DNA from: Truepera sp.
GTDB lineage: Bacteria; Deinococcota; Deinococci; Deinococcales; Trueperaceae
Length of the DNA stretch: 64,000 nt
Reading direction: 5' to 3'
Assembly (NCBI GenBank): GCA_965218435.1
Contig: CBDCKW010000005.1
Span: 480,001-544,000 of the forward strand
This document shows, piece by piece, positions 1 through 64,000 of this stretch. Position numbers and translations under genes: made by a program. The notes below the pieces were generated by a model. It was not told the DNA's origin and ran no database searches. It saw only the letters and a program-made list of their open reading frames with translations. Each line of letters opens with the position of its first letter. Positions within the stretch are counted from its first letter, which is position 1.

Positions 1-1
1 T

Positions 2-2170
2 GAGAAACGGCTACAACTCGTTAAGCTGCTCATCTCGGAACGCGATAGAAACTTTAGGACGTCGTTGCTAATCACTTATCACCCACCGCTCATCGAAAGA
101 CATAAACGTGACGTAATGTGGCTGCTGGAGCATCTCAAGCAGACCTTAGACCCAGTTGAACGCTCTACCATTTTAACCTTGTTGCCTTATCTCCTTGACG
201 AGAACAATCCTAGCGTTCGGGATCTTATTCTGTTTGCCGCACATCAAGACCAAGAGCTTACTGACGCGTTGGGCCTACGACCGATTAATTTAGATTCTGA
301 AGTGGCCAAGCAGGCACGTAAGCATCTTGAGCAACGAGAAGCATACTCGCAGCAGCGCGCCGTTCAGGAGAAGTCCGACATCAGCGTCTCGAATCCGTTA
401 AGCAAGATGCGAGAGGCTCTTGACGACTTTGAGGCTGGTCGCATAGCTGCTTGGAGCGATGTGCTTTTTTACATGTCGATGAAACCAGGTGGCAACGCCT
501 ACACTAGAGAATTTAATCTTTACGTTGACACGCACCCGGGTTGGCAACGGGCTGACAAAAAACTCAAGACGCGCATTCTCGGAGCAGCCCGAAATTATCT
601 CAGCAGCTTTTCGGCAGCCCAGGAAGCGCACGCCTCGTGGATACATCCACTCGACTTCCCTGGCTACCGTGCGCTGCGGCTCCTCTTTAGCGCTGATGCT
701 GCCACCGCAAACACCTTACCTGGCAGCGTCTACCAAGCTTGGATCCCTTCAATACTTAATGCAGATGGGCCCTCCACTAGCTCTCTAGTCAAGGAAATTG
801 ACCTTATATGTAAAATTTACGCTAAATTTCCACAGCAACTTCTAGAAGCCGCTTGCGGTCTTTTACAAACCCAAGGAGCCGACGGAAACTCGTTCTCAGT
901 CTTCAATAAACTTGAGGGATGCTGGGATGAGCGTGCCACACAAGCATTCGAGCCGCTGTTGGCAGCCAAGAGTTTGGCGGCTGAGACCCGGTTCGTTGTC
1001 CTGTCTGAACTGCTCAAGCACGACAGTGAGGTGGCTAGGCAGTTTGCTAGTGCTCATCTTCGGCAACCCCTAAACGAAGAGGATGACAAGGTCTTTTCAG
1101 CTCGAGCTGTGGCCGTCGCCCTTTATGTGTCCGCTCCTGATCGTGGTTGGTCGCTGCTCTGGCCACTTATTCAGGCCGATGACACTTCCGGCACAGCATG
1201 GCTGGACGAACTTATCGACCGCTATCCTCATCACTGGTATTCGCCTATCAAACTCGAAGAGAACAGCCTTGCAGACCTCTATATCTGGGTTTCGCAGCGC
1301 TATCCTCATGCAGAAGATCAGCACCATGAAGGTATTTATACTCCAAACCACCGTGACCGACTAACCAGTTTTCGCGATAGCCTCCTTCGAGAATTAGAAG
1401 TTCGGGGAACGCGGGGGGCAGTCGCAGCTTTGGAGCGGGTGATGCAGACGTTTCCCGACCTAGACTGGATGCCTCAAGCTGTTCAAGCTGGTGCTGAGGC
1501 GATGCGCCGACGTTCACCTTGGTGGCACCAAGCCAAAGACTTTTTAGAGCTTGTAGCGATAGCGGAAAAGCGGTTTGTGCGTTCTGTTGACGAGCTGGCT
1601 GACGTCGTCCTCGAGTCGCTCGAGCGGCTGGAAATGAGACTCCAGCGTCAAGAGACGCCACTCGCTTCTTATCTATGGAACGAGTGGCGTGGTGAAAAGG
1701 GAGCCGACGGGAAAAAAGAGCTCAGGTTTAAGCCAAAGGACGAGGAGAGCTTTTCCGACTGGGTTAGGGTTCACCTACATGATGATTTAGCCGGGCGAGG
1801 CATCATAATCGGTCGGGAAGTAAAAATAAGTAAGGGTGAGCGAACCGATATCCATGTTTCTACTTTCAAAACGCAACATAACAGCAAGCAACGGGAGCTT
1901 TTGAAGGTCATTGTCGAAGTTAAAGGGTCATGGCATCCTGAGCTTGATACAGCTATGCAAACGCAACTTCTTGAGCGCTATCTGCACGGTGCAAGCTGTG
2001 CTCGAGGAATCTACCTAGTGGGCTGGTTTCATTGCGAAAAGTGGAAGGGATCCAAGCTCAAAAGCAAGGATATATATGCTTGGCGGGATAGGATGGCAGA
2101 ACAAGCACAAGCACTGTCTACCGAAGGCTATCGTGTAGATTCAGTTGTTATAGACGCCACGTACCGCTGA
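2..2170 (+). CDS. 5'-truncated large helical protein with C-terminal PD-(D/E)xK-like nuclease domain (possible C-terminus of an NTPase-nuclease defence protein)
   Basis: Frame is open from base 2, so the gene starts upstream of the window. C-terminal motifs KDEESFSDW..GREV..RTDIHV..VIVEVKG..TQLLERYL..GIYLVGWF. Confidence 0.6.
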   Translation, partial: EKRLQLVKLLISERDRNFRTSLLITYHPPLIERHKRDVMWLLEHLKQTLDPVERSTILTLLPYLLDENNPSVRDLILFAAHQDQELTDALGLRPINLDSEVAKQARKHLEQREAYSQQRAVQEKSDISVSNPLSKMREALDDFEAGRIAAWSDVLFYMSMKPGGNAYTREFNLYVDTHPGWQRADKKLKTRILGAARNYLSSFSAAQEAHASWIHPLDFPGYRALRLLFSADAATANTLPGSVYQAWIPSILNADGPSTSSLVKEIDLICKIYAKFPQQLLEAACGLLQTQGADGNSFSVFNKLEGCWDERATQAFEPLLAAKSLAAETRFVVLSELLKHDSEVARQFASAHLRQPLNEEDDKVFSARAVAVALYVSAPDRGWSLLWPLIQADDTSGTAWLDELIDRYPHHWYSPIKLEENSLADLYIWVSQRYPHAEDQHHEGIYTPNHRDRLTSFRDSLLRELEVRGTRGAVAALERVMQTFPDLDWMPQAVQAGAEAMRRRSPWWHQAKDFLELVAIAEKRFVRSVDELADVVLESLERLEMRLQRQETPLASYLWNEWRGEKGADGKKELRFKPKDEESFSDWVRVHLHDDLAGRGIIIGREVKISKGERTDIHVSTFKTQHNSKQRELLKVIVEVKGSWHPELDTAMQTQLLERYLHGASCARGIYLVGWFHCEKWKGSKLKSKDIYAWRDRMAEQAQALSTEGYRVDSVVIDATYR

Positions 2171-2704
2171 AGGGTGCGCTCACGTTTCTTGCGCCAGTGT
2201 TTCGGTCACTTGCGATACGTTTATGAAAATGACGTGGCTGAAGACGTATTAGAGTAACGCTGGCTTTGCGACTTTTACGTTGGAAACGTCTGGCTGAAAC
2301 GGCATCGCAAAACCTTTAGACGGCGGCCGCAAAACCGGGGCTCGAGCCTTCTTGCCGAGAGCTTAGTTTAATACCCCATATAAAAGGTCAGGCTTTAGCC
2401 TTACAGATACGCCCGAGTCTTCAAGCCGAGACCTAAGCCACCTAGCTCGAGCCCGCTAAATCCTTAAAAAAATTAAGCAGCCACCTCTAAAAATTTGTTT
2501 GGAGAATTTTTTGCCTATTCTCTAAAATATAGACGCATAACACTCTGTATTTTCGGTCAATAGGGCGTGTGCAAATGTTAGTTTGACAAGTATTTAGATA
2601 CGAGCAAATTAGCATGGTAAAATTGTTATGAAAAACCTTCAGCAAAGCCGAATAGGGCTTTGTCCTTGATCAATAACAATGAAAAACTTATCTCAGGAGA
2701 AATC

Positions 2705-3310
2705 ATGAAAAGCATTTACTTAATTATTGCAACTGGTATTTTATCTGGGGCCGTTTCTGCTCAAAATGTCAACCTATTTCAAGGAACTATCAATGATCAG
2801 AAGGCGTGTGAGCTAACTATTGATCAAGCGACTGACTTATTGGGTAGACCTAGTGCAGTAGAGGAGGCTCCATTCGAGGAGCTGGCAGCAATTGTTGGCC
2901 CTACACTTTATTACCAAGACGAAGGCATCGAGTTAACGTTCAACGGTCCACAGATAGATCCCGATGAAAAGATTTCTGCCGCCTCTTTCTATCTTACAGA
3001 AGCCACAAACGAATCGACGATGAGTATGACTCCGAGACTCTTTCAACCATTTAAGGGCAAACTCACTCCTTCGGTTAACCCAGATATGAAAGTAGACGAT
3101 ACGGAAACGCTTTTGAAAGAATCAGGTTTTTACTACGAAACAGTTTCTCCAGAACAAAGCCAAGCGTCCATCGAAGAGGCTACCGGTGAACCTGCCACAG
3201 GCCCCTTCTCGTGGCGGGTTCAAGCTCGAAATGGAGATATCTGGTCCAACTATTCACATAAGGGCGTTACTGGGTTCTTAGAACAGGTTTACTTCACTTG
3301 TGAAGGCTGA
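2705..3310 (+). CDS. Secreted hypothetical protein
   Basis: AGGAGA RBS before ATG 2705; signal peptide MKSIYLIIATGILSGAVSA. Confidence 0.7.
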   Translation: MKSIYLIIATGILSGAVSAQNVNLFQGTINDQKACELTIDQATDLLGRPSAVEEAPFEELAAIVGPTLYYQDEGIELTFNGPQIDPDEKISAASFYLTEATNESTMSMTPRLFQPFKGKLTPSVNPDMKVDDTETLLKESGFYYETVSPEQSQASIEEATGEPATGPFSWRVQARNGDIWSNYSHKGVTGFLEQVYFTCEG

Positions 3311-3727
3311 AGCTTCCTTCCCAGGCACCAGAGAGAACCTGGCGAAGCGGTTGGTATCTATTTTCTTGTTGTCTACCAGTTTAGTAATGGCGCAGAGTAA
3401 TTTGTCCTAAGGGTTGCTGGAATGCTCTGCCATATCTAATGTGGAGGATCGCTTAGCGTACTACGACGCCGTCTACTGCGCAAAATACGTGCTAAGCACG
3501 GTTCCCTAAAATAGAAGGTCTAACTACACGACTTCTGTGGTTTCAAGATGACCACAGTGAGCGGCATAACAGCTCTAACAGTCATATCAGCATGTCGGGC
3601 TTTGATTTGTTCGCCTCATCTTCCACTGAAGTCAATTACCAGCGACTGGCCTTATTAAGTTTTCTTTAAGCTTAGTAACTTAGCCTTTGCTAAACTAGCA
3701 CCGAGCACATCACATCATGGAGGCTGT

Positions 3728-5155
3728 ATGCGGCGGATTAGGTGGGTCTACGGATTAGGTTTAGCACTAATGTTAGCGTCTACTCTCGGTGCATGTCAGC
3801 AGGAGAGTGTCAGTACGGGGCCAAGTTCTGACTTGCCAAATATGCCCGGTAGCCCCATTGACTTCACTACCGACCCTAGCATTCTGCGAGGTAAGTGGAC
3901 CGGCGTTGGCGTAAGCGATAACTACGGCGAGACCGCTTTCAGTAGAGATGGGACACTGTTCGTTGCCTGCACCCAAAAAAGTCTGAGCGTTCGGGAGGTT
4001 GCAACGAACACCGAGCGCTTTGGTGTGCCGTGCGTTCAGCCGCTGAGCATGAGCTTCAGCCCCGATGCGAGCTTGTTGGTACTGCGTGATTCACAAATGA
4101 TACGTGTGCTCTCTGCTGAGTCGGGAGAGATGCTCGCTAGCGCCGAATCAAAGACGCTGCCTTACCGCATCACGAACACGCCAGTGTTCAATCCTGAGGG
4201 TTCCCTGTTTGTAACCGACGAGGGGTTCGTAACCAATGAGAGTGAGAAACAGCAACTGCGCCTCTGGCAGTTGACCAAAGAGGCTGATGGGGGGGTCGTG
4301 TTAGCGCCGGGCGCTCCGTTGGGTGCAGGTGGAGGAGTTACTGACGCAGCCTTTAGCTTCGACGGTCGTTACGTCGCCGTTGCTGAGGACGGTCAAATCG
4401 GCCTTTGGAGGGTTGAAGATGGACAGCTCGTCCGTCAGTACAGTAACAACGACAGCACTTACTCCGTCGCTTTCGGCGCTGATAATAGCATCTATATAGG
4501 AGGCGAAAAGACTATCCGCCGCGTCTCACTGACCGGTGACCCGCTTGGTAGCTTTCAGACCGGTGACTTCCATGCCAAGCCGGTGGTCAGCCCCAATGGG
4601 CGGTACCTGATAAGCAACACAAGCAGCTCATCCAATAGGAACCTGCGAATATGGGCTACGGCGGGTGGCGAGCAGGTGACAACCCTCAAAGTCGAACCAC
4701 CTACTGACCCCAACTACGGCTACTTTTATAAACTCGCATTCGACGACGAGCAGAATGTCTACGTCGCCTCGGGCTACGGCGGCGTAACCCGTTACAACCT
4801 CGGTGACGGCACTTCACAAGTCCTGTTGCGGGCTGAGCCATTCACCGTCGCACTTGACCTCACAGCGACTTATGTGGACAAGACCTCTTACAACGTCACT
4901 GGTACCTTTAGGTTTGGTGATAGAACGCCATTACCGGTCGCTGGGAGCGTATGTGTCCCCGAGGGACTAAAGGTGGAAAGCGAAGCACTCGCGGTACTTA
5001 CCTCTCCAAGTATTTGTGAGGTCTATCTATCGGTTGGAGACGATCAGAGGCCTACTTGGACAATTGGTGGTTGGGCACCTTCCGGCTCGCCGCCTGCATC
5101 GGCCTTGACCGTAACCCAAGGTAAGGAGCACTACCGCTTTTGGCTAACTCGTTAG
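3728..5155 (+). CDS. WD40/beta-propeller lipoprotein
   Basis: Lipobox LGAC; repeated AFSxDG/FSPDA/FNPEG/VSPNG blades; GGAGG RBS. Confidence 0.8.
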   Translation: MRRIRWVYGLGLALMLASTLGACQQESVSTGPSSDLPNMPGSPIDFTTDPSILRGKWTGVGVSDNYGETAFSRDGTLFVACTQKSLSVREVATNTERFGVPCVQPLSMSFSPDASLLVLRDSQMIRVLSAESGEMLASAESKTLPYRITNTPVFNPEGSLFVTDEGFVTNESEKQQLRLWQLTKEADGGVVLAPGAPLGAGGGVTDAAFSFDGRYVAVAEDGQIGLWRVEDGQLVRQYSNNDSTYSVAFGADNSIYIGGEKTIRRVSLTGDPLGSFQTGDFHAKPVVSPNGRYLISNTSSSSNRNLRIWATAGGEQVTTLKVEPPTDPNYGYFYKLAFDDEQNVYVASGYGGVTRYNLGDGTSQVLLRAEPFTVALDLTATYVDKTSYNVTGTFRFGDRTPLPVAGSVCVPEGLKVESEALAVLTSPSICEVYLSVGDDQRPTWTIGGWAPSGSPPASALTVTQGKEHYRFWLTR

Positions 5156-5543
5156 TTGCAACGCTGCTTACGACATCATAAACGTCGCTACCCCTGAAGT
5201 CGTCAGCCCCTTCTCTGCATACCAAGTAGCTAGGGCAGGAGCTAGAACGAGATCATTATGCGGGTTTTCAGGCCATGGCCCTGCGTCTTTACCGTAGGAA
5301 TTGTGCTTATATGTCCTCTCCAAAATACGGCTTCATTGTGTAGTCCGAAGTGGACATTCTCTGACTTCATAAATTAGGTTACAGATTGTCCTATTAGTGC
5401 TTTACACTTGGCAGAACTTAGCCTTTCTCAGAGGAGGTCGTTAATGTCAAGCGAGCCAATCAAGGGTGCGTCTCCCATAGCTACAGAAAAGCTCATCGAA
5501 GTCTGGCAGGGCTTTACCCACGCATCGGACCTACTAGACGGGC

Positions 5544-6125
5544 TTACCCTCGAACAAGCCGTAACCAAACTCGAGACCTGGCCTTACTCCGTACCTGAAC
5601 AAGTGGCCCACATGATTTTTTGGCAACGTCACGCCCTAGACGAGAATAAAGAACCCCGCCGCAAGTGGACGGGGTATTCCAGTCAAACAAGCTCCCCTGC
5701 TGCGTCTGGTGCAGTTGTTGATAGTGCTTTCCCTGCTTTCTTACATACGAGCCTATCAAGCCTTCATCACCATGTTTGCCTACGGTACTGGCAAAGTAGC
5801 CATCCGACCAGAACTCTCCCCCCCAAAGCTTCTTCTTGACTTGTGGACATTGCCGGAACACTTCACGTGCGGTAATACTTTTGATCGTTCGCACGATCTT
5901 TACAACCGTGTAAGTGGGCACCGATTGCACCAGAAAATGGACATGATCCTTGTCTGTGCCTATCTCTAAAAATATGATCTCGTAACGCTTCTCAATCTCC
6001 ACGTAGACTTCTTTGAGCACGTTGTCAACTTCATCGTCTATCACCGCGCGACGGTGCTTCGCCGGAAAAACTATGTGGTACATCAGAATATTTACGTTGT
6101 GGCTCTTGTGGATATACTTGCTCAC
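5544..6125 (-). CDS. tnpA: IS200/IS605 Y1 (HUH) transposase; reading frame runs out through the element end
   Basis: YHIVFPAK, DKDHVHFL (HUH), FWSDGYF, YV motifs. Confidence 0.9.
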   Translation of the reverse strand: MSKYIHKSHNVNILMYHIVFPAKHRRAVIDDEVDNVLKEVYVEIEKRYEIIFLEIGTDKDHVHFLVQSVPTYTVVKIVRTIKSITAREVFRQCPQVKKKLWGGEFWSDGYFASTVGKHGDEGLIGSYVRKQGKHYQQLHQTQQGSLFDWNTPSTCGGVLYSRLGRDVAKKSCGPLVQVRSKARSRVWLRLVRG

Positions 6126-6171
6126 CTTGTGAGTCTACGCCGCAAGCGGCGGGGAATCAGACCCCAAGAGA
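5646..6171 (-). mobile_element. IS200/IS605-family element (tnpA only) with subterminal hairpins
   Basis: Hairpins at ~5651-5679 and ~6138-6150; TCTC (minus strand) at both junctions. Confidence 0.85.
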
Positions 6172-6658
6172 TTGAAAAAGGGGTTGATGAAGCCGTCCCT
6201 ACCGCTGCTGACAGCTGGCCCGCTGTCACCCTCGAGGACTGGCCTCGTCTCAAGGATGAGTTTTTAGCCAACCTGGACAAGAATAAAGAAATAGCGCGTG
6301 ACGCCGAAACGTTAGAACGACCCCTACTCACAAACGACAAAATCACGGTTGGAGCCTTCATGCTCCAGCAGGTGACACACGACTGTTACCATCTTGGGCA
6401 AGTTGCCTTATTACGGCGTCTCATGGGTGCTTGGCCGCCCCCTAACGGCGGAAACACCTGGTAGAGAGAAACTCGAAACCTTAGCGCCAAACACGGATAC
6501 CTATTCTCCAAAATAGGGCCTGAAATACCTATAAATTATGGTCACTCCTACTCAATCGGTTCACCCTCCATGTGATACACATTGGCGTCACGCTCAACTG
6601 CAATAATAGGCGCAGTAACTTCGCTGATTCGCTCTTTATTGTCCCAACATGGGAGGGT

Positions 6659-7257
6659 GTAAACCCCCAACTTCAGTTGGCTGCTTTAGCATAGGCTTTG
6701 TAGCAGCGTTAGACTGAGGCAAGTGAATGAGTACCGTAAAGGAAGCCATAGCCGCTTTGCGCTAGAGATACATTTGGTGTGATGTACAAAGTACCGCAAA
6801 GCGATACTCAAAGGCGATTTAGCGCACCGCTTCCGGGCTTTGGCACGCGAAGTTTGTAGCGAACTCAAAGTAGAGATCATCAAAGGGGTGGTATCGGGCG
6901 ATCATGTACACATGCTGGTCTCCATCCCACCGCAGTTGGCAGTAAGCAAACTGGTACAGCGGTTAAAAGGGAAGACCTCGTACAAACTGCAACGAGAGTT
7001 TAAGAGCCTTCACAAAGTGTACTGGGGACAGCGTATGTGGGCAAGGGGCTACTTTGCCTGCAGTACGGGTAATGTCAGCAGCGAGATGATAGCGGCATAT
7101 ATTGAAGGGCATACGGAGGAGGAGAACTTCAAAGTAGCCGACGAGTTTGAGACGTAGCTTAGGGCACTTACAGTGTGCTTAGCTTGAGCCGACTTAAGTC
7201 GGAATGACCTTCGAGGGTCAAACGCATTCCACCTGCTTCAGCTGGTGGTCATTGAAT
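6659..7257 (+). mobile_element. tnpA: Second IS200/IS605 element; tnpA (6723-7157) inactivated by an in-frame TGA at 6780
   Basis: HLV*CTKYRK, DHVHML, WARGYF; terminal hairpins CCAAC-TTCA-GTTGG and CCACC..GGTGG. Ends approximate. Confidence 0.8.
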
Positions 7258-7299
7258 CCGATGAGGGCAATTTTCCATCAGGATTTCTTGAAGGAGGCA

Positions 7300-8157
7300 A
7301 TGATGAGGGCATCGGATGTTCCGCGTGCGGTGGCTGCCGCTAGGTCGATTGCCTCAGCGCTTGATCTGAGCGTCGACGACACATTCGTTCTTCAAGACTC
7401 GAACCGACTCGCTGTGCATCTGTTACCTTGTGACGTTCTCGCTCGGGTCGCGTATGTGGCGGGTCAGGCAGGCGCAGAGTTTGAAGTTGAGGTCGCTCGG
7501 CGGCTCGCCGAAACCGATAGCCCGGTGGCTGCGCTTGAGCCTCGAGTGGAGCCGCGCGTCTACGTGCACGACGGCTTCGTAATTACGCTGTGGACCTACT
7601 ACGAGCCTGCATCGTCCCAAGATGTCGTACCATCCGAGTACGCGCAGGCACTCGAGCGGCTGCATGCTGGCATGCGGCAAATCGAGGTAACCGCGCCGCA
7701 CTTCACGGACCGAGTTGCAGAAGCGCAGCGACTGGTTGCCAACCGCGACCGCACTCCGGAACTCGCTGACGCGGACCGGGAGCTTCTCAGCAACACGTTG
7801 CGAAGCCTAAGGCACGCAATCGGCGACCGCAGCGGCGCTGAGCAACTGCTGCACGGCGAGCCGCACCCTGGCAACTTGCTCAAGACAAAGAACGGATTGC
7901 TGTTCATAGACTTAGAGACATGTTGCTACGGACCTATCGAGTTCGACATCGCTCATGCGCCCGACGAAGTTAGCGAGCACTATTCGGACGTTGATCAAGA
8001 TCTGCTCCGTAAGTGCCGGGTTTTGATGCTCGCGATGATCGTAACGTGGCGTTGGGATCGAGACGACCAACTCCCTAATGGGCGCGAACTGGGCGCAGAA
8101 TGGCTCAGCCAGATGCGCCGAGCGTCGGATCACGATGGGCGGATACTACAAGAGTAG
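7300..8157 (+). CDS. Aminoglycoside phosphotransferase-like (APH/choline kinase) family protein
   Basis: LLHGEPHPGNLL and FIDLE motifs; AAGGAGG RBS before ATG 7300. Confidence 0.85.
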   Translation: MMRASDVPRAVAAARSIASALDLSVDDTFVLQDSNRLAVHLLPCDVLARVAYVAGQAGAEFEVEVARRLAETDSPVAALEPRVEPRVYVHDGFVITLWTYYEPASSQDVVPSEYAQALERLHAGMRQIEVTAPHFTDRVAEAQRLVANRDRTPELADADRELLSNTLRSLRHAIGDRSGAEQLLHGEPHPGNLLKTKNGLLFIDLETCCYGPIEFDIAHAPDEVSEHYSDVDQDLLRKCRVLMLAMIVTWRWDRDDQLPNGRELGAEWLSQMRRASDHDGRILQE

Positions 8158-8224
8158 TTACAAGACTGGCACTCAGACGAATGACAGTTCTCCAAAATAG
8201 GAGTGTAAAAGAAACTTAAATACG

Positions 8225-9760
8225 CTAAGGCTCTTTATCGCTTTTGGGAACTACCCTTACCTCACTAGCGTTTGTAGAGAACGCGTTAGCTAAGTAACCT
8301 TTTCTCGTGAACGCTGAGGGCACGCCTCGTCGGTTTACATCTCGAGTGATGATGAACACGTGATCTCCTGTTTGGAAGACAACTCCACCGCGCGGGGTAA
8401 TGAGCTGACCGTCACGATATATTGCGGCAATAATTACGTCGTGCGACAGGCGAAGCTCTCGTAGTTGCCGTCCCACTGCCAGCGTATCGGATTCGAGAAA
8501 TACATCGAGGACTGCACTACCAGCGGGCGCGATACCACTTAGCTCAATCCGTAAAGGAGCTTTAGGCGGCTCGGGCTTAAGCAGCCCTAAGCGTCTTGCC
8601 AGCGGGCCGATAATAAGCCCTTGCATGGTCGCACTCACAACTACCACAACAAAGACAATGTTAAAGATCGCCTCTCCATTTTCGACCTGGTTTAGCAAGG
8701 GGAAGATGGAGAGGATAATAGGTACGGCCCCCTTAAGCCCAGCGGCGCTGAGCAGCGTGTACTCGCGCCAAGAGAAATCGTGGTGCCGGGTAAACCGTTG
8801 CAACGGCTCGAGGCAAAGGTAGACTGCGAGCGGACGTGCGAGAGCAATCATGATCAGCGTGACGAGCAGCGCCACCGGTAAGATGCCAGGGAGTTGATCA
8901 GGAAACACTAGAAGTCCGAGAAGCAAGAACATCACGATTTGCGCGCCCCACGCGAGCCCGTCCATAAAGTGCAGCAGGTCTTGCCGATAGGGAACACGGC
9001 GGTTACCCACGATCAGCCCGGCCAGGTAGACCGCTAGAAAGCCGTTTCCTCCTATAAGGTTTGTGCTGCTGTAGGTTAAAAGTCCACCAGCGAGAGCCAG
9101 CAAAGGGTAAAGACCGGAACCCTCAAGCTTGACCCGATTTAACAGCCATACCAACAACACACCCCAGAGAAACCCTAGAAATGCGCCTAGCGTGAGCTGT
9201 ACAACGATACCTCCAACGAGCGCGAGCCCATCGGCCTCCCTACTCACTAGAACGGTTGTGAGCGCCATCGTGAGGTAGATGCCGACCGGATCATTTGTCC
9301 CTGACTCGGTCTCGAGTATCCCCCGGAGACGAGCAGGAATTCCTCGGCCTTTAAGCACGCTGAAGGTAGCTGCCGCGTCGGTCGGCGCGAGCACCGCACC
9401 TAGGAGCAGACTTTGCCACACATCCAGAGGTGTGAGAAGCCAAGCGACGCCACCGATGACGAGCATAGTCACAATTACTCCGACGGTAGCCAAGCTTAAC
9501 GCAGGTGCGAGCGAAGCCTTAAAGAGTCGCATCCGGGTTTCTAGACCACCACTGAACAAGATGACAGCCAGCGCAATGAGGCCGACATCTAAGCTCAGTG
9601 CGTAATCATCAAAAACGATCCTGCCGGGACCACTACTCCCGGCCAGCATACCGATGCCCACGAACAAGACCAGCGCGGGTAAACCGAAGCGCTCGGTAGC
9701 GCGGGTGCTTAAGATGGCGGTAACGACCAGCGTACTGGCAACTAGCAGGTAAAGGTTCAT
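8225..9760 (-). CDS. Potassium/proton antiporter (CPA1, NhaP2/CvrA-like) with TrkA-C domain
   Basis: TDAAATFS, ESGTNDP and GLKGAVPI motifs; many TM helices; C-terminal RCK-C domain. Confidence 0.9.
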   Translation of the reverse strand: MNLYLLVASTLVVTAILSTRATERFGLPALVLFVGIGMLAGSSGPGRIVFDDYALSLDVGLIALAVILFSGGLETRMRLFKASLAPALSLATVGVIVTMLVIGGVAWLLTPLDVWQSLLLGAVLAPTDAAATFSVLKGRGIPARLRGILETESGTNDPVGIYLTMALTTVLVSREADGLALVGGIVVQLTLGAFLGFLWGVLLVWLLNRVKLEGSGLYPLLALAGGLLTYSSTNLIGGNGFLAVYLAGLIVGNRRVPYRQDLLHFMDGLAWGAQIVMFLLLGLLVFPDQLPGILPVALLVTLIMIALARPLAVYLCLEPLQRFTRHHDFSWREYTLLSAAGLKGAVPIILSIFPLLNQVENGEAIFNIVFVVVVVSATMQGLIIGPLARRLGLLKPEPPKAPLRIELSGIAPAGSAVLDVFLESDTLAVGRQLRELRLSHDVIIAAIYRDGQLITPRGGVVFQTGDHVFIITRDVNRRGVPSAFTRKGYLANAFSTNASEVRVVPKSDKEP

Positions 9761-9854
9761 TTAGCCTTGCCCAAAATCGTAATCATGAGGCGTGCAGTAA
9801 AGCGCTATAGGAACCGTTTAGGGCCATTGACATAAGATCACTGTAAGACTTCAT

Positions 9855-10299
9855 ATGGACCGATATAAGTTCTGAGCCCGGTATTTACAGATTTGACACT
9901 CCCACGCGCTTTAGCCGTGGGAGTGTCAACGGACTGGGACTTTTGTGCGTCCTGCTCGGTTTCGTCGGCGCTTTCTTTCCGCTTATGCCCAGCAACGTAT
10001 TCGTGATCGTCGCAGCCTGGTGCTTTTCTCGCGGCAACCCTCGGCTCCTCCGGCGGCTGAGACGACATCGGCTCTTCGGACCCGTCCTGAGGGATTGGCG
10101 AGCGGGACGAGGTCTGAGCGCTCGCACAAAGGTCGCGGCGGTAGTCTCGATCACCCTGACCTTCGGCTTCAGCATCGGGTTTGTGATCGAGCGGCCGCTC
10201 ATCAGGTTTCTGCTGGCGCTCTTCGCGCTCGGACTCATTGCCTATCTGATCAAACAGCCTACGAGCCGTCCGCTGCTATCCGGTAAGTCTAGGATATAG
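9855..10299 (+). pseudogene. YbaN/DUF454 membrane protein with disrupted 5' end (TGA at 9873 and a 37-bp insertion at 9893-9929)
   Basis: PLMPSNVF..AAWCFSRGNPRL..HRLFGP..W motifs; frame restored by removing the insertion. Confidence 0.75.
9893..9929. mobile_element. 37-bp palindromic mini-element resembling an IS605 end
   Basis: TTGACACTCCCACG-cgctttagc-CGTGGGAGTGTCAA, perfect 14-bp arms. Confidence 0.65.
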
Positions 10300-10375
10300 A
10301 AGAGCCCCGGTTCGCTGGGGCTTTTAGGGTCGCTTAGCCGGAGGCAGCACGGCTACCGCTCTAAGATAGGGTGAC

Positions 10376-10810
10376 ATGGTGGAGATTGTTCAACAAGACA
10401 ACCCAAGCGCCGAAGAAACAGAGTTCATCTATGGACAGCTCCGCCAGCACAACGCGGCGCATACAGGTCAGCTTTCCCGTAAAAGCTTACACATTTTCGC
10501 TTATGGGGCAGACCAACAGGTCGTCGGTGGGCTGTTCGGCGACATTGGTTGGGGCTGGCTCCATATCGACATCTTGTGGGTTGACGACGCCTATCGGGAA
10601 CAGGGAATAGGGGGCAAATTGCTAGCACAGGCCGAGGCCGAATCGCTAGCGATGGGCGTAGACCGGGGTTACTTGGAGACGACCAGTTTCCAGGCCCGAC
10701 CGTTCTACGAAAAGATGGGTTACGAGGTGTTTGCCGAGCTAGAGGACCAACCGCCGGGGTATACCTGCTACTACCTAAAGAAGATCGGCTTTCGGGGTAG
10801 TAGGCGTTAA
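10376..10810 (+). CDS. GNAT N-acetyltransferase
   Basis: LWVDDAYREQGIGGKLL and ARPFYEKMGY motifs. Confidence 0.9.
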   Translation: MVEIVQQDNPSAEETEFIYGQLRQHNAAHTGQLSRKSLHIFAYGADQQVVGGLFGDIGWGWLHIDILWVDDAYREQGIGGKLLAQAEAESLAMGVDRGYLETTSFQARPFYEKMGYEVFAELEDQPPGYTCYYLKKIGFRGSRR

Positions 10811-10876
10811 CTAAAGAGCCTAGAGCACTGTGTCGCCACCCGTTGTTTTAGTTTTTGAATAGGCGTCTATAGATGT

Positions 10877-11059
10877 ATGACCCGACATAGCGAGGAAAGA
10901 CACGTACACCAAAAAGACGAGCCGGAACTGTTCGAGCACCTGGAAAACCTGATGTTCTCCGGCGCAACGGACGTCGAGGTAGAGGGCCAGACTTACAACG
11001 CTGCGAGAGACAAAGACGAAGACGGTAACGAGTTTTTTGTGTTGACTCCCATAGGTTGA
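10877..11059 (+). CDS. Small acidic hypothetical protein
   Basis: 60-aa ORF of plausible composition; no recognised motif. Confidence 0.4.
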   Translation: MTRHSEERHVHQKDEPELFEHLENLMFSGATDVEVEGQTYNAARDKDEDGNEFFVLTPIG

Positions 11060-11380
11060 AAGAGCAGGATGGGGTAATGCTGAAGCCAAAGACAAGGCGG
11101 CGCTGTCACGCCCTGCACTCCTTATCGTAAAGTAGATATCTTCGTCAAGCATTCGCCAGAGAGCCTCTGGTACAGCCGAGATAAGGCGGTAGGGGGGAAT
11201 GTGCCGATCCCCGAGCGTGACCTGACCGGTTATCTGGTCAACGTCTGGCGATTCGACCGGTTAGATGAAGCAACAGGGGAGACCGTTCCCAAACTCAATA
11301 TCCAGGTCAAAGCCGATCAAGACTATGTGATCCAGTCGGGCTTTTCGACGAACTTCGCCCACACCTTTCTCGTTGGGGTA

Positions 11381-11707
11381 CTAGGGCTCGAGCCCGAGCA
11401 GATACTTTAGATCGATGCGGGCGCGAACCGCGTCGGCGGCCCCCCTGTCAGAGAGATTTTCTAAAAACTGGACGACCGTAACGGTAGCTAAACGCCAAGG
11501 CGAGAGTGAAGGCTGGCCGCGATCAGGAAATAGCTCGGCGAAGTCCTCGTCGCAGTACAGCGCGCCGAACTCGTCTCTGATTCTTAAGTACAGGTTCCCT
11601 TTGGGGAACGCGGCGTGAGCGACACGGCTGGTTTCTGCTGGAGCAACGCTGATCTTGTTTGGCTTGAGCATCACTCATTATGGCTTCTCGATTTCGCCAA
11701 CAGTATC
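11381..11707 (-). mobile_element. IS1182-family remnant (left end plus transposase N-terminus 11381-11674)
   Basis: GQPSLSPWRLA..QFLENLSDR..AVRARIDLKYLLGLE; terminus GATACTGTTGGCG at 11707. Confidence 0.8.
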
Positions 11708-11775
11708 ACGACCGTTTTTTGGTACGGTTTGCAGTGCCGCCCGGCTATCTCTTTAGGCGGCGGTTCAGCCAAGCT

Positions 11776-12711
11776 TCATGAACCCAGAGGCTCAAAATCG
11801 TCCGGGCCTAAAGCCTCGAGGTGGCTCAGTTCGGTGTGAAAATGAGTAGAAGCATCTTTGGCGAGCCTAAGCTCCCCGAAATTGGGTGTCGAGCCATAGA
11901 GTTGTTGGTAAGACTGGATGACGTGCAACTCGTTCAACCGTCCGACCTCCTCCTCGGTTGATATCCCAAAGTGGGTAGACATGCTCTGCTTTGGCCTCAT
12001 GACAAGCAGGAGACTCGGGCTGAGCGGAATGTTAAAGCCGAGCAGCGGGTAATCTTCGGGTTTGTGGCTATAGAAGTCAACAAGTCCCATAAAGGCACGA
12101 ATGTAGAAAAACTTAGCCTTCGGCGAGGCATCCGGTAGCGGAATCTCAAAAGGCATTGTGGATACAGGGCTATCTGAGGTAATGAGGGGAACTCCGGTCG
12201 GGTTCTCAAAAAGCTCCCAGTTATCTATCTCGAAGAGATAGAGCGCTAGGGGGACGGCGAAACGCATCATGACGTAAAGGTGAGCTTCATCGTCACGCAG
12301 GCTATATCCGGGAAAGTCGCGCTTTATGATGCTGCGATAGCTCATCCCCTGCTGCTTCGGGACCCGAACATGCTGGGTGGCGACAAAATCCACCAAGCGT
12401 TTTTTGTCGCGCGCAGTGAGCCAAGAGATATCTCGCGTCTCGTTGATTTTCTTGACTACTTCACCTGCAAGTGTTTCGATTCTAGCGAGGTCCTTTTCCA
12501 TGAACTTGCGTTCGTCGTCCTCATGCTCGTAGTACCAAGGACCGTAAGCTACTTCTGGGATAAATGGCGGAACGTCGGTGGTCTCGCCGGTGCCCTTGTT
12601 ATGGACGTAAATTTGCCACCGCTTTTTGTTCGGGTGCCGCTGTGACTTGAGTGTGGCAAAGTAGTTCAGGTAAAACCTAGGTACATAATGCTGTTTGACA
12701 TAGGCGGGCAT
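11776..12711 (-). CDS. DUF4238-like protein
   Basis: N-terminal KQHYVPRFYLNYF; LITSDSPV; PLSP motifs. Confidence 0.8.
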   Translation of the reverse strand: MPAYVKQHYVPRFYLNYFATLKSQRHPNKKRWQIYVHNKGTGETTDVPPFIPEVAYGPWYYEHEDDERKFMEKDLARIETLAGEVVKKINETRDISWLTARDKKRLVDFVATQHVRVPKQQGMSYRSIIKRDFPGYSLRDDEAHLYVMMRFAVPLALYLFEIDNWELFENPTGVPLITSDSPVSTMPFEIPLPDASPKAKFFYIRAFMGLVDFYSHKPEDYPLLGFNIPLSPSLLLVMRPKQSMSTHFGISTEEEVGRLNELHVIQSYQQLYGSTPNFGELRLAKDASTHFHTELSHLEALGPDDFEPLGS

Positions 12712-12771
12712 CTCAAGGCCATTATACCAAGTTTGTTAAATAGTTTCATAAACTGCACTTGAATGAGCGGG

Positions 12772-13599
12772 TTATATAGGTTCTTGTTGCTCGTCTATGT
12801 CAGTCGGAGAAGGTTGCGACCCGCTTTCGTGCTTTGTATCTGTAGCCTGGCGATTTAGGTAGTCAATGGGCGAGATTTTGCGCTTCCCTACACCCCCAAC
12901 TAAACGAAGCACGCCTTTACCGTCTTGGACAACTCTTGGCAGATTGGCGTTTTCCAGCACAGGCTCCGGCATTGGTACCTTCCGACCCATAATGTGCCCT
13001 AAACTTACGCTTTGAAGATGAACCATTAAGTCCTGCATTAGTCCTCGTTGCTCTCGCAAAGACTCTCCTAGCTCGTTTAAACACTGTGGAGCATGCATGC
13101 CTGTAACTGTAAAAAGAGGGTCGATACCATCCTCCGAAAAAACAGATGAAGCTAGCAGTCCCCACAATTGTATAGACCCGTCATATATATGCTCGTGACG
13201 GTCTACAAGCGTGGGTAAGAGAGCTGCGATTTCAGGGAAAACGATTTGGTACTCCTCAATTCTCTCTTTCCAAATTCGTCCGCGTGGGTCGTCAATGATA
13301 GGCCGCCACTGTTGCATGAATGGCTCCCACTCCACTTGCATCCCCTGCATGATGTGCAGATAAGCCGGAAAGATATATGCATGGTAGGCGTACAGCCAGG
13401 TTTGGTACTCTCGGATTGCAGATGTCACGCTTAGCCGAGCTGTGTCCTCGACCTGCATCAAGAATTGACGTTTCTGCGCATTTAAGGTAAGTCGGTGAGA
13501 AATTACCCATCCAATAACAACGACAACAATGCCAAGAACACCCAGCACAGCATCAGTATTAATTTCAGTACGCGGTGGCGGATTATCTAGCATGACCAT
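12772..13599 (-). CDS. Hypothetical protein with single N-terminal TM helix
   Basis: 275-aa ORF; hydrophobic AVLGVLGIVVVVIGWVI. Confidence 0.65.
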   Translation of the reverse strand: MVMLDNPPPRTEINTDAVLGVLGIVVVVIGWVISHRLTLNAQKRQFLMQVEDTARLSVTSAIREYQTWLYAYHAYIFPAYLHIMQGMQVEWEPFMQQWRPIIDDPRGRIWKERIEEYQIVFPEIAALLPTLVDRHEHIYDGSIQLWGLLASSVFSEDGIDPLFTVTGMHAPQCLNELGESLREQRGLMQDLMVHLQSVSLGHIMGRKVPMPEPVLENANLPRVVQDGKGVLRLVGGVGKRKISPIDYLNRQATDTKHESGSQPSPTDIDEQQEPI

Positions 13600-13649
13600 T
13601 TTAAGAGGTTATCAAAGAAAGGTCCTTATTTAATTCATGGGCCGGAGCG

Positions 13650-14836
13650 GGTTGCGTCAACTTGTTTCACATCGGGTAGGCTGATGCGGTGCACGAGTCG
13701 ACCGAACGGCCCAAGGGGTACCGCTTTCCAAAGCTGATCATCTCGTACGTGGCGTACCTCTACCACCGCTCTATAGGAGCACGAGTTGGAATGTCCTACG
13801 GTGGATGCAGCCTAGACGCCTTACGCCTTCGAAACACGGACCCAAACCAAGAAGCCTCGAGAGTAACAGAGATTCGAATACACCTGTTACCAAACTCGCT
13901 TTGCCCTCAGCTCCCCGACTCTCCTGGTTGATGGTGCGTGACGCAGCTACGCTCAAGCCTGAGGAGACCCTTGTCTTCAGACACCTCTCGCAACATCACT
14001 CCGAGTGCCCGTTCGACCAGCTGTTTACTCAACTGCCTTAGTACTCCGGTGAGATCGTGTTCGTTATCGACCTCACGTAAAAGCTCGTCGAGTACCTCAG
14101 GATCAATTCGTGATTTCGTCTCCGCCATCTTGTGTCTCCTTCCTCAGCCTTATCTTGGCTGATTCCGCTAAACACAAAATTCAGGACACCCTCGAGCATG
14201 CTCAGAATCTCTCAAGCCTCGTTGTTGCCGCTCCTGCTCTCTGGTAAACCGGTGCGATTGCTCAATCAAACTATTCTGCCGCTCAGCGACTGAAACGGTA
14301 ATGTGTTCACTCCCGCCCGGCTCAGGTAACTCCCTGAGTGCCGCGCCGTAGCTCCTCAAGCCGTACGCTGCGCTCAAACTTCGTACACGGTCACGAGCCG
14401 CTCGGGTAGCTCGTGCTCGTCGATCAGCCTGCGAAAGAAACGCTTGGCCGCGCCGGTGTCCCGGTGCGCTTGCAGTAGCACGTCTAAGACGTCGCCATGC
14501 TCATTCACAGCTCGCCATAACTAATGCGTGATCCCGCCTACAACGACGCGCATTTCGTCCAGATGCCAGGTCCTGCCGCGTCTTGGCTTACGGTATCGTA
14601 GTGCCTCGGCTAGGTCGGGACAAAACTTGTTACACCAGACCCGGACCGTTTCATGGCTGACGTCGCCCCCCCGCTCGAACAGCAGCTCTTGCACATCGCG
14701 GTAGGAAAGCAAGAAGCGGTGGTAGAGATAGACCGCATACGAGATGACGGCTTTGGGGAAACGGTAACCTTTGGGACTCTCAGCTGAAGCAAACACCCCA
14801 GCAGCCTACCTCAGCCGAAATAAGTTGACGGAGCCG
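13650..14836. mobile_element. Nest of IS remnants: IS6 5' fragment (+, from 13650), ISL3 fragment (~13800-13995), IS256 left end and N-terminus (-, ~13995-14193), degenerate IS6 (-, ~14194-14836)
   Basis: Two KGYRFPK..ISY..YLYHR starts with GGTTGCGTCAACT/GGCTCCGTCAACT ends; TWHLDEM; LPSAPRLSWL; KQLVERAL; IS256-like end GAGGGTGTCCTGAATTTTGTG. Confidence 0.75.
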
Positions 14837-14859
14837 ATCTGAACAGTTAAATTACCCGC

Positions 14860-15945
14860 TAAGTACCTCCAACTCAAAGAAGTAGGATAATGAAGGAATG
14901 GCGAATCGAGCGCACAGGTTTATCCAACTGGACAACGAGGAGAATAGCAAGTTAAGAGCGATAGAGCAGAATGTCCATATGAAGGCAAAGGTACGTTTGC
15001 GTGCCCAAGTACTAAGATTGTCGAATCAAGGTATGGCGATAGAGCGCATCTCTGAGCATGTAGCGAAGAACTACGAAACTATACGAAGAACGTTTGACTG
15101 TTGGGAAAAAGAAGGTTACGCAGGCTTAGCCGATCATTACGAAGCCCACGGACGAAAACCCCTTATCAGCGAAGAAGTCAAAACGTTTATGGCAGCGAAG
15201 TTGATAGAACCAAGAACCTGGACGTGTGAGCAACTTGCTGAGGCTATTTTTGAGGGCTACGGCGTCAAGGTAGGCGCTGAAGGCATCCGCAAACGACTTA
15301 AAGAAATGGGCTACAGCTGGAAAAAGGGGCGGTTTGTCCCAGCCAAGCGTCCCGGCGAGGACGAGCTTAAGCATCATAAAGCAGCTTTAGACACGTTGAA
15401 AAAGGGGCGCTGGCGCAAAGACTGAAACTGCTTTATCTTGATCAGGTAGGTTTTAGTCTGACCCTCAAACCTATCAAGACCTGGACACCCAAGGGCTCGG
15501 GTATTCAGTTTGAAATTCCTTCCTGGCAAGGTTCAGCAGGCAGGCTCAACCTCATAGGAGCTTTGGACTTTGCAGCTAACAAGCTTTTCTACCGTGATTT
15601 GGCAGGTAGCTGTGAGGCCAAAAAATGTGAGGCGTTTCTTGACCAGCTAGCCCAACAAGCCGACCCCGAAGGTTTGACTGTCGTGGTGCTTGATAATGCC
15701 CGCTTTCATAAAGCCGCTAACATTAAAGCCAAAGAACCCTGTTGGCAAGCCAAAGGCTTATTTCTTCGTTATCTCCCACCTTATTCGCCACATTTGAATC
15801 CCATCGAGGCTTTATGGCGTGTGCTGAAGGGTTTTCTATTACCCAGACGCTTATATACCTCGCTTAAAGACCTCAAAGATGCCGTCTTTTCTACCCTTGC
15901 GCTCTTGGAAGCTATTATCCTTTAGTTTCAGGTTGGAGGTACTTA
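14860..15945 (+). mobile_element. IS630-family element; transposase split into 14898-15425 and a -1 frame ending at 15925
   Basis: IRs TA-AGTACCTCCAAC / GTTGGAGGTACT-TA; YLDQ, VVLDNARFH and YSPHLNPIE motifs; AAAAAG at 15399-15404. Confidence 0.9.
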
Positions 15946-15946
15946 A

Positions 15947-17399
15947 CAGTAGTCTGTTGACAAGCGTCATTGATTGTTTTAGAACCGAGTATGAAAAGTC
16001 GTCGTCTGTCAGTCACGCCTGCACCTGGTTTATTAGAGGCATATAGCACCGCGTTCGACGACCTGTTCTCGAAACGCAATCAGCGCGACGTCTTCCGGCG
16101 CTATTTAGAGGGATTGTTGCTTCTCAGCGGGCGAAACAAGACCTTAACGGCGCTAGCGAACACCGAGCCGGTGGTGGACTCGGTTCACCCACAAGCGCAA
16201 AAGCTCCAGTGGTTCCTATCCGAGTCGACGTGGGATCCAGCAGTCGTCAATGTGCGACGCCTTGCTTTGCTGCAACAGACTGCTTCTACGGCGGCCACGC
16301 CCCAGGGAGTGTTGGTGATAGATGAAACCGGGGATCGTAAGTGGGGCAGCAAGACAGCCCATGTAGGTAGACAGTATCTTGGAAGTATCGGTAAAACCGA
16401 CAATGGCGTCGTTTCGGTCCACAGCCTCTGGGCTGATGAACAGCACTACTATCCCATCGAGTTCGAGCCCTACACCCCAGCGCACTGGTTTAGTCGCAAA
16501 GATAAGGACCCTGAGTTCCGCACCAAGCCTAAGATCGCCTTGACGCTCGTAAAACAGGCTCGAGCCGCTAACATCCCTTTTCGCGCAGTAGTGGCGGACA
16601 GTTTCTACGGGAAGAATGATGCTTTCAGGGACGGCTTAGAAAATGGCGGTGTTCCATTCGTGCTGGCGCTCTACCCGTCACATACCTGGTGGCATAAAAT
16701 CGGCACCATCGGCTCGGCCCAGGAAATAGCGCGTGCAGCACCTTGGCGTGAGAACGATCCAGGCAAGTGGCAATGGCAGGAGCGTTCCTTTCGAGATGGG
16801 CATAAGGAAATCTGGTGGGTATTGGAGGGTGAAGCGGGTCCTTATGGCGTCAACAAACCTCGGCGTCTGATCATCGCCACGACGGATCCGGAACAGCTGC
16901 CCACCTTGACAACCTGGTACCTCACGACGAACCTGCCTGCACCGAACTCACAACGCAAGAGAGAAGATAAGCTCGAGGCAGCAGGCGCTGGCGAAATAGT
17001 TAACCTTTACGGGCTCAGAATCTGGGTCGAGCAGAGCTATAAGCAGGTCAAGCAGCACCTGGGTTGGGCTGAATATCAGGTCCGCAGCGACCTTGCCATG
17101 CGGCGTCATTGGCAGCTCGTATGCTGTGCTTTTTCCTTCTGCTGGTGGGCGCTTAGCCAAGATAGCGGAGCTGTTAAAAACCCGGGACTCAAAAAAAAGT
17201 CCCGTCATTTCCTTGCGGCGGCTGACTTGGCCGCAGGCACTGAGAAAGATTCAGGCCTATCTCGAACCCCACCTCATGCTCTGGCGCTACTGGCAAGCGT
17301 GGTCCGAGCGGCCCCCGCCAGCTGAGTTGCAGGCACTGCTCGACTGGACCTTTCAGGGCAAACCGCTTTATCTCTACTGCTGATGTCAACAGACTACTG
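15947..17399 (+). mobile_element. IS701-family element; transposase 15991-17325 with shifted-frame C-terminus ending at 17383
   Basis: 16-bp IRs CAGTAGTCTGTTGACA; TTAA duplication; VIDETG, VGRQYLG, VADSFYG and WVEQSYKQVK motifs. Confidence 0.9.
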
Positions 17400-17412
17400 T
17401 TAAGTTAACCTT

Positions 17413-18618
17413 TTACAACCTGCCGCGCTGACCAAATGAACTTACAAACTTGGTCCACAACAATCGAGCCACATCAATGGTCAACTCAGTCTGGCGCTGA
17501 CCATTTGGAAACGCTTCGACCTCGCTCTGGTACTGAGCAGTGTAACCGTCATCAGTAATCGTGATGCGGCCATTTAAATGATAATAGGGTTCCCCACCGT
17601 AGAAACCAGGTTGTCCCACCTCATAAAGGACGACCCAGCCGTTCCAAGTCTGCTCGAGTCGCACCCGGTGTGAGGCCAACTGCTCCCCATTAGCTTCGCC
17701 TCGAACGATGAAGGCATTTTGCCCCTCTTGCCTTACCGTGATAGTGGCGTGGGGATGTTGGCTGTTGAATACTTTGGCCGCAACCCTAAATTCTTTCAGA
17801 GCCCGCTTGAGTGCCTTCCGCGCGAATTTCTCCCGGTCTGCCTCAGCGAGTTTTTTCCTCACCTTGGGAACGTCGAGTTTGGATCGGCTTGCAGCATTGT
17901 CTGAACGGCTAGGCGATGCTTTGGTCTTTGAGCGCACCTTGGGACCAGGGTTGCTTAGCCGAAAGGTAGAAGCCGCATCACCCTGACCATCCCGGGCCTG
18001 CTTAGCGCCCTGCCGTAACCTTGGTGGTAGCGCAGACTGCCTACTTATTTTACGAGAGCCCTTGTGATCATCCGTATACCGTTTAAGCACAGCCCGCGCT
18101 TCTAGCGTGAGATGTTCACGCATCATCCCCTCGAACGCTTTATCCGTGCCGTATTCCCTTGCCAAACCGTCCTTAAACACCCGTTGCTTGAAAAGTTGCA
18201 CCTGCTTGAGTTGCTCCGGATCAAGCCGGTCGATATCAGTTGCAACTTTACTACGGAAATAGAACATCACGCTTGGCTTGTACTTGCGTCGTCGCGACCA
18301 CTGCCGCCTAGCGAACTCGTACTCCTCGATCGTTCCCGAGGCAGCCTTGCCGGTGGGGGTACCCACTCGCGTCCACATAATCCCTAAGAAAATATCGTAG
18401 GGGCCAATCTGCCCGAAAATGGCGTCTTGAGCACGACCCTTTTTGGTTGCAGCAGGGCGGGTGTGGGTCTCCCAACCTTTGACATTGAGGCGGAAGCCAT
18501 CGTGTTCTCCGGAAGTGCGGTTGACCTCCTCGACAGCGGTTCGGACGGCCGCGCGCTCGCGCTTGACGTCACCAGGCGAGGCGAGGAAGACGGTTATCTC
18601 GACGACGTCTTTAGGCAC
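17413..18618 (-). CDS. DUF4062-like (TIR/nucleoside-deoxyribosyltransferase fold) domain protein with unknown C-terminus
   Basis: VFLASPGDVKRER, DIFLGIMWTRVGTP and SGTIEEYE motifs. Confidence 0.8.
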   Translation of the reverse strand: MPKDVVEITVFLASPGDVKRERAAVRTAVEEVNRTSGEHDGFRLNVKGWETHTRPAATKKGRAQDAIFGQIGPYDIFLGIMWTRVGTPTGKAASGTIEEYEFARRQWSRRRKYKPSVMFYFRSKVATDIDRLDPEQLKQVQLFKQRVFKDGLAREYGTDKAFEGMMREHLTLEARAVLKRYTDDHKGSRKISRQSALPPRLRQGAKQARDGQGDAASTFRLSNPGPKVRSKTKASPSRSDNAASRSKLDVPKVRKKLAEADREKFARKALKRALKEFRVAAKVFNSQHPHATITVRQEGQNAFIVRGEANGEQLASHRVRLEQTWNGWVVLYEVGQPGFYGGEPYYHLNGRITITDDGYTAQYQSEVEAFPNGQRQTELTIDVARLLWTKFVSSFGQRGRL

Positions 18619-18789
18619 AGTAGCTCAACGGTCCAGTCCTGGCCAAAGCGGGATGCGAATAACTATGGTGGACATCTTGTTCAAGTGTACCAACGTGCTG
18701 CAATATCAGGAATCTAAGGTTCCGTTTTGTTCTCTCACTCACGCGCGGTGGGTCCCTGATCAGCTCAAGCTGGCTCCGTCTGTATAACT

Positions 18790-19534
18790 TATGCGCCCGC
18801 CGCTCAGGGTGGTGTCCATCAGGAAGTCGATCGCCCAGACGTGGTGGGCGTGTTCCGGTTTGCGCTGGTGGCAGGCGTTCTCACCGTTCCCCAAACGAGT
18901 TCGTTTATGAGCTTTGGTCGGTACTTTCAGCCCTTCGGCCCGCCACAACCGCTGCACCCGCTTACGGTTAACGGCCCAGTGCGCTCTGTTGAGCTCGGCG
19001 GTGATACGCCGGTAGCCGTAGCGGGGGTGTAGTTCGGCGAGTTCATGGAGGCGCTTGACCAGTTCTTTGTCCCACTCCGGGCGCTGAAGCGGGTACTGCT
19101 GCGTGCTCCCAGCTTGGCCCAGCGCTCGGCAGGCCCGCCTTTCGCTGACGCCCAGTTCGCGGCGGACGTGGCTGACAACGTCCCGGCGGGTGCTGGGCGT
19201 CAGAACTTTGTTTTCAGCGCCTCTTTGAAGATGTCGTTGTCGAGTTCTTTCTCGGCCAGCAATCTCTTGAGCCGGGCGTTCTCCTTCTCAAGTTCCTTGA
19301 GCTGTCTGGCGTCGCCCTTCTCCATCCCGCCGTACTTCTTACGCCAGCGGTAGAAGCTCCACTCGCTGATCGAGAGCGTGCGGCACGCTTCAGCAACTGT
19401 CTTTCCCTGGTTGGTTGCCTTCTCGATGTCGCGGAGAATATCGATGATCTGCTCGGGAGTGTGAGTCTTTCGCATGGCCATTCCTTTCAGCCTGACTCAC
19501 ATCCTGCTTGGCTTAGGTTTTTGGGGTCATCCCA
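18790..19534 (-). mobile_element. Truncated IS3-family element (orfA 19200-19481, partial orfB)
   Basis: FYRWRKKYGGME..LKELEKENARLKRL; YGYRRI and VWAIDF in orfB; TG-start left end. Confidence 0.85.
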
Positions 19535-19885
19535 GAGCTGATCGTGGTCGGACCCGGGCTCACCACCCGGCATAATGCCATCGAAACGCCAACGATGCGC
19601 AAGCGGCGTAAGGACCGGATGAAGGGCAAGCTCGAGCCCCTCGTTCGCTTCGGCATGTTCGAAGTGTTTAGCGGGAAAGAGTGGCAAAGGGCGAAGGAGG
19701 TCTAACCTGAGCTTTTAGGTCGAGGGTGCCGCCAGCCCCAGCTCAGCCACGGAGTCGAGCTTGCCGCCGCTGCACACGCCGTTCACCCGGGCACCTAAGA
19801 GCTTGGCGCGCACTATCCCGAATCCGCCCACTCTTGAGCCTCACGTAGCTCCAGTCGGTAGCGGTCCGAAAAGCGCCCCCCGGGC

Positions 19886-20244
19886 GTGGACTTACGCTGC
19901 GCTATGGTCGGGGTTTTCGTGCTCGTGTTCGCGCTTCACTTAGCGGCTGCGCTGCTCGCCGAAAAGCCCCCTAAAGACGGTGAACGGTACCTCACGATGG
20001 CCGCCTTCGTGCTGCTCATCCCGGCGCTGTTAAGTACCTCCAAGTTGAAACTACACGTTAATGTCTGTAGCAGTGTGGTTGCTTCAAGCTCTTGGTCATT
20101 CAAAATCTTAGCTTGTCAGCTCTTCAGGTAGGAAAGCATTATCCAGGGTTTTTAGGTTGGACGTACTTAGTGCAGAGGCTGCCGCTCACCATCTTGCCCC
20201 TGCTTTCACTCTTTTTCGCGGCGTACCTGCGCTGTGCGCGGTAA
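19886..20244 (+). pseudogene. Small membrane protein interrupted by a MITE
   Basis: Removing the MITE gives a continuous hydrophobic frame LLIPALL-VQRLPLTILPLLSLFFAAYLRCAR*. Confidence 0.5.
20031..20169. mobile_element. IS630-related MITE (~139 bp)
   Basis: TA-AGTACCTCCAA ... TTGGACGTACT-TA; ends match the IS630 at 14860-15945. Confidence 0.8.
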
Positions 20245-20316
20245 GGTTTTTCCCAACGGTTACCGCCCGGACAAGGAAATCTGGTACGTTAGGCAAGCTT
20301 TAGAGGAGGCCAAGCG

Positions 20317-20598
20317 GTGGCAAACATCTCGAAAACGGACCTGGTCAAAGAACTGGCGGAAAAAACCGGCATGGGCCAGAAAGACGTCAAGACCGTGGTG
20401 GAGGGGATGCTCGAGAGCGTTACGCATCACCTCAAAGGAGGCGACAAGGTGCAGCTTACCGGCTTCGGCACCTTCGAGGTTAGGGAGCGCAGCGCCCGCA
20501 CGGGTGTCAAACCCGGCACGACGGAGGAGATGGAGTTTCCGACGAGCAAGGTCCCGGCGTTCAAAGCGGGCAAGGCCCTCAAGGATGACATCGCCTAG
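20317..20598 (+). CDS. hup: HU family DNA-binding protein
   Basis: KVQLTGFGTFEVRERSARTG..P.T..VPAFKAGKALKD; GGAGG RBS. Confidence 0.95.
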   Translation: MANISKTDLVKELAEKTGMGQKDVKTVVEGMLESVTHHLKGGDKVQLTGFGTFEVRERSARTGVKPGTTEEMEFPTSKVPAFKAGKALKDDIA

Positions 20599-20664
20599 CT
20601 TTGCTGGCCCGCCATAACGGCCTCTTAACCGATCAACTCAGGCTTTTCGTCAATCCAAGCTCGG

Positions 20665-21510
20665 TTACACCCGGTCGAGTCCGGCTTCACGCCACACCTT
20701 AGCGAGCGCTTCGGCGGTCGTCCGCACCGCGTCCTCGGGGGCCATCGCCCGCAGCGGCGCGTTAAACGGCTCGACGACGACTGGGCCGTCGTAGCCGACC
20801 CGCTGCAAGGTGCCCAGGAAGCTATTCAGGTCGACGACCCCGGTTTCCCCCGGCAGGCAGCGGACGCCGTCCACCTGATCGTCGATGGCGACGCCCGCGG
20901 GCGCGTCGTTGACGTGGACGTCCACCACGTTTCCGGCGGTAAGGCGTTCCAGGTCCGCCGGGTCGTGGCCCGAGGTGTACCAGTGCCAGGCGTCGAGCAG
21001 CAGCCCTACGTTCGGGCCAACCGCGTCGCACAGCTCGAGCATCCCCGGAACCGTATGGATGAACGCGTAGGGGTGTCCGTCGCGCAGCGTCTTGGGGCCG
21101 AGGAACTCGAGGCCCAGCCGGATGCCGTGCTCGGCCAGGATGGCTGCTGGTCGCACCAAACGCTCTTGGTGGAAGTCGAAGTTGGCCCTGTAGTCCCGGT
21201 CGTTGCTCCACGAGAAAACGTAGGTCGAGGCGCGGCTGCAGCCGACCCGCTGCGCGGCCTCAGCGACGGACCTCAGCCGAGCTAGCGACGCTTCATACGC
21301 GTCGTTGTCGCCCCGGATATCGACGGGCAGGCCGAACGAGCCGGGTTTCAGGCCGTGCTCGGTGAGCGTCTCGCGCACGGCGTCGGCCTCCTCAAGCAGG
21401 TGTCCGGCGTCGAGCGCCAGCCCCTCGAAGCCGTAACGCGCCGCTAGCCGGGCACCCTCCTCGAAACTCACGGACACGTCGATGGCCCCGGGACTTAGGG
21501 TTCGGTACAT
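20665..21510 (-). CDS. Sugar phosphate isomerase/epimerase (xylose-isomerase-like TIM barrel)
   Basis: GLEFLG, LLDAWHW, VHVND, PGETG, GYDGPVVVE; GGAGG RBS before 21510. Confidence 0.85.
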   Translation of the reverse strand: MYRTLSPGAIDVSVSFEEGARLAARYGFEGLALDAGHLLEEADAVRETLTEHGLKPGSFGLPVDIRGDNDAYEASLARLRSVAEAAQRVGCSRASTYVFSWSNDRDYRANFDFHQERLVRPAAILAEHGIRLGLEFLGPKTLRDGHPYAFIHTVPGMLELCDAVGPNVGLLLDAWHWYTSGHDPADLERLTAGNVVDVHVNDAPAGVAIDDQVDGVRCLPGETGVVDLNSFLGTLQRVGYDGPVVVEPFNAPLRAMAPEDAVRTTAEALAKVWREAGLDRV

Positions 21511-21706
21511 ACGAGCCTCCTCCAGACGGCATGATTCTACCCTGACGGCTCGGGCCTCTGCGCCGTTCGCCGCCACCGACAACTGCTCAACGTTGCTGCC
21601 GCTACGGATCAGCACCGCGTTTATGCTGTTGTGCTTTAATGAGGCGCGTTCCAAATCAACAGGTCGGGCGGCGCACTCGCGGCGTCTCCGGGTCCAAAGG
21701 GGTCGA

Positions 21707-22774
21707 ATGATGTGGCGAATCGGTCTGGCAAGCTTGCTCGTTCTCGCGCTCGCGGCGTGCAGCCAAAGGCCTGCTTCCGAGCCGACCTCGGGGCCGCCGG
21801 CGCTCGAGTCCCTGGGCCGCCTGAGTTTCCGAGGCGCGGACCCGAGCGTGATCCGCGTCGGCGGCACCTACTACGCCGTCGATTCGGTTGACAAGAATGT
21901 CTACGTGCGCTCGTCGGGTACGGTCGACGGGCTCGGCACCGCGGCCCGGCGGGTGGTGTGGACCAGTAATCTCGGCAACGTCTGGGCACCCGAGCTCGTG
22001 CGCGACCCCCTGACCGGGCGCTTCTACATCTTCTTCGCCCCCGGAGCCGGGGAGCAAAAACGGATGTTTGTGATCGAGTCGGCGTCGCCCGACACCGGCT
22101 ACGGCAATGAACGGCGCATGGCGCTGCCCGACGACAAGTGGGCCATCGACGGCACCTCGTTCGTCTACAACAATCAGCGCTGGTTCGTCTGGTCGGGCTG
22201 GGTCGGCGACACCAACGTCGAGCAGACGCTCTTCCTCGCCCGCATGAACAGCGCCACCACTACCACCGGCCCCCGCTACGTCGTCTCGCAGCCGCGCGAG
22301 CCGTGGGAGCGCCGGGTCGGCAACCCGTTCATCAACGAGGGTCCCGAGCCGATCATCGACCCGAGCGGTCAGCTCCACCTCGCCTACTCGGCCAACGGTA
22401 GTTGGAGCGACCAGTACTGTTTGGCCGACCTGCGGCTGCGGCTGGACGGCGACCCCACCTACGTCTGGGACTGGTATAAGTCCAACGGCTGCCTGTTCGG
22501 CTCGGACCGCGCCGCCCTGATGAGCGGCTGGGACCCCACGCTCTACGCGAACGGCCCCGGGCACCACAGCTTCGTGCTCCTGAACGGCGACCCGAACACG
22601 AGCCCGCCCGCGGGGTCGCGCTTCCCGCTGATGTACCACGCGGTCGCCAAGGGCACGCCCTACACCTGGGAGAACCGCTTCTGGTACTCGGGCACCTTCG
22701 CCTGGTGGGGCAACACCACCTACACGCGCGGTTCAGCGTCGAACACGGGCTGGAGCCTTAAGTTCTTCGAGTAG
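21707..22774 (+). CDS. Glycoside hydrolase family 43 lipoprotein
   Basis: Lipobox LAAC; ADPSV, WAPEL, WAIDG, NEGP and GPGH motifs. Confidence 0.9.
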   Translation: MMWRIGLASLLVLALAACSQRPASEPTSGPPALESLGRLSFRGADPSVIRVGGTYYAVDSVDKNVYVRSSGTVDGLGTAARRVVWTSNLGNVWAPELVRDPLTGRFYIFFAPGAGEQKRMFVIESASPDTGYGNERRMALPDDKWAIDGTSFVYNNQRWFVWSGWVGDTNVEQTLFLARMNSATTTTGPRYVVSQPREPWERRVGNPFINEGPEPIIDPSGQLHLAYSANGSWSDQYCLADLRLRLDGDPTYVWDWYKSNGCLFGSDRAALMSGWDPTLYANGPGHHSFVLLNGDPNTSPPAGSRFPLMYHAVAKGTPYTWENRFWYSGTFAWWGNTTYTRGSASNTGWSLKFFE

Positions 22775-22782
22775 GTTTGGCG

Positions 22783-22828
22783 GGCGTCGACTGCAACCGT
22801 GTTCGGCTTCAGGTTGCAGTCGACGCCG
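22783..22828 (+). terminator. Strong hairpin after the GH43 gene
   Basis: GGCGTCGACTGCAACC..GGTTGCAGTCGACGCC. Confidence 0.6.
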
Positions 22829-23009
22829 CTTAACTTAAGCGCGGGTCGCTACGCCACGGGTGTGACACGGGGTTCGCTGGCCCACCCGAACATCGGCGGG
22901 ACGCCCACCTTAAGAAAACTTGGCGTCGGTGGAAACCCGATCTGGACACGGTAGCGAAAGACCGCGATCCGCGAGCGGGCAGGCAGGACATAGCCACGGC
23001 GCTCACTTA

Positions 23010-23180
23010 AGGAAACCTGCTTGAGCGCGTCGACCAGGGGCGAGGAGAGGTTGACCCGGGCGGTCTTACCACCCTTACCAGCGACAACTTTAAGTGTGGC
23101 GCTGCGGAGGTCGATGCCCTACCACTTGAGTGCGGCCATCTCGCTCATCCTAAACCCGGTGTACGCCCCTAACCGCACTA
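23010..23180 (-). pseudogene. Tyrosine recombinase fragment
   Basis: Minus-strand translation LGAYTGFRMSEMAALKW*GIDL..VAGKGGKTARV. Confidence 0.7.
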
Positions 23181-23406
23181 AATATAATGGCATATTACCT
23201 CGAGTGCTAGGGGGTCATTAGTTCAGTGGGTCAAGAACCAAGCCAGGTTGTGAGCTGCAACTTTGCGACAGACGCTGGCTCTAATGCTCCAGAATGAGTT
23301 GAGCTGGCTCGTCAGTAAATGTCTAGAACGCAAAAGTGACGAGAAGACTGACTCGATGGACTTACGCAACCAGCCCAAAGCAGGTGTCCAGACTCTAGGG
23401 TGAAGC

Positions 23407-24149
23407 TCAGGTGTTGGGGGCTGTTGCGTCGAAGTTCTGCCTGACGAGATTCTCGGCTTTAGGACGCTGGTGCTTAGAAGTTGTCGTAGTCTTGAACTTA
23501 CGCTTGGTTTTGCCTCTAATGCCCGCTGAGCGCATCAGGCGGGCGACACGCTTGCGCCCGACGTTGTGTCCGGCAGCTTTTAGGTCCTTGTGGAGGCGCG
23601 GCGAACCGTAGGTAAAGCGGCTGCCACAGTGAAACATCATGATCTTCTCGGTCAGCCTTTCGTCGGCTTGCGCTCGCTGGCTTTTCCCTCGCCTCAACCA
23701 ACTATAAAAGCCGCTGAGCGACACAGCCAGTACCTGCGCCATCAAGCGGACCGCCCACCGAGCACGGTGTTCTTTGATGAAAGCGTATCTCACCGGCTTT
23801 CCCTGGCGAAGAACCCGACTGCCTTTTTTAAGATGTCACGCTCCTGTTTGACCCGCTCGAGTTCTCTTTTCAAACGAACGTTCTCTTGCTGTTCGGCGGT
23901 CAAAGCAACCTTGCCGTTCCCCGGAAACGCCAGCTCTCCGCCCTCACGCGCCTGTTTTCGCCACTTATACAAGCTGTAGTCGGAGACGCCCAGTTCCTGG
24001 GCTATCTGCACCACGCTTACCCCTGTTTGTTCACTCAACCGTACCGCTTCTCGTTTGAACTCTGCTGTATATACTTTGCGCTCGTTCATTTCGCCTCCAT
24101 ATTTGCATTAGAGGCTTAACTCGGTTTCCGTTTTATCGGGTCAATATCA
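23407..24149 (-). mobile_element. Truncated IS3-family element (orfA 23790-24089, orfB N-terminus 23407-23793)
   Basis: YTAEFKREAV..ERDILKKAVGFF; TYGSPRL..GRKRVARLM; TG-start end at 24149. Confidence 0.85.
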
Positions 24150-24254
24150 ATCGGTGAACCTGAGGATGTTGCAGATGTAGCTGCATTTCTAGTCGGTGAC
24201 GACGCCAGATGGGTGACAGGGCAGGAGATTGGAGCTGCTGGCGGTGTATTCTAG
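24150..24254 (+). pseudogene. SDR oxidoreductase C-terminal remnant
   Basis: GEPEDVADVAAFLVGDDARWVTGQEI..GG*. Confidence 0.7.
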
Positions 24255-24525
24255 GATCGTTATGCCTAGCGAGATGGGACAACTTAGCGACTTGCCCTAA
24301 TTACTTTCGGTTTCTATATAGCCAGCTTCAAACGTCCGATTCGGCAAGTTCCTTGAGGCTAGTGATATTGCTGTCCTAGGTGGTGATTACAACGAGGCGG
24401 TTGCCCACCAAAATTCGGGAATTGGAGGTCAAACCCGTACGACGACCTAGACCAACAATAACCACGTGTGAGGCGTCAGGGCCAGGCAGGAGGTTTTGCT
24501 TCGGCTAGAAAAGCCCGAGCAAGCT

Positions 24526-25203
24526 TTACGACAGGTTTGTTACCTGCCGTCCACCCAGTCGTGACACACTAGGAATGCGTACCGAGGTTATCGAAAAAGT
24601 CGCACCAAGGTCTTGTTTTATGCCAATCAACAGGCGGATCAAATCCGCCGCCCCTTCGAGTAACCGTGCCTGCCTTAAGTCGCCGCAGAGTATTGGAACC
24701 AGTCCCATAGCCGTGGCTAACACGGCTACTGTGTTATTCGCCGCGCTATCGTCGCCCGCAATAAAACACGCAACCTTATGTTCTTGAAGAGGATGTAGGG
24801 CTGCTTCAAACACTTCCTGGGCCATCGTGTTAAAGGCTTTTACAATTCGCGCTTTTGGCAGTTGCTGTTGCAGCAGTTCCGAACGCGAAACTACGATAGC
24901 TTCATAAGCAAAGTTTGCAGGGACAGGTCCGTTGTGGGAGTCAATCACGATTTTACCATCGAGTACGCTGACGTCCTCGAGGACGAGGTTCGGGTTCACA
25001 TCCCTCGGGTTATAATAAATTACCTCACCAAACCTTGCCGCCGCTTGATTGCTTCCGTAAGACGCTCTCCCAGTAACTAGATCTGCGGCGGCCTTGGCTT
25101 TGGCTATGTCACGCGCCCCGAAATATACCTCATGACCTTGCTCTGCCCAGACAACACCTAATGACCTGCCCATATTGCCTGTGCCAACAATGCCAATTTT
25201 CAT
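24526..25203 (-). CDS. NADPH-dependent F420 reductase-like oxidoreductase
   Basis: IGIVGTGNMG, IVKAFNT and IAGDD motifs. Confidence 0.85.
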   Translation of the reverse strand: MKIGIVGTGNMGRSLGVVWAEQGHEVYFGARDIAKAKAAADLVTGRASYGSNQAAARFGEVIYYNPRDVNPNLVLEDVSVLDGKIVIDSHNGPVPANFAYEAIVVSRSELLQQQLPKARIVKAFNTMAQEVFEAALHPLQEHKVACFIAGDDSAANNTVAVLATAMGLVPILCGDLRQARLLEGAADLIRLLIGIKQDLGATFSITSVRIPSVSRLGGRQVTNLS

Positions 25204-25264
25204 GATCGTTCTCCTTATGTTGAATAGGGACAGGGTGTGAGCTTTTCAGCGTCATCTTAGTGGT

Positions 25265-26101
25265 TTAGCGAAAGGGAAGAACCCGTCGATGCTGAATAAG
25301 TTCGCCGTAAAACTCTGGAAATTTATCGCTTAAGGTGGCTAACCAAACAATATCCTTGGCGGCCTCGTCTGGGCTTTGAGCCTGCGACATATCGGTAAAC
25401 CAGGGCCGCGAGGCGGCAGTATTCACTAACCCAGGACACGCCGCCGCGATCATAAGGTGGCGGCGTGCAGCTTCTTCACGCATGGACCGCGCCATGACCT
25501 TCACCGCTGCAACTTGCCCGATCTTAGAAGCAAGGTTGATCCAGTCTGGCCAGCCCTCCGCTTCGGCCCGGCCCGCCTCCACAGTTTGCACGTATTCCTT
25601 CATGACCCTCTCTAAATCAGCGAGGGTGAGATGCTCGACTTCAAACTTGGCATGGAGCTGGGCGGGTAGATGACGTAACGAACCAAACGAACTCGCCACC
25701 ACGACAAACCGCGCCCCGTCTTTTAGCAACGGGGAGAAGGTTTGAAGCAGTCGGTGAGTACCAAAATTGTTGGTGTTCACAAAGGTTCGCACCTGCTGGG
25801 CTGAAGAAAGGTTGGGGTCTAGGCGTGCCGCCGCGTTGGAAAGCACGAGGTCAATGCCGCCGTATTTTTCTTGAATTAACCTTGCGAGATCGGTGACACT
25901 AGCATCGTCGGTTACGTCGAGGACATGGAATTGCGGTGCCAGTCCTTCCGCTTCAAGCTGCTTCACGGCAGCCCTGCCGCGCTCAGGGTCTCGAGCCGTT
26001 AGGTACACGGTTCCGTCTGCTCCTAACTGTTGACAGAGTTTGCGTACTAGGGCGAGGCCTAGTCCTTGGTTGGCACCACTGACGACGGCGACTTTGTTCA
26101 T
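25265..26101 (-). CDS. SDR family oxidoreductase (carbonyl-reductase-like)
   Basis: VSGANQGLG, VYLTARD, SNAA and CPGLVNT motifs. Confidence 0.85.
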   Translation of the reverse strand: MNKVAVVSGANQGLGLALVRKLCQQLGADGTVYLTARDPERGRAAVKQLEAEGLAPQFHVLDVTDDASVTDLARLIQEKYGGIDLVLSNAAARLDPNLSSAQQVRTFVNTNNFGTHRLLQTFSPLLKDGARFVVVASSFGSLRHLPAQLHAKFEVEHLTLADLERVMKEYVQTVEAGRAEAEGWPDWINLASKIGQVAAVKVMARSMREEAARRHLMIAAACPGLVNTAASRPWFTDMSQAQSPDEAAKDIVWLATLSDKFPEFYGELIQHRRVLPFR

Positions 26102-26228
26102 CTTGATGACCTCGTTACACTGAAGATGATAGTTAGCTACAATTCCTCAGCTCGTCTAGTAAAAACTATCGTGCCTAACTTGTCCAGAAGGCACTTTTTG
26201 GTACCTACTGTAAAGGAGTACTTGAACG

Positions 26229-26591
26229 ATGAAACAACTACGAACGCGGCTTCACCCTTGCGAGGTGGACACGTGCCTCGAACTCATCTCCGGAAAATGG
26301 AAATCTCTTATCTTGTGGAAGCTGAGTCGGCAACCCTACTTGCATTTTGGCGAACTGCGGCGCGCACTGCCCGAAGTGACCCAGAAGATGCTGACCCAAC
26401 AACTCCGCGCCCTCGAGAGGGACCAGCTCATCACACGGACGGTGATCACGCCTAAACCGGTTCGCGTGCGTTACGAACTCAGCGCCTTTGGCGAAACGTT
26501 GCGACCGGTACTTGCGGCCACAGCTCAGTGGGGACAGCGACACCGACAACGCATTACGACCATCTTGCAAAGCCAAGAAGCGGATAGATAA
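26229..26591 (+). CDS. HxlR-family winged-helix regulator
   Basis: GKWKSLILW, FGELRRALPEVTQKMLTQQLRALE, YELS; divergent from the SDR operon. Confidence 0.9.
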   Translation: MKQLRTRLHPCEVDTCLELISGKWKSLILWKLSRQPYLHFGELRRALPEVTQKMLTQQLRALERDQLITRTVITPKPVRVRYELSAFGETLRPVLAATAQWGQRHRQRITTILQSQEADR

Positions 26592-26862
26592 ATGTTTGGA
26601 GTTGCGCGAGCCTATCTTGACTAGAGCAGGCTGGCGTAGTGTCTAGGTCAAGTGAACAGCAGAGTCAGCGCTTCTCCGAGCTAATTAGCGCCTACGCCGT
26701 GCATCTCGACTACCGGTCTCTGCTTTGGTATAAAGATTTTCAAAAACTTTTATTCGAGGACGGGATTGACGTTAACCATAAAACGGTCTGATGTACTAAG
26801 TTCAGTCTAAACGTATTCTGAAATCCTGCTGTCGGTGAAGGATAACTACGCTAAAATAAGCA

Positions 26863-27209
26863 ATGTATAGCCCAGTCCAAGATGGAATAGAAAGAACGGC
26901 ACGATCAGTACGATATAGCGAGGCGAAGCCTCCGAGCAATTTGTCCGCATTGGTACATTGTTTTTGGGAACTTAGAACAGATTCCGCGCTACCAGAGGAT
27001 TTTCGTCTTCATGCTTTGCCCGATGCTTGCGTGAATATTTTATTCAACCAAGTAGACACGAAAATAGCCGGGATAACGGCGCTGCGCACCACGTTTGCAG
27101 TGCTTAATCTGGGTAGGGCGTTTCACTATGTCGGTGTTCAGCTTTTGCCCGGCGTGTGGCAAGGTAACCGGGGTGAGATTGTCGACAGCTTTGTGGGTAC
27201 ACCCTATCA
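26863..27209 (+). pseudogene. AraC-type regulator N-terminus (DUF6597-like) truncated by IS982
   Basis: LVHCFWEL..LPDACVNILF; frame runs into the IS end. Confidence 0.65.
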
Positions 27210-28086
27210 ACCTCGACTGCTAGGGGATAGAAAAAAGCGAAGATAGCAGGATGTCCAAATCACGCTATCTTCTAGAGAAGCATACGCTAAGCGAGCTGTT
27301 TACGGTTATCTATGTGCTGGTCGATAGATTACTTAAAAGCAGCAGAGGCTAACAGACGTTTTGAATTGCCGCGTTCAGAGCGGCAAAAAGGCAGCTATAG
27401 CGAGCTGATGACGATTGCGCTGGTGGGCGACCTACTGAATCAAGCCGATACAGGGTTATGGTTCAATCTGGTCAAACGCGAATACGAGGAGCTATTTCCA
27501 GCTTTGCCTGATGAAAGTCGTTACTACCGAGTCATGAATAACCTCGAGAGAATCTGGGCTGACTTTGCCTTGTCTCTTACTGCAGAGCATGAGGTGCTTG
27601 CTTACAGCGTTGATTCTAAGCCTCTGCCGGTGTGCAAGTTTAGACGCCACAAACGTCCTAGAGCCATGACTGAAGCTACCGTCGGCTTTTCTACCCAAGG
27701 CGCAGTTTACGGCTTTAAGCTTCATGCCCTGACTACTCCCAACGGACTGATTATCAAGTTTTCCATCGCCCCTGCCAATGAAGCTGATGTGACAGTGGCA
27801 CGGGCGTTACTGACTGACACACAACGAGCGTTGACCTTGGGTGACAAAGCCTATATCGGTTCTGGTATCTACACCCCACCTAAGTCTAGTGCGCTTAACC
27901 CCGGTATCTGGACACCGCTGATGAACACCACCCGAAAGCTGATCGAGTCGGTGTTCTCTTCCTTGACCCGGACCAAGTATCTCGTCTTCGGTCAGCGCAA
28001 CTCGTTTCGTTCTATCCGGGCTCATACCTGCCGTAAAATCGCAGCGCATAACTTCGCTTGCCTCTTTATCCCCTAGCAGTCGAGGT
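27210..28086 (+). mobile_element. IS982-family element; transposase 27251-28076 frameshifted near 27325
   Basis: 20-bp IRs ACCTCGACTGCTAGGGGATA; VDSKPLPVC, YGFKLH, GDKAY and RKLIESVFS motifs. Confidence 0.85.
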
Positions 28087-28470
28087 AGCAAACTTTTGGC
28101 CGGCCCCTTGTTACAGCCCCTTTTCGGCGAGGGCCACACCCTTCACGTCGATCATCTTACGGCGTTCAAGGTAGAGTCCTTCGGCAGTCCAGACCGGTTC
28201 ACCCGTGAGCTGGGCGGCTTTTCCGGACTTATCGACGCCCATGGCCACATCCATATCTCCGAGGTGCAGCGCCAGCGCTTTGTGGCGTTTTACCTTGAGG
28301 CCGCAGACGAGGCCGATCGACCAGCAAATTCTCCTGTTCGTGAGGCACTTCGTTCTCATGTCGAGTTCGGCTCGCAGGTCGCTCAGCAGAACTCACACGC
28401 CGAGACGGACGAAGACCTCCATCCTTTGCGCGCGGTTCCCAGGTGGCGCTGGTCAAGCGAGAAAGACTGA
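28087..28470 (+). pseudogene. Group II truncated hemoglobin, 5' end missing
   Basis: HVDHLTAF..ESFG, H..I.EVQRQRFV..ADEA, EFGS..A.QNS, VPRWRW; paralogous to the C-terminal domain of 30874-32055. Confidence 0.75.
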
Positions 28471-28552
28471 AACATATAAGGCGATAGCGCAAAACAAGAT
28501 TAAGCAAAGAACAAACCGTTCAAGCCCGAAGGTCAACTAAAGAGGAGCTGAT

Positions 28553-28963
28553 ATGGCAACGGAACGAACGGCAGTCAACCCGGTGACGTGGTCAGTGGCG
28601 ATGGGCTTCAACCAGGGCGAACTCGTCTCCGGGCACACCCGGACCCTGTAGACCCTGTACATCTCCGGGCAGACCGCGATGAGCGGCGACGGCAAACCCC
28701 AACACGAGGACGACATGGCGGCACAGTTGGCGCTCAGCCTCGACAACCTTGGGGCCGTACTCGGCGAGGCCGGCATGTCCCTCGCAAACCTTGTCCGGCT
28801 GGGCGTCTATGCCACCGATGTCGATCTGCTTTTGCAGCACTACGGCGTGCTGGCGTCGCGGTTGGGTGCCGCCAGAGTGGCACCGACCACCACGATGCTC
28901 GGGGTGACACGGCTGGCGATTCCCGGCCAGATGGTCGAACTCGAGGGGACCGCCGTTGCTTGA
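28553..28963 (+). pseudogene. RidA/YjgF family protein with an in-frame stop made by a 9-bp tandem duplication
   Basis: TL*TLYISGQTA..LAIPGQMVELEGTAVA; GACCCTGTA repeated at 28642-28659. Confidence 0.85.
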
Positions 28964-29033
28964 TGCGACCTCGCCGCCCCCGCCATTCGTATCGGTGGAG
29001 CCGGCACGAGCAGCGGGCAGATGAGTGATTCCT

Positions 29034-29519
29034 ATGCTCCGAATAGTGACCATCGGCGTTTATGGCTTCGACGGCGAGTCCTTTCTACAATGCCTGCAGC
29101 ACGCCGATGTCCGTCTGCTGCTCGATGTGCGCCAGCGCCGCGGGGTCCGTGGCCCCCAGTACGCCTGGACGAACTCCCTCCGGCTGCAGGCGGCTCTAGC
29201 CTAGGCCGGAATCGCTTACGAGCACCACCTCGAGCTCGCCCCAACCACCGAGCTACGCCAGCTTCAGTACGCCGAGGATGCCCGCCAAGGCGTCGGCAAG
29301 CACTCGCGCCGCGAACTCGCTGCCGAGTACACTCGCCGCTACACCACCGAGGTCCTCGACCACGCCGATCTCGCGCCGATCGTGTCGGTATTGGCGAGCG
29401 CTGGGATCGCAGCGCTGCTCTGTGTCGAACGCGACCCTGAGGCCTGCCACCGCTCATTGATTGCCCGGCGGTTAGCCGAACAGTACGGCGTCACAACCGA
29501 AGACCTGCGCCCGCTGTGA
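29034..29519 (+). pseudogene. DUF488-family protein with premature TAG at 29202 (absent from the ORF track)
   Basis: Manual translation: TIGVYG..LLLDVRQRRG..LA*AGIAYEH..LLCVERDPEACHRSLIA. Confidence 0.8.
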
Positions 29520-29782
29520 TTACACATACCTATGACAACAACCTTTGAAACCTACTCAAGTCCACTTTCATCTTGCATAGCCTCCAGTGCACATTCATTT
29601 ACAATATGCTGTACTCATGTGACCTATGGCCATGTGTCGAGCAGTTAGAGCGCTGTCGCCTGGTGCGGTCGCGTCCATCTTTATGAGTGCTAGGGGCTGA
29701 GTAGTAGAGGTGAGCTAACATGCGTAACCAAGCTATCCCGGCGTAAATTTGTAGCTCAGGCAAACCGCCCTTTTGCCAGTTT

Positions 29783-30355
29783 TTACGTATCTTTCTTTTT
29801 GCGACGACCTTTTCTACACCCATGCCGCTGGCGAAACTTGTACTGGGGAAGCGGACTTGGGCGCTCGCGCTCGAAGTCGATCAGCAACTTTTTAAGAACC
29901 GTAGCTAACATCTCTTGCTCTTCTTGGGTAAGCGAACTGATCAGCCTGCGTTCGTTGTCCAGATGCGCCGCTAACAGTTCATCAACGAGCGCCTGACCAT
30001 CTGCGGTAAGCTCAACCAAAACCCCCCGGCGATCCTCGGGATCAGCGACACGGGTCACTAGACCTGCGTGTTCGAGATAATCGACGCGGCGCGTCATCGC
30101 GCCCGAGCTGCGCAGCACTGCGCGGTAGAGCTCGGTGGGTGAAAGCCTAAAAGGTGAACCCGCACGCCTAAGCGCGGCTAATACGTCCCAACTCGCCCGG
30201 CTCAAGCCATACTGTTTGAACAGCTCTTCCATGCCTATGTCCAGATAATGAGCAACGCGGCCCATGCGACCAACAATCTCAACAGGCCAGGTGTCGAGAT
30301 CAGCTTGCTCACGCGCCCACTGCTCTCTGATCTCGTCTATCCTGTCTTTTGGCAT
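29783..30355 (-). CDS. MarR-family regulator
   Basis: WDVLAALRRAG..LSPTEL..SSGAMTRRVD..DRRGVLVELT. Confidence 0.9.
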   Translation of the reverse strand: MPKDRIDEIREQWAREQADLDTWPVEIVGRMGRVAHYLDIGMEELFKQYGLSRASWDVLAALRRAGSPFRLSPTELYRAVLRSSGAMTRRVDYLEHAGLVTRVADPEDRRGVLVELTADGQALVDELLAAHLDNERRLISSLTQEEQEMLATVLKKLLIDFERERPSPLPQYKFRQRHGCRKGRRKKKDT

Positions 30356-30428
30356 CGTAAGTACTATCTTATGCTACAATTTATCTTACTCTGCAGATAC
30401 TTATATGGCAGACACTTTGGAGGCAAGT

Positions 30429-30746
30429 ATGATTGTCGAGTACATCCGTTACCGAATTCTCAAGGAGAATCAGCAGTCTTTCGAGGATGCTTATGCGGAA
30501 GCTGCAACGTCTCTTCAGGCGTCGGAACACTGCTTGTTCTACGAACTTTCACACGGTGTCGAAGACCCTGAAAACTATATCCTCCGCATCGAGTGGGATT
30601 CGCAAGAAGGGCACGAACGCGGCTTTCGGAATAACCCTGAGTTCAAAACTTTCTTCCGTGCCGTCAAACCTTTTTTCGATAACATCGAAGAGATGCGTCA
30701 TTACGCGCCAACGGTCGTCCGCAACTCGGATGAGACTGCGCACTAA
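30429..30746 (+). CDS. Antibiotic biosynthesis monooxygenase (ABM) family protein
   Basis: MIVEYIRY..YILRIEWDS.EGH..GFR..IEEMRHY; GGAGG RBS. Confidence 0.85.
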   Translation: MIVEYIRYRILKENQQSFEDAYAEAATSLQASEHCLFYELSHGVEDPENYILRIEWDSQEGHERGFRNNPEFKTFFRAVKPFFDNIEEMRHYAPTVVRNSDETAH

Positions 30747-30873
30747 CACTTACGCGCGGTCGAACACAGCTTCTCAGGAAAATTACCTAAATCGGTGAGG
30801 CGCTATACGGTAGACACGATTCCGGTAGATGGTGATGAACTTAGTGGAGCAGAGTAAGAGGGAGGAATGCGCT

Positions 30874-32055
30874 ATGAGCGCTACCGATAAAGCCGAACCT
30901 TCAATCCAAGTTACCCTTGATGGTCCTTACCGTATCGAAGGAAAGATCACGGTCACTAACGCCTCGGGGCAGGTTGTTTGTGAGGATGGAACAAGATACC
31001 TGTGTCGGTGCGGTGGTTCACGGCACAAGCCATTTTGCGACGGCACGCACGGGAAGAACGGCTTCGTCGGGACGGAGACGGCTGACCGTAATCGTATCGA
31101 GAACCGGCGTGAAACGCTGACAGGCCAAGGCGTAACGATCTTCGACGACCGCTCGCGCTGCGCCCATATCGGGCGGTGTACCGACGGTTTGCCCACCGTT
31201 TTTCGTTTAGGTCAAGAGCCTTGGATCGACGCCACGGCAGCCTCGGTTGAAGAGATCGCTGCGGTCGTGCGCCGCTGTCCTTCGGGGGCGCTGGCTTACG
31301 CGCTCGGTACCGCGCTCGAGCCTACCGAGGAAACGATCGACCCAGAGATCATCGCGCTGCCCGACGCATCGTTGCAAATACGTGGGGGGGTGCAGGTTTT
31401 TGCCGCAGATGGTGAACCCTACGAAATCCGCGCCCGTCAGACGCTGTGCCGTTGTGGACACTCGAACAACAAGCCGTTTTGTGACGGCACCCACTGGGCG
31501 GTTGGGTTTCACGACCCAGCTGAAGCGCGCGACTTTTCGGTTCCTACTGTGTTCGCTTGGGCGGGCGGAGCTGAAGCCTTTGAGCGGCTGGTGAGCGTCT
31601 TTTATCATCGTCTGCTTGAAGAGCGAGACGCACTGCTCTATCCGGTATTTCGCCATATGAGTTCTGAACACGTACCTCATGTCGCAGCCTGGCTGATCGA
31701 GACTTTCGGCGGTCCGAGACACTACACCGAAGCGCTAGGTGGTTATGAGCGTATGCTCGCCAAGCACCGAGACCTCCGGCTTACCGAAGCGCAGCGCAAA
31801 CGGTGGGTAGAGCGGATTAGCGAGGCGGTTGACGAAGCGGGTTTGCCCACTGATCCCGAATTTCGCTCAGCTTTTCTCGCCTATGTCGAGTGGGGTACCC
31901 GGATTGCAGTTGCCAATTCTCAAGCAGACGCAGCACCACCTGAACACGCGCCTGTACCTCGGTGGGGTTGGGGAGAAGCGCCACCTTACGTTCCTACCCA
32001 ACCGAAGGAAAGCGCTCATGCTCCTGACGAAACCGAACCGAAAGAGGAAAAGTAA
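30874..32055 (+). CDS. CDGSH Fe-S / divergent ferredoxin / CDGSH / group II truncated hemoglobin fusion
   Basis: Two LCRCG.S..KPFCDGTH motifs; CAHIGRC..RCPSGAL; C-terminal WAGG..FY..H..W..E.FGGP..H globin. Confidence 0.85.
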   Translation: MSATDKAEPSIQVTLDGPYRIEGKITVTNASGQVVCEDGTRYLCRCGGSRHKPFCDGTHGKNGFVGTETADRNRIENRRETLTGQGVTIFDDRSRCAHIGRCTDGLPTVFRLGQEPWIDATAASVEEIAAVVRRCPSGALAYALGTALEPTEETIDPEIIALPDASLQIRGGVQVFAADGEPYEIRARQTLCRCGHSNNKPFCDGTHWAVGFHDPAEARDFSVPTVFAWAGGAEAFERLVSVFYHRLLEERDALLYPVFRHMSSEHVPHVAAWLIETFGGPRHYTEALGGYERMLAKHRDLRLTEAQRKRWVERISEAVDEAGLPTDPEFRSAFLAYVEWGTRIAVANSQADAAPPEHAPVPRWGWGEAPPYVPTQPKESAHAPDETEPKEEK

Positions 32056-32067
32056 TCATAGGGTACC

Positions 32068-32377
32068 ACCCCTAGGGAACAAAAAGACCAGCGAAGTTAT
32101 GAGTTGCAACTTTACGGCAGACTTGGGCACGGATAGAACGAAACGAGTTACGTTGACCGAGTACGAGATACTCGGTACGGGTCAACGAAGAGAACACCGA
32201 CTCAATCAGCTTTCTACCAGTGTTCATCAACGACGTCCAGACACTTGGACTGAGCGCATTAGTTTTGGGCTCTGAACAAGGTCATTCGAAACGTTCGTTA
32301 GCCGCTGCTGCTTTAGAAGATAACGTGATTTGGACATCCCGCTATCTTCGCTTTTTTCTATCCCATAGCAGTCGAAG
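32068..32377 (-). mobile_element. Internally deleted IS982 copy related to 27210-28086
   Basis: Keeps reverse-complement matches to both ends of the 27 kb element (CGACTGCTATGGGATAGAAAAAAGCGAAGATAGC; RKLIESVFS region). Confidence 0.75.
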
Positions 32378-32564
32378 TTAGACAGAAAAACAAACTCATG
32401 CGCCTGTCTAATAGCTATCTCTTGACTAGCAGTATGAGAATGGACGGCTAAGCTACCCTCTACCGGGCTTCATATGTAACCTAAACACGCAAGATTCGAG
32501 AAGCAGTTTGGTCGTGATCTCATTAAACTTATCCCAGGAGGTAATCCGTGAGGGATAAAAGACG

Positions 32565-34727
32565 ATGATGACTAGGGTAGCAAATAAGGAAGCTTACGCT
32601 TATGCAAGTATTACTGAGATCAGTGAAGCGCTACGGCAGGGACACGTTTCACCTGTCGAACTTGTGGAGCTTTGTCTAGGAAGAATCGAACAGCTCAATC
32701 CTAGCCTTAACGCCTTCATTACGGTTGTCGGCGATCAAGCACGGCAAGAAGCCGAAATCGCTGAGCGAGAGATTGTCGCCGGGAACTGGAAAGGGCCACT
32801 GCACGGTGTGCCGGTAGCTTTCAAAGACTTCTTTGATACCGCAGGCATTAGAACAACGGCAGCCTTTGCTCCGTTTGAGGATCGCGTGCCAGCTAAGGAT
32901 GCAGAGGTAGTTACGAAGTTAAAGGAAGCCGGTGCTATCTTGATCGGTAAAACGAACATGCACGAGCTGGGCATGGGTACGACTTCCTTAGATGGCCTTT
33001 TCGGTAGTGTCCATAACCCCTGGAATCACGACTATGTTGCAGGTGGCTCTTCAGGCGGTTCTGCCGCTGCTGTGGCCTCGGGTTTGTGCTACGCCACTGT
33101 GGATACGGACGCTATTGGCTCATGCCGACTCCCAGCGTCTTGTTGCGGCGTTACGGGCTTCAAGGCGACGCACGACCTAATAACCATTGGTGCTAGTTCA
33201 TAGGGAGAACTCAGCAATGCTCATTCTGAAGGGTCAGTTTCAGGATGGAGCTTGTGAAAAAGACGTAGAAGTACGTTGAACATGGCGGTAACGAAGACCA
33301 AGCGCATCTCGATGTAAGCGGCTAAGCGGTGCCAGATACGTTTGAGGTCACAAACAGTTGTCACCATAGAGAGTGCTGTTTCCACCACCATGCGTTCATT
33401 CCAGGTCCCCTTGGCACAGAGTTTGAGATTTTCAGGTACGCCCTTGGCAGCTCTGAAACCCAAGTCCGAGAGCACGATGGTCTGCCCGTCGAAGCACTCA
33501 ATCAGTGGGTGAAACGTCTGGTCGTGCTCGTTCATCCCTGCCCAGTCCCAGCCGACCACCTGACCCAGGTCATTCAAGAACCAACAGAACTTGATGCCTA
33601 CGCTCCACCTCCCCTTGTCTCTGCCTTTCTTGCCTACTTGCTGCTCGCTCCATCCTTGGCGGATGGGGAAGAGCAGTTCGATGGGATAAGAGTCGACTAC
33701 CGTGAAAAAGCTCGGTTTGGCAAGCAATGCCTCACACGAATCCTGATGTGCCCGGAGCAAACGCTGCAAACGTGAACGCTCAGGAAGTCCAGCAAACAGA
33801 TCATCATAGTCGCGCTTGAGCCAACGGTAGAAGGCCCGAAACCCTCTGCCTTTGAGGGCGAACAAGATGCCGATAGTCACAAGTTCGCTCGGATACAGTT
33901 TAGCTTGGGGGTGCTTGGCAAGTTTAGGCATAGTGTCATCGACTTCCATAAAGATACGGATGATAATGTCCTCGGTGGTCATAGGTGCTCCTCCTGTGTT
34001 TGTCGCTATTCACAGTTTCAGAGTTCTCTATGACCGCTTCAACTAGCACCATTGGTTAATAAGCAGCAAAGGGATTCTCGAAAGCGAAGAGGCCGAAGAA
34101 ACCGTTGTTCGGCTGTCTCACACGTCCTTTATGTGTCGCAGTGTCGAGGATGCTGCCATTCTACTAAATGTGCTTGCTGAGGCCAAAGCGACGCCGAACC
34201 AAGCGATCACCGATTACCGTTTAGCGCTTGATATGACCCAAAAGCCGAGTATTGGCCTCGTCCAAAATTTTAAAGCGACCGACGAAGTGCGGCAGGTATT
34301 TATGGAAGCTACCGAGGCGCTGCGCTCTTTGGGTTATTCGACTCGTGACGTTGAAGCACCTTTCGAGTCGGCGTCGTTTGACATTACGAATATGGATAGG
34401 GAGAGAGCGTCGATTTCCGAGGAATTACTTAAGGAGGTGGACGTTCTACTTCTACCTACCCTGACTGAGGCGGTACCAAGTATTGAGAAGGCGCGTGCTA
34501 AAGGGCCGCAAGCGGTCGCGCCTGACAACACCTTCTTCTGTAATTACTATGGCTTGCCAGTCGTAACAGTTCCCTGTGGTTTCAGTCAAAACGGGTTGCC
34601 GCTCGGCCTGCAAATCGTCGGCCCGGCGTGGGGTGAGGACATTGTCTTGGCAGTAGCAAACTGCTTTCAGCAAGCTACACAGTGGCATTTACAACATCCT
34701 GAGGTTTCTAGCCAAGTTGGAACCTGA
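32565..34727 (+). pseudogene. Amidase (amidase-signature family) split by an IS at 33183-34056
   Basis: GPLHGVPVAFKD, GGSSGGSAAAVA and GLPLGLQIVG; rejoins in frame as THDLI-SSKGIL. Confidence 0.9.
33183..34056 (-). mobile_element. IS982-like element, transposase 33221-33982
   Basis: IRs ACCATTGGTGCTAGTT (one mismatch); TAATA duplication; VDSYPIEL, SDLGF and RMVVET motifs. Confidence 0.85.
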
Positions 34728-34743
34728 TTGTAGTTATCTGCTA

Positions 34744-35903
34744 CTCATGTCTTGCACTTATTCAAGGGTTTGAAAAAAGATGTGCTGGTCCGTAGTTTGA
34801 GGTGTGATGACTCAAACCAACCAGCACAGTCATAGTCTACTCAAAACGCTAGAAGCCTTGCTCTGGAATCGCCGTGAAGTAGGGGTGTTCAGGGCGCTCG
34901 TGGCTTTATTTCTCGATTGCAAGCTGCGCACCACCTTGCAGAATCTCAAAGGCATATCGGCCAGTACCGCCAGTCGCTTTTTCAGTTGTGAACACATACC
35001 CGACGGGGTGTTCTGGGCGGAGCTGAACAGCTGGCAGCTAGGGCAGTTCTACCGTTTGCCAAGACGCGGACGACGTGGGGACGTGGTATTGAAACTCGAC
35101 CTGACCTGCATTGAGAAGACCGGCAAGAAGATACCCTTTGTCCGGGTGTTCAACCGCCGCTACGGGATTCAACTGGTAGTGCTGCACGCCTGTTTAGGCG
35201 GACTCAGCTTCCCGCTCGGTTATCGTGTCTACCGAGGCAAAGGCAAAGCGACGGTGGCAGACTTGGCACTTGAGTTGTTGGCAGCGTTTCCAGCCTCGGG
35301 CTGGTTGTCTCGAACCGTAGTTCTGGCGGATGCTGGCTTCGGCAGCACCGAGTTTATTCAGGGCTGCCAGGCTCTGGGTTTCGAACGACTGCTGGTAGGT
35401 ATCCGCTGTAACCGCCAACTCGCTGACGGGCGTCAGCTTACCGAGCTAAGCGAGCGTGGTGAGCAGGTCATGCTCCACGACCTCCCTGTCTTACCACTCT
35501 GGCTCAGCTGGTGCGACGTCAAGCGTGAGGAGGGCAAAAAGCGCTTCTACGTCGCCGCCACCTTTGCTGCCGGGGGTGCCTACCTGGCACGCCGTTATCG
35601 GCAGCGCTGGCTCATCGAATCGTTCTTCAAATCCGTCAAGCACGACTTTGGTCTTAAAGAAGCGCGACTACGCACACAGGTAGGTATCCGGCTGTGGATT
35701 TTTCTGGCCTGTCTCGCGTACAGCTTCGCCAGCTTAGCCCGTCACTTGAGCAAGCAAAACATCACGCTGCTTGAGGCGGCAGAATTCATTCTCGATTCCT
35801 TCACTGATACGCGCCTTATCCACCTGATGATCGACTGTGAGCGCTTTTCTCAAACCAGTCCGCGACGGCTTAAACTGCTGGCTGTATAAGTGCAAGACAT
35901 GAG
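34744..35903 (+). mobile_element. DDE (IS701/IS4-like) element, transposase 34804-35889
   Basis: 17-bp IRs CTCATGTCTTGCACTTA; TGCTA duplication; LDLT, LADAGFG and RWLIESFFKSVK motifs. Confidence 0.85.
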
Positions 35904-36947
35904 TGCTAGCTTGTTTCTCCCGCCCTAAGAGTTTCTTTTTCCGATCAATCCCCCAGCGATAGCCGCTCAGTTCGCCGTCACGCCGCACGACCCGGTGACA
36001 GGGAATTGCCACAGCAACCGGGTTTAAGGCGCACGCCTGAGCCACGGCGCGAACGGCAGCAGGTCGCCCCACCAACTCCGCGACCTCGGTATAGCTCCGG
36101 GTTTCACCGCTGGGGATGGTCTGCAAGGCTCGCCACACCTGCTGCTGAAACGCCGTCCCCTGAATCTCTAGCGGTAAGTCCAGAGTCTTGTGCGGGGACT
36201 TGATCAGCTCGAGCACCTGCACTAGCCAGTCATTTGTAACGTCCGGCTCTAGATCGGCCCGTGGAAAGCGGTCCGTAAGCATCTGCACTAGCCGAGCGGG
36301 GGATTTGCCAAACTCGATGGCGCATACCCCGCGCTCAGTCGCGCCGACGATCAGCCAGCCCAGCCCCGATTCTGCAAGGGCGTAACGGATAGAGAGACCT
36401 GCCGCGCCCTTCCGGTACTGGGTCACACTCATTCCCATGCGCTCGGTCGCACCCTCATAGAAGCGGCTGGAGGCGTTGAAACCCGCGTCATAGATGGCTG
36501 TTGTGACCGCCGCACCACTCGCTAGCTGCTTTTTCAGGCGGCGGTGGCGTAGCCTTTCGGGGTTATACCGACACTAGCCTTGAACAGCCGGTGAAAGTGA
36601 GAGGGGCTCAAACCGACTGCGGCGGCCAGCTTGTCAAGCGCCAGCGCTCCCTCCGCCTCTTCAATGAGCTGGCAGGCACGGACAATCAGCTCAGAGCGGG
36701 CAGCACGCGGCGGGGCCTTGTTCGGGGTACAGCGCTTGCAGGCCCGGAAGCCAGCAGCCCCGGCGGCCTTCTTACAAGCCAAGAACAGCACGTTTTCACG
36801 TTTGGGCAGTCGAGCGGAGCAGGTCGGATGGCAGTAGATGCCGGTCGTCTCAACACCGTACAAAAACACCCCTTCAGCGTGAGCGTCGCGCTGCTGCAAC
36901 GCGGCCCAGCGATGGCTATCAGTCCCAAAATCTTGTAGCGCTGCCAT
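35904..36947 (-). pseudogene. ada: Bifunctional Ada regulator / O6-methylguanine methyltransferase, frameshifted near 36535
   Basis: TTGIYCHPTC..FRACKRC zinc site, AraC HTH and IPCHRV active site lie in different frames. Confidence 0.9.
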
Positions 36948-37039
36948 ATATTGAACGTCCTTTCTCCTAGAGCTTTGGGCGGATTAAATGTACCGTATAC
37001 CTGAAAGCACTTACGGCTTCCCCTCGAAAGCGACGCACC

Positions 37040-37780
37040 CTAAACTGTGTAACCGCCGTCGATGGTGAGCGTCGCTCCGGTCACAAAAGAACTTTCTGGG
37101 CTGGCGAGGTAAGAGACTAGCCCGGCCACTTCGTCTGGAGTTCCGAAACGAGAGGTAGCAAGCAGGCCGAGCTGCGGCTCGGCAAAGGGTCCATCTGCGG
37201 GATTCATATCGGTGTCGGTAGGACCAGGCTGTACCAGATTGATGGTGATGCCACGCGGTCCAAGGTCACGCGCTAACCCTTTAGTCAAACCACCGAGCGC
37301 CGCCTTACTCATGGCGTAGAGGCTCATGTTCGGTCCCGGCACACGCTCTGCGTTGCAACTCCCGATGATGATGATACGTCCGCCTTCTGGCATATGCTGC
37401 ACAGCCATTTGAACACCAATGAAAACGGGACGGACATTGGTAGCTACAAGTTGATCGAAGTCGTCTAGCGTGAGCTCGTCTAGGGGTTTGAGAATTCCTA
37501 CACCGGCGCTGTTGACCACAATGTCGATGTGTCCAAAATCCGCGACGACCTGTTCGATTGTCTCCTGTACTGCTTGCGGATTGGCACTATCGGTTCGGTA
37601 CGCTCTGGCTTCTTGTCCTGCAGCTTTGATCTCGGCGACGACCTTATTGGCTTCGGCTGAACTGTTGAGGTAGGTCAGCGCGACGCTCGCCCCATCTTTG
37701 GCGAAACGCTTAGCGATAGCCGCACCGATACCCCGCGAGCCACCCATCACGAGCGCTACTTTAGATTCAATTTGTCCCAT
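37040..37780 (-). CDS. SDR family oxidoreductase
   Basis: GGSRGIG, VNSAG, YAMSK, PGPTDT and TIDGG motifs. Confidence 0.9.
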   Translation of the reverse strand: MGQIESKVALVMGGSRGIGAAIAKRFAKDGASVALTYLNSSAEANKVVAEIKAAGQEARAYRTDSANPQAVQETIEQVVADFGHIDIVVNSAGVGILKPLDELTLDDFDQLVATNVRPVFIGVQMAVQHMPEGGRIIIIGSCNAERVPGPNMSLYAMSKAALGGLTKGLARDLGPRGITINLVQPGPTDTDMNPADGPFAEPQLGLLATSRFGTPDEVAGLVSYLASPESSFVTGATLTIDGGYTV

Positions 37781-38218
37781 AAAAACCCTCTCTCGTCTAT
37801 CAAGCAATCGGTTCAAATATCCTTCTAGATGATTGCCCGCCCTAAGACGAGACTTATCCTATCGGCTGACGCTGAACGTTACTATCCGTTTTTTGCGGTC
37901 AAATTCGGAGGAGCTGAAACAGTCTAGCGAAGATACTGTTGCCGAATCAGGCCCAGCACTTTTTTGAGTCCATAAGTTATGGTTTCGAGTACTGTTTTTA
38001 TCTCGCTGGTCAGCTTTCCCGCTCAACCTTCAGCTTGTGAAACCTTATCATAGGGATTCGGCAACGGTATCTAGCTAAGCGTGTTTCAGCCCAAACGAGT
38101 TATCGAGTTAGCTGCTCTTTATGCGCGCCGTGTCGTCGGGGTTCGTGACCAAAGCGGGCCGTTACCGTCGCTTTAGGTCTTGACTTCAGCGGCGACTCCT
38201 ATCCAGCGCGTCGCGCGA

Positions 38219-38752
38219 TTAAGCAGGAACGTAGGTCAGCCTGATTACATCCTCACCAATCCGATCATGCGCCACAAGGTGGAGTGGCGGGCGGGGTCCG
38301 GCGAAATATGGTTTGCCGTGACCCAGCACGACGGGGTGCAGGTAGATTCGATACTCATCAATCAAGCCAAGTTCAGTGAGGTGTTGCGCCAAGTTTGGGC
38401 CAGCAACTTCGATCTCCCCGTCGCGCCCTTTCTTCAGCTCACGGATCGCGCCCTCGAGATCAGCCTTAACGAGCCTGGCGTTGGGGCCGACCGACGTGAG
38501 CGAGCGCGAGACGACCCATTTCGGCTGGTTCCGCCACGCCGCCGCGAAGGCGTGTTCCTCTGTATCCCATTCAGGCTGATCGTCGTCCCAGTAACGCATG
38601 ACCTCATACATTTGGCGACCGTAGACACTGCCCGCCTGCCCCTCAGCCTCTTTAATAAAGTGGCGGAAGAGCGTGGGGCTTGGCGCACCCATACGGTCGA
38701 AGTCTACGTAGCCGTCCAGGGACTGGTTCATGCCGAACACGAGCTTAGCCAT
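38219..38752 (-). CDS. Dihydrofolate reductase / RibD C-terminal family protein
   Basis: SLDGYV, GRQMYE, PKWVVSRSL and LIDEYRIYLHPVVLG motifs; AAGGA RBS. Confidence 0.85.
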   Translation of the reverse strand: MAKLVFGMNQSLDGYVDFDRMGAPSPTLFRHFIKEAEGQAGSVYGRQMYEVMRYWDDDQPEWDTEEHAFAAAWRNQPKWVVSRSLTSVGPNARLVKADLEGAIRELKKGRDGEIEVAGPNLAQHLTELGLIDEYRIYLHPVVLGHGKPYFAGPRPPLHLVAHDRIGEDVIRLTYVPA

Positions 38753-39117
38753 ACCACTTCCTTTCCTTAGCCTGCACCCAATAAGGTTTCCACTCGAGCA
38801 GCGCTTTAAGGCGTAAACCGTTTCCACTGGCCTTCGGAGACGACTTCGACGACACGTGTGGAAATCTTATTCAGATCACAAGCGCGGCGCAGTAACGGGC
38901 GCGTCTAGAGAGAACATGGAGGTAACGAAGCCGTAGATAGGTTGAATGAGAATCTAAATATTAAGAAAGCATTAAGGCCATGCCCCGGCGTTTGCTCACC
39001 GCCCTCATCAATGATCGAGGTGAAGCATAAGCAACGCTTTACCCAAGGAGGCTCGAGCATGGATATGGACGCCATTATCGACTACATTAGCCACACTTTC
39101 AAGAGCACGCAAATTGA

Positions 39118-39310
39118 GGTAGTGCTAAAGAGGTAATGCTTGGTTGTAGTGGTGGATAAAGAGCCAGATTGCAGCGATATGGTTGTCTAACCTTTTGGAG
39201 AACGACAGCGTTTTGCGAACGAGTCGGCTTACTCTTTGTCTTAGGGTGCAATTGAAACGCTCGATGTGCTGGGTGCCCTTGCCGCGGCGCTGGCAGGGTT
39301 GGGCGTCCGG
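39118..39310 (-). mobile_element. IS1-family 3' remnant that truncates a small + strand ORF starting at 39059
   Basis: [38 protein letters not shown] terminus. Confidence 0.8.
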
Positions 39311-39401
39311 GGAGAGGAACACAAACGACCTCCTTTAACGCACGAGCGAGGGGGGCGCTCGAGGAAAAGCTCGTATATCTTATTCTTAAGCCACATCGCC
39401 C

Positions 39402-39974
39402 TTACTGTCCAATGATCAGACCGAGGGTAAATAGAAAGAGCAGACCGAGCAGCGCACCGCTCACGCTCCAGAACCAGGCAACTTGCCTGCGGCGGCGGTG
39501 GTGGTGGCCTTCAATAGCGAACAGGACGCCAGGAATCCCGAAGACGAGGGCGGCGGCGGCAAAGTTGAACCAGCCCGTCGCGGACATATTGCCAATCCCT
39601 CGCCCTGTCGCAGGCACCATACCGACGAGGATAAGGAGCTTAACGACGAACTCCGTGCCGGGATACAGAATCTGCGCGCTGGCACTCCCCCAAAGACCTG
39701 CGCTGACGAATGCTGCTGGCAACCTGTCGCCCCAGCCAGTCACGCCTGCCCAAGCGATAAGGATCGTCACCACGCGCAGTAGCGTTGCGGCAAGGATGAT
39801 CCACGCGACCTCATCTACGACCTCGGCGTGGAGGACATGCGGCCACAGCCAGGCGGCCCCAACGACCACGACAAAGAGACCAACCCACACCGTGATGGCG
39901 AGAGCGGGCCAGCGGGTAACCTGACGCGCGTTCGGTTGTCTACTTCCGTGTATCAACAACGTCGTTTGTTCCAT
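39402..39974 (-). CDS. Hypothetical integral membrane protein
   Basis: About 5 hydrophobic segments; GAGG RBS. Confidence 0.65.
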   Translation of the reverse strand: MEQTTLLIHGSRQPNARQVTRWPALAITVWVGLFVVVVGAAWLWPHVLHAEVVDEVAWIILAATLLRVVTILIAWAGVTGWGDRLPAAFVSAGLWGSASAQILYPGTEFVVKLLILVGMVPATGRGIGNMSATGWFNFAAAALVFGIPGVLFAIEGHHHRRRRQVAWFWSVSGALLGLLFLFTLGLIIGQ

Positions 39975-40395
39975 GTGGACCTCTTTTACTCCAAAGTACG
40001 TCGTGGTTCACGCTCACAACAGTATTCCTTGTAGAAGCGATCCAGGCAGCGGGACTACGAAGCGTTACGTAGAAGGTGCCAGGTGCGATGGCAAGCTGTA
40101 AATTCAGCAGATCAGAGGGCAGGTTGCCAAAGACACAGTCATAAAGGAGCCGAAACCATCCGACGGCGCGCTCGGGTTGCAAGCAGGACACGCTGTATAC
40201 CCTACCAGGCCGCCTCGAGTAGCAGGCCGTTGTTGTCGAAAAAGAGGAAGTTCTAAACGGGGCCGATGGTGTTAATAGAGGTAACCTCCACCCCGTTGGC
40301 CAGCAGGCGCGCACGCAGATAAGGCTTCCCAGCCACTTCTCGACCCCCATTAGGGCGTAAACCGTTTCCAATAACCTTCGGAGTATTGCCGGCGA

Positions 40396-41817
40396 TCAGC
40401 CGCGCTGGTGCTGCGGAAGCAGCGAACTGACCACCGCTATAGCCAGACCGAGCCCGGCCGCCATGAGGAAAACCAGATCGTAGCCAGCGGCGAGGGCGGC
40501 GGCCGGGGAACTCCCGACGGCCTCCGTCGCGGCGCTGGCGGCCGTCGCGAGCACCGCCAGACCTACCGACCCACCTAGCTGACTGGCGGTGTTGGCAAGG
40601 CCACCAATGATCCCCGCGTCGCCCTCAGGGGCGTCGGCGGTCGCCGCGACCGTGAGGGTGGGGAAGGTCAGCCCGATGCCAACCGCGATGAGCAGCGTAG
40701 GCCCAAGCACGCTGGTGACGTAGCTGCTGTCGGCCTGTGCCTGTGCGAGCCAGCCGAAACCGGCCAGGAAACCGCCGCAGCCGGCCAGTACCAGAGGGCG
40801 CACACCGGTTCGCGCCAGCAGAGCGGTGGCCAATCGTGCGATCACCATGAACGTCACCGCCGCGGGCGTCTGCCCAAGCCCGGCTTCGAGCGCACTATAG
40901 CCGAGTACGTTCTGCAGGAATAGCGACGTGAAATACCACATCGCGATGGCAATCCCTCCTAACAGCAGCAGCATGACGTTGCCGACGGCCACCCCCCGGA
41001 TTCTGAACAGCCGCAGGGGCATCATCGGCTGGGTGGCGAAACGCGCCTCTACCACGGCGAAGACGACGAGCAGGAGTAGGCCCGCCACGACTGGCACGAC
41101 GACCTGCACGGATGCCCAGCCGTGATCGGCGCTCTGCATGACGCCGTAGATCAGCGCGGCCAGACCCGCCGTCCCCGTGACCGCGCCAGTGACGTCGAGC
41201 GATTCCCGCCGGTCGGTTTGCGTACCGGCAAGCGACATCATGGCCACTGCGATCAGCAACGCGCCGATCGGCACGTTGATTAGGAAGACCCACCGCCACG
41301 ACAGACCAGTTGTGAGGGCACCGCCCGCGACCGCGCCAGCCATCCCGCCTACACCGCCTGCGGCAGACCACAAGCCGAACGCCCGTGCACGCTCGTGCTC
41401 TCCGGTGAAGTAGGTATTGATCACGGCCAGCGTCGCTGGGGCTGCCATGGCGGCTCCCATGCCCTGCGCGATACGGGCTGCCACCAGGACTCCGGGAGCG
41501 GTCGCCAAGCCACCGACTAGGCTCGAGGCGGAGAACAAGAATAGCCCAACAGCCAGCATCCGGCGCTGGCCGAACAGGTCGGCGGCGCGGCCACCCAGCA
41601 GCATGAAGCCGGCGAAGGTAAGCAGGTAGCCGTTTACCACCCAGGCCAGGCCCGTGGGCGTAAAGCCGAGGTCCCGCTGGACCGAGGGCAGGGCAACGTT
41701 GACGATGGCCGCGTCCAGGATCACCATGAACTGACAGGCACACGTCAGTAACAGGACCAACCAGTCGGGACCGGCGTGCGGCCTGGCCCGCCGAGCTACA
41801 GTGCTGGTACTTGGCAT
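40396..41817 (-). CDS. MFS transporter, DHA2 (EmrB/QacA-like)
   Basis: LDAAIVNVALP, GGRAADLFGQRR and WRWVFLINVP motifs. Confidence 0.9.
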   Translation of the reverse strand: MPSTSTVARRARPHAGPDWLVLLLTCACQFMVILDAAIVNVALPSVQRDLGFTPTGLAWVVNGYLLTFAGFMLLGGRAADLFGQRRMLAVGLFLFSASSLVGGLATAPGVLVAARIAQGMGAAMAAPATLAVINTYFTGEHERARAFGLWSAAGGVGGMAGAVAGGALTTGLSWRWVFLINVPIGALLIAVAMMSLAGTQTDRRESLDVTGAVTGTAGLAALIYGVMQSADHGWASVQVVVPVVAGLLLLVVFAVVEARFATQPMMPLRLFRIRGVAVGNVMLLLLGGIAIAMWYFTSLFLQNVLGYSALEAGLGQTPAAVTFMVIARLATALLARTGVRPLVLAGCGGFLAGFGWLAQAQADSSYVTSVLGPTLLIAVGIGLTFPTLTVAATADAPEGDAGIIGGLANTASQLGGSVGLAVLATAASAATEAVGSSPAAALAAGYDLVFLMAAGLGLAIAVVSSLLPQHQRG

Positions 41818-41843
41818 GACTTCCTCCTTTGCTAACCTGCCGT

Positions 41844-42527
41844 TCACGCGGTCTGAGAGGTTTTTGCGGCCCCGGTTGCGCGGGCGTTCCCGTCGCCCGC
41901 GGCGGCATCAGTGACGCGGCTGCCCCCCAGCAGCCGGATCGTGATCTGGGCCAGCCGCCGTCCCTGGTACCTAGCGGCTTCCAGCGCTGCAGCGTCTGGG
42001 CCGTCTCCGGTCGGGCCGGTCACAAACGATGTACCGTAGGGGTTGCCACCGGCGGCGTACACGACCGGATCGGTGTATCCGGGCGGAACGATCAGCGCCC
42101 CCCAGTGGTAGAAGACGTTTCCGAGCGAGAGGATCGTCGCCTCGCTGCCGCCGTGCCGGTTGAACGCCGAGGTAAATGCGGTCACCGGCTTGTCGGCCAG
42201 GGTGCCTTCTCGCCACAGCCCGCCGGCTTGGTCGATGAACTGCTTGAGCTGCGCGGACGGGGTGCCGAAGCGGGTCGGAGTGCCGAACGCGTAGGCGTCA
42301 GCCCAGGCCAGGTCATCCAGGGACGCTTCGGACACCGACCCGGCCACGGCGTCCACGTGCTGGCGCCAGAGCGGGTTCTGGTCAATCGCGCTGTCGGGTG
42401 CCAGCTCGGCGACCCGCCTGAGCCGTACCTCTGCTCCGGCCGAGGCAGCGCCCTCGGTTAGGGCCTCGGCGAGTGCGTACACAGTGCCCGTCGCGCTGTA
42501 GTAGATGATTGCAACCTTCACGGTCAT
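41844..42527 (-). CDS. wrbA: NAD(P)H:quinone oxidoreductase, WrbA type
   Basis: YYSATG, FGTPTRFG, HGGSEATI and GGNPYG motifs. Confidence 0.9.
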   Translation of the reverse strand: MTVKVAIIYYSATGTVYALAEALTEGAASAGAEVRLRRVAELAPDSAIDQNPLWRQHVDAVAGSVSEASLDDLAWADAYAFGTPTRFGTPSAQLKQFIDQAGGLWREGTLADKPVTAFTSAFNRHGGSEATILSLGNVFYHWGALIVPPGYTDPVVYAAGGNPYGTSFVTGPTGDGPDAAALEAARYQGRRLAQITIRLLGGSRVTDAAAGDGNARATGAAKTSQTA

Positions 42528-42552
42528 ATCCGGCTTCCTCCGTGTCGTGTAT

Positions 42553-42590
42553 AATTAGTTATGCGCATAATATTATGCGCATAACTAATT
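42553..42590. promoter_or_regulatory. Perfect 38-bp palindrome, probable MarR operator
   Basis: AATTAGTTATGCGCATAATATTATGCGCATAACTAATT between divergent wrbA and marR. Confidence 0.75.
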
Positions 42591-42605
42591 TGTCAAGGAG
42601 AGCCT

Positions 42606-43043
42606 ATGAATTTCGAGCAAGCCGACGCTGTCAACAAAGCCATCCGACTGCTGAGCCTACGGCACCGGGCCAGGGCTGCAGAGTTGTTGACTCCCCTCGG
42701 ACTGCACCCCGGCCAGGAGATGCTCCTACTAGAGCTCGACCGGACCGGCCCGAGAATCCAAGCACAGCTCAGCGAGGCGCTCGGCTGCGAACCGCCTAGT
42801 GTCACGCTTATGGTTCGCAAGCTCGAGGCCTCCGGCCATATTCGCCGCAAACCCTCCCCTTTTGACAGGCGTGCCAGCATCGTCGAACTCACCGAATACG
42901 GCAAATCTCTGGCCGACCGGGTCAAGCAGCTGTGGTGCGCTCTAGCAGAGGAGACTGTGACCGGCTTGCCCGTCGAAACGGTGGCAGAACTACCCGGCAT
43001 CCTTAAGACACTGACCGGCAACGTTGATAACAGACGCCCCTAG
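42606..43043 (+). CDS. MarR-family regulator
   Basis: GLHPGQE..EPPSVTLMVRKLE..DRRASIVELT. Confidence 0.9.
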   Translation: MNFEQADAVNKAIRLLSLRHRARAAELLTPLGLHPGQEMLLLELDRTGPRIQAQLSEALGCEPPSVTLMVRKLEASGHIRRKPSPFDRRASIVELTEYGKSLADRVKQLWCALAEETVTGLPVETVAELPGILKTLTGNVDNRRP

Positions 43044-43074
43044 TACAGCGACCAGGTAGCAATCTAAGATAAGG

Positions 43075-43494
43075 GCTGCTATTTTTCTTTGATGGCGAAG
43101 GGGCACGTCTCTACGGGGGACGCTGGAACTCGCCGGCGCGCGCGGTGGTGATTTGGCGGGCAGTCTGGCGCTTGCCGTACTCGAGACACTGGTACATGTC
43201 AAAAGCCAAAGGGAACTCGAGGGGTACGTCAAGATTCGCGTCAAAGCGTCTGAAGGTCTAGCGAGCGAAGTTGAGACCCTGCCTAAAAATTGGCAGCAAG
43301 GGAGAGCGCCGGAGGAGACGTGGGCAGTTGGGGACGGGTGGCTCACGGCTAGGAAGACGCCGCTCTTGCGGGTACCCTCCGTTATCATTCCCGAAGAGTC
43401 CAACTACCTCTTAAACCCACAGCATCCCGACTTTAGCAAGCTGACTATAGGCGAAGCCAAACCCTTCTCGTTCGATCCAGGGCTTGGGCTTTGA
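43075..43494 (+). pseudogene. RES-domain toxin, 5' damaged and frameshifted
   Basis: DGEGARLYGGRWNS in one frame; LALAVLETLVH..LRVPSVIIPEESNYLLNP.HPDF in another. Confidence 0.75.
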
Positions 43495-43566
43495 CAATTA
43501 ATAGAACAGGAATTGGACATAGGCTCTCATGAAGAGACCGATTCGAACGTTCAACACAAAGGTTTT

Positions 43567-44139
43567 CTAAAGATTTCGTAGCTCAGTCTGGTATCGCGCC
43601 ACAATGCGCCCAACCGTCGCGGGATGCACGTTAAAGAGTCGTGCTACTTGCGCCGCTGGTCTGCCATCTTGCAAGACCATCACTGCAATCTCTTTCTTCT
43701 GCTGTATCTTGAGCTTCTTTCGCCTACCCCCGGTACGCCCGTTCGCTTTAGCCTCATTGAGTCCTGCCAAGGTGCGCTCGCGGATCAGCGCCCGCTCGAA
43801 GTCGGCGAATACGTCCACCATCTGCATCATCATCCGGCCTGCGGGTGTGGGGGTGTCGATCGCCTCAGTTAAGCTCTTAAAGCCTGCGCCCTCGGCTTCA
43901 ATGCGCTCGAGCAGGGTCAACAAATCCTTAAGACTCCGGCTCAAGCGGTCGAGCTTCCAGACCAAAACGACATCACTGGGACGCAGTTGCCCCAACAATC
44001 GGTGCAGCTCAGGACGATCCCAACGCCCACCTGAAGCGCGCTCGGTAAAAACCGTATCCGCCCCAGCAGCTGTGAGTGCCCGTTCTTACGCTTTGGTATC
44101 TTGCTCGTCGGTCGAGACCCGAGCGTAGCCGAAAACCAT
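43567..44139 (-). pseudogene. Serine resolvase/invertase with premature TAA at 44086-44088
   Basis: GYARVST..A*E..VWKLDRLSRS..FERALIRERT, C-terminal HTH; TGCACAAACC/GGTTTGTGCA inverted repeat upstream may be part of a res site. Confidence 0.9.
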
Positions 44140-44293
44140 GTGTGCATCATTGCACAAACCTGTCGCTTTTCATTCCTGTTTTGCAAGAGGTTTGTGCAAT
44201 GTACTTAATATGTTCTTTGGTCTCAAATTGTCAATATTTCAAATGTAGCTTTCTCGTGTCTTAGAGGCGTTTCCCTAGACACTAGGAGACCTG

Positions 44294-45250
44294 ATGAAAA
44301 TCAGGAAGAAACGCATCCGCAACCTTGGTTCCAACCTCAGTTTCGTAGAACCAGGCGAAACCATCACCCCTAGTTTTGGTGTTAACGACGCGGTTAGGGC
44401 GAAATTCATCGCACTTGGATTTAGCGATTTGACGCCGGGGGCCACGGTGCTGCCCAAGGTTGTCGGCCCGATTTCGAGGTTCAATGCCGAGGGTAAGGAG
44501 AAAGTGCTTCGGCATCTAGCCAAGGAGACCATGTACCGTCAAGTAGAGTGGCACTGGGTAGAGTTTCATGGCAAAGAGCGGGTCGAAGAACAAGGTATCA
44601 AAGACGTTCCTTACAAGCGTTACCCGCGTGAGTTCATCCCACCCCCGGCAGTTGAGCTAAGCGTTACCACGGATGATGCAGGTCAGCTTTACATCGTTGG
44701 TAGTAAAACGGCCTGTCTACCAGAAAACGAAGATAGCTTACGACACGAGATCAATCTGTTCCTTGAATTGTTCGGGGAGTGCGAGATTCTCAAAGGGAAC
44801 CTCACCGCCTTTGTTCCAAGCAGTCTGAGACGGCTTAACTGGGAGATTCTGCCCAAAGGAAAGCTGCCGTGGGAGAGAATTGCCAAGGCAGCTAAACCCA
44901 CGGTCGAGCGTGCGCGTAAGGGCAGTAGACCCGCGATCTGGGCGCGTCTCGAGACGCTAAACGTGTACCAGCCCGACTTTCACGCGGTAGGACAGGCGGG
45001 CTTTGGCGGCTATATCGTTTTTGGCTTTGAGGAACTAGGTATTTACATTCTCGAAAGCAAAAACTACGGGAACGCAACCTATGTCTTCAAATCGAATTGG
45101 GAAACGCTTTCACAGATGACCAAAGCTGAAATCCTCAATCAAGACCTGCACTATGCCCGTCTCGTTCACCGGACGAGTTGGGCCGAGCAGCTTCGTAAGC
45201 TCCTCCGCGACAACGGCTACGGAAGTGCCGATGAAAAGGTGGCCGCGTAA
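44294..45250 (+). CDS. Hypothetical protein, 318 aa
   Basis: AGGAG RBS; intact ORF whose stop overlaps the next start (TAATG). Confidence 0.75.
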   Translation: MKIRKKRIRNLGSNLSFVEPGETITPSFGVNDAVRAKFIALGFSDLTPGATVLPKVVGPISRFNAEGKEKVLRHLAKETMYRQVEWHWVEFHGKERVEEQGIKDVPYKRYPREFIPPPAVELSVTTDDAGQLYIVGSKTACLPENEDSLRHEINLFLELFGECEILKGNLTAFVPSSLRRLNWEILPKGKLPWERIAKAAKPTVERARKGSRPAIWARLETLNVYQPDFHAVGQAGFGGYIVFGFEELGIYILESKNYGNATYVFKSNWETLSQMTKAEILNQDLHYARLVHRTSWAEQLRKLLRDNGYGSADEKVAA

Positions 45251-45498
45251 TGAGCAAGAAAACAGACCGTTCGGTGTACCGTCGCTCAGACGGTACATGG
45301 GTCAACAAGCAACACGGCAATAGCAATGCGTCGAGTGTTCACGACACCCAAAAAGCTGCAACGGAGGCAGCACGCAATATGCTCGTCAACCAGGGCGGCG
45401 GAGAGCTTAATGTACATGGTAGAAACGGGCAGATTCGCTCGAAAGACACCATCGCACCGGGTAACGATCCGTTTCCGCCAAGAGACATCGAACACTAG
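45250..45498 (+). CDS. DUF2188-like small protein
   Basis: WVNK..ASSVHDTQKAA..AR..GGELNVHGRNGQIRSKDT..GNDPFPPRD. Confidence 0.8.
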   Translation: MSKKTDRSVYRRSDGTWVNKQHGNSNASSVHDTQKAATEAARNMLVNQGGGELNVHGRNGQIRSKDTIAPGNDPFPPRDIEH

Positions 45499-45507
45499 CT
45501 AACAGAG

Positions 45508-45551
45508 CAATGGGGTAGCCGTCCATTAAATACGACGGCTACCCTCATTTT
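45508..45551 (+). terminator. Intrinsic terminator
   Basis: GGGTAGCCGTC..GACGGCTACCC followed by a T-rich tract. Confidence 0.7.
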
Positions 45552-45657
45552 ATGTTAGGTACTAATTGAGACAGTTTAGCTAAAAACATTTGATAGCTTG
45601 ACGCGACTACAAAGTAAAAGCGACTTTGTTGAAAGGATATTGAGACCGATACTTTCA

Positions 45658-46260
45658 TCAGTCTGCTTCAAGTAAAGCTGTCCACCAACCTAGATTCGGC
45701 TCTCTGTGCCCCGGCTTGAAATTTCCACCAATCTGCACATCAAGAAGTACTTCTCGAAGCGCTTCTGCATCAAGTTGAACAGCTTCCGACCACCTCTTAA
45801 GTAAGCCGATGCTTGTCATGACTGAAATGTCTGGCGCTCGCGCTGTAATTTCTCTAATGGCTTTACGGTCATCGGTGACGAATGCCCCGCCTCGCAAGAT
45901 GACAGCCGCGATAGTTTCGGCCTCTCCCTGATCCAAGCTAGCGGCCAAGTCGATCAGCGCCTCTAGCTCTTCGTCCGTGGAAAGCTCAGGTTCGAGATGG
46001 AGGCTACCCGAGGTTAGAGCAGCAGCCAAGTCAACTGAAACGGGTGAGCCTCTCGCCATACCCTTGCGTTCGTAAACGTAAAGCGCCTCTTCATGGGCAA
46101 CCCACGGGGTAACCAAGAACTCGAATTCCAGAACCTCCGCTATTTCCCCGAGTCTCTTCGTGGCGTACAGATTGAGCAGCGCACAGGAGTCTAGATACCA
46201 CCGCTGACGCACTAACGATTCCTGACCGTGATCGCTTCCTCGACGGGCAATGGTGTCCAA
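45658..46260 (-). CDS. PIN-domain ribonuclease
   Basis: YLDSCALLN, V..E, LDQGEAETIA and FVTDDRKA acidic motifs. Confidence 0.8.
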   Translation of the reverse strand: MDTIARRGSDHGQESLVRQRWYLDSCALLNLYATKRLGEIAEVLEFEFLVTPWVAHEEALYVYERKGMARGSPVSVDLAAALTSGSLHLEPELSTDEELEALIDLAASLDQGEAETIAAVILRGGAFVTDDRKAIREITARAPDISVMTSIGLLKRWSEAVQLDAEALREVLLDVQIGGNFKPGHREPNLGWWTALLEAD

Positions 46261-47441
46261 CCTTGATGTCCCTCTTCGTCGAGCGTAAATTGATGGCGAA
46301 ACTCTTCAACGACGTCTCTAGCTAGCAATCGGTTGACACCGAGAAACTGTGCGAGTTGACCTTCGGTGATCTCCTCTTTAAGAAACGCCAAGACTGCAAG
46401 GAGCCGGTAGCGTTCCGGCAGCATGGGTTCTTCGGATAGAGATTCCGTCGTTACTCCGGCGATCTCTTGAGCTTTTCTAACCTTGAGGCCGTCTGCCTTA
46501 AAGCCGTTGACCGTACCGTTCGTAAGTACGCCCATTTCCTCAAGCCTGTAGCCGTAAGCTTCAAACGAAACGCCGTAGTACCGGGCAAAGCGTAAAAGGT
46601 CTCCGAGCGTGAAGTCACCGGCAGTTTGAATATGGGAACGGAGTTGGCGGCGTACCCCACTCTCGGGCAGCAAGAACCTCGAGGCAAAAGCATTCGCAAA
46701 CCGTTCAGACTCGGGATAGCGGTCATAGCTTCTCAGAACCTGTATCTCTGGGTTCATGCGGTTCGTAAGAAAATGTCCATACTCATGCGCTAGAGTCATC
46801 CGCTGCCGGTCGGCTGGGTGCTTGCGGTTGATCGCAATACATCCCCCAAGTTCGTCGGTAAAGCCAAACATCCCAGCGATCTGCGAAGGTAGATCGAGGT
46901 AAAAGATTCTGAGACCGACTTCCGTTTCTAGTAGAGACCGAAGCTCCCCAATGGGACTGTCGCCAAGGTTAAGACGAACCCGCTCCTGTTTAGCGATCTC
47001 GTCAGCAGCGATCTCGACGGGCATACCCGAATACGAATACTCCGCTGGGTAACGTTTGGGCATGGCTGAGCCCATCATAGTTTCGAGCGTCAGGTAGTTC
47101 TCTGCATACTTCTGGAGTAAAGCAACGGCCTGTTCGACCTCGCTTTCACCTACAACGTCCAAAAGCCTCTTCTCAAAGCGTGCGCGGAAGGCGACACTAA
47201 GATCCCCGGTTGGAACCGGACGCCGCAAAAGCATATTCAAATCCTGCTCATAAAATCCAGCAAGCTTCGTCAGGTCGCTGGGCGTTAAGCGTCGCTTCCC
47301 CTGCTCAACGGCGACGAGCGAGGTGCGGGCAATCTCTAGAACCCCGGCAGCATCCTCTTGCGTTTTACCTGAAGCTTTTCGGGCACTCTGAAGTCGCTTA
47401 CCTAAGGTGACCCAATCGATACTTTTTAAGTCAAAAGTCAA
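46212..47441 (-). CDS. XRE-family HTH fused to ImmA/IrrE (peptidase M78) metallopeptidase
   Basis: TQEDAA..IARTSLVAVEQGKR; RQRMTLAHEYGH; E.FANAFA..FLLP; GAGGAG RBS before TTG 47441. Confidence 0.9.
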   Translation of the reverse strand: MTFDLKSIDWVTLGKRLQSARKASGKTQEDAAGVLEIARTSLVAVEQGKRRLTPSDLTKLAGFYEQDLNMLLRRPVPTGDLSVAFRARFEKRLLDVVGESEVEQAVALLQKYAENYLTLETMMGSAMPKRYPAEYSYSGMPVEIAADEIAKQERVRLNLGDSPIGELRSLLETEVGLRIFYLDLPSQIAGMFGFTDELGGCIAINRKHPADRQRMTLAHEYGHFLTNRMNPEIQVLRSYDRYPESERFANAFASRFLLPESGVRRQLRSHIQTAGDFTLGDLLRFARYYGVSFEAYGYRLEEMGVLTNGTVNGFKADGLKVRKAQEIAGVTTESLSEEPMLPERYRLLAVLAFLKEEITEGQLAQFLGVNRLLARDVVEEFRHQFTLDEEGHQGWTPLPVEEAITVRNR

Positions 47442-47455
47442 GGCCCGACTCCTCT

Positions 47456-48871
47456 CTATGTAACATGGCTCGGCAGACGCGGCAAGGTCGCCGAAAACCA
47501 CTCCCATTCACAAACGTAGGTTGTAAACAGCTTAACAAGCTCCTCCGTTACCTCCTGGATGGTCAGGTTGGTTGTGGCGGCGATGGCCATCCTCGCGCTC
47601 ATCAGTTCGGGGAACTCACGTAAAAGACTGGCGAACTTGGCTTTCACGTTCTCCTCATCAAGTGCGTAGCGTAACCGCTCAGCCTGGGTCTCCATGCAGT
47701 GTAAAGGCAACAACTTGATACTGTTAGAAGTGCTCGGCACCGTATGATATACGTCCGTTTCATATGTCTTTTGGTCTCTATCTAGGCTTTCCAAGTTGCC
47801 AGCAGCTAGAGATACTCTTCTTAAAAGGCACGACGTACAGACACCGCACTGCTCTTTTGATCTGGGTTTCCGGCGAGGGAAACCGTCGCATGAGATCGTC
47901 TGAACGGCAAGGTCGCCGAAACCTCGCTCCTGCACCTCAATACACATCTGGCCTTTGGTCTTCCACAAAGATGGGTTTTCAATCTTGATGGGCGTCTCGA
48001 ATAAGTTAGAGGCAAGGGCAGCCATCCGCCTTAGCCCTTCAGGATGCATGGCACGGGTGTAGTCCACGCCTAGACCCGAGACCGTCTGAGGCAAGTTGAT
48101 CGCTCCCACGCCATTTTCGTAGACGTTGAGTGTACTCAGACCAAGAACGCGCGCGACCGAGATGCCGAGTGCCAAAAAGAGAAACCCCCGCGAGCGTTGG
48201 GTTCGCTCTTGTTCCAAACGCCCCTTGCTATAGGCATAGGAGATCGCCTGTTGATCGAGGTGATGATGTAGTGGAACATGGATCAGCTTTTTGCCATCTC
48301 GCTTTAATTTTCGGTTCGTCGCCTCTAAAATCTCACGCTGACGAGTGAAAAGATTGCCGCCGGTGTACGAAGCAACCAAAACACCCGTATCGTGCCCAGG
48401 AATATAGATTTGGCTGACAGCTCCGGCAAACGAATCCAGACCGCCGCTAAACAACCCTACAAACGAACAATCCACCGGCTCATCAAAAAGTGGAACTGCT
48501 ACGCTTTCCGACTCAAGGGGAGCGAACTCGAAAGACCAGGTGTCACCTGTAAAAAAGCCGAGTGCCGCTTCTAGACTCTGTTGCAGGTGAGGTTGCGCCC
48601 AGAAACTACATTTTCTTACCTTCACCTTAAGCTTGAACACTCGACCCGTCATGGCAGTAGCCCAGTCATCCGGGTGGCCGGGCGAACGAGGCGTGATACG
48701 GTCCGCTACATATGCGGCCATAGCGACATCGAGCAGATCTTTTTCAGCTTCTGGCAAATGTGTCATTAGCGTGTGTTCGACGGTGGTCGTATCAATACTT
48801 AGGGCTCGAGCGTCAACCTGCACTGCATCCGTAAAAGACTGCTGCCAAAAAGGATGAGCAAAGTCAATCAT
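47456..48871 (-). CDS. QueC-like (7-cyano-7-deazaguanine synthase family, QatC-like) PP-loop enzyme with N-terminal extension
   Basis: LFSGGLDS, ERTQRSRGFLF, YENG, TRAMHP, NP..WKTKGQM, SC..QCGVCTSCLLRR; about 471 aa, roughly twice canonical QueC. Confidence 0.85.
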   Translation of the reverse strand: MIDFAHPFWQQSFTDAVQVDARALSIDTTTVEHTLMTHLPEAEKDLLDVAMAAYVADRITPRSPGHPDDWATAMTGRVFKLKVKVRKCSFWAQPHLQQSLEAALGFFTGDTWSFEFAPLESESVAVPLFDEPVDCSFVGLFSGGLDSFAGAVSQIYIPGHDTGVLVASYTGGNLFTRQREILEATNRKLKRDGKKLIHVPLHHHLDQQAISYAYSKGRLEQERTQRSRGFLFLALGISVARVLGLSTLNVYENGVGAINLPQTVSGLGVDYTRAMHPEGLRRMAALASNLFETPIKIENPSLWKTKGQMCIEVQERGFGDLAVQTISCDGFPRRKPRSKEQCGVCTSCLLRRVSLAAGNLESLDRDQKTYETDVYHTVPSTSNSIKLLPLHCMETQAERLRYALDEENVKAKFASLLREFPELMSARMAIAATTNLTIQEVTEELVKLFTTYVCEWEWFSATLPRLPSHVT

Positions 48872-49504
48872 CGTTTTCCTCAAGGTCTAGCCCGATAGCA
48901 CTCCTATTGATTCCAAGAGAAACGCTGACCAACTCAGGCTGCGAAGGTTTCTGGTACTTAGGGCGACGGATAGGGGTAATTTTTGGCTTGTCGGAGTTTT
49001 TAGCTAGTTCCTTTGCAGTGGCTTTAAGTTCATCCCGTAACACTTCCTCGCAAGCTCGAAGCTCTTTTTGGGCTTCAGTAATGTCCCTATAAATGTCTGG
49101 CACCCCCCTCACACCCAAAACACCCAAACAATAGACCCGTGGGACTTCGACGCAAAATTCTTCGCATAAGCGTTCTCTAACTTCATCTACTGATTTAGGT
49201 TGCTCTGAGGAAATAAGCATTTCGGCCCAAGCACGCTCTGCTGCATGTAACCTTCACGGGCTAGTTCACTGTTCACTGGGGGTTTCAGCGTCGCCCCCAA
49301 ACGCTCTTCTAAAGGAAGTTGCACAAGTTGCGAGAGCTGCTGCGTCAAAGGTTCCAAAAACTTTGAGCCCGAGGACTTACCCAATTCTTTAGACGTTATA
49401 TGTGCAAGGTACTTCGCTAAGAATTTAGGCCCTTTACGGGCAGCCCTGTATGCCCCGCGCCATCCTTTAGGTAGTGACCTAGATAAGTTATCGCGATCAG
49501 GCAT
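48864..49504 (-). CDS. First gene of the QueC-like operon; hypothetical ~213 aa, apparently frameshifted near 49250
   Basis: AGGAGG RBS before ATG 49504; two overlapping ORFs (49187-49504, 48864-49220); the second overlaps the QueC-like start. Confidence 0.6.
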
Positions 49505-49522
49505 TCACAAGCCTCCTACTTG

Positions 49523-49551
49523 AAAATACTGTAAATGTCGAAAAATGTCAA
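49523..49551 (-). promoter_or_regulatory. Sigma70-type promoter of the QueC-like operon
   Basis: TTGACA-17 nt-TATTTT just upstream of the RBS. Confidence 0.6.
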
Positions 49552-49612
49552 TTTTTATAGTTTAATTTACTCTTAATATTTGACATTGACAAGTCCTGAT
49601 CAGCAGTAATTA

Positions 49613-49644
49613 AAATATGCCGAACTGAACAGTTCGGCATATTT
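49613..49644 (-). terminator. Intrinsic terminator directly after the tRNA-like gene
   Basis: AAATATGCCGAACTG-tt-CAGTTCGGCATATTT followed by TAATT. Confidence 0.7.
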
Positions 49645-49651
49645 CATATTG

Positions 49652-49771
49652 TGACCCTGGAGAGGTTCGAACTCTCGACCTTCCGTTAGTGGTGCCAAGT
49701 TGAGGTACTGCCCCTCAAAAAGTCTTTGAACTTGACTCATACGGGTGCTCTATCCACTAAGCTACAGAGTC
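49652..49771 (-). ncRNA. tRNA-like RNA with a 54-nt structured insert in place of the anticodon loop
   Basis: Acceptor GACTCTG/CAGGGTC; D-arm GCTT-AGTGGATA-GAGC; stem CCGT/ACGG; variable AGGTC; T-arm GAGAG-TTCGAAC-CTCTC; discriminator A; no encoded CCA. Confidence 0.8.
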
Positions 49772-49828
49772 GTATCTACCTTATGGCTATTTTACAGCTA
49801 ATTCGTGCTGAATGCAGTTCCGTAGACA

Positions 49829-50340
49829 TCAAGAAAAGCTGCTGCCCGGTAGCGTTGATGTGTTTACCCGGTACCGCCCTGTCCGGTTCGCCGCGGGCTC
49901 GAGCCCCTCGAGCTGCCCCAGCGCGACGAGCCGTTGCAACGCCTCTGCTGCATTCCGGTGCGAGATGCCCAGCAGCCCCTCGAGCTGCCTGACCGATACC
50001 TCTACCTCACCGTAAGGCTCGAGATAGAGATAAACGAGCTTCGCTGTCTGATTCTCCGCTAGCAACCGTTCGGGGAGTGCCAGCGCCTGCACCTCGGGCT
50101 GACCACCTGGTGAACCGCTCGAGGCCCCTACTGGTGTCCCTCGGCTGTTACTGAGCCCAAGCCCCCGCAACCTCTTGAGTGAGAGCGAAACCGCCCCCTG
50201 GGAGATACCTAATGCTCTGGCAATCTGCCGTTGAGAATAAGCCACAAGCTGCCCGGGCTCTAGCCAGAGGTAAAGCAGTTTAACGATAACGCTCTCGTTT
50301 TTAAGCTCGGCAAGTATAGGGGTCAGCGTGGCGAGTTCGG
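49829..50340 (-). CDS. Tandem winged-HTH protein; start uncertain, possibly truncated
   Basis: Two similar units KLLYLWLEP..SQRQIARALGISQ and KLVYLYLEP..SVRQLEGLLGISH. Confidence 0.55.
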
Positions 50341-50360
50341 GGATACCAACTTCCTTTCTT

Positions 50361-50404
50361 CTCCCCTGTCAGCTGTGGTGCGCGCACCACAGCTGACAGG
50401 GGAG
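50361..50404. repeat. Perfect 44-bp spacerless palindrome
   Basis: CTCCCCTGTCAGCTGTGGTGCG|CGCACCACAGCTGACAGGGGAG. Confidence 0.9.
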
Positions 50405-50463
50405 CTTCAGAGTTTACTACATGGGTAAAGGGTTCGTATTGGCGCTAGAACCGGGGAAAGGGT

Positions 50464-50838
50464 TTAGTATTCACCCATTAGCATGACCACGCGCTCTTGT
50501 CCATTCTGCTGGAGGTAGAGCTTGATCTGCTCGAGCGGAAAGTCCGTCCAGGGGATGCTCTGCTCGTGGTAGCTGGTTTGGGGTTCGCGGCCATCATGAA
50601 TGACGACGGCGGCGCGGCGGTTGTCTTGGACGCTCAGCTCGAGGACAGCAAACTCGTCGGTAACTTTGGGCAGCACGCTCCAGATGATGTCCAGCAGCCA
50701 GTACGCCCCGGCTTCGTCGGCTAGGTATTTCGCGCCGTCGGTCGCCAGCAGGCCGGGGTGCGTTCGGTGGTAGCGTTCGGTGCCGCTGAACTGTGCCAAA
50801 TTCCTGCACAGCTCGTCGGAAGTGGTGGGGCGCTTCAT
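50464..50838 (-). CDS. DUF6876-like protein
   Basis: LAQFSGTERYH..TDGAKYLADEAGAYWLLD..IPWTDFP..L..EY. Confidence 0.75.
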   Translation of the reverse strand: MKRPTTSDELCRNLAQFSGTERYHRTHPGLLATDGAKYLADEAGAYWLLDIIWSVLPKVTDEFAVLELSVQDNRRAAVVIHDGREPQTSYHEQSIPWTDFPLEQIKLYLQQNGQERVVMLMGEY

Positions 50839-50974
50839 CGCGCCCCCTCCGGTTCTTGTTGCAGTTCGTCTAGGGTGTCGCTCTCGGCGGCGTTCAGCTC
50901 AGCCATCAGCGCCTCGAGATCAGCTTCGCGGTCGGCCCACACCTCGATGTCCAGGGGAAGAGTAAAAGGGGGCG

Positions 50975-51328
50975 TCATGCCACCCCCTCCAAGACTCTCT
51001 GCACTTCTAACAGGCGCAGCTTATAGCGTAGGCAGTCCCAGCTCGTGCGGGCTTGCTCGAGGTCTCGTCTCGCTTCGTTCAGTGTCACCTCGAGCCCGAG
51101 TAGCTCGGTGTGCTCGTCAAACAACTTGAGCCGCAGCGCCGCGTCCCTAGCTTCGGCGTTTTTGCGGTCGATGCCCTTTTGCAGTAGCTCGGCACGTTTG
51201 AACTCTAAGGTGCATTTCGCTTCTGCCAGGGCGTTCGCCGCGTCGGTATAGCTGGCCTGGGCGTCACTCAAGCGGTCGCAAGCTCGATCAAACGTCTGGG
51301 GCGCTAGGAAGGTAAGGGGGGCGCTCAT
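50975..51328 (-). CDS. Coiled-coil hypothetical protein
   Basis: Strong RBS and ATGA overlap with neighbouring ORFs. Confidence 0.65.
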   Translation of the reverse strand: MSAPLTFLAPQTFDRACDRLSDAQASYTDAANALAEAKCTLEFKRAELLQKGIDRKNAEARDAALRLKLFDEHTELLGLEVTLNEARRDLEQARTSWDCLRYKLRLLEVQRVLEGVA

Positions 51329-51579
51329 GCCGCCCCTCCAACTTCTAACAAGCGCAGTTGAACCTTCAGATACTCGAGGTTGAGTTGTGCCTGCTCGATT
51401 CGGGTCTCAAGCGTAAGAAGCTCGGGTTCTAACTCTTTCTGTCTGGCTTGATTGAAGCCGTTGCCCCGGCTTACCGTTCTCTGCTCCAGCGTCGCCTCTA
51501 AGCGCCTCTCTAACAGGTTGTGTAACTGGTGATGGGCTTCTTCTATCTTGTGCGCGAGGTCGATCAGGGGGGTACTCAT
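51325..51579 (-). CDS. Small coiled-coil hypothetical protein
   Basis: Strong RBS, ATGA overlap; C-terminus resembles that of the next ORF (LRLLEV). Confidence 0.6.
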   Translation of the reverse strand: MSTPLIDLAHKIEEAHHQLHNLLERRLEATLEQRTVSRGNGFNQARQKELEPELLTLETRIEQAQLNLEYLKVQLRLLEVGGAA

Positions 51580-51758
51580 ACCCTCCCCTCCTGATTCCCT
51601 TTGCCCTGCTCGATGGTTTGCAGCTCGGCGTCGATTCTCTCGACTTTAGCCGCGACGCCGTAAGGCTGAGACTCAAAACACATACGGCGCTCTAAACGCT
51701 TTCGTACCTGTAACAGCTCGAGTTGACGCTTGGTAATGGGGGCAGTAAGGTGAAACAT
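51576..51758 (-). CDS. Small hypothetical protein, first gene of the operon
   Basis: AAGGAG RBS before ATG 51758. Confidence 0.5.
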   Translation of the reverse strand: MFHLTAPITKRQLELLQVRKRLERRMCFESQPYGVAAKVERIDAELQTIEQGKGNQEGRV

Positions 51759-51911
51759 AGCATCTCCTTCTGGGAGTTGTGGATGAAGGTCACGCATACT
51801 TTCGACGGTTGGCGTGGCCTTCGGCTTTTGTTCGGGGCTAATCTCTAACCTCCTCTGTCAAGCTTCGGTATTCGGTTTTCAATGTCCTCAGTAGCTCGGC
51901 TAACTGATTAA

Positions 51912-51940
51912 ATAATAGCACATAGTGGCTAGGATGTCAA
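51912..51940 (-). promoter_or_regulatory. Near-consensus sigma70 promoter
   Basis: TTGACA-17 nt-TATTAT with extended -10 TG. Confidence 0.7.
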
Positions 51941-53044
51941 GCTTTTTGGGGCCTAAAGAGGCGTACTAGACGGTATAAATACGTTTTTGCTGTGTTCTCG
52001 CTCACTTTGGTTTGCACCATGTCCGGCGCGTCTCTTTTAGGCGCTGCTTGGAATCAGGCTCCGGCGCGTCGGTTTACAGCTTGAGCCTTATCTCGGGGAC
52101 AGTGAGGCAAGCTAACCGCATGTTGCAGGTTTGGCTTTTCTCCTTTCCCTGGGCTTTTGACTTTTTCTGGGAGACAGTGCCGACCAGTGAGCCGTACAAG
52201 CTGTGGCATGATTTTCGCCGGTACACCATGACGATGTGGCTACAAAGACGTTGTAACCTGAGTTATTCATGAAGCATCACCGCAAGCCAGCAAGAGCAGC
52301 GTATAGATGGCGTACTGAGCACGTTGTCGTGCCTATACGGGTATCCAGAAGGCGTTTGGACCGGATACCCGATCTTGATCTCGAGGCGCAGGAACGGGTG
52401 TTAAAGGCTCTTAGGAAAAGCTTGTTAGATGACCCACACAGACCAGTCAACTAGACTCAAGCGGCTCGCGCCCCCTTACCTCGAGGTTTGGGAGCAAGAC
52501 AGCCGTAACCCGGAGCTTTATCACTATGAAGGTGAAACGTTGACGAACGCTGCGCTGCACCGACGTGTGGACAGGTCGCCAGGACTAACGGTAGTCCGTC
52601 TTGACCGATCCGTCATGCCATACAAAGCCGGTAACATAGCACCGAGAAGAGGGTAGAACACGGGCGATGTTAGGACTCGAGTCACGAGCGCCTAGTAGAA
52701 TGGGTTCCCCTAAGCGACCAAAGTTTTTAACCGCTACCACGTCTGTCAACCCCTGCTTTTTGGGTTGACAGACAGCTGCTGCCCAGCGTTCTTGCGCACT
52801 GCTGAGAGACCGTGGACACATGCCGGGGAAGTGAGCGCGGGGTTGGCGAAGCTTCCCCGGCCTGGCCCGCGCCGAGCGGCAATGGATAGATTCGTCATCC
52901 CTTTGTCGATTAGTCGTTTGAGCCTCAAGAGAACCTGGCGTCAAGAGTAACTCTTCTTCAAAATACAAGAAGTTTGATAGTGAAGTATCGTTCGGTACCG
53001 AGACAGCCTATTCCATCCGGCGGGCCTGATTTAACAATTGGTAA

Positions 53045-54016
53045 TCAGTTCAGTTCCCGCCACGCTGTAAGTGCAGCACGCATCCCCTGTACGGCTAAAT
53101 CTGCATAATCGGCGTTACCTTGCCGTAAATCGTGCGCTAGAAAACCCATCATCACAGCGACCTGCTCAATCAGTACCCGCTGGTAAAAATCTTTGGCGAA
53201 CGGGCCCGCGTGGAGGCCGGTGTAAGTCGGCTCGAGCCATGCCAGCAGCGCGTCCGGGTGATACATGTTCAGCACCGCAACGTCCAGCTCACGCGGGCCA
53301 CCCTGACACATTCCAAAGTCGATGATTCCGGTTATTTTTAAGGTGTCGTCTACGAAAATATGATCCATCCCGAGATCGCCATGACAGAGTACCGGAGTGG
53401 GAGCAGCAAGTGTCGGCATCGTCTTAACGATAGCCAGCAACGCGTCTGTCTCGGTTTCGGTCAGCCCGGCACCTTGCTGCAAGACCGGAACGTCCGAGGC
53501 GCGGTCACGAACCATAGCAGCGGCGCGGCTCTGCCAATCGGAATGTTCCCAGCTTTCACCGATGCGCTTGCCCCAACCACCGACTCCGATACCGTGCAGT
53601 AACCCTAAAACCTCGCCCACCGAACTCACCACCTGCTTTTGAGACGTTTCATCAAGCTCAGGCCACATTTCGCCGAGAGGTTTTCCGGGAACAGACGCTA
53701 GTATCATCACCTCGAGCGGTTTTTCAGCTTCCAGCGTTGTTACGGCGTAGACTTCAGGCACCGGTACACCCGCGCGGAGGCACGCCCTCAGCGCCCACGC
53801 TTCGTTGTCAAACATCGCTTCAGAGCGCCGGTTGATACGGACAAAAACGTTTGGTGCCGCCATAAACTCAGCGCGGTAAACCTCGTTAGCGTAGCCTTGA
53901 GTAATGCGCTCGAGGCTTACTACTTCAGCGCCCATCACCTGTTCGGTAAGCGCGACGAGCTGGTCTTTTGGCGCTGCTACAGAGCTATGAAACGCTGTTA
54001 AAAAGTCGTCGGTCAT
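53045..54016 (-). CDS. APH-family phosphotransferase
   Basis: GVPVPEV, LCHGDL and GIIDFG motifs. Confidence 0.85.
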   Translation of the reverse strand: MTDDFLTAFHSSVAAPKDQLVALTEQVMGAEVVSLERITQGYANEVYRAEFMAAPNVFVRINRRSEAMFDNEAWALRACLRAGVPVPEVYAVTTLEAEKPLEVMILASVPGKPLGEMWPELDETSQKQVVSSVGEVLGLLHGIGVGGWGKRIGESWEHSDWQSRAAAMVRDRASDVPVLQQGAGLTETETDALLAIVKTMPTLAAPTPVLCHGDLGMDHIFVDDTLKITGIIDFGMCQGGPRELDVAVLNMYHPDALLAWLEPTYTGLHAGPFAKDFYQRVLIEQVAVMMGFLAHDLRQGNADYADLAVQGMRAALTAWRELN

Positions 54017-54092
54017 CTGTCCTCCAAACTAAGGTAATTACTGTACCAGAGCCGCCAGTGCTTCACGCCGTACCCTTTCGTTAAGGCCAGAC

Positions 54093-54929
54093 CTATCCCT
54101 TTTGTTTTTGCCTGCCGAAGTCGAGGTTCGCGTAGACGCCGTAATGGTCGCTAGGGACCACCTGCAGCTGAGGTGTCGGGTGGGTGCCAAAAATGCCAGC
54201 GTCTGACACGCCAGGGTAGGGCAAGCCTGTGTTGAAAACATCCCGTAAGAGTATCCAGTCAACCCGCATCGGAATCTCGAGCGTCGGCGCGTCCTGCCAG
54301 CGCGGGTTGCGCCAGAAGTCGAGCGTCGGCTCGGGCGATCCGCCGCCCCGCTCGGCGTGGAGACGCGCGAGATCATGCCAGCCAGCGCCGGGTGCTCTAC
54401 TTAATAGCGTCTGCTGGTCTTTCAAGAAGCGGTAGATGCTCGAGTCCAGGGTGGCGTTGAAGTCGCCGCACAGCATCTCATAGCACCCCGCCTCCGAGCG
54501 TGCCTCGATCCAAGCCACGACCTGCGCGATCTGCGCTTCCCTAACGGCGATGTTCTCCCAGTCCAGATGGACGTTTGTGATTGCGACCTCGATGTTGCCG
54601 ACGCTCACACGTGCCCGGAGCCCGCAGTTCACCAGGGCCGGTAACTCGGTGTCCCATCCAGCCTCGACGAAGCGCAGCGGCTGCTTGCTGAGGAACGCCA
54701 AGCCTTCACCCGGATCGTCTGGGTAGAGCCGAGTCTCGACGTAATCGTAACTGCACCGCTTTGCAAGGTAGTTAGCAGCGTCTCGCCCGTCGTGCTCCCC
54801 TACCCGCGCCGCCACCTCTTGCAGGGCAACGACGTCGGCGTCGAGGCGCACGAGTTCCTCGCCCGCTGCGTCCAACCGTTCCAGCCAGCGGACAGGTGCA
54901 TTCCAAAGGTTATAGGTTGCAATTCTCAT
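54093..54929 (-). CDS. Endonuclease/exonuclease/phosphatase family protein
   Basis: ATYNLW, DVVALQEV, GDFN, RVDWI and PSDHYGV motifs. Confidence 0.9.
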   Translation of the reverse strand: MRIATYNLWNAPVRWLERLDAAGEELVRLDADVVALQEVAARVGEHDGRDAANYLAKRCSYDYVETRLYPDDPGEGLAFLSKQPLRFVEAGWDTELPALVNCGLRARVSVGNIEVAITNVHLDWENIAVREAQIAQVVAWIEARSEAGCYEMLCGDFNATLDSSIYRFLKDQQTLLSRAPGAGWHDLARLHAERGGGSPEPTLDFWRNPRWQDAPTLEIPMRVDWILLRDVFNTGLPYPGVSDAGIFGTHPTPQLQVVPSDHYGVYANLDFGRQKQKG

Positions 54930-54938
54930 GGGTCTACC

Positions 54939-55098
54939 GGTTCCGTCAAGTTGTTTGCGAAATCGACTTTCCCGAGAATATCGCCTGTATAAGCCGTACT
55001 CTAAATTGGCTTTCCATCGCTTTTGAGTTGCATACTGATGCGTTTTTTAGCATATAATTGCGCCCAGAGCCGCGAAACCTGAACAACTTGACGGAACG
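54939..55098. mobile_element. IS6-related MITE (~160 bp)
   Basis: IRs GTTCCGTCAAGTTGTT / AACAACTTGACGGAAC; flanking direct repeat (G)GGTCTACC. Confidence 0.8.
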
Positions 55099-55444
55099 GG
55101 GTCTACCTTATACAGGTTATGAAGGTCTCTTGCCCGTTAAGTTCGTAAGCTTCGTCAAAGCGGTTTCTGCTCTCGTTTAGCACGCTTAATTTTTAGGCTG
55201 CACACATCAACTTTAGACTGTTTGGACGTTCGAGAACTCTGCTTACGAATACCTGTTCTTCAAAATAGCTACGCTAATGCACCAGCATCGTAGTACAGAT
55301 TAAGACTTTCAAACTTGTACTATTTTCTACACGAACTCTTACATAACACCGCATATCGATGGGTAGAGGCCGCCCACTCTACAGAATGGTAGAGGAAAGT
55401 AGCAAAGCCCTAGCAGATGTGAGAGCGGCAAGTCTTATGCACGT

Positions 55445-55945
55445 TCAGCCGCGAGAACCTCTCCAGTACAGCACAAGGCCACTACGTCGAGCTGACGGGC
55501 GTTCACTTCGTGCAGCTAAGAGGGTGACACCGGAAAGCACGAGGCACACAGGGGTATAGAAAGACAAGTTCAGCCGGTAAAACCTGGTACCCCTTTCTCC
55601 CGTGAGTGCTTTGCTCACCCCGGATACGCCACGTGTCAGCAGTCCGGCAGAGATTAAGAGGGTACCGAACTGAAGCGTCCAAAAAGGGATGAGGCGTCCG
55701 ATTCGACCCAAACGCTGTACCCGTGCCGTGAGCGTCAACGCACCCAGAAACAAAGCGCTCGCAAGTGGCACCAAAATGCTGGGTGTGAAGACCGGTTTGT
55801 CCGTATCGAGGATGATCTGAGGCAGTTCATCTGCGTTCTTCGCGGGCCAACGTCCACCCGCCGCCCAGTAAAGGTGCAAAGCACCATCGGCGGCCAAGAC
55901 CACCGCAACTAACAAGCCTGCGTGTTGTTTCGTTCGTTCTCGCAT
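55445..55945 (-). CDS. DUF3995-like membrane protein
   Basis: LHLYWAAGGRWP, LLTRG and FYTPVCL motifs. Confidence 0.75.
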   Translation of the reverse strand: MRERTKQHAGLLVAVVLAADGALHLYWAAGGRWPAKNADELPQIILDTDKPVFTPSILVPLASALFLGALTLTARVQRLGRIGRLIPFWTLQFGTLLISAGLLTRGVSGVSKALTGERGTRFYRLNLSFYTPVCLVLSGVTLLAARSERPSARRSGLVLYWRGSRG

Positions 55946-56008
55946 GTTGTCTCCGTTGGGCCGAGTTGCTCTCGGGGTTCAAGGAGCCCGTGCTCTCCGT
56001 TGGAGTGC

Positions 56009-57055
56009 TCAGTGCCCCAAAAAGTCTTCAATGACCGCCGCTACCCGGGCAGGCTGGTCTTCGTGAACGACGTGCCCCGCTCCCTTCACCTCAACGATCC
56101 TGGCCGCAGGGACCAGTTGCCGCCAGCGCTGAAGTTGAGTCGTGGTATCAAGGACGGTATCTTGCATTCCCCAGACGACAAGAGTTGGTACTCTTAAGTT
56201 AGGCAGCCGTCGTTCAGTTTCATTCCAGTCGAGGTTCCGTTCCAGTACCCACTGAGAGATAAGATTGTGGTGGCGGCGGTAGGGAATCCAGGTCTCCCTC
56301 ACCATTTCGTCTGTGACTTCACGGTGGACGAGTACCCTGCTCAGCGAGGATTTGACGTCATCCTCTGAAGAAAAGAGTTTAATGGCAAGTTCTCCGATGA
56401 CCGGCCACTTGGTGAGTTCCCACTTCCACGAGTCAGGAAGGTCCATGCCGGTGCCGTTCAGGGAGACGAGCTTGTCTACGCGACTCGGATGCTTTTCGGC
56501 GAAGTATAGGGCGTACCCGCCTCCCCAAGAGTTTCCGATGAATGTCGCTTTGGGGATGGCTAATTTGTCCATGAAGGCCAGGAGCATCCGGTCGATGGCG
56601 TCCAGGGTGTAGAGCTGGTTGTAGTTCGGGGTGGTGGCAAGAGGCGTCGTGTAACCGTCCCCGGGTGGGTCGAGAACATAAACAGAGTAATTTGGAGCGA
56701 GGGCAGCGGCGAGTTCGCGGAAGCTGTACGTCGATCCGCCCCCGCCTGGGATAAGGATGACAGGTGCGCCTGTACCTACATGAACGTAGTGCAACCGAAA
56801 GTCCTTTAGGTCAACGTAATGGCTCACGCCTTGCTGTCCCAGCTCCGCCAAGTAGGAAGACTGCTGCGTTGTCTCCGCTGGCATGTAAACGTATGCCCCA
56901 TAGAGCATGGTGCCCACGAAAGCTGTCAAGACGAGCAGGAGCACTGTACCGGGCCAGCGCCACCTGCTGTGGTGTTTTCGTGTGGGGCGCTCGGCGTTGG
57001 AGGTGCCCGTGGTGGTACTGCGCGAGGGGGGTAGGGTGTGCTGCGCTTCGCTCAT
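56009..57055 (-). CDS. Alpha/beta hydrolase with N-terminal TM anchor
   Basis: GNSWGG nucleophile elbow, VWGMQD and AGHVVHED motifs. Confidence 0.9.
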   Translation of the reverse strand: MSEAQHTLPPSRSTTTGTSNAERPTRKHHSRWRWPGTVLLLVLTAFVGTMLYGAYVYMPAETTQQSSYLAELGQQGVSHYVDLKDFRLHYVHVGTGAPVILIPGGGGSTYSFRELAAALAPNYSVYVLDPPGDGYTTPLATTPNYNQLYTLDAIDRMLLAFMDKLAIPKATFIGNSWGGGYALYFAEKHPSRVDKLVSLNGTGMDLPDSWKWELTKWPVIGELAIKLFSSEDDVKSSLSRVLVHREVTDEMVRETWIPYRRHHNLISQWVLERNLDWNETERRLPNLRVPTLVVWGMQDTVLDTTTQLQRWRQLVPAARIVEVKGAGHVVHEDQPARVAAVIEDFLGH

Positions 57056-57129
57056 AGTAGGGTGTTCCGTTCTGCATTCTTTTGGATTGCTGTTTGAATA
57101 GAGGGTGTGCTTGGATTGCGGTACGAAAG

Positions 57130-57762
57130 TCAGGGAGTGGGGTTAAGCTTTTTAGCCAGTAGAACTTGCACGACGTGTTGTTTGCGCTGTATAAGGAACG
57201 CTGGATCATGGGTGTCGATTCCGAGGGGTTTAAGGAACGTCGTGGCGTGAGCCAGTGGGAACCAGCACAGCGCAGTCAGATCGATAAGGAACTGTTCGGC
57301 ATTGCCTTGCCAGTGGAGTTCTTTGTGGAGAACGTCGAGGGCGTCCCGAAGAAACTCTAGTAACGCAGGGAGGTCGCCGAGATGCTGACCTCCGTGGAGC
57401 GCCTCCCACTCGGTCATCCGAATGAACATGGGGTTAGTGACGAGGAAGTCGAAGACGCTTTCAATGGCGAACTCGAGCAGGTCTTGGGCGTCCGTGTGGG
57501 GTTGTCGAGCTCGCGCGCGGAGCACCGTGACTAATTCTCGCGACCGCGCGAAGCTGCGCTCGAGAACGGCCTGGTAGAGTCCTTCTTTGGAGCCGAAAAA
57601 ATAGCCTGGCGTACCGCGCGCCACGCTAGCTTTGTCGCAGATAGCTTGCAAGCTGGTAGCGTCGTACCCTTTGTCAGCGAAGAGCACTTCTGCGGCGGTG
57701 AGGATGGCTGTTTTGCTGGCTTCAGCGGCGAGAATCTTGCGTGAGGTGGTGGGTGCGGTCAT
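57130..57762 (-). CDS. TetR-family regulator
   Basis: ILTAAEVLFADKGYDATSL..YFFGSKEGLY. Confidence 0.9.
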   Translation of the reverse strand: MTAPTTSRKILAAEASKTAILTAAEVLFADKGYDATSLQAICDKASVARGTPGYFFGSKEGLYQAVLERSFARSRELVTVLRARARQPHTDAQDLLEFAIESVFDFLVTNPMFIRMTEWEALHGGQHLGDLPALLEFLRDALDVLHKELHWQGNAEQFLIDLTALCWFPLAHATTFLKPLGIDTHDPAFLIQRKQHVVQVLLAKKLNPTP

Positions 57763-58329
57763 GGTTGCTCATTCCTTATCTTAGTAGAGTCTCCATTTAT
57801 ATCTTCGCTGATTGTACAGCATAGGTGGAGTACATTCAAGTCTTGGGCCTCACCGTATAAATCCGGGAGAATTGTACGGTAAGCGCAAACCGACGTATCA
57901 TCACTTTGACGAAATACGTGAGGCACACATTGATACGTTGACGGCAGTTCAAGCGAAGAACCACTACGAGCCGATTAGGAAGACGACGGGGTTTCGCCTT
58001 GAGTTCTCCCTGATTGGGCTTCGCGCTTGACACTGACATCCAGACCGAGCTAGTCAATCAATGGGGGAACTCTCCCGAAAACAACCTTCTTCGGTCATAT
58101 AGTGCGATTTGAACCTGTACTATACAGCCTTAAAGCGATTTTCTTAGCTGGTAGCGAACGATCTTTTTCGGGAAAGTTGCAACCACGATGTAACTCTAGG
58201 GGATGCACAGGAGTGGCTGTGGGCATTTTGAAGGACTACCAGAAAAAGGGTAGACGCTGTTACCGTCGCGTTAGCGTACAGTCCTCCCTGTTTTATACGG
58301 TGAGGCCAGCTATCGCGCTGCGCCCGCCG

Positions 58330-58872
58330 TCACCGCGGCTGGTAGAGGTGAAGCGCAGTGCCGTTCGCGTACGTCGTCGCAGCGAGAACATCGAAGTGCA
58401 GAGCGTCCGGAAGGTCGCGGAACAAGGGCTTGCCGCCGCCATAGGCGACTGGCAGGGTCACGATGGCGTATTCATCGATGAGTCCAGCCCTTGCTAGGGA
58501 CTGGGCAAACTGCGCGCCGCCCCAAGCGATGATTTCCCCGCCAGGCTGGCTCCGTAGGGACGCGATCTCGTCTGCGAGGTCACCACGCGCGATTGAGGAG
58601 TCGGGCCAGCTGACTCCTTCAAGCGTCTTGGAGAACACAACTTTGGGGATTTCGTTCATCGGCGCGGCGTAATCGTCGGTTGAGGTTGGCCAAGTCGATG
58701 CCATCTCTTCATAGGTTACTCGTCCCATGATGTGTGTTCCGGCGCGGCGGATGCGCTCGAGTTTCCAACGCTTCAGTTCGGCCGGTTCGGAGAGCCCGCC
58801 GACGACTAGCTCTGTAGGCGCGACCACGTACCCGTCAAACGACGCGGTCATGATCAGGACCACCTTACGCAT
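58330..58872 (-). CDS. Dihydrofolate reductase / RibD C-terminal family protein
   Basis: SFDGYV, MGRVTYE, PKVVFSKTL and GLIDEY motifs; AGGAGG RBS. Confidence 0.85.
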   Translation of the reverse strand: MRKVVLIMTASFDGYVVAPTELVVGGLSEPAELKRWKLERIRRAGTHIMGRVTYEEMASTWPTSTDDYAAPMNEIPKVVFSKTLEGVSWPDSSIARGDLADEIASLRSQPGGEIIAWGGAQFAQSLARAGLIDEYAIVTLPVAYGGGKPLFRDLPDALHFDVLAATTYANGTALHLYQPR

Positions 58873-59428
58873 GTCTATCCTCCTTGATCCGTCGCACCAC
58901 GCGCAATTTGCGTACGCCGGTGTCCCGATAGTCCACACCTAAAAAGCCTTCTCATGACATGAGCTACCTCCAAGACACAATTTTAGCAAAGTTGTAACTG
59001 TATTGCTTCTCGAATCTTGCGCGTTTATTGTGCCCGGACTTCTTCGGCTACCACGCCGCCTTGCTGCGGCAGCGTTCACCTCTAGCGTGGCGTCATCTTT
59101 CGGGTCGTCGCTCAGTGTTCCGCCTCAGAGAAGTAACTGGTAAAATCCATAGGTAGCCTGAAATATCTATAAGTTGCGGAGACTCCTACTCAATCGGTTC
59201 ACCCTCCACGTCATACGCATTGGCGTGACGCTCAGCTGCGGTAATAGGACGCTATTGGCGAACTCAGGTTAAAAAGATGTTAGTGAAAGTTTAGAAGCAA
59301 ATGCTCGAACGAGACACCCTACACCTCTTGAAACTCAAATCGTAACTTTCTGTTCAAATGTGCCCGCTGGTCGACTTTGTGACAAGTCGCATACAACCCG
59401 ATTTTGCAACTTCTACTTCTGGTTCATC

Positions 59429-59956
59429 CTATGAAGTACGCGAACCGCGAGCGGTAGGAGTATTGTTGAACAAACTCAGATGTGCTTCTGCAACGAATCG
59501 GACGAAAAGGCGAGCGAACTCTTGACGCTCCGCGTCCGGCCAGCTGGCCGTAACCGCCTCGAAGACAGAACGCTGGTAGCTGCTAGCCGCTGAAGCGAGC
59601 GCGCGACCGTCTTGGGTGAGTTCAAGTAAACTGCGACGACCGTCAGCCTGTGAAGCTGCTCGAGCCAGTAGTCCATCTCTAACCGCGTCAGCTATGACAC
59701 GGCTTGCGGTTGATGGGTCAAGCCCGAGGTACTGCGCTACGGTTCCCACCGTTATCTCTTGAGCGGACTCTAGACCTGCCTCTACCGCCTGCACCGCTAG
59801 AATCTGCGACAATTCAACGCCGCTCTCAGTTCGCCCTACTAAACTCTGTGGCAGCGATTGCCTACCGAAGAACCGTCCCAACCTGAACAGCGCTTTACCC
59901 GCTTCACCCGATGGCGATAGAGGGTCAGGCACTCCGGAAATGTTCGCTTGTTTCAT
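59429..59956 (-). CDS. MarR-family regulator
   Basis: LGLDPSTASRVI..DGRRSLLELT. Confidence 0.85.
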   Translation of the reverse strand: MKQANISGVPDPLSPSGEAGKALFRLGRFFGRQSLPQSLVGRTESGVELSQILAVQAVEAGLESAQEITVGTVAQYLGLDPSTASRVIADAVRDGLLARAASQADGRRSLLELTQDGRALASAASSYQRSVFEAVTASWPDAERQEFARLFVRFVAEAHLSLFNNTPTARGSRTS

Positions 59957-60070
59957 CGTTACATTTTACCTCTAGACACATGTCGACCAAAGGTATATGC
60001 TCTACCTAGTTTAATGTGTGTACGATACATACATATTTATATGGCATATAACAATGAGAGGTGACATCTG

Positions 60071-60628
60071 ATGAGTAGTTACGGACATATCTTTGCGATT
60101 TCGACTACAGGCGTGCTGGGCGAGGCGACGCGAGCTCTGAGCACAGCAGCGGGGGCTCTAACGGCAATGGCTAAAAATAAAGCAGCCCTCGAACATCTCG
60201 CGGAAAGTTTGGACAACCCGACGCTCGTCTATCGTCCTTTGGTTGCCGACCCTCACCGAACCGGAGACGTCATAGCCCACTTCAAGCAAGCAATGCACTA
60301 TGCTCCTATTGACCTGGTGCTCGCAAATATACCGCCGAGTGCACACGACAGTAGTTACGCGGTGACCAAGCTACTCGCGGAAATCTCCCCCGACACACGG
60401 ATATTCCACGTCCTCAGCAGTGCCGCTTACGAAGATCCCTTCGACAAGCTCGAGCTGCCCTTGACGCACTTTCGGGAGGTTAATCCCAATTACCACCAGA
60501 TCATTCTTGGCTTCGTCAAAGAGGAAAAGTCACGGCGGGAGCTTTCCAGCACCGAGATCGCGCGCGGTGTCGAACAGGCAGTCGCACAGCCACAACCCTG
60601 TTCGTTAATCGGAACCGTTACAACTTGA
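60071..60628 (+). CDS. Hypothetical Rossmann-like protein
   Basis: TTGVLG start; FHVLSSAA..YHQIILGF..EIARGV; GAGGTG RBS. Confidence 0.6.
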   Translation: MSSYGHIFAISTTGVLGEATRALSTAAGALTAMAKNKAALEHLAESLDNPTLVYRPLVADPHRTGDVIAHFKQAMHYAPIDLVLANIPPSAHDSSYAVTKLLAEISPDTRIFHVLSSAAYEDPFDKLELPLTHFREVNPNYHQIILGFVKEEKSRRELSSTEIARGVEQAVAQPQPCSLIGTVTT

Positions 60629-60747
60629 ACTTGGATCCGTGGGGAACACGTGTCTAAGTGAGCCTCATCAATTCCTTTTATAAGCACCAGGTAAACGTTC
60701 TAAACGTATAAGCTGCCTTCCCACGTCGTCGCCTCGCAAAAGAAAGC

Positions 60748-62313
60748 GTGAACAAAATGACCTCGGATGTAAGCAACTCGACAGAAAACAGCGGCCCGAG
60801 CATGACTCGCTCTCAGCGGCTTTTATCACTCAGCGCACTACTCCTCGCCATGCTGATGGCGTCGCTCGATCAGAACATTGTTGCCACGGCCCTGCCCACT
60901 ATCGTTGGAGAGTTGGGCGGGCTGCGCTACTTCGCCTGGGTCACAACGGCCTACATCCTCGCAGTTAGCATCACCACGCCGCTGTACGGCAAGCTTGGCG
61001 ACCTTTACGGACGTAAACCCCTTTTTCTTTTTGCCCTCGCCGCGTTCCTGCTGGGCTCGGCTCTTTCTGGCGTGGCGCAGTCGATGGGGCAGCTTATCGG
61101 CTTCAGGGTACTGCAAGGGGTTGGCGGTGGCGGGCTTATCATCTCAGCTGCCACAGTCTATGCCGAATTGTTCGAGCCCGAAGACCGCTCCCGATACCAG
61201 GGATGGTTCACCGCCGTGTTCGGCGCTTCTTCGGTGGCGGGGCCGTTGCTGGGCGGCGTCATTACAGATGTTTTAGGTTGGCGCTGGGTGTTCTACTTTA
61301 ACCTCCCATTAGGTGCGCTCGCCTTGGCTATCGCCATAACACAGTTGCGACTTCCCCGTCCTCACGGAAAACCGCGTATCGACATCCTTGGCGCTCTCCT
61401 GCTCGGCGGTTTCGTAACCTGTTTGACGTTACTTACGGGCTGGGCGGGGACGACGTACCCCTGGCGCTCACCTACGATTCTTGGTCTGGCCGCCGCCGCG
61501 CTCGGCCTGTTCATTATCTGGCTAGTGGTCGAGCATTCGACCAAGGATCCGATCATCCCACTCCGGCTCTTCCGTAACCCTTCGCTCAGTGTGGCCAACG
61601 CAGTAACTTTCCTAAGCGGATTTTCGCTCTTCGGAGGCGTCTTCTTCGTGCCGCTGTTTTTGCAGTACGTTACCGGCGTCAGCGCTACCAGCTCCGGGTT
61701 GCTGCTGCTGCCCCTCACAGCGGGTCTCCTGGTAGTATCGCTCACCTCGAGCGTCATCACCCGGGTCGGCGGCCTTAAGTGGTTCGGGGTAGTGGGGATG
61801 GGCTTCGCGCTCGCCGGTATGGCTCTGCTGGCGACGATGACGGTGGACACCGGTCAGCTTACCTCCGGGGCGTATCTGGTGCTACTTGGAATCGGTTTCG
61901 GCCTGACCATGCAGATTTACACTCTGGCCGTGCAGAACAGCGCACCCAGGACGGACATGGGTGCGGCGATCTCGACCTTAACCTTCGCGTGCCAAGTGGG
62001 CGGCGCTCTCGGGGCAGCGGTGTTCGGCGCGATCTTTGGAAACCAGTTAAGTGCTTCTCTTGCTGCGCGCCTCCCTGCCTCGTTCGTCGACCGCTTGCCA
62101 GACGACGGGTCACTCACGCCTGAAGCTTTGGGGAATTTGCCTGTTGCTCTAAAAACTAACACCGTCTCGGCCTATGCGGACGCGCTCACAAGCGTTTACT
62201 TCGTTGCAGCATTGGTACTCGCCGCTGGCTTTGTGGTTTCACTTTTTTTGAGGCGAATACCGCTCAGTTCGACACCCGTTCCAGTATCTGGGCATTCACA
62301 AGTACAAGAATAG
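60748..62313 (+). CDS. MFS drug-efflux transporter, DHA2
   Basis: LDQNIVATALP, GKLGDLYGRK and WRWVFYFNLP motifs. Confidence 0.9.
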   Translation: MNKMTSDVSNSTENSGPSMTRSQRLLSLSALLLAMLMASLDQNIVATALPTIVGELGGLRYFAWVTTAYILAVSITTPLYGKLGDLYGRKPLFLFALAAFLLGSALSGVAQSMGQLIGFRVLQGVGGGGLIISAATVYAELFEPEDRSRYQGWFTAVFGASSVAGPLLGGVITDVLGWRWVFYFNLPLGALALAIAITQLRLPRPHGKPRIDILGALLLGGFVTCLTLLTGWAGTTYPWRSPTILGLAAAALGLFIIWLVVEHSTKDPIIPLRLFRNPSLSVANAVTFLSGFSLFGGVFFVPLFLQYVTGVSATSSGLLLLPLTAGLLVVSLTSSVITRVGGLKWFGVVGMGFALAGMALLATMTVDTGQLTSGAYLVLLGIGFGLTMQIYTLAVQNSAPRTDMGAAISTLTFACQVGGALGAAVFGAIFGNQLSASLAARLPASFVDRLPDDGSLTPEALGNLPVALKTNTVSAYADALTSVYFVAALVLAAGFVVSLFLRRIPLSSTPVPVSGHSQVQE

Positions 62314-62599
62314 GATTTAGACATCAATCATAAAAGGAGTCGCCATTCCTGAGCATGACTTGGGAAACCTCGCTTTACCTTCCACTTTTTTGCTGTATGG
62401 AACCTCGATAACGGCTTCTTTCGCTAATACAGTTTGAACTTCTTAGCGCTAATGCACTTGTCTGTACGGCTTGATTGCCCTGCAGCCCAACAAGCCAGGT
62501 TACGAGAACGTTGCCTAAACCTATTGCTCTTGAAACGTGTTGTGCAAAAGGTTTAGGCAAGGCAATTTGTGCGTCTCTGAGATAATCTAAGTAACATTG

Positions 62600-63195
62600 C
62601 CCAAAAATTCGTTTATGCGACGTCACTTCCTTCGTGAGAGCCATGTCCAAATCCTGTTCCGTTAGTTGTTGTAGCCCAAAACCTGCTCACGCACATGAAT
62701 AAGCATCCACTCGGCCTGCCAGACGCGCCCGCGCTCTAAGCTCGAGCGGACGTGGAGCGCGTAAACCCAACCCAAGCCGATGAGTTCATCCGCGTCAGGG
62801 TGCTGCTGGGGGTCGGTCACCAGCCTCTCCGAAGAGCTGCCGGAAGGTCGAAGCTGTCGCGCGAAAGTCGAGCGGGGCCGGAAGGCAATATCAACCTAGA
62901 GTGTGTCCGCGAGCAGGTAGACGCGGACGCATGATGGACCGCGCCACACGTCGAGGTGATGGACGGTTCCGTGGTCGCGGTACATTGCTTCGGTCAAGTC
63001 GGCCATGACCTCAGACATGTCGGACGGTTCAGCAAGGCCGAGTGCCAGGTCGATATCCGACCACCGGTCTTCCTGTCCGACAGAAGCCGAGCCGACGATA
63101 GCGGCGGCGGTGACGCGGTCATTACCGCGCGCCTTAGAAACGAGAGTCTCGTGCAGCCGTTCTCGCGTTTCGGGTGTGAATATCCGGTCAGCCAT
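62600..63195 (-). pseudogene. Nucleotidyltransferase-domain protein with premature TAG at 62896 and downstream decay
   Basis: VGSASVG.EDRWSDIDL motif; DTL*VDIAF. 3' end approximate. Confidence 0.65.
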
Positions 63196-63265
63196 AGCCA
63201 CTTTGGTAACTGGGCAAGTTTACCAGGTGAACTCGGTGAACGGTTCAGTGCAACGTTTTCGGCGA

Positions 63266-63374
63266 GATACTGTTTCCTAATTCAATCCTCTGCCTTTTTG
63301 AAGGTGTAAACGCCCTTGTCTACAAGGCTTTATGTCAATCCATTGGAGCCTCAGCATAATTTGGAAGCAGTATC
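63266..63374. mobile_element. MITE (~109 bp) with IS1182-like termini
   Basis: GATACTGTTTCCTAATT / AATTTGGAAGCAGTATC; flanking TCGGCGA direct repeat. Confidence 0.7.
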
Positions 63375-63818
63375 TCGGCGAGACTGTTTCAGCTAAGCTT
63401 CTTACGCTCAGGCATAAAACAGCCCCGTTCTACTTTTGCGATGAGAAGCGCGGGGCTGACCCCCGGAGGGGAAACGCAGGGTAGCAAACATTTAACTGTA
63501 AAGCGTGAAGTGGTGCTCTCTAGCCTCGGTCTTCAGCAAGCCCAACAGTTACGCTAACTTACGCTTATCGTAATAAAGATTAAGACGCTTTAACCTGTTC
63601 GGAAGACTCGAGCTTAAACGTAAGATGTGGCCAGGCATTATGTTAAATATCAAACGTTATAATTCACATAGAAGAATGAAGACTTATCATCACCTATTTG
63701 GCTTCACAGATTGCCGCTTATGATGCAAAATGAAGTATCCGAAGCAATAAAAAGTGGTGCATCAGGAGTAACAAGTAACCAAAGCGTTATCCCGGTAAGA
63801 TGGTGTAAGGAGGAACTC

Positions 63819-64000
63819 ATGAGAACCTCAGTGGCACTAAACGACGAAACAGTCCAAGAGCTACTCGAGGTCACCAACACCACTAATACGACCCAGGCCG
63901 TCAGCACTGCGGTCAACGAATACTTGAGGAGGCGCAGGCTCGACCGCTTTCGTGCTCTCAGAGGTAAGGTCGAGATCATCAGCAACGAGGAGATCGAAGC
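63819..64000 (+). CDS. Type II TA antitoxin, VapB-like (3' end outside the window)
   Basis: MRTSVALNDE..T.AV..AVNEYLRRRR; AAGGAGG RBS. Confidence 0.7.
   Translation, partial: MRTSVALNDETVQELLEVTNTTNTTQAVSTAVNEYLRRRRLDRFRALRGKVEIISNEEIE

Follow-up and report, generated by a model that had tools for sequence, protein, structure and literature searches.

The locus described here is best read as one copy of a four-gene cassette, widespread and so far without a name, which would act as a Qat-related anti-phage or abortive-infection system; this copy has probably been inactivated by a 10-bp deletion. We put the probability of this reading at about 0.55. The window (the whole stretch of 64,000 nt that was analysed) holds the cassette on the minus strand, where ORF calling found five ORFs, all co-oriented. 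The first-pass annotation had claimed four co-oriented genes, overlapping or nearly abutting, and its QatC-like, HTH-M78 and PIN ORFs were present at the coordinates listed below. The overlaps between the maximal ORFs were 20, 52 and 49 nt.

49771..49652, minus strand: tRNA-like gene, a neighbour and not a component (Rfam tRNA, 47.5 bits)
49613-49644, minus strand: terminator-like hairpin in the gap between tRNA-like gene and operon (15-nt arms, 2-nt loop)
49551-49523, minus strand: promoter-like site TTGACA-17-TATTTT (consensus scan, at chance level)
49504..49187, minus strand: ORF of 105 aa (MPDRD at its start, AGGAGG before the start)
49220..48864, minus strand: ORF of 118 aa, in a different frame from the 105-aa ORF
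48883..47456, minus strand: predicted QatC-family PP-loop enzyme, maximal ORF 475 aa (PADLOC QatC, PDB QatC, motifs)
47507..46212, minus strand: fused XRE-HTH/M78 zinc peptidase, 431 aa (Pfam; PADLOC RmrA and capP)
46260..45658, minus strand: predicted PIN-like nuclease, maximal ORF 200 aa (AlphaFold model, Foldseek, Pfam PIN in relatives)

In many bacterial phyla, and also on plasmids, the four genes travel together in a fixed order and with overlapping ends. The survey comprised 160 loci (80 from genomes and 80 from metagenomes) of many phyla. In 77 of the 80 genome loci, the enzyme gene was immediately followed by the M78 gene, and 75 of the 80 had PIN; the misses (three M78, five PIN) were all on contigs that ended too soon. 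Metagenome counts were limited to loci with enough contig room. Of these, 66 of 70 had the upstream protein next to the enzyme; in the other four its match had been rejected by the adjacency filter. M78 was found in 53 of 58 (the remainder being four overlap artefacts and one true miss) and PIN in 48 of 49. Plasmids from Pseudorhizobium, Methylocystis and Bosea showed the same layout. The pairwise identities of the four proteins correlated (Spearman 0.56-0.76), and the pairing occurred in two deeply separated QatC lineages. No fifth conserved gene family was found, the largest cluster in the flanks being present in 7 of 80 loci. Homologues had been proposed as the place to look for co-occurrence of ORF1, enzyme, HTH-M78 and PIN, and the four were kept together wherever the locus had room. 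The claim of a conserved module holds up.

The cassette is accessory. Its DNA was absent from all 36 same-family relatives searched (five of them of the same genus), and only one partial match was obtained among 60 relatives searched. The surroundings in the window are a mobile-element patchwork, and the replicon measures 685 kb. Such a setting, together with the presence of the cassette on plasmids and beside integrases, VapBC pairs and transposases, would suit a stress-responsive module carried by plasmids and integrative elements, with a role in addiction or regulation rather than in phage defence. In that case, the M78 protein would sense DNA damage or redox state and release the PIN toxin, by which the element is stabilised or growth is arrested; IrrE acts on DdrO in Deinococcus as a stress switch, according to PMC7907104. 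We regard this as possible, but on the improbable side. The nearest characterised relatives of the enzyme serve phage defence, and known defence genes lay close by: among 27 loci examined, 12 had a PADLOC match with E<=1e-25 within 6 kb (116 of 288 flank ORFs), which is an uncontrolled count. The defence genes near the cassette included Septu, type I and type IV restriction, BREX BrxL, AbiEi, PD-T4-5/6 and PDC-S39. An addiction module is also compatible with an anti-phage role, and both may hold.

By its sequence, the enzyme is assigned to the QatC family. It matched PADLOC QatC (2.9e-49) and the PDB QatC chain 9vlk (3.5e-25). Its score against the NCBIfam QatC model NF041925 (188 bits) was under the cut-off of 280, so the equivalog score was not reached. 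The copy in the database starts four codons later (471 aa). The first-pass annotation had seen a long QueC-like PP-loop enzyme with intact SGGLDS and Cys motifs, and indeed SGGLDS (S146-S151) and C332, C346, C349 and C352 were invariant in 40 relatives. The same was true of D61, D114/W116, R230/R232, E256-N-G258, P281, T309-K310 and Y374, while F120 and F236 were conserved to at least 90% in these relatives. H280 (HP motif) and P304 (P(x)4TK motif) were present in the enzyme of the window itself. Section 7 of PMC13329287 gives DxWxxxF, RxRxxxF, ExG, HP, P(x)4TK, a catalytic Asp and a C-terminal Tyr as specific to QatC. The enzyme thus shows the whole QatC motif set, i.e. a long QueC-family protein with SGGxDS, zinc Cys cluster and QatC-specific motifs. 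When aligned to 9vlk, the T-R-T of QatC corresponded to T-R-A in the enzyme, which means that the second invariant Thr is Ala; PMC13279940 places the two invariant Thr of QatC in the substrate site. In a quick unrooted tree, the enzyme fell outside the clade of five canonical QatC sequences.

The RefSeq product names of plasmid homologues and a weak Pfam QueC match (21.7 bits, cut-off 22) would fit an ordinary metabolic QueC (7-cyano-7-deazaguanine synthase). We consider this extremely improbable: TIGR00364 gave 16 bits (cut-off 150), the QatC set stands in place of the canonical QueC motifs (as set out in section 7 of PMC13329287), the enzyme carries an N-terminal extension of 130 aa and a C-terminal one of 100 aa, and neither QueD nor QueE was nearby. 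Endogenous deazaguanine is doubtful as a substrate of this QatC-type enzyme, because the host has no QueC above the cut-off and no QueD match at all in its genome, which is 100% complete by markers. A QueC above the cut-off was also missing in 17 of 50 carrier genomes, many of which are incomplete MAGs.

What had been described as ORF1 is, judged from the profile matches in both frames, one gene of roughly 213 aa split by a frameshift into the 105-aa and 118-aa ORFs. A partner profile built from 62 upstream proteins of related loci matched the 105-aa frame with profile positions 1-71 (E 2.6e-12) and the 118-aa frame with positions 97-203 (E 6.2e-13). The contigs of relatives (sequencing runs X3 and X4) showed 10 extra letters behind plus-strand position 49248. 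By frame arithmetic, a 10-letter insertion would join both frames into about 216 codons. As the 10 extra bases of the relatives sit exactly at the frame change, the 10-bp deletion has probably inactivated the window copy of the cassette. Since this copy would be broken, it has no bearing on the question of activity.

The partner family is helical and about 210 aa long, with an extreme N-terminus that is almost always M-P/A-D-x-D. This start was common to 64 of 78 upstream neighbours in the genome loci. The family comprised 1129 cluster representatives at E<=0.001; among the best 150 of these, 140 had the motif at residue 1, and residue 2 was P in 122, A in 16, S in 4 and T in 1. The family evolves fast (pairwise identity about 20%), and its extreme N-terminus is nonetheless almost invariant. 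By analogy with QatB and with the CD-NTase modified by Cap9, the ORF1 product is likely to be the substrate partner of the QatC-like enzyme. No relatives of the partner family were detectable. None of 51 members matched the PADLOC QatB models, a six-frame search of the host genome with two QatB models found nothing, and the partner profile retrieved no QatB chain from the PDB sequences. Neither sequence nor fold similarity to QatB was detected; the canonical QatB fetched for comparison begins with MGTS.

The third gene encodes the XRE-HEXXH peptidase that had been announced, as borne out by Pfam (Peptidase_M78 2.2e-22, HTH_31 2.3e-10) and by the HEYGH motif (H241, H245) and E268, which were invariant in 41 sequences. 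It has the RmrA-type build (HTH and M78 with intact HExxH) and a C-terminal extension of ~100 aa. In PADLOC, it matched RmrA (8.5e-25; 15 RmrA models, from 8.5e-25 to 6.2e-9), capP (2.4e-18) and capH (0.0055). The NCBIfam spr1629-family antitoxin model gave 54 bits at a cut-off of 335. The PIN gene follows with overlapping ends. The 200-aa protein itself had no Pfam match, and 11 of 44 relatives matched Pfam PIN. Its AlphaFold model (pLDDT 95) retrieved the VapC4 PIN in Foldseek (3.6e-4, probability 1.00). In the relatives, D24, E113 and D130 were invariant, and N30, E58, D111 and D131 were conserved to at least 90%. The nearest Atlas neighbours were DUF3368 clusters. Modelled fold and conserved acidic residues thus agree with the earlier PIN assignment: the protein is a PIN domain and a predicted nuclease. 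The true start of this ORF may be later than that of the maximal ORF.

From their sequences, the third and fourth genes resemble a RosmerTA-type pair, and no RmrT model in PADLOC matched the PIN protein. One could therefore see two uncoupled neighbours in the locus, a minimal QatBC-like pair and a RosmerTA-type HTH-M78/PIN toxin-antitoxin pair. The matches of the peptidase to RmrA models speak for this, QatBC alone can defend (PMC13279940), and HTH-M78 antitoxins with varied toxins are known elsewhere as stand-alone two-gene pairs (10.1101/2022.05.11.491447 and PMC10440598). Defence islands shuffle their neighbours, however, and the flanks of the cassette are indeed not conserved, whereas the pairing is kept in loci with room, in many phyla and in the two deeply separated QatC lineages. 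The genes also overlap and their identities co-vary. Chance neighbourhood of two pairs is therefore unlikely, and a single four-gene cassette remains the preferred reading.

The tRNA-like gene is an unrelated neighbour and not a component of the cassette. The first-pass annotation had placed it about 150 nt upstream of an operon with its own promoter. The distance stands, since 147 nt separate its end from the first ATG, but the promoter match does not exceed chance (three found, 2.9 expected). The AT-rich stretch around the promoter-like site holds TGTCAA/TTGACA inverted repeats (I3, I4), which could be an operator. The gene is real, with its 47.5 bits exceeding the Rfam tRNA cut-off of 29. 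Its acceptor, D and T arms fit, but the cloverleaf has no 7-nt anticodon loop, as the loop carries an insert of 47-51 nt. ARAGORN found no tRNA there in normal mode and, with introns allowed, a tRNA-Val(CAC) with a 47-nt insert. CCA is not encoded, and no second copy was found in the genome.

It had been suggested that this RNA is part of the system, i.e. a tRNA mimic that controls, or is targeted by, the PIN RNase and is linked to it via deazaguanine chemistry. The position on the same strand would allow this, and a relative of ~90% identity has the element and its insert at the same position (the X4 contig spans 49232-49900), for which descent alone is a sufficient explanation. Any tRNA was found within 6 kb in 8 of 80 genome loci and within 4 kb in 2 of 80 metagenome loci, and only one of these was both upstream and co-oriented. 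In the 11 nearest loci of the tree, Rfam detected no tRNA upstream, and an nhmmer search of the 80 genome loci with the element as query gave no match. The element does not accompany the cassette in the 160 other loci. Between it and the operon lie a separate promoter-like site and a strong hairpin, whose 15-nt arms are 100% complementary and are followed by a T-rich tail on the minus strand. A role in the cassette is thus very improbable.

For the order of events among the four proteins, we infer a scheme modelled on Cap9/CD-NTase and QatC/QatB, with the peptidase step modelled on RmrA of RosmerTA and on CapP/CapH. The initiator Met would be removed from the partner. The QatC-like enzyme would then use ATP to activate a carboxylate (7-carboxy-7-deazaguanine or another) and attach it to the amine now free at the partner's N-terminus, whether constitutively or upon infection. 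The HTH-M78 protein may read the state of enzyme and partner and restrain the PIN nuclease, the operon promoter or both for as long as its protease is not triggered. Once freed, the PIN nuclease would cut nucleic acid and the infection would be aborted.

Neither PADLOC 2.0 nor NCBIfam 20 gave a name for the cassette, and none was found in the literature searched. The gene set also matches neither QatABCD nor type IV CBASS (PADLOC on the window, flanks of 80 loci and genome searches), as had been noted. With type IV CBASS, it shares a QueC-family enzyme and a protein partner presumed to accept the modification at its N-terminus; Cap9 deazaguanylates the N-terminus of the CD-NTase (10.1101/2025.04.06.647259). 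In contrast, the cassette is without CD-NTase, Cap10/TGT and cyclic-nucleotide effector, and Cap9 is minimal (~185 aa) and keeps the CDG-binding residues of QueC, whereas the enzyme belongs to the remodelled QatC type. No CD-NTase- or TGT-like neighbours were found in the window or the 80 loci, and the only TGT of the genome is chromosomal.

CapH/CapP of CBASS are an HTH repressor and an M78 protease tied to a defence operon and located divergently upstream. The cassette also pairs HTH and M78 with a defence-type operon, but here the two are fused (~400 aa) and lie inside the operon, between enzyme and effector. RosmerTA resembles it in the HTH and M78 build of RmrA (10.1101/2022.05.11.491447 and PMC10440598) and in the small putative toxin gene that comes next and overlaps it, but in the cassette loci this pair never stands alone and the unit is four genes. 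VapC-type PIN toxins share the fold and the acidic active-site residues. The PIN protein is longer (~185-200 aa), with extra C-terminal helices and no VapB-type antitoxin, and its nearest automatic clusters are DUF3368.

Unlike QatABCD, the cassette is without QatA (KAP NTPase) and QatD (TatD) and has HTH-M78 and PIN genes attached. Neither QatA nor QatD was a neighbour in the window or the 80 loci, and the sole QatD-model match in the genome was an isolated TatD gene, located on the main contig of the chromosome. The enzyme remains under the NCBIfam QatC cut-off. The partner differs from QatB in its M-P/A-D-x-D instead of MGTS, in having no long disordered tail and in its length (~210 versus 260-290 aa); its N-terminal residue would mostly be proline, a secondary amine, versus glycine in the two known cases. 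For QatABCD, PMC13279940 states that the QatBC core is enough for defence and that QatB needs its N-terminal Gly. The cassette shares with QatABCD the enzyme family, the N- and C-terminal extensions, SGGxDS, the zinc Cys and the QatC-specific motifs (PMC13279940, PMC13376578 and PMC13639016). As in the QatB-QatC pair, a small, fast-evolving, all-helical partner is encoded directly upstream of the enzyme with overlapping ends, and its conserved extreme N-terminus has, like that of QatB, a second residue that permits removal of Met.

The locus in the window carries a cassette of co-oriented genes for a partner protein, a QatC-family enzyme, an HTH-M78 peptidase and a PIN nuclease. All of its features lie on the minus strand:

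49771..49652, minus strand: tRNA-like element (Rfam tRNA model)
49644..49613, minus strand: perfect 15-bp hairpin between the tRNA-like element and the ORFs
49551..49523, minus strand: promoter-like TTGACA-17-TATTTT in an AT-rich stretch (consensus scan)
Same AT-rich stretch, before the five ORFs, minus strand: AGGAGG
49504..49187, minus strand: ORF of 105 aa, N-terminal part of the partner gene
49220..48864, minus strand: ORF of 118 aa, C-terminal part of the partner gene
48883..47456, minus strand: ORF of 475 aa, QatC-family enzyme
47507..46212, minus strand: ORF of 431 aa, XRE-type HTH and M78 peptidase
46260..45658, minus strand: ORF of 200 aa, PIN-like nuclease

Genome loci were collected by an alignment-based pattern scan with the enzyme, which confirmed 211 of 230 candidates, and the best 80 of the 211 were used. 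These 80 came from Acidobacteriota, Chloroflexota, Cyanobacteriota, Deinococcota, Gemmatimonadota, Verrucomicrobiota, Nitrospirota, Actinomycetota and other phyla. In 77 of them, the enzyme gene was followed on its own strand by the M78 gene, and in 75 the PIN gene came next; every miss was a contig that ended too early. A second alignment-based scan gave 80 metagenome loci, of which only those with room were counted. Here, 66 of 70 loci had the upstream protein next to the enzyme, and the other four had a profile match that the adjacency filter dropped due to over-extended ORF starts. M78 was present in 53 of 58 (four more were dropped by the same filter, and one locus truly lacked it) and PIN in 48 of 49. 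The co-occurrence of the genes as a module, which the first-pass annotation had suggested, was thus borne out by both sets. When the flanking ORFs of the best 80 of 211 genome loci were clustered, no fifth conserved family appeared; the largest cluster was integrase-like and covered seven loci. The same four genes were found on plasmids of Pseudorhizobium banfieldiae NT-26, Methylocystis rosea and Bosea vaviloviae, where RefSeq names them hypothetical protein, 7-cyano-7-deazaguanine synthase, XRE family regulator, and DNA-binding or hypothetical protein. The pairwise identities of the four proteins were correlated across loci (Spearman 0.56 to 0.76), as would be expected for inheritance as a block, and shared host ancestry would contribute too. 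We are highly confident that the cassette is one conserved functional unit.

In a quick, unrooted tree of the enzyme, the five canonical QatC sequences included formed one clade (support 100) and 44 cassette enzymes another (support 89), while two alphaproteobacterial cassette enzymes stood on a long branch of their own. A single origin of the link to M78 and PIN may be compatible with this tree. The alphaproteobacterial plasmid cassettes (L170 3253-3828 and L177 2824-3393, both on a very long branch) share the four-gene layout and form a second lineage that has diverged deeply; the partner of L170 starts with MMTDGP and not MPDGD. In the control genome of Deinococcus radiodurans, QatC and both QatB models matched, and the lineage of this species seems to have a canonical Qat system, beside the cassette variant of other Deinococcus genomes. 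The closest clade of the window's enzyme (89-45% identity, seen as proteins only) was not among the loci returned by the alignment-based scans. Scans of genome and metagenome contigs with a single protein as query found no relative, and no relative of the enzyme was found in viral contigs.

The tRNA-like element upstream had been proposed as a further component. It scored 47.5 bits with the Rfam tRNA model, with acceptor, D and T arms intact and 51 nt placed in the anticodon loop. ARAGORN in normal mode called no tRNA at this site. With introns allowed, it called a tRNA-Val(CAC) with a 47-nt insert at position 33/34, in a mode that made many spurious calls in the host genome. CCA is encoded in the Val tRNAs of the host and not in the element, which has no second copy in the host genome and does not fold with unusual stability (z = -1.13). 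Ordinary tRNA genes lay within 6 kb in eight of the 80 genome loci (best 80 of 211), in varied places and on either strand, with one upstream on the same strand, and within 4 kb on each side in two of the 80 metagenome loci. A search with nhmmer for the element itself found nothing in the 80 genome loci (best 80 of 211), and an Rfam scan of the 11 loci nearest in the tree gave one marginal tRNA only, downstream and on the other strand. No exact match to either half was found in viral contigs. One contig of X4, a sequencing run of another organism, is ~90% identical and keeps the element at the same place; as the relative is so close, this shows common descent only. Not found beside the cassette in the genome and metagenome loci, the element is dropped as a component. 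We read it as a tRNA gene, degenerate or unusual, that travels with the mobile DNA around it.

Two other ideas on this element were rejected. A second chromosomal 'tRNA-Val(CAC) with intron', which would have pointed to a shared intron, was not tRNA-like when read. A duplicated integration site would have left a partial repeat, and none was found elsewhere in the host genome. In both runs of the sample that is the probable source of the assembly, a minor contig of 43 nt matched the T-arm and the 3' acceptor part (49653-49685) with one mismatch and then diverged. Its depth was ~1/4 of that of the main contig. It may represent the tRNA of another organism or a further tRNA-like copy left out of the assembly.

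The host genome comprises 4.8 Mb in nine contigs, and the window lies on one of 685 kb. The neighbourhood of the cassette contains a truncated resolvase, transposases, a split amidase gene, a DUF6876 gene and small coiled-coil ORFs. The match of the resolvase ORF (43567-43998, minus strand) to Pfam Resolvase begins at profile position 55, so the ORF is truncated at its N-terminus, which fits a decayed mobile element adjoining the cassette. In the region 32565-35889, the amidase gene is split into an N-terminal part at 32565-33203 (profile positions 1-174) and a C-terminal part at 34131-34727 (363-445). Between the two parts is a 253-aa ORF on the opposite strand without an assignment, and after them comes a DDE transposase gene. 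Convergent with the PIN gene is a pair at 44294-45498 (plus strand), in which the end of a 318-aa ORF is the start of an 82-aa DUF2188 ORF (shared base 45250); the DUF2188 protein matches PADLOC PDC-S16, a candidate single-gene system, at 6.7e-22. The locus DNA was absent from all 36 genomes of the same family searched, five of them of the same genus, and among 60 relatives searched there was one partial match only.

A promoter of its own had also been ascribed to the cassette. A promoter-like sequence is present; the number of sites in the scan was not above that in shuffles (3 vs 2.9), and the scan carries no weight by itself. Imperfect TGTCAA/TTGACA inverted repeats at 49530-49591 flank and overlap the -35-like hexamer of the operon. 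Their arms of 13-14 nt are 85-86% complementary, in an AT-rich region where chance is possible; the repeats could be a weakly indicated, putative operator for the HTH-M78 protein.

In the related loci, a single protein with a median of 212 aa is encoded ahead of the enzyme. The four co-oriented genes described earlier were found there, and it is in the window that the first of them is split into two ORFs. A profile of 62 upstream proteins matched the window twice, with positions 1-71 in the 105-aa frame and 97-203 in the 118-aa frame. Related sequences in X4 and in X3, a lichen metagenome run, have 10 extra letters behind 49248, exactly between the matched parts. Calculated from the coordinates, adding 10 bases joins the second ORF to the first frame with no intervening stop and gives ~216 codons. 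Public contigs from the two runs of the probable source sample agree with the window at the locus, and a programmed frameshift in the window copy may be compatible with them. Since the extra bases in X3 and X4 restore a single frame, the window copy is read as a 10-bp deletion, and judging from the sequences, the partner gene of the window is most likely a pseudogene.

Mean pairwise identity was ~20% in the partner, the fastest of the four to diverge, 32% in PIN, 34% in the enzyme and 46% in the peptidase. Its N-terminus is conserved: M-[P/A/S/T]-[D/E]-x-[D/E] was found in 64 of 78 upstream ORFs of the genome loci (from the best 80 of 211), with MPDGD the commonest form and MPDRD in the window. 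Searched with the profile, 1.84 billion cluster representatives gave 1129 at E<=0.001 (clusters at 50% identity) and 782 at E<=1e-10. In 140 of the best 150 representatives, whose starts were called independently, the motif was at residue 1. Residue 2 in these 150 was Pro (122), Ala (16), Ser (4) or Thr (1), and four started with MDGD. The four common second residues are all small, and Gao et al. (PMC13279940) state that the start methionine is usually cleaved off in front of such residues.

The structure model of the partner was all-helical (pLDDT 82). No sequence match to QatB or any other protein was found with the QatB models and the profile search. Foldseek gave no match in the PDB at E<=0.001, and the Atlas had no usable match. 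The best VIA-align Z was 6.5, to generic helical proteins, in a fold library that runs to 8 Apr 2026 and may lack QatB structures. A predicted enzyme-partner complex (Deinococcus pair) scored 0.00 in a run without controls. QatB and the partner are alike in position, size class, helical nature, fast divergence and conserved N-terminus. Because of this likeness, without a sequence or fold match, the partner is named a QatB analogue.

The other three assignments of the first-pass annotation held. The enzyme matched PADLOC QatC at 2.9e-49 and the solved QatC chains 9vlk (3.5e-25) and 9zee (7.8e-21). With the NCBIfam QatC model it reached 188 bits, under the cut-off of 280, and with Pfam QueC 21.7 bits (cut-off 22). 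SGGLDS, four cysteines, D61, D114/W116, R230/R232, E256/G258, P281, T309/K310 and Y374 were invariant in the enzyme and 39 relatives, and the QatC-cluster motifs of Libby et al. (PMC13329287) correspond to invariant columns. A difference to QatC lies in two threonines, reported as invariant and essential by Gao et al. (PMC13279940); one of them is an alanine in the window enzyme. In the 431-aa protein, an XRE-type HTH is joined to an M78 peptidase with invariant HEYGH and E268, and its best matches in the defence libraries were RmrA (RosmerTA antitoxin) and capP (PADLOC). The 200-aa protein had no Pfam match of its own. Several lines show it to be a PIN domain: Pfam PIN matched 11 of 44 relatives, the confident model (pLDDT 95) matched VapC-type PIN domains, and D24, E113 and D130 are invariant.

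The substrate of both Cap9 and canonical QueC is 7-carboxy-7-deazaguanine (CDG), whereas for QatC the reaction is left open (PMC13279940). The host genome, 100% complete by marker genes, has TGT (tRNA-guanine transglycosylase), no QueC above the cut-off (best 35 bits) and no QueD/PTPS match. The host looks like a salvager of queuine or preQ and not a producer. QueC was above the cut-off in 33 of 50 carrier genomes; among the 17 without it were one cultured Deinococcus and many incomplete MAGs. As the host and these 17 carriers have no QueC above the cut-off, the cassette has no tie to the host's own deazaguanine pathway. With a host that has neither a recognisable QueC nor QueD and at least one cultured carrier without a recognisable QueC, the activated carboxylate may come from outside the cell's own pathway.

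The flanks of 27 related loci were surveyed with 116 of 288 flank ORFs (>=180 aa). A strong match to a known or candidate defence protein lay within 6 kb in 12 of the 27, a count without a control. The matches included Septu PtuAB, type I and IV restriction, BrxL, AbiEi, PD-T4-5, PD-T4-6, mad3, capP and PDC-S39. In three acidobacterial or verrucomicrobial loci (L015, L017 and L029, about 9130-10990, plus strand), a protein of ~605 aa directly after PIN matched PADLOC PDC-S39 at ~1e-43. The cassette probably serves phage defence or abortive infection.

Directly established are the make-up of the cassette, its gene order, its conservation and its catalytic motifs. By analogy to Cap9/CD-NTase and QatC/QatB, the enzyme would adenylate a carboxylate and pass it to the exposed N-terminal amine of the partner. 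By analogy to RmrA and CapP/CapH, the HTH-M78 protein would silence the promoter, the PIN nuclease or both until a trigger activates its protease, and the PIN nuclease would be the effector. We give this best explanation overall a probability of about 0.55; the specific order of events, drawn from these analogies, is doubtful. The most far-reaching reading is a third QueC-family immune system, in which the N-terminal modification would serve as a switch, read by a dedicated protease that frees the PIN nuclease. The acceptor, proline or alanine ahead of Asp-x-Asp, would have no counterpart among the described cases. In this reading, the activated acid, which may be of non-host origin, could be a deazaguanine intermediate from an infecting phage that modifies its DNA, and the enzyme would then sense the metabolism of the phage directly. 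Some other acid, or even the Asp side chains of the partner itself, could take its place. We consider this reading as a whole improbable.

No named system matched the cassette, as had been proposed: PADLOC-DB 2.0.0 has no models specific to it, and NCBIfam 20.0 (June 2026) named none of the four proteins above cut-off. A description was not found in the searched literature (full text, with most subscription journals outside the coverage), and term searches of the 2026 Qat/QueC papers and the Cap9 preprint gave no mention. The annotation hides the family under 'hypothetical', 'QueC', 'XRE regulator' and 'DNA-binding protein', while it is large, with 1129 partner clusters across many phyla. Canonical qatABCD operons, taken for comparison, look quite different. 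In Libby et al. (PMC13329287), qatA and qatD adjoin only ~1/3 of the QatC cluster, and Supplementary Table 2 gives only KAP_NTPase and TatD as its neighbours. Three structural papers of 2026 place QatB-QatC at the core of Qat defence and leave unexplained the QatC reaction and how QatB modification stops phage. The sister cassette couples a QatC-type enzyme to two well-understood outputs, a protease switch and a PIN nuclease, and the latter offers a readable phenotype (toxicity, RNA or DNA cleavage). The different and sharply defined N-terminal motif of its partner is a natural comparison for the acceptor and the acid used, and this comparison extends to hosts unable to make deazaguanine.

Follow-up and report, generated by a model that had tools for sequence, protein, structure and literature searches.

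A tRNA-shaped RNA gene with a structured insert in place of its anticodon loop: a candidate non-decoding tRNA mimic next to a QatC-like cassette in Truepera sp.

The DNA analyzed here, a 64,000-nt stretch of a Truepera sp. genome that we refer to as the window, lies on a 685-kb contig (C5) of an assembly of 4.8 Mb in nine contigs that is 100% complete. On the minus strand of the window we identified a 120-nt RNA gene of tRNA shape, followed by a terminator-like hairpin and a QatC-like defence-type cassette (Table 1). Upstream of the RNA are genes for a 138-aa winged-helix protein and a DUF6876 protein and several small ORFs, of which the genome contains several paralogues at other sites. The RNA is a single-copy gene, and neither it nor its insert includes any segment that recurs in the genome. 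All 45 tRNA genes identified by ARAGORN in this genome, and its tmRNA, are on contig C9, and there is no other tRNA on C5.

Table 1. Features of the RNA gene and of the neighboring cassette, with their positions in the window and the basis of each assignment.
Feature	Positions	Strand	Basis
120-nt tRNA-shaped RNA gene	49652–49771	minus	RF00005 match, fold and single copy in genome
54-nt element instead of the 7-nt anticodon loop	49687–49740	minus	sequence and fold; aligns to the 52-nt G049 insert
Most conserved block, TCAACTWGGCACCAYTA	49687–49703	minus	alignment of window and G049 copies
Terminator-like hairpin, 16 bp, then U-rich tail	49613–49644	minus	fold and palindromic self-match
Candidate promoter, CTGCAT-17-TAAAAT	49789–49817	minus	read from sequence
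QatC-like defence-type cassette, neighbor of the RNA	45658–49504	minus	profile matches and ORF reading
QatB-like gene, split (ORF105 + ORF118)	49187–49504 + 48864–49220	minus	comparison with homologous loci
QatC-like gene, 475 aa	47456–48883	minus	PADLOC QatC, NCBIfam QatC
HTH+IrrE/M78 peptidase gene, 431 aa	46212–47507	minus	domain matches
PIN-like DUF3368-type gene, 200 aa	45658–46260	minus	protein language-model look-alike

The Rfam tRNA model (RF00005, gathering score 29) matched the RNA from end to end (model positions 1–71) with a score of 47.5 bits, and this was the only above-gathering Rfam match in the window. The match bore out the coordinates and strand that had been assigned to the gene in a first-pass annotation made from the sequence alone and, together with our reading of the sequence, the canonical acceptor, D, variable and T arms described there. 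The acceptor stem has 7 bp, including one U-G pair, the discriminator base is A, and both U8 and A14 are present. The D stem of 4 bp encloses the loop AGUGGAUA, which contains GG, and the anticodon stem has 4 bp and a C-A mismatch. The variable loop is AGGUC, and a 5-bp T stem carries the loop UUCGAAC. Every stem and all of the tertiary-contact nucleotides are intact in the window copy, and CCA is not encoded in the gene. The earlier observation that G-U pairs favor the minus strand was upheld by three pairs (U4-G69, U13-G22 and U37-G77) that are compatible with that strand only. A comparison with the tRNAs of the host showed no close parent, the best of them, tRNA-Arg(tct) and tRNA-Thr(ggt), sharing 52–56 of 66–67 compared positions with the RNA.

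ARAGORN at default settings called no tRNA at this locus. With introns allowed, as had been suggested, it reported a tRNA-Val(cac) with a 47-nt intron, which we consider weak evidence because the same mode produced ten other intron calls in this genome. Elsewhere on C5, at 36401–36630 and 278485–278714, ARAGORN called two identical-looking 230-nt genes for tRNA-Lys with a 142-nt intron, which are probably part of a repeated element.

The departure from a normal tRNA is confined to one place, as all 51 nucleotides that were not aligned to RF00005 lie inside the anticodon loop. The predicted minimum free energy fold of the 120 nt comprised the cloverleaf, a GUCAAGU/ACUUGGC stem within the insert and a distal hairpin, which confirmed the structured 54-nt replacement of the 7-nt loop proposed in the first-pass annotation. 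The folding energy of the 120 nt alone was ordinary relative to shuffled sequences (z −1.1). In order, the insert consists of a 4-nt linker, the 7-bp stem (49730–49736 with 49694–49700), a one-sided internal loop of 12 nt, a 5-bp hairpin with a 7-nt loop (49701–49717) and a closing single strand of 7 nt, ACCACUA. These proportions resemble those of an acceptor/T-arm minihelix, with 7 bp and 5 bp contiguous on the 3' strand, a 7-nt loop and then ACCA. Measured against the 7-nt loop, U33 and purine 37 of a decoding tRNA, the RNA departs with a loop of 54 nt and therefore cannot decode.

A covariance model built from the window RNA alone (R1) was searched against 151 genomes of the phylum. Its matches were mostly ordinary tRNAs of 72–74 nt with a few long ones, among them a homologue of 118 nt in a genome from a different family of the same order (G049, locus L190, 6043–6160). 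With RF00005 the G049 copy fell slightly short of the cut-off, at 25.8 bits (E 0.003 over 400 nt), and its insert of 52 nt was placed at the same point of the loop as in the window RNA. This constitutes support independent of R1, because the Rfam model owes nothing to R1. In the G049 copy the acceptor stem is bulged and the T stem contains a mismatch. A 46-aa ORF that runs over the window RNA (49600–49740) lacks a start codon in G049 and was dropped from consideration.

The longest conserved run in a plain alignment of the two copies was TCAACTWGGCACCAYTA, which is identical at 16 of 17 positions and is better conserved than any of the tRNA arms. It is made up of the 3' strand of the insert stem and the single-stranded ACCAYUA. 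MAFFT alone misaligned the two inserts, and the comparison of structures was based on a model-fitted alignment (A6). In this alignment of just two sequences, fitted to the structure of the model itself, 95% of cells were paired and 10 of the 32 pairs had changed on both sides. Each insert helix had one such both-sided change, and the first helix also had a one-sided change from G-U to C-G. When the structure was slid by 1–3 columns as a control, 32–48% were paired, and RNAalifold predicted the same fold from A6. For the changes in the tRNA arms, an alternative to present selection is that the same module was given to two different ancestral tRNAs. There is no such explanation from two parental tRNAs for the changes in the insert.

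Another possibility is that the gene encodes a functional tRNA with a 47-nt intron that proteins excise, or that is lost through cuts of the RNase P type at the minihelix-like insert. In addition to the ARAGORN call and the minihelix-plus-ACCA dimensions of the insert, removal of the insert up to and including ACCA would in each copy leave a loop of exactly seven nucleotides with U at position 33, AUGA+CUA for the window and CUUG+UUA for G049. However, position 37 of a tRNA is nearly always a purine, and it would be U in both copies; in the window RNA any excision of 47 nt leaves a U there, so that none restores a normal loop. The anticodon stem has just four pairs, no bulge-helix-bulge was present in the fold, and the acceptor stem of the G049 copy is degenerate. 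At 47–54 nt the insert falls well below the size of group I introns, as the first-pass annotation had stated, and neither a group I core nor an Rfam intron match was found (Intron_gpI, E up to 10, 49300–50100). The host, moreover, already has tRNA-Val(cac) and tRNA-Val(gac), and we know of no bacterial enzyme system for such splicing. Based on these observations, we consider an enzyme-removed intron, which had been among the readings offered earlier, to be highly unlikely.

The terminator-like hairpin begins 7 nt past the 3' end of the RNA, and a segment of 196 nt containing the RNA and this hairpin had a fold z of −3.6. The hairpin, which had been noted in the first-pass annotation, is thus real in the fold, though a consensus terminator scanner did not list it. 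The promoter proposed there fared less evenly. Its −10 element (TAAAAT, 49794–49789) is good, but the −35 element is weak, with 3 of 6 matches, and the promoter scanner did not call the pair. The RNA may also be co-transcribed from the upstream winged-helix gene, whose stop is at 49829. No RNA run was listed among the sequencing runs that contain the stretch.

The genes behind the hairpin had been described as a PIN/QueC operon. The "QueC" protein is QatC-like: it matched PADLOC QatC (2.9e-49) and NCBIfam QatC with 187.8 bits, relative to a cut-off of 280 bits for the latter. No match to QatA or QatD was found among the nine neighboring ORFs scanned. With a QatC match below the cut-off and neither QatA (ATPase) nor QatD (TatD) found among these ORFs, we interpreted the genes as a QatC-like variant cassette. 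The "PIN" label was only partly sustained, as the 200-aa protein was placed beside DUF3368/PIN-like clusters in a protein atlas but had no match in Pfam. Two promoter-like sites of the cassette itself are located in an AT-rich leader (49592–49523, minus strand). The leader also contains repeated TTGACA/TGTCAA-type words (49523–49592, minus strand), which are possible operators for binding of the HTH-IrrE regulator.

The QatB-like gene is in two pieces in the window, ORF105 of 105 aa and ORF118 of 118 aa. In ten homologous loci the gene before the QatC-like gene is a single ORF of 211–242 aa (194–242 aa in a set of seven loci). The N-terminal motif of this QatB-like ORF is PDLDN in ten loci and MPDRDN in the window. 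A close relative from a lichen-metagenome run (X3), in which the arrangement of the window is kept, has 10 extra bases behind 49248, which by our frame count bring ORF105 and ORF118 together in a single frame of about 216 aa. The source runs agreed with the window at the split at depths of 50x and 275x. Judged from these comparisons of sequence, the QatB-like gene of this cassette is probably frameshifted.

Relatives of the QatC-like protein are numerous, with at least 1395 at E ≤ 0.001 among 8000 candidates scored, and a protein of 89% identity (P0002) is encoded on a 7.7-kb contig. A single-protein search of genome contigs with the QatC-like protein returned none, and an alignment-based search was used instead. 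The resulting 172 cassette loci comprised 80 from genome contigs, 80 from metagenome contigs and 12 from genomes of the same phylum. By tblastn the HTH-IrrE gene was found in 151 of the 172 loci and the PIN-like gene in 131. The four-gene cassette (QatB-like, QatC-like, HTH+IrrE/M78 and PIN-like), lacking QatA and QatD, was seen in Acidobacteriota, Cyanobacteriota, Chloroflexota, Deinococcus and others. According to the excerpted text of a survey of the QueC family, only about a third of QatC-cluster genes occur with qatA/qatD, and that text makes no mention of IrrE or PIN partners (PMC13329287). The excerpted literature on QatC likewise mentions neither a tRNA-like RNA nor an IrrE/PIN context.

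The position of the RNA would be consistent with its being a dedicated decoy, sensor or antitoxin RNA of the QatC-like/IrrE/PIN-like cassette: it shares the strand of the cassette, from which it is separated by about 150 nt on the upstream side, and both lie on the low-GC side of a composition break at about 49,860. Also in line with this is that the G049 copy adjoins a BrnT/BrnA ribonuclease toxin-antitoxin pair; with the PIN-like gene here, both copies therefore neighbor RNase-type toxins. However, not one of the 172 homologous cassettes contained an insert-bearing tRNA-like RNA. ARAGORN with introns allowed found 13 ordinary tRNAs and nothing else in 160 cassette loci, and Rfam found nothing in the 20 closest available. 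A model made from the window and G049 sequences (R2) had five matches over the 172 loci (1.37 Mb), all of them ordinary tRNAs of 73–85 nt. The first-pass annotation, which had suggested the tie to the operon, had itself named in advance the lack of such an RNA in homologous operons as evidence against its proposal, and this lack is what we observed.

Other observations point in the same direction. The terminator hairpin stands between the RNA and the cassette, which has promoter-like sites of its own, and no QatC-like gene is near the G049 copy. Pairing between the insert and the cassette leader was not special, as it was equalled or exceeded by 259 of 300 shuffled inserts. The absence from 172 cassettes leaves an operon antitoxin or decoy unsupported, and we therefore regard a dedicated role in the cassette as very unlikely. 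That the RNA is a regular component of the adjacent Qat-like cassette is not supported, and annotations should not assign the RNA to the QatC-like system.

The wider surroundings of the RNA are rich in transposases. GC content rises from 0.44–0.50 to 0.63 at about 49,800–49,900, and the likeness of contigs from the source runs that resemble the winged-helix gene ends at 49,862–49,866. Based on this rise and the end of the likeness, the RNA is at the very edge of a lower-GC block that also contains the cassette. In run X3, a contig covers 49694–50029, and with it positions 1–78 of the RNA, at about 86% identity, and no contig of that run bridges 49600–49693. The context of the G049 copy is different in its genes. 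It follows purL, purF and the BrnT/BrnA pair, and 3' of it are a terminator hairpin called by the scanner and then a convergent orphan proteasome-like gene, with which it forms a 1.2-kb islet of 39–50% GC in a genome of 70% GC. No protein neighbor is common to the two loci. In both, the RNA is at the edge of a low-GC islet with a terminator hairpin directly behind it.

The RNA borders a low-GC block and its 3' end faces that block, an arrangement reminiscent of tRNA genes beside integrated islands, and the first-pass annotation had listed a collapsed attL/attR scar in a tRNA gene among its readings. Several findings speak against such a recombination scar. No integrase family was identified among the scanned ORFs of 24.5–63.3 kb (those of 80 aa or longer, less a few), no segment of the RNA was found as a direct repeat around the island or in the genome, and att-like direct repeats were absent from both the window locus and the G049 locus. 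The insert helices, in addition, have been kept by compensatory changes. None of the relatives searched has the RNA, from which it follows that it arrived with foreign DNA. Together, these data make an att scar extremely improbable.

Searches for further members of the RNA family were negative. R2 found none in all 125 genomes of the family of G049 or in all 128 genomes of the window's own family; G325, a genome flagged as unpublished, contributes to the second of these counts and nowhere else. A DNA search with the RNA in 364 genomes of the phylum returned only 26-nt matches of the D arm to tRNA-Arg(tct), in three genomes. BLAST against plasmids gave no match for the RNA, and BLAST against phages gave a single chance match of 31 nt. 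Counts of a 14-nt motif with one mismatch allowed were no higher than those of a reversed-pattern control. The other exact match to the 14-nt motif, in genome G145, was rejected as not tRNA-like, and none of the 13 exact matches to a 16-nt motif in viral contigs was tRNA-like. On present sequence evidence the family appears to be rare, comprising two members and the close relative in one metagenome run, and it is absent from Rfam.

A family of this size, and an RNA for which decoding is impossible and over which ARAGORN passes at default settings, would be expected of a dead plasmid-borne tRNA gene in decay after a short insertion had destroyed its anticodon loop. The C-A mismatch in the anticodon stem, the transposase-rich region and the break in the adjacent QatB-like gene are also consistent with decay. 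By contrast, the stems and tertiary-contact nucleotides of the window copy are all intact, and the insert, which is not a repeat in the genome, is the best-kept part between the diverged copies, with helices that co-vary. Furthermore, a terminator has been kept directly behind both copies. We consider decay to be unlikely, though it is an explanation to which we give some weight.

The frame of the RNA is too good and its insert too well kept for a random wreck, and its loop bars decoding. These considerations led us to favor, as a probable reading from the sequences compared here, a stand-alone and horizontally acquired non-decoding tRNA mimic in which the insert is a conserved functional module or handle. 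The mimic was the part of the first-pass annotation's proposal that held up best; the role as decoy, sensor or antitoxin of the PIN/QueC operon that it had attached to the mimic did not. In such a mimic, the transcript would terminate at the hairpin just downstream of the RNA, and the tRNA frame would allow it to be trimmed and stabilized by the tRNA-processing enzymes of the cell. The non-decoding RNA would then act as a mimic of tRNA, with the insert serving as a specific handle for a partner protein or enzyme. Its role might be that of an adaptor, or of a decoy for a tRNA-directed activity, and it would travel on horizontally acquired low-GC DNA.

Other tRNA genes with inserts were seen in the same order. 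Dense tRNA arrays are present in eight Deinococcus-type genomes (L189, G064:C3:31800-43900; L188, G028:C5:71500-84000; and L234–L239 in G106, G075, G042, G117, G016 and G010), and several tRNA genes of these arrays have inserts of 40–70 nt. A hairpin motif, CYYGCC-loop-GGGCCGA/C, was present in 19 of 22 long array matches examined, often with GCCUUC/GAAGGC flanks. Y-RNA-like genes of the same array have a terminal helix composed of these two motifs with their order reversed, and one such gene (L189, 4665–4803) matched the Rfam Deinococcus_Y_RNA model with 54.6 bits, below its cut-off of 80. A TROVE/Ro60 gene is directly beside the array in all three array genomes tested. The site of the insert varies: in L189 5979–6112 it is after the D arm, with the anticodon arm intact, and elsewhere it is inside the D loop. 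From their sequences, the array genes resemble tRNAs onto which a Ro60-binding module has been grafted, which would make them circularly permuted YrlA-like RNAs. The Y-RNA helix motif in array tRNA genes thus points to the use of tRNA scaffolds for such modules in this order.

We found no description in the literature of array tRNAs with a grafted Y-RNA-type motif; the excerpted text of a survey of YrlA RNAs states that candidates overlapping tandem tRNA genes were discarded (PMC4201824). In one array, two long tRNA-like matches (L239, G010:C2, 3594–3707 and 4005–4118) have a third kind of insert, with GGGCAGGCGT...CCGTTCTGCCCAAGA in common, that contains neither the Y-RNA-type motif nor the motif of the window RNA.

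We tentatively speculate, as a possibility that is far from certain, that tRNA frames serve as modular adaptor RNAs in bacteria of this order and that the window RNA represents a second, independent type of module. The helix and ACCAYUA of the insert would bind a protein different from that bound by the array modules and bring it to a recognizer of the tRNA frame, and such RNAs would be carried between genomes on small islets adjacent to RNase-toxin and defence genes. If the insert is a protein-binding module, the Y-RNA idea of a tRNA-like part with a protein handle would gain a second module type, and the RNA would show what mimics do beside defence or toxin genes. With a near-perfect tRNA frame, a short co-varying insert and a gene of its own on a bacterial replicon, it is a compact and testable example.

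Among known systems, group I and archaeal tRNA introns are alike in being inserts in the anticodon loop of a canonical tRNA gene. However, a group I intron has a couple of hundred nucleotides or more and a core, and an archaeal-type bulge-helix-bulge has two 3-nt bulges separated by a 4-bp helix, whereas the only contact between the anticodon stem and the insert stem of the window RNA is of 2 bp (UG/CA). The tRNA-like domain of tmRNA has an acceptor/T-arm part and a long irregular helix at the site of the anticodon arm, a similar plan. The window RNA differs in having no tag reading frame, pseudoknots or G3-U70, and the tmRNA of the host, at 364 nt, is about three times its length.

YrlA and other bacterial Y RNAs, which are Ro60-binding RNAs with a tRNA-like domain (PMC4201824), share with the window RNA the union of a tRNA-like module and a protein-binding helix in one small RNA. 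The window RNA, by contrast, ends in an acceptor stem and not in a protein-binding stem, and it does not contain the CYYGCC...GGGCCGA motif. Of the Rfam families that had been suggested for comparison, the tRNA model matched, as described above, but YrlA, Y RNA and tmRNA did not, nor did Deinococcus_Y_RNA, at E values up to 10. Ro60/TROVE (PF05731) is absent from the host genome and from G049; the same search did find it in a control genome, that of D. radiodurans.

Non-decoding tRNA-shaped RNAs have been known since RNA C and RNA D of phage T4. The T4 species 1 and 2 RNAs (rnaC and rnaD) are, like the window RNA, small RNAs of about 120–140 nt that do not decode and that contain tRNA-like pieces, and the T4 record annotates both as "small, stable RNA" beside tRNA genes. 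In rnaC, an acceptor/T-arm-like part was included in a weak Rfam match. The best Rfam score for the T4 RNAs was 17.5 bits, to tRNA-Sec, and they did not reach the tRNA model, to which the window RNA scored 47.5 bits. In addition, the T4 RNAs are encoded within a cluster of tRNA genes, whereas the window RNA stands alone on a bacterial replicon, outside of tRNA arrays, and no match to it was found in phage or viral collections. The resemblance between the window RNA and the T4 RNAs is, then, one of kind and not of family.
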